From assembly GCA_937968065.1 (NCBI GenBank), contig CALBUD010000071.1:1-5347 (forward strand): a stretch of 5,347 nt of DNA, in the 5' to 3' direction. The translations under genes and the position numbers were made by a program. The DNA is from Candidatus Iainarchaeum sp. GTDB taxonomy: Archaea; Iainarchaeota; Iainarchaeia; Iainarchaeales; CSSED10-239. Numbering within the stretch: the stretch's first letter is position 1; each line of letters opens with the position of its first letter. The notes under the pieces were generated by a model. It was given only the letters and a program-made list of their open reading frames with translations. It did not search any database and was not told where the DNA came from. Below, in pieces: positions 1-5,347 of this stretch.

Positions 1-1
1 A

Positions 2-268
2 GTGTACCCTTCAACTTTTGATTATATAACTTTTATTTTATTACATATCTTTAGATTATTATTTGTAAATCTTTTATTTACAGGAATTTTTATATTCTTT
101 TTAATAATTGTTTTATTCTTATATGATAAGTTTAGAAATAAAAGATTAAAAAGAATAGATAACATAGCTTTAATAAAAAGTTTAACTTTAACAAACATAG
201 TTTTTTTTATAATTTTATTAATCTTTAATAAATTTTTAGCAATTATAACATTTTTAATATATTTTTAA
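2..268 (+). CDS. C-terminal part of a multi-pass integral membrane protein; the 5' end lies outside the window and the function is unknown
   Basis: The frame is open from the window edge to TAA at 266..268, which is unlikely by chance in such A+T-rich DNA where stop triplets are frequent. The translation is dominated by F/I/L and shows about 3 hydrophobic helices (YITFILLHIFRLLFVNLLF, GIFIFFLIIVLFLY, LTNIVFFIILLIFNKFLAIITFLIYF). A basic loop (DKFRNKRLKRID) separates them, consistent with the positive-inside rule. The GTG at position 2 is probably not the true start. Confidence 0.6.
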   Translation: MYPSTFDYITFILLHIFRLLFVNLLFTGIFIFFLIIVLFLYDKFRNKRLKRIDNIALIKSLTLTNIVFFIILLIFNKFLAIITFLIYF

Positions 269-270
269 AA

Positions 271-275
271 AAGGA
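271..275 (+). promoter_or_regulatory. Shine-Dalgarno-like ribosome-binding site (AAGGA) for the giant ORF
   Basis: AAGGA sits 6 nt upstream of ATG 282. An in-frame TAA at 276..278 makes ATG 282 the first possible start of the ORF. Confidence 0.5.
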
Positions 276-281
276 TAATAT

Positions 282-344
282 ATGATTAGAAATAAGATTT
301 GGTCAATAATTTTTTTAATATTAATAGTAAATAGTGTGTTTGCA
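282..344 (+). other. Sec-type signal peptide of the giant protein (aa 1-21)
   Basis: MIRNK forms a basic n-region, IWSIIFLILIV a hydrophobic core, and NSVFA-A a small-residue cleavage motif. Cleavage is predicted after A21 or A22. There is no lipobox Cys. Confidence 0.8.
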
Positions 345-3300
345 GCAAACATAGATCCAAACAGATTAAATCCAGAAACTATTTATTTTGAAGATAATAC
401 AACATATAATTTCCAATCAATAAATAATTCTAGTTGTTATACAGAATCTTTATCTCCAGAAGCTGTTGAAAGACTTTGGAAAGAAATTTTAGTAAATGGT
501 TTTGTTGTAGATGACTTAACAAGTAATCAACCAGAAAACTTTAATAGAGATACTCTTGAAAGAAATGAAGTTATTCTTACAAACCAAGATAGCAAAGCAA
601 ATGATATTGTTGGAAAAACAGAAATGCCAAATCAATTAATGAATCCTTTAGAAATGCCAGCTATTTTAGGTCAAGCTTGTCAAGGACCTTTTTCTTACGG
701 TATTGAAATTGAAGAGACTTTAAGAGTTGGAAGATGTGAAGGAGATGATTCTTTTGCATGTTATCTTGAAAATGAAGGTCTTTTCAGACAAAATGGAAAA
801 TTTGGTTTTTGGCCTCAAACTTTTTCTGTAAGTAGAGATTTTTTAGATATGCTTGGTCTTAGAAAATTACAAGAGGTAAGTGGTGAAATCTTAGATTCTG
901 ATCTTGATTATAATTCAAATGTTGATTTAGGATTATTTTCAGAAATGTCTTATGAAGAACTTGCAATGTTTAGAAAATATTATTTTACTGATGAAAATAT
1001 AACTGATGTTGAAGTTACAAAACTAACTTTGCTTTTAGATAAAGCAATACAGAATAGTGTAAGAACACAATCTTTTAATGCAAGTGTTGAAACTACATGT
1101 AAATCTGATAATTGTTATATAAATATGTACTCTTTATTTGATAAAGTTTTTAACCAATATTATTCAGCTGATATGGTATTTACTTCTATTTCACCAATTT
1201 TGATGAAATATACAGCCAAAATTTTTGATAAAATTCCAAAAAGAGCTTTTGGTGTAGATTTTGTAGATACTAAATCAAATGGTTTTATAAGAGGTAAAAA
1301 TGGACTTTTAGATAACATGTTAAACAACAAACAAAGTCCATTAAAAGCTTTTAAAACAGCTTACAAATATAATCAAATATCTAAAAACATGGATGATTAT
1401 ATAAGTCAACTTGCAAAAAGCAATAATGAAATTATTACAAATATTAATAGATTTGATATGAAACCACAATGGGATAAATATCTAGAATCTTTAAACTCTA
1501 AAAAAAATATAGATACTATAACAAATGAATTTTTCAAAACTGGAGAATTTACAAAATTAAATAAAGCTCAACAAAGAGTGTTTATGGAATCTATAATTGA
1601 TGTCCAAGATAACATAAAAGTTTCAAGAATGATACATGAAATTTCAAATAAAAATATAGATACTATTCTTGGTGCAAATAAAGGACTTCTTTTTGATAAA
1701 ACAAAAACTTTAGATGACTTCTATGCTTCTTTAACACATGAACAATATCTTGATTTACATAGAGAAGTTACAAGAATGAATACTTTAAATAAAGAATTTT
1801 CAAACTATTCTACAGGTCATTTTAAATGGGATGAAGGTGCAAATAACATTACTATGCTTAAAGATAGAGGAAAAATAATTGCAGGTCAAGAAGAAACAAT
1901 GAATAAAATAAGATTAAAAGGCGAAACTGGTTCTGTTGAAATTACAAACTCTTCAAAATATAATGATTTAATAACAGGAAACAAAGTTGAAGGAACAAGC
2001 ATAAAAAACACAGCAATAGATAGTTTAGATACAAAAGTTAAAACTGTTAATTTTGCAGATGGTCCACGTGATGTGACAATTATTGTACCTTATAAAGAAA
2101 CAACAGGTCCTGCAAATGCAGTTCCATATTCAGATATATCTAATTTTAGAAAGTCAGATGTTTTAATAGAATATACTTCTACAAAAGGAGATATAAAAAA
2201 AATAAGAGGATCTGTTTTAGATCCATCTGATATAGATCCTACAAAAAATATTTTAGCAAGAAGTGTTTCTGATGCTCCAATACCAGATGTAGATATTACT
2301 AAATATGGTATAGATCCTCTTGAAATTTCTTTAGGTTATGCAGAACAATTAGGTGTTAAAAGATTAAAAGATGCTGAAGAAGTTACAAACAATGTTATGA
2401 GGGTTTTAACTGATCAAGGATGGAGCACAGGAAGAGGATTAAGTTATGTTAACCAAAGACTTAAACAACAAAATGTAACCAAATGGGATAAAAGAGCAAT
2501 AGATATATTGGCAGATTCTGGAAAAGCTTATTTTTATAACTTTGCATATTGGCAAATAGCAACAGCAGGTTCAACTGTTTTAGGAGGTGCTTTTGATAGA
2601 TATAGTATGTTAAGACTTCCTGAAACATACACCTCAGTAATTATTAATCATGGTGAAACTGCAGATATATACAATGATGCTTATATTGATTTCTTTGTAA
2701 ATGATGGTTCAGATCAAGGAGATCTTTTCATGAAATATTTTAATTCTTTACTTTTCTGGATGGCAAATCTTTCAAAAGAAGCTTTAGCAAACACAGAATG
2801 GGAAACAACACAAGGCTTTTCAAACTGGGTTAGAAAGATTACAGAAGGAACAATTAGAAGAAGTTTTACAGATAATGTAGCTTTGTTTACAGATGCTATA
2901 AACAACGGTTGTAACAAAGGTTCTTGTAACTTTACAATTGGAAATTCAAAACTTCTTGAAAATACAACTTTACAAAAATCAATTGATTCAAACTCACAAA
3001 TAAACACAACTATTAATCATGATATTGATTTAAGTTTTAGTATTAGTGGAGCTTTAAAAACCACAAGTTATTTACTTGAAAATACTTCTAAAGAAAACAT
3101 GGATAAATATGGTCAAACATTAATAAGCTTTACTCACCATACAGATTATGATGGTTCAATGGCTGGTTTTAAAACACAAGATTCTGTAAAATTAACAACT
3201 GAGATTAGTGAAGAAAATACCTGTGCAGATAGACTTAAAAACTTAGAAGTTATGGGTGTTCCTATAGGTTTTACAAATACCTGGACAGGAAAAACATATA

Positions 3301-5168
3301 GAACAGGTCTTGTTGCTGCTGGTTTTTCAAATCTTATGTATTATACTTTTACGGTTCCTCATCACAGAGTTGCAATGGGAATAATTTTTGGAAATTTAGT
3401 ACCACAAATAATAATTGTTCCAGAAATATATAACTGTACAGATCATGAAGAAGGATACTACACTCATGTCTTTGTTGCAAAAGAAGAAATTGAAAGAATT
3501 GAAAAAGATCCAAAAAACAAAGTTGGAGATGCAATTTCAAAAGGTGCAGATTCTGTTGAACAGTTATTAACAGGAGTTACAAAAAACACAGAGCTTGAAC
3601 AATCAATAACAAACACAACACAAGAAGTTAAAAACTTTGCAGAAACAAAAATAAAAGATAATCCAATAGTTCAATCAAGAGTTGAAACTATAGGAAACTC
3701 TGATGGTTCATTAAAAGGAAGATTTTTCTTCTTTGAACTTGGAGCAAACTCAATGTGTAGAGCAAGTGGATATAATGATAAAGGTGTTGAACATTTAGTT
3801 GATTCAAAAAGAAAAGAAACTTTAATAATTGATAAAGAACAAGGAGAAGTTTCAATTATTGATAAAGATGGAAATATTAAAAACATTATTGGTAATGAAC
3901 ATAAAGACTGGGTAAGATTAATTGCAACAAATCTTGGTATTCCTGCAAAAGTAATACCTCACAGCATCTCTTACATACCAGTTCCAGACACAGACACTCC
4001 TTTATTTAATATTGATGTTTTTGGAAATTTAAGAGTTGAAGATATTGATTTCTTAAATTGTTTAAGACAAAATTATTATGAGCAAACAGGTCTTGAAATG
4101 ACAGGTAATGTTTTAACAGAATATCTTGGTTCTGTAAAACAAATAACTTCAACAAACAACTTTAATCCTGAAACACAATATGATATAATACCAAAAGGAA
4201 GAAACAATGTTTATGAAATTGTTGCTGAAGGAACTCCTAGAAAAGTTGCAAAAGGAGAAAATTCAAAAGTTAATATTTTAGGAGATAGAACAACTAAAAT
4301 ATATCCTATAGAAGGACAAGAAGTAACTATTGGAAAAAATATAGCAATACAGTTTGAAAGAGGGCAGTTAATATATAGTGGTGAGAAAAATAGTTATATC
4401 ATGTGGGTTGAACAAACCTTTGTTATGCACCAATCTGAAATTAAAGGAATGGATGTTTCTGTAAATAAAGAAAAAAATGAAGTTACAGGTTGTGAAGAAT
4501 TTAGCTTTGATATGAGTGTAAGACCTGATCCTGATAACCCTCAAGCAGTTGATAATGCAGAAAAAATGAACACTGCTCTTGAAAAGGTAGGACCTTTCCA
4601 AATGTTTGAAACACCAAGTAAAACATTTATCTTTTATACAACAGATCCTCCAGAATGTCAAAACAGAATGAAAATTATTGATAAAGAAACAGGACAAGTA
4701 ATTGATCAAGCAATTGATGATATTATTCAAACTCCAAATGGATTTATTGTTAAAACAGAAGATGGTGCTGAACATAATTTTGAATTTTCAGCAGATGATG
4801 GTGTTCCAAAACTTAAATATAATGATCAAACTGAAACTTTACTTTCAGCTCAAGGAAAGAACGGTGCTTTCTGGTATGATCCACAAACAGGTAACTGGTA
4901 TACAGAGAATGGACATTTAATACCATTTAATCCAGACTATAGAGATGGAATAACTTTTAAAGTAGGAGAAGATGGAAAAGTTCATGGAACCACAATACAA
5001 AATCTTATGAATCCATTTGCAGGTTCTGGTTCTGGAGATAGAGGTGCCTTTAACATACCTCTTGCACCTGAAAAGTTTTTGCCATTTACTCTTTATGTTT
5101 TAATAATAATGGCAAGCTTTATGTATCTTTTCCAGAAAAAAGAAAGTTTAAAGAAAAAGAAAAAATAA
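282..5168 (+). CDS. Giant (1628 aa) secreted, C-terminally anchored surface protein of unknown family
   Basis: The ORF runs 4887 nt without interruption in A+T-rich DNA and has an RBS-like AAGGA upstream. An N-terminal signal peptide begins directly at the first ATG. The C-terminus carries a hydrophobic helix and a Lys-rich tail. Codon usage is consistent throughout (AGA Arg, AAA Lys, TTA Leu), TGG is used for Trp, and the stop is TAA at 5166..5168. Confidence 0.95.
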   Translation: MIRNKIWSIIFLILIVNSVFAANIDPNRLNPETIYFEDNTTYNFQSINNSSCYTESLSPEAVERLWKEILVNGFVVDDLTSNQPENFNRDTLERNEVILTNQDSKANDIVGKTEMPNQLMNPLEMPAILGQACQGPFSYGIEIEETLRVGRCEGDDSFACYLENEGLFRQNGKFGFWPQTFSVSRDFLDMLGLRKLQEVSGEILDSDLDYNSNVDLGLFSEMSYEELAMFRKYYFTDENITDVEVTKLTLLLDKAIQNSVRTQSFNASVETTCKSDNCYINMYSLFDKVFNQYYSADMVFTSISPILMKYTAKIFDKIPKRAFGVDFVDTKSNGFIRGKNGLLDNMLNNKQSPLKAFKTAYKYNQISKNMDDYISQLAKSNNEIITNINRFDMKPQWDKYLESLNSKKNIDTITNEFFKTGEFTKLNKAQQRVFMESIIDVQDNIKVSRMIHEISNKNIDTILGANKGLLFDKTKTLDDFYASLTHEQYLDLHREVTRMNTLNKEFSNYSTGHFKWDEGANNITMLKDRGKIIAGQEETMNKIRLKGETGSVEITNSSKYNDLITGNKVEGTSIKNTAIDSLDTKVKTVNFADGPRDVTIIVPYKETTGPANAVPYSDISNFRKSDVLIEYTSTKGDIKKIRGSVLDPSDIDPTKNILARSVSDAPIPDVDITKYGIDPLEISLGYAEQLGVKRLKDAEEVTNNVMRVLTDQGWSTGRGLSYVNQRLKQQNVTKWDKRAIDILADSGKAYFYNFAYWQIATAGSTVLGGAFDRYSMLRLPETYTSVIINHGETADIYNDAYIDFFVNDGSDQGDLFMKYFNSLLFWMANLSKEALANTEWETTQGFSNWVRKITEGTIRRSFTDNVALFTDAINNGCNKGSCNFTIGNSKLLENTTLQKSIDSNSQINTTINHDIDLSFSISGALKTTSYLLENTSKENMDKYGQTLISFTHHTDYDGSMAGFKTQDSVKLTTEISEENTCADRLKNLEVMGVPIGFTNTWTGKTYRTGLVAAGFSNLMYYTFTVPHHRVAMGIIFGNLVPQIIIVPEIYNCTDHEEGYYTHVFVAKEEIERIEKDPKNKVGDAISKGADSVEQLLTGVTKNTELEQSITNTTQEVKNFAETKIKDNPIVQSRVETIGNSDGSLKGRFFFFELGANSMCRASGYNDKGVEHLVDSKRKETLIIDKEQGEVSIIDKDGNIKNIIGNEHKDWVRLIATNLGIPAKVIPHSISYIPVPDTDTPLFNIDVFGNLRVEDIDFLNCLRQNYYEQTGLEMTGNVLTEYLGSVKQITSTNNFNPETQYDIIPKGRNNVYEIVAEGTPRKVAKGENSKVNILGDRTTKIYPIEGQEVTIGKNIAIQFERGQLIYSGEKNSYIMWVEQTFVMHQSEIKGMDVSVNKEKNEVTGCEEFSFDMSVRPDPDNPQAVDNAEKMNTALEKVGPFQMFETPSKTFIFYTTDPPECQNRMKIIDKETGQVIDQAIDDIIQTPNGFIVKTEDGAEHNFEFSADDGVPKLKYNDQTETLLSAQGKNGAFWYDPQTGNWYTENGHLIPFNPDYRDGITFKVGEDGKVHGTTIQNLMNPFAGSGSGDRGAFNIPLAPEKFLPFTLYVLIIMASFMYLFQKKESLKKKKK
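1503..1796 (+). repeat. In-frame tandem duplication of a 49-codon (147-nt) unit inside a predicted helical region
   Basis: An exact 17-nt direct repeat AAAAATATAGATACTAT occurs at 1503..1519 and 1650..1666, encoding KNIDTI at aa 408-413 and 457-462. A second anchor lies at the same 147-nt offset: GTTTCAAGAATGA at 1620..1632 versus GTTACAAGAATGA at 1767..1779, encoding VSRM and VTRM. The sequence between the anchors has diverged. Confidence 0.5.
3306..3419 (+). other. Internal hydrophobic hairpin (aa 1009-1046), which may be a re-entrant or membrane-interacting element or a buried core
   Basis: GLVAAGFSNLMYYTFTV and VAMGIIFGNLVPQIIIV are joined by the polar turn PHHR. Apart from the signal peptide and the C-terminal anchor, this is the most hydrophobic stretch in the protein. 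Confidence 0.4.
5076..5165 (+). other. C-terminal tripartite anchoring or sorting signal (aa 1599-1628)
   Basis: The sequence is FLPFT, then LYVLIIMASFMYLF (hydrophobic), then QKKESLKKKKK (basic tail). It is preceded by a flexible GSGSGDRG linker. The architecture matches sortase- or archaeosortase-type signals, or a simple tail anchor. Confidence 0.75.
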
Positions 5169-5194
5169 TTTCTTTTTTTTATTTTTTTCCTTTT
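5169..5194 (+). terminator. Oligo-T termination region for the giant gene
   Basis: The sequence immediately after the stop is TTTC, T8 (5173..5180), A, T7 (5182..5188), CC, T4. No GC-rich stem precedes it. Only a weak, almost all A-U hairpin is possible (5154..5162 pairing with 5169..5177). Confidence 0.4.
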
Positions 5195-5331
5195 ATAATT
5201 TTAATTAATCTTTTTGAATTATTTCTAGAATCTTTATTTTTATCTTTAGATCCATTTAATGGTGATTTTTTTGTGCTAGAAACAGGATCTGATCTACTGT
5301 TAAAACCTATTTTTCTTCTTGGTAATGGCAT
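5179..5331 (-). CDS. Small (50 aa) highly basic, low-complexity protein, convergent with the giant gene and absent from the supplied ORF track
   Basis: By hand translation the start ATG is the complement of 5329..5331 and the stop TAA is the complement of 5179..5181. The product is MPLPRRKIGFNSRSDPVSSTKKSPLNGSKDKNKDSRNNSKRLIKIIKGKK, with 16 K/R and 3 D/E. A strong AAGGAG lies 8 nt upstream, and an in-frame TAA at 5344..5346 bounds the ORF. The low-complexity composition is the main reason for caution. Confidence 0.4.
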   Translation of the reverse strand: MPLPRRKIGFNSRSDPVSSTKKSPLNGSKDKNKDSRNNSKRLIKIIKGKK

Positions 5332-5339
5332 TTTTAACA

Positions 5340-5345
5340 CTCCTT
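5340..5345 (-). promoter_or_regulatory. Shine-Dalgarno site (AAGGAG) for the small minus-strand ORF
   Basis: The reverse complement of 5332..5347 reads ATAAGGAGTGTTAAAA and is followed by ATG. That is a full AAGGAG with an 8-nt spacer. The TAA overlapping the SD could be the stop of an upstream minus-strand gene lying beyond the window. Confidence 0.5.
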
Positions 5346-5347
5346 AT

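Follow-up and report, generated by a model that had tools for sequence, protein, structure and literature searches.

Gene content of the window

The stretch of DNA analysed here (the window; 5,347 nt, GC content 0.19-0.33 per 500-nt window) is dominated by one giant open reading frame (Table 1), which starts with ATG and takes up 4,887 nt (91%), in line with the roughly nine tenths and the low GC content given in a first-pass annotation of this DNA. Because the frame stays open for 1,628 codons at ~28% GC and the product has full-length homologues, we consider the giant ORF a real gene. Upstream lies the 3' part of a second gene, g11, detected with an HMM built from four related loci; its orthologues are 163-185 aa long with 5-6 hydrophobic segments. 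g11 is found immediately 5' of the giant gene in 27 loci and precedes it across most of the phylum. The short spacer between the two genes, with its Shine-Dalgarno-like element 6 nt ahead of the ATG, implies that they are co-transcribed. From what is generally known of archaeal termination, the oligo-T tract behind the stop codon resembles an archaeal terminator and would fit the giant gene being the last cistron.

Table 1. Features of the window (nucleotide positions in the window; aa numbering of the giant protein)
Feature	Position	Strand	Basis or remark
g11, 3' part, small polytopic membrane protein	2..268	+	g11 HMM match, E=7.5e-21
13-nt intergenic spacer with Shine-Dalgarno-like AGGA (272-275)	269..281	+	read from sequence
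Giant ORF	282..5168	+	1,628 aa plus stop codon; full-length homologues, 23-70% identity
Predicted Sec (type I) signal peptide, aa 1-21, cleavage after VFA	282..344	+	n/h/c layout; conserved c-region
Conserved Cys-rich N-terminal "head", aa 22-320	345..1241	+	family conservation; AlphaFold pLDDT<50
Variable middle region, aa 330-715	1269..2426	+	AlphaFold pLDDT 75-93; least conserved portion
Conserved central region, aa 750-1220	2529..3941	+	invariant residues; AlphaFold confidence low
Motif D803-F-x-x-N-x-G-S-D-Q-G-D-L-F816	2688..2729	+	longest run of phylum-conserved positions in family
Membrane-proximal beta-rich domain, aa 1225-1544	3954..4913	+	AlphaFold pLDDT 80-92, mostly beta-strand
Linker from beta domain to anchor, aa 1545-1590	4914..5051	+	pLDDT<50; Gly/Ser-rich near end
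Juxtamembrane motif N-I-P-L-A-P-E, aa 1591-1597	5052..5072	+	conserved in 42/42 complete family members
C-terminal TM helix, aa 1599-1617	5076..5132	+	hydropathy; kept in all complete homologues; low-confidence helix in model
Lys-rich cytoplasmic tail QKKESLKKKKK, aa 1618-1628	5133..5165	+	basic tails in all complete homologues
Oligo-T tract directly after stop codon	5169..5194	+	read from sequence

Topology and composition of the giant protein

The N-terminus (MIRNK-IWSIIFLILIV-NSVFA, followed by AN) is organized into the n, h and c regions of a Sec signal peptide, and small residues occupy positions -3 and -1; its c-region NSVFA is retained in the family consensus, and the full-length homologues likewise possess an N-terminal hydrophobic segment. 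The layout is of the Sec type (type I) and not that of class III (pilin) signals. At the C-terminus, the hydrophobic stretch FLPFTLYVLIIMASFMYLF reaches a 19-residue Kyte-Doolittle mean of up to 2.08, and the Lys-rich tail that follows it, together with the basic tails of all complete homologues, fits the positive-inside rule. AlphaFold models both termini as helices with low confidence, and the topology given here derives from hydropathy, the positive-inside rule and conservation. We rejected aa 1029-1050 as a third TM helix, since the segment is not conserved (median best 19-residue hydropathy of 1.43 in 41 homologues) and is polar in distant members. The topology supports an exported, C-terminally anchored envelope protein, and the signal peptide and C-terminal anchor recognized at first pass were thereby upheld, as was the description of the sequence as containing one short duplication and a few short motif recurrences: KNIDTI (aa 408 and 457) is the only repeated hexamer, five pentamers recur where about one is expected, and BLASTP of the protein against itself (E<=10) returned the identity match alone.

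The 14 cysteines (aa 52, 133, 152, 160, 273, 278, 877, 882, 981, 1052, 1159, 1260, 1404 and 1459) lie exactly where they were originally listed, with one C-x7-C (152/160) and two C-x4-C spacings (273/278 and 877/882). Ten are invariant across 41 homologues and the remaining four are gained or lost strictly in pairs; the cysteines thus behave like disulfide cysteines, which agrees with the extracellular disulfides suggested earlier.

Conserved regions and domain searches

Phylum-invariant residues of the head include C52, C152, C160, R148, N258 and Y283-F286-D287-K288-N291, and its C273/C278 pair is present in 37 of 41 sequences. Invariant residues in the central region comprise C877/C882, C981, E933 and C1052-x-D1054...G1058-Y-Y-x-H1062. 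The motif DFxxNxGSDQGDLF is identical in all sampled sequences across the phylum, and D803-F816, which is acidic and Gly-rich, is a candidate cation-binding loop. Close to the membrane, the family consensus is N-[IL]-P-[SL]-x-P-E, with both Pro residues found in 100%, Asn in 37 and Glu in 38 of the 42 complete members.

Searches of Pfam, NCBIfam and PHROGs returned nothing above threshold and a PDB sequence search gave no match; no curated family covers the protein. Ig, cadherin or PKD-type repeats and named domains are lacking, in agreement with the first pass, which had recognized no named adhesin repeat. Approximately two-thirds of the protein has no confident AlphaFold model. The modelled middle region comprises a helical bundle at aa ~342-509, a small beta domain at ~530-666 and a long helix at 679-711; its Foldseek matches in PDB and BFVD were not significant (best E=0.9 and 0.046, respectively). 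For the beta-rich domain, the top Foldseek matches in PDB were nearly all beta-propellers (tricorn 1k32 with E=4.6e-5 and prob 0.85, Kelch/SAKe, WD40 and the phage phi11 RBP), the TM-scores reaching just 0.06-0.14; this domain may be beta-propeller-like.

A phylum-wide family with a shared C-terminal module

The first-pass annotation had described the protein as an orphan, which does not hold. A first homologue search yielded 20 full-length clusters; species-representative genomes, searched with the pattern GSDQGDLF, contained 57 loci with relatives, most of them full length and down to 23% identity; and an exhaustive search retrieved 202 representative clusters (50% identity). The 57 loci are nearly all labeled as Iainarchaeota/Diapherotrites or as unnamed archaeon, and include Ca. 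Forterrea multitransposorum, Ca. Iainarchaeum andersonii and GW2011_AR10. Ca. Forterrea multitransposorum is the nearest named relative (64% identity), placing the source close to Ca. Forterrea within the Iainarchaeota/Diapherotrites and bearing out the compact, low-GC DPANN genome that had been surmised. Throughout the phylum the family remains single-copy, and its members are collinear from end to end.

The giant protein is modular: its C-terminal ~570 aa, running from the beta-rich domain through the linker and the N[IL]PxxPE motif to the TM helix and the basic tail, are shared with stand-alone surface proteins of Micrarchaeota, and its N-terminal ~1,050 aa are Iainarchaeota-specific. hhalign aligned the giant protein with the Micrarchaeota protein P0135 at 99.5% probability over aa 1049-1619, the N-terminal two-thirds of the partner being unrelated. 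In the Micrarchaeota relatives the juxtamembrane motif takes the form LPSWPE and the D803-F816 motif is absent. No pilus genes were found near these relatives in the two Micrarchaeota contexts examined, which argues that the C-terminal module is not intrinsically a pilus component.

The type IV filament neighborhood

Across the family, the giant gene and g11 always adjoin the same type IV filament gene set, which encodes a T2SSF/TadC-like platform together with pilins of five families and two additional pilin-like proteins. This conserved neighborhood is the decisive context of the gene and had been missed at first pass. A 12-gene block is identical in four divergent loci. Flanking genes have been rearranged around the conserved set, which has itself remained intact. 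In a neighbor-HMM scan, the pilin-family genes g4-g9, and g1/g2 where the flank was long enough, occurred in the same order, with L061 as the sole exception among loci with several kb of upstream sequence. Class III signals ([KR][GA]|Q, with Gln at +1) were found in 20/26 g2, 35/43 g4, 25/35 g5, 32/39 g6 and 37/41 g9 proteins. Pfam T2SSF matched 10 of 17 g1 orthologues (best E=3.9e-6), mostly just under the curated cutoff, as for the AR10 orthologue (24.6 bits, cutoff 25.2); searching PDB profiles for the g1 platform gave no match. Directly upstream of g1, the deep-branching loci encode a T2SSE ATPase (64-66 bits, cutoff 24.9) of 575-760 aa with an extended N-terminus; in the window's own clade, neither an ATPase nor a prepilin peptidase occurs within 10 kb. 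The giant gene stands outside the pilin transcription unit, as one or two opposite-strand genes lie between the g1-g9 array and the pair formed by g11 and the giant gene: g10, or in AR10 a Zn-ribbon protein and a 420-aa protein. The link of the giant gene to the pilus genes is purely genomic.

Proposed role and alternative explanations

We propose, with a probability of slightly over one half (about 0.55), that the giant protein belongs to a type IV filament (T4P/TFF) system found throughout the Iainarchaeota and serves as its large non-pilin surface partner. It is common for archaeal T4P loci to encode an "S-layer-like" protein, large and with a signal peptide, C-terminal TM and conserved cysteines, or alternatively large "adhesin-like" proteins (PMC4858521; 10.64898/2026.04.22.720090), and for DPANN, Makarova et al. 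(2019; PMC6393860) pointed to T4P "dark matter" loci accompanied by specific surface proteins. A close counterpart is offered by the "S-layer-like" proteins of archaeal T4P loci, such as arCOG05471 in Thermoproteales (Makarova, Koonin and Albers, 2016; PMC4858521), which share with the giant protein a signal peptide, a single C-terminal TM anchor, several conserved cysteines expected as disulfides, and a position within or adjoining a T4P set rich in diverse minor-pilin-like genes; for either, the function is a prediction. The giant protein is, however, much larger, carries the distinctive N[IL]PxxPE juxtamembrane motif and is DPANN-restricted (Iainarchaeota, with the C-terminal module also in Micrarchaeota), and no sequence relation is apparent via Pfam or NCBIfam. 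The locus also follows the logic of TFF system 2 (10.64898/2026.04.22.720090), with a single large platform gene, an ATPase with extended N-terminus, pilins of which some have SPIII motifs and others lack them, additional small membrane proteins and a single secreted protein of very large size. Whereas the "adhesin-like" proteins of TFF system 2/subsystem 4G are rich in Ig folds or beta-helices, or PilY-like (DUF2341) (10.64898/2026.04.22.720090), none of these features is detectable in the giant protein, which is non-repetitive and TM-anchored.

The protein is Sec-exported, disulfide-stabilised and held in the envelope by its single C-terminal TM helix. As a surface partner, it would use the C-terminal module as membrane-proximal pedestal and anchor, while its Cys-rich head would point outward along with the helical/beta middle region and the invariant acidic GSDQGDLF loop. 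The ectodomain might then form a local envelope structure where the filament emerges, an "S-layer-like" role, or a contact surface working with the pilus, an "adhesin-like" role.

An alternative that we hold to be unlikely is that the protein is the main S-layer lattice protein of Iainarchaeota, TM-anchored, and that it sits next to the pilus genes only through inherited synteny or the coordination of envelope biogenesis. Lengths of 1,000-1,700 aa and C-terminal anchors are found in several archaeal S-layer proteins. The signal peptide, single C-terminal TM and large ectodomain would suit such a role, as would the single-copy, phylum-wide distribution and the occurrence of the pedestal module in stand-alone Micrarchaeota surface proteins beyond pilus loci. 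The proteins proposed for DPANN S-layers, namely NEQ300 of Nanoarchaeum equitans, Micr_00292 of Ca. Micrarchaeum harzensis and MJ1_0160/MJ1_0707 of Nanobdella aerobiophila, are likewise large exported envelope proteins, some with a C-terminal TM helix, but they show 4-5 or more Ig-like folds and 13-17 or more predicted sites of N-glycosylation, and their genes rank with the most strongly expressed ones (10.1101/2023.10.27.564410). The giant protein, in contrast, has no repeats, what could be modelled with confidence is a helical bundle, the small beta domain of the middle region and the beta-rich, possibly propeller-like domain, and its sequons are not enriched (16 observed, 18.5 +/- 3.8 expected). 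Furthermore, its gene is the second cistron after g11, unusual for a very highly expressed gene, and it is collinear across the phylum whereas S-layer proteins usually diverge past recognition above the genus level.

We regard as improbable a PilY1-like priming or tip factor, whose N[IL]PxxPE-TM-basic end would be a processing signal and whose ectodomain, once cleaved off, would pass to the minor-pilin-like proteins and ride on or gate the filament. Like bacterial PilY1/PilC, the giant protein is a large non-pilin with a Sec signal encoded with a minor pilin set, here ~7 distinct, 1:1 conserved pilin-like proteins, an arrangement resembling bacterial fimU-pilVWXY1E. The conserved acidic loop described above may bind a cation in the manner of one in PilY1, and the C-terminal domain of PilY1 is a beta-propeller, the fold recovered by Foldseek for the beta-rich domain, an assignment that the low TM-scores leave weak. 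PilY-like adhesins have also been reported in archaeal TFF subsystems (10.64898/2026.04.22.720090). Against this, no sequence or profile similarity to PilY1/PilC was found: Pfam gave no match to PilY1/PilC or DUF2341, PDB profile and sequence searches did not find PilY1, and no vWA domain was detected. PilY1 is without a membrane anchor, whereas the TM helix and basic tail are conserved here, and the membrane-proximal position of the propeller-like domain is consistent with an anchored protein.

As to processing, the three-part C-terminus (Pro-containing motif with both Pro invariant, hydrophobic helix, basic cluster) is laid out like sortase/archaeosortase/exosortase signals such as PGF-CTERM, VPXXXP-CTERM and Loki-CTERM. 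Curated CTERM models did not recognize it, however (Loki-CTERM reached only E=0.03-0.16, below its cutoff), and no cognate sortase was identified for the N[IL]PxxPE motif. CTERM signals mark several unrelated substrates per genome; this motif is so far seen in one family, occurs in no other protein of the fetched flanks and is missing from the neighboring giant surface proteins with TM and basic tails at a Micrarchaeota locus. g11, in addition, has no catalytic-type conserved Cys, His or Ser.

The first-pass proposal of an autonomous host-attachment or cell-cell adhesin, independent of the neighboring pilus genes, appears no less doubtful. It draws on the surface topology, on the variable, exposed middle region (aa 330-750) and on the general dependence of DPANN on cell contact, Forterrea being predicted symbiotic (PMC5905446). 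The linkage to the pilus genes nevertheless outlasts phylum-level divergence and flank rearrangement, no adhesin-type domains were detected, and the single-copy, collinear protein with its many invariant residues differs from typical fast-evolving, expanded adhesin families; most Diapherotrites, moreover, are inferred to be free-living (PMC5905446). Finally, we consider it very improbable that the protein is an enzyme anchored at the surface, for instance a hydrolase of envelope or external polymers, with the invariant D803...D814, E933, D1054, H1062 and H1498 as active or metal-binding site: the acidic and His residues of the central region are strictly invariant across 23% identity and the region's lack of a confident model leaves room for an unrecognised catalytic fold, but no enzyme family was matched among profiles and PDB sequences even at permissive thresholds, classical catalytic motifs are absent, and structural cation sites just as typically have invariant Gly/Asp loops.

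Taken together, the giant protein probably functions as a surface partner of the pilus system. That a single-copy family is conserved across a phylum for which a free-living state was mostly inferred (PMC5905446) suggests a core envelope or pilus role rather than that of a fast-evolving, host-specific adhesin, and since the protein is conserved and not hypervariable, it probably interacts mainly with pilus and envelope components of its own cell and not with a variable host ligand. Of the earlier suggestion of an undescribed family of giant envelope proteins, the family itself stands as undescribed, while the broader category to which it would belong, that of non-pilin surface partners, had already been predicted by comparative genomics.

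A Phylum-Wide Family of Giant Envelope Proteins

The giant gene is present in single copy across its phylum and has remained persistently linked to a set of type IV filament genes, even though the genes around that set have been exchanged. The first-pass annotation had regarded its product as an orphan surface protein encoded by an ORF filling about nine tenths of the window; the ORF has that extent (see the feature table), and each of the 14 Cys residues then reported lies exactly where it had been placed. The N-terminus runs through charged (MIRNK), hydrophobic (IWSIIFLILIV) and small-residue (NSVFA/AN) parts in the order of a Sec signal peptide, the c-region of which is kept in the family consensus, and the C-terminal hydrophobic stretch leads into a Lys-rich tail. 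A signal peptide and a single C-terminal TM anchor, as originally proposed, recur in all complete homologues, and an exported, C-terminally anchored topology is predicted from conservation, hydropathy and the positive-inside rule, together with AlphaFold helices of low confidence. We rejected a second TM helix at aa 1029-1050, where the hydrophobicity is weaker and not conserved as that of a membrane helix.

The sequence is largely non-repetitive, as had been noted at first reading: BLASTP of the protein against itself revealed no internal repeats, self-BLAST and the Pfam repeat families gave no tandem repeats of the Ig-like, cadherin, PKD or beta-helix kinds, and the sole repeated hexamer is KNIDTI, in two copies (aa 408 and aa 457). 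Searches for known domains in Pfam and NCBIfam, which the first-pass annotation had recommended, and in PHROGs returned noise only, the best matches being CLN5 (E=0.086), YycE-like (E=0.2) and two function-unknown PHROGs (E>0.03). A PDB sequence search with the single protein likewise gave only noise (E>0.2), and a PDB search with a profile of the C-terminal 884 aa gave nothing at E<=10.

The supposed orphan status did not survive, as relatives were found at 57 species-level loci and in 202 representative clusters. A first search yielded 20 clusters of full-length homologues (1,617-1,759 aa, 37-70% identity), one of which carries the label 'Candidatus ainarchaeum sp.'. The 57 loci emerged when a single genome of each prokaryotic species was scanned; wherever the label names a phylum, it indicates DPANN archaea of the Iainarchaeota/Diapherotrites type, save for one labelled Micrarchaeota, and many are labelled 'archaeon' only. 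Among them are the complete genomes of Ca. Forterrea multitransposorum, the closest named relative (64% identity; CP045477.1), and GW2011_AR10 (CP010424.1; hereafter AR10), as well as Ca. Iainarchaeum andersonii, and most full-length loci align over nearly the entire protein, down to ~25% identity at the lowest. The clusters, defined at 50% identity, were collected in an exhaustive HMMER search whose profile covered the C-terminal 884 residues (167 at E<=1e-10, 101 at E<=1e-30). A word-index search, when repeated with a phylum-wide profile of 33 sequences, gained a single fragment over its earlier set.

Conservation was assessed in an alignment of 41 complete sequences with 23-67% identity to the window protein. 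Ten Cys (C52, C152, C160, C877, C882, C981, C1052, C1260, C1404 and C1459) are invariant in all 41, C273 and C278 are both found in the same 37, and C133 and C1159 (nt 678-680 and 3756-3758) are both found in the same 14, which make up the Forterrea-like clade, and are jointly absent elsewhere. With ten Cys invariant and the other four varying in pairs, this is the pattern that a disulfide-bonded extracellular protein would show, consistent with the extracellular disulfides postulated in the first-pass annotation. Each paired co-occurrence may represent one evolutionary event, for C133 and C1159 because the 14 sequences are a single clade; a disulfide between these two, if formed, would require the Cys-rich head (aa 22-320) to fold back on the pedestal region near the C-terminus, over a distance of more than 1,000 residues. 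The longest conserved run in the family is D803-F-x-x-N-x-G-S-D-Q-G-D-L-F816.

AlphaFold2, run on two segments with a 21-sequence alignment, was confident only for the middle of the protein (aa 330-715) and the beta domain (aa 1225-1544). The middle is the least conserved part, and Foldseek found for the N-terminal/middle model no significant PDB neighbour (best E=0.9, the archaeal virus spike VP5, prob 0.05) and nothing significant in a viral library (best E=0.046); on these values a viral fusogen or spike reading was rejected. Matches of the C-terminal model were nearly all beta-propellers, led by tricorn (E=4.6e-5, prob 0.85) and including designed and natural Kelch domains, WD40 and a phage receptor-binding protein, at RMSD ~20 A; the resemblance is suggestive only, and we use 'propeller-like' with reservation because the TM-scores are only 0.06-0.14. 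The head and the central region (aa 750-1220) had pLDDT <50 and therefore allow no fold inference for either.

Features of the window, of the giant protein and of the loci of relatives (L0xx, fetched loci carrying the giant gene or, in L064/L065, its distant Micrarchaeota relative; g1-g11, genes of the type IV filament block beside it)
Feature	Position	Strand	Description
Giant ORF	window 282..5168	+	ATG start, 1,628 codons, 91% of window
Upstream partial ORF	window 2..268		g11 (HMM E=7.5e-21)
53-codon ORF	window 5179-5340	-	very basic peptide (MPLPRRKIGFNSRSDPVSSTKKSPLNGSKDKNKDSRNNSKRLIKIIKGKK)
Equivalent of 53-codon ORF	L001 14964-15116		called as gene, 50 aa
Middle	aa 330-715		helical bundle, small beta domain, long helix; pLDDT 75-93
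Beta domain	aa 1225-1544		mostly beta-strand; pLDDT 80-92
C-terminal hydrophobic stretch	aa 1599-1617		19 residues, then QKKESLKKKKK
g1			725-850 aa (725-751 aa in the four divergent relatives), 8-9 hydrophobic segments
g2, g4, g5, g6, g9			small proteins; N-termini e.g. MIKNNKGQA/FEAYQLLIAFVISVAILG and MKLISLKNSKGQA/FSTFQLLIAAVVALALLG
g3, g11			small polytopic membrane proteins
g7, g8			N-terminal hydrophobic helix, without class III motif
g10		opposite	cytoplasmic protein
g7, examples	L001 6734-7390; L003 6358-7095		192-263 aa, 4-6 Cys
g4 tandem copies, examples	L015 3394/4239/5127; L025 3142/4175/5096; L038 4218/4790/5405		
Extra gene between g1 and g2	L002 3426-3914		162 aa, without hydrophobic segment
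Genes replacing g10 in AR10	L049 6810-8973		302-aa protein with C-terminal zinc ribbons and 420-aa function-unknown protein, between g9 and g11
Second T2SSE ATPase, examples	L049 19373-20710; L029 18255-20000	-	
Rce1-like/CPBP protease gene (PF02517)	L001 20980-21591; L002 19906-20556	-	5-6 kb downstream of giant gene
Micrarchaeota giant protein 1	L064/L065 3356-6919		1,187 aa
Micrarchaeota giant protein 2	L064/L065 15486-19565		1,359 aa, Beta_helix/NosD repeats
Micrarchaeota giant protein 3	L064/L065 21164-end		at least 1,332 aa

A Conserved Gene Block Ending in the Giant Gene

Gene context beyond the window was inferred from the loci of relatives. Four divergent relatives have an identical block of 12 genes, with the giant gene in last position, bounded by genes for an AP endonuclease and a ferredoxin on one side and for an Asp/Asn-tRNA synthetase on the other. 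HMMs of the block genes g1-g11 were built and all fetched loci were searched with them. Among loci whose upstream sequence extends for several kb, every one but a single exception has g4-g9, together with g1 and g2 where the flank was long enough, ahead of the giant gene in the same order, and this order holds in Ca. I. andersonii and AR10; the loci giving no matches to these genes had less than ~1.2 kb of upstream sequence, except L061, which gave a weak partial match. Only 13 nt, containing AGGA, separate the g11 stop from the giant gene ATG, and an oligo-T tract follows the giant gene stop codon. These two genes form a unit, and one or two genes of opposite orientation stand between it and g1-g9; the cluster of g1-g11 and the giant gene is conserved but does not make up one operon. 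We rejected an origin from a mobile element or provirus, since divergent genomes have the block in the same position, flanked by housekeeping genes (AP endonuclease, ferredoxin, Asp/Asn-tRNA synthetase and DHH phosphoesterase).

Individual loci show additions and replacements. An extra gene between g1 and g2 in L002 is missing from the other loci, and in AR10 the place of g10 is taken by two other genes. Downstream of the giant gene, the 53-codon ORF of the window resembles its equivalent in L001 (43% over 30 aa, E=0.026), a similarity found in one genome only (L001/L010, same contig); the ORF may encode a small conserved basic protein or may be a chance ORF in AT-rich DNA.

Type IV Filament Components

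A gene for a T2SSE/VirB11-family ATPase lies directly upstream of g1 on the same strand in L029, L038 and L042 (PF00437, 64-66 bits against a cutoff of 24.9), and its Walker A motif GSRGSGKT is also present in L039 and L050. Loci with this arrangement are deep-branching; the Forterrea-like clade of the window has AP endonuclease and ferredoxin there instead, and its ATPase is presumably encoded elsewhere in the genome. Full-profile matches of g1 to Pfam T2SSF (PF00482; the TadC/FlaJ/PilC platform) were obtained in 10 of 17 orthologues, at a best E of 3.9e-6 and mostly just under the curated cutoff (24.6 bits against 25.2 for AR10), and a PDB profile search with g1 was empty.

The class III motif [KR][GA]/Q, with 13 or more residues of hydrophobic sequence after it, is present in 71-90% of the detected orthologues of g2 (20/26), g4 (35/43), g5 (25/35), g6 (32/39) and g9 (37/41), almost always with Gln at +1, a residue characteristic of the EppA-processed Epd-type pilins of methanogens. 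The pilin call is motif-level, no Pfam pilin model having matched the pilin-like genes. Scans of the locus genes and the fetched flanks revealed no class III signal (prepilin) peptidase of family A24; the archaeal prepilin peptidase is often encoded away from the filament locus. Both g11 and g3 were considered as a prepilin peptidase or sortase and rejected, having neither a family match (A24 included) nor a conserved catalytic-type residue. Judged from their sequences, these are genuine type IV filament loci, because they combine a T2SSF-like g1, class III signal motifs and, in the deep-branching ones, a T2SSE ATPase.

Other features of the loci also concern filament genes. In most deep-branching loci (L049, L029 and ~18 other distant ones) a second T2SSE ATPase (Walker A GNTGSGKT; PF00437, 123-135 bits) is encoded on the opposite strand, ~3-6 kb downstream of the giant gene, with a weak g1/T2SSF-like match beside it in L049 and L035, so that a second type IV filament or archaellum-like system adjoins the first. 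Several loci have two or three tandem genes of the g4 family (KGQAFSTFQLLIAAVVALA...) and only one copy of each of the other pilin-like genes, which suggests that g4 is the major, diversifying filament subunit and the other pilin-like proteins are minor pilins. The g7 protein starts with M-x-E-F-T-L-S-K-[IL]-N-[ML]-L-I-F-V, without a basic leader or cleavage motif, and thereby resembles the mature N-terminus F-T-L-x-E of bacterial type IV pilins, as if made 'pre-cleaved'.

The C-Terminal Motif and the Pedestal

All 42 complete family members carry N-[IL]-P-[SL]-x-P-E, with both Pro invariant, followed by ~20 hydrophobic residues and a K/R-rich tail, the same three-part layout (motif, TM helix, basic cluster) as in sortase and archaeosortase sorting signals; it is found in the Micrarchaeota relatives too. 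Five representative C-termini, scanned against NCBIfam at E<=10, were recognised by no curated CTERM model, the sub-threshold matches being Loki-CTERM and Heimdall-CTERM over the TM and basic part (E=0.03-0.26). N[IL]PxxPE-type motifs were found in no other protein within the +/-10 kb flanks, and the motif is absent from neighbouring giant surface proteins in Micrarchaeota. With no CTERM match and no other carrier in the flanks, a general sorting signal is so far unsupported. An Rce1-like/CPBP intramembrane protease gene, present downstream in two Forterrea-like genomes only and missing from the other contexts examined, is reported solely in view of the conserved motif at the C-terminus of the giant protein.

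The weaker tier of the exhaustive HMMER search is made up of 1,200-1,450-aa proteins whose similarity is confined to their C-terminal ends, some of them from Ca. Micrarchaeota/Micrarchaeia MAGs; seven were scanned and contained no Pfam domains. In a profile-profile comparison, window aa 1049-1619 aligned to residues 738-1294 of one such protein with 99.5% probability, taking in its LPSWPE motif and TM helix, and the N-terminal two-thirds of the same protein is unrelated to the giant protein and has no GSDQGDLF. Micrarchaeota relatives (three loci in two distinct contexts) have housekeeping genes around them and no pilus genes nearby. Because the C-terminal module thus occurs in Micrarchaeota away from pilus genes, the giant protein is, by these alignments, a lineage-specific outer part of ~1,050 residues on a membrane-proximal pedestal/anchor of ~570 residues (beta domain, linker, N[IL]PxxPE, TM helix and basic tail), and the pedestal predates the association with the pilus locus.

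One of the two Micrarchaeota contexts has other giant secreted proteins nearby, with a TM and basic tail and without the motif. On contig L064/L065 there are three of these within 20 kb, the first two with a signal peptide, C-terminal TM and basic tail and no LPSWPE, and the contig looks like a surface-protein island.

Proposed Role and Alternatives

Large accessory surface proteins of archaeal type IV filament loci are a kind of element already known from comparative genomics, DPANN included. Some T4P loci encode a large 'S-layer-like' protein with a signal peptide, a single C-terminal TM and conserved Cys, and large possible adhesins are found as well (Makarova et al. 2016, PMC4858521); DPANN T4P loci contain 'dark matter' pilins and specific surface proteins (Makarova et al. 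2019, PMC6393860). In the 'system 2' loci of a 2026 preprint, a single platform gene and an ATPase with an N-terminal extension are accompanied by pilin-like proteins both with and without SPIII, by membrane proteins and by large adhesin-like proteins; its authors suggest that S-layer-like proteins may ready the envelope for filament passage (10.64898/2026.04.22.720090). The giant protein shares with the T4P-associated 'S-layer-like' protein (arCOG05471 type) the signal peptide, the single C-terminal TM anchor and several conserved Cys; nothing related from arCOG05471 or related arCOGs surfaced through Pfam/NCBIfam. The claim of an undescribed family of envelope proteins stands in part: the family is undescribed, without recognisable domains and in no curated collection, and it is neither an orphan nor of an unpredicted kind. 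Novelty lies in a non-Ig architecture without repeats, in conservation as a single copy throughout the phylum, in the pedestal common with Micrarchaeota and in the juxtamembrane motif N[IL]PxxPE, which is conserved, a claim more modest than 'orphan giant adhesin', yet beyond that of a routine hypothetical protein.

The giant protein is an exported, anchored, disulfide-rich envelope protein, and we propose, with a probability of roughly 0.55, that it is a large non-pilin partner of the type IV filament system. The pedestal would sit at the membrane near the assembly machinery with the outer part pointing outward, and the cell's own pilus and envelope components would be expected as its main contacts because the protein is conserved, not hypervariable.

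Topology, size and ubiquity would also fit the main S-layer protein, an assignment we consider unlikely. Proposed DPANN S-layer proteins (NEQ300/Micr_00292/MJ1_0160 type) have multiple Ig-fold repeats, are enriched in N-glycosylation sites and show top expression (10.1101/2023.10.27.564410), whereas the giant protein has no repeats and no enrichment of sequons (16 seen, 18.5 +/- 3.8 expected), and its confidently modelled parts are a helical bundle, a small beta domain and a beta-rich, perhaps propeller-like domain. Its phylum-wide collinearity and the position of its gene as second cistron also speak against this assignment.

A PilY1-like factor freed by cleavage at the C-terminal motif is suggested by the minor-pilin-like gene set and the propeller-like domain, but is doubtful: there is no sequence similarity to PilY1, with no Pfam match at E<=1 and no PDB sequence or profile match at E<=10 to the PilY1/PilC C-terminal domain (PF05567) or DUF2341, and proteins of the PilY1/PilC type are soluble or secreted without a membrane anchor, whereas a TM helix and basic tail are conserved in the giant protein. 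An equally speculative variant takes the family as an undescribed envelope module of two DPANN phyla (Iainarchaeota and Micrarchaeota), a beta-rich pedestal whose terminal N[IL]PSxPE-TM-basic signal would be cut by a membrane peptidase, the freed or lipid-anchored 170-kDa ectodomain being passed in Iainarchaeota to the seven pilin-like proteins as a PilY1-analogous priming or tip factor for cell contact; if true, both the sorting signal and, among archaea, this class of giant adhesin carried by a pilus would be new. The autonomous host adhesin favored by the first-pass annotation is similarly improbable in view of the persistent linkage to the pilus locus, the high conservation of the protein and the free-living lifestyle inferred for most Diapherotrites (PMC5905446). 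A surface enzyme, which the invariant acidic and His residues would permit, has no supporting profile or structure and is very improbable.

Significance

To our knowledge, Iainarchaeota (Diapherotrites) have no cultured member, and we know of no experimental work on their envelope or their contact with other cells; Micrarchaeota have co-cultures. An isolated-looking giant 'hypothetical protein' now becomes a component of a defined, phylum-wide set of ~12 genes, which encodes, beside the giant protein itself, a platform, two small membrane proteins and seven pilin-like proteins, to which deep-branching members add the ATPase. Experimental handles are offered by the ten invariant Cys, the invariant acidic loop, the juxtamembrane motif and the pedestal common with Micrarchaeota. 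Were the protein an S-layer protein, it would represent a new S-layer architecture for DPANN. Should it function together with the pilus, it would add a member without repeats or Ig folds to the large accessory proteins of archaeal type IV filament loci, a poorly understood class, and would be a candidate determinant of surface or partner contact in Iainarchaeota.
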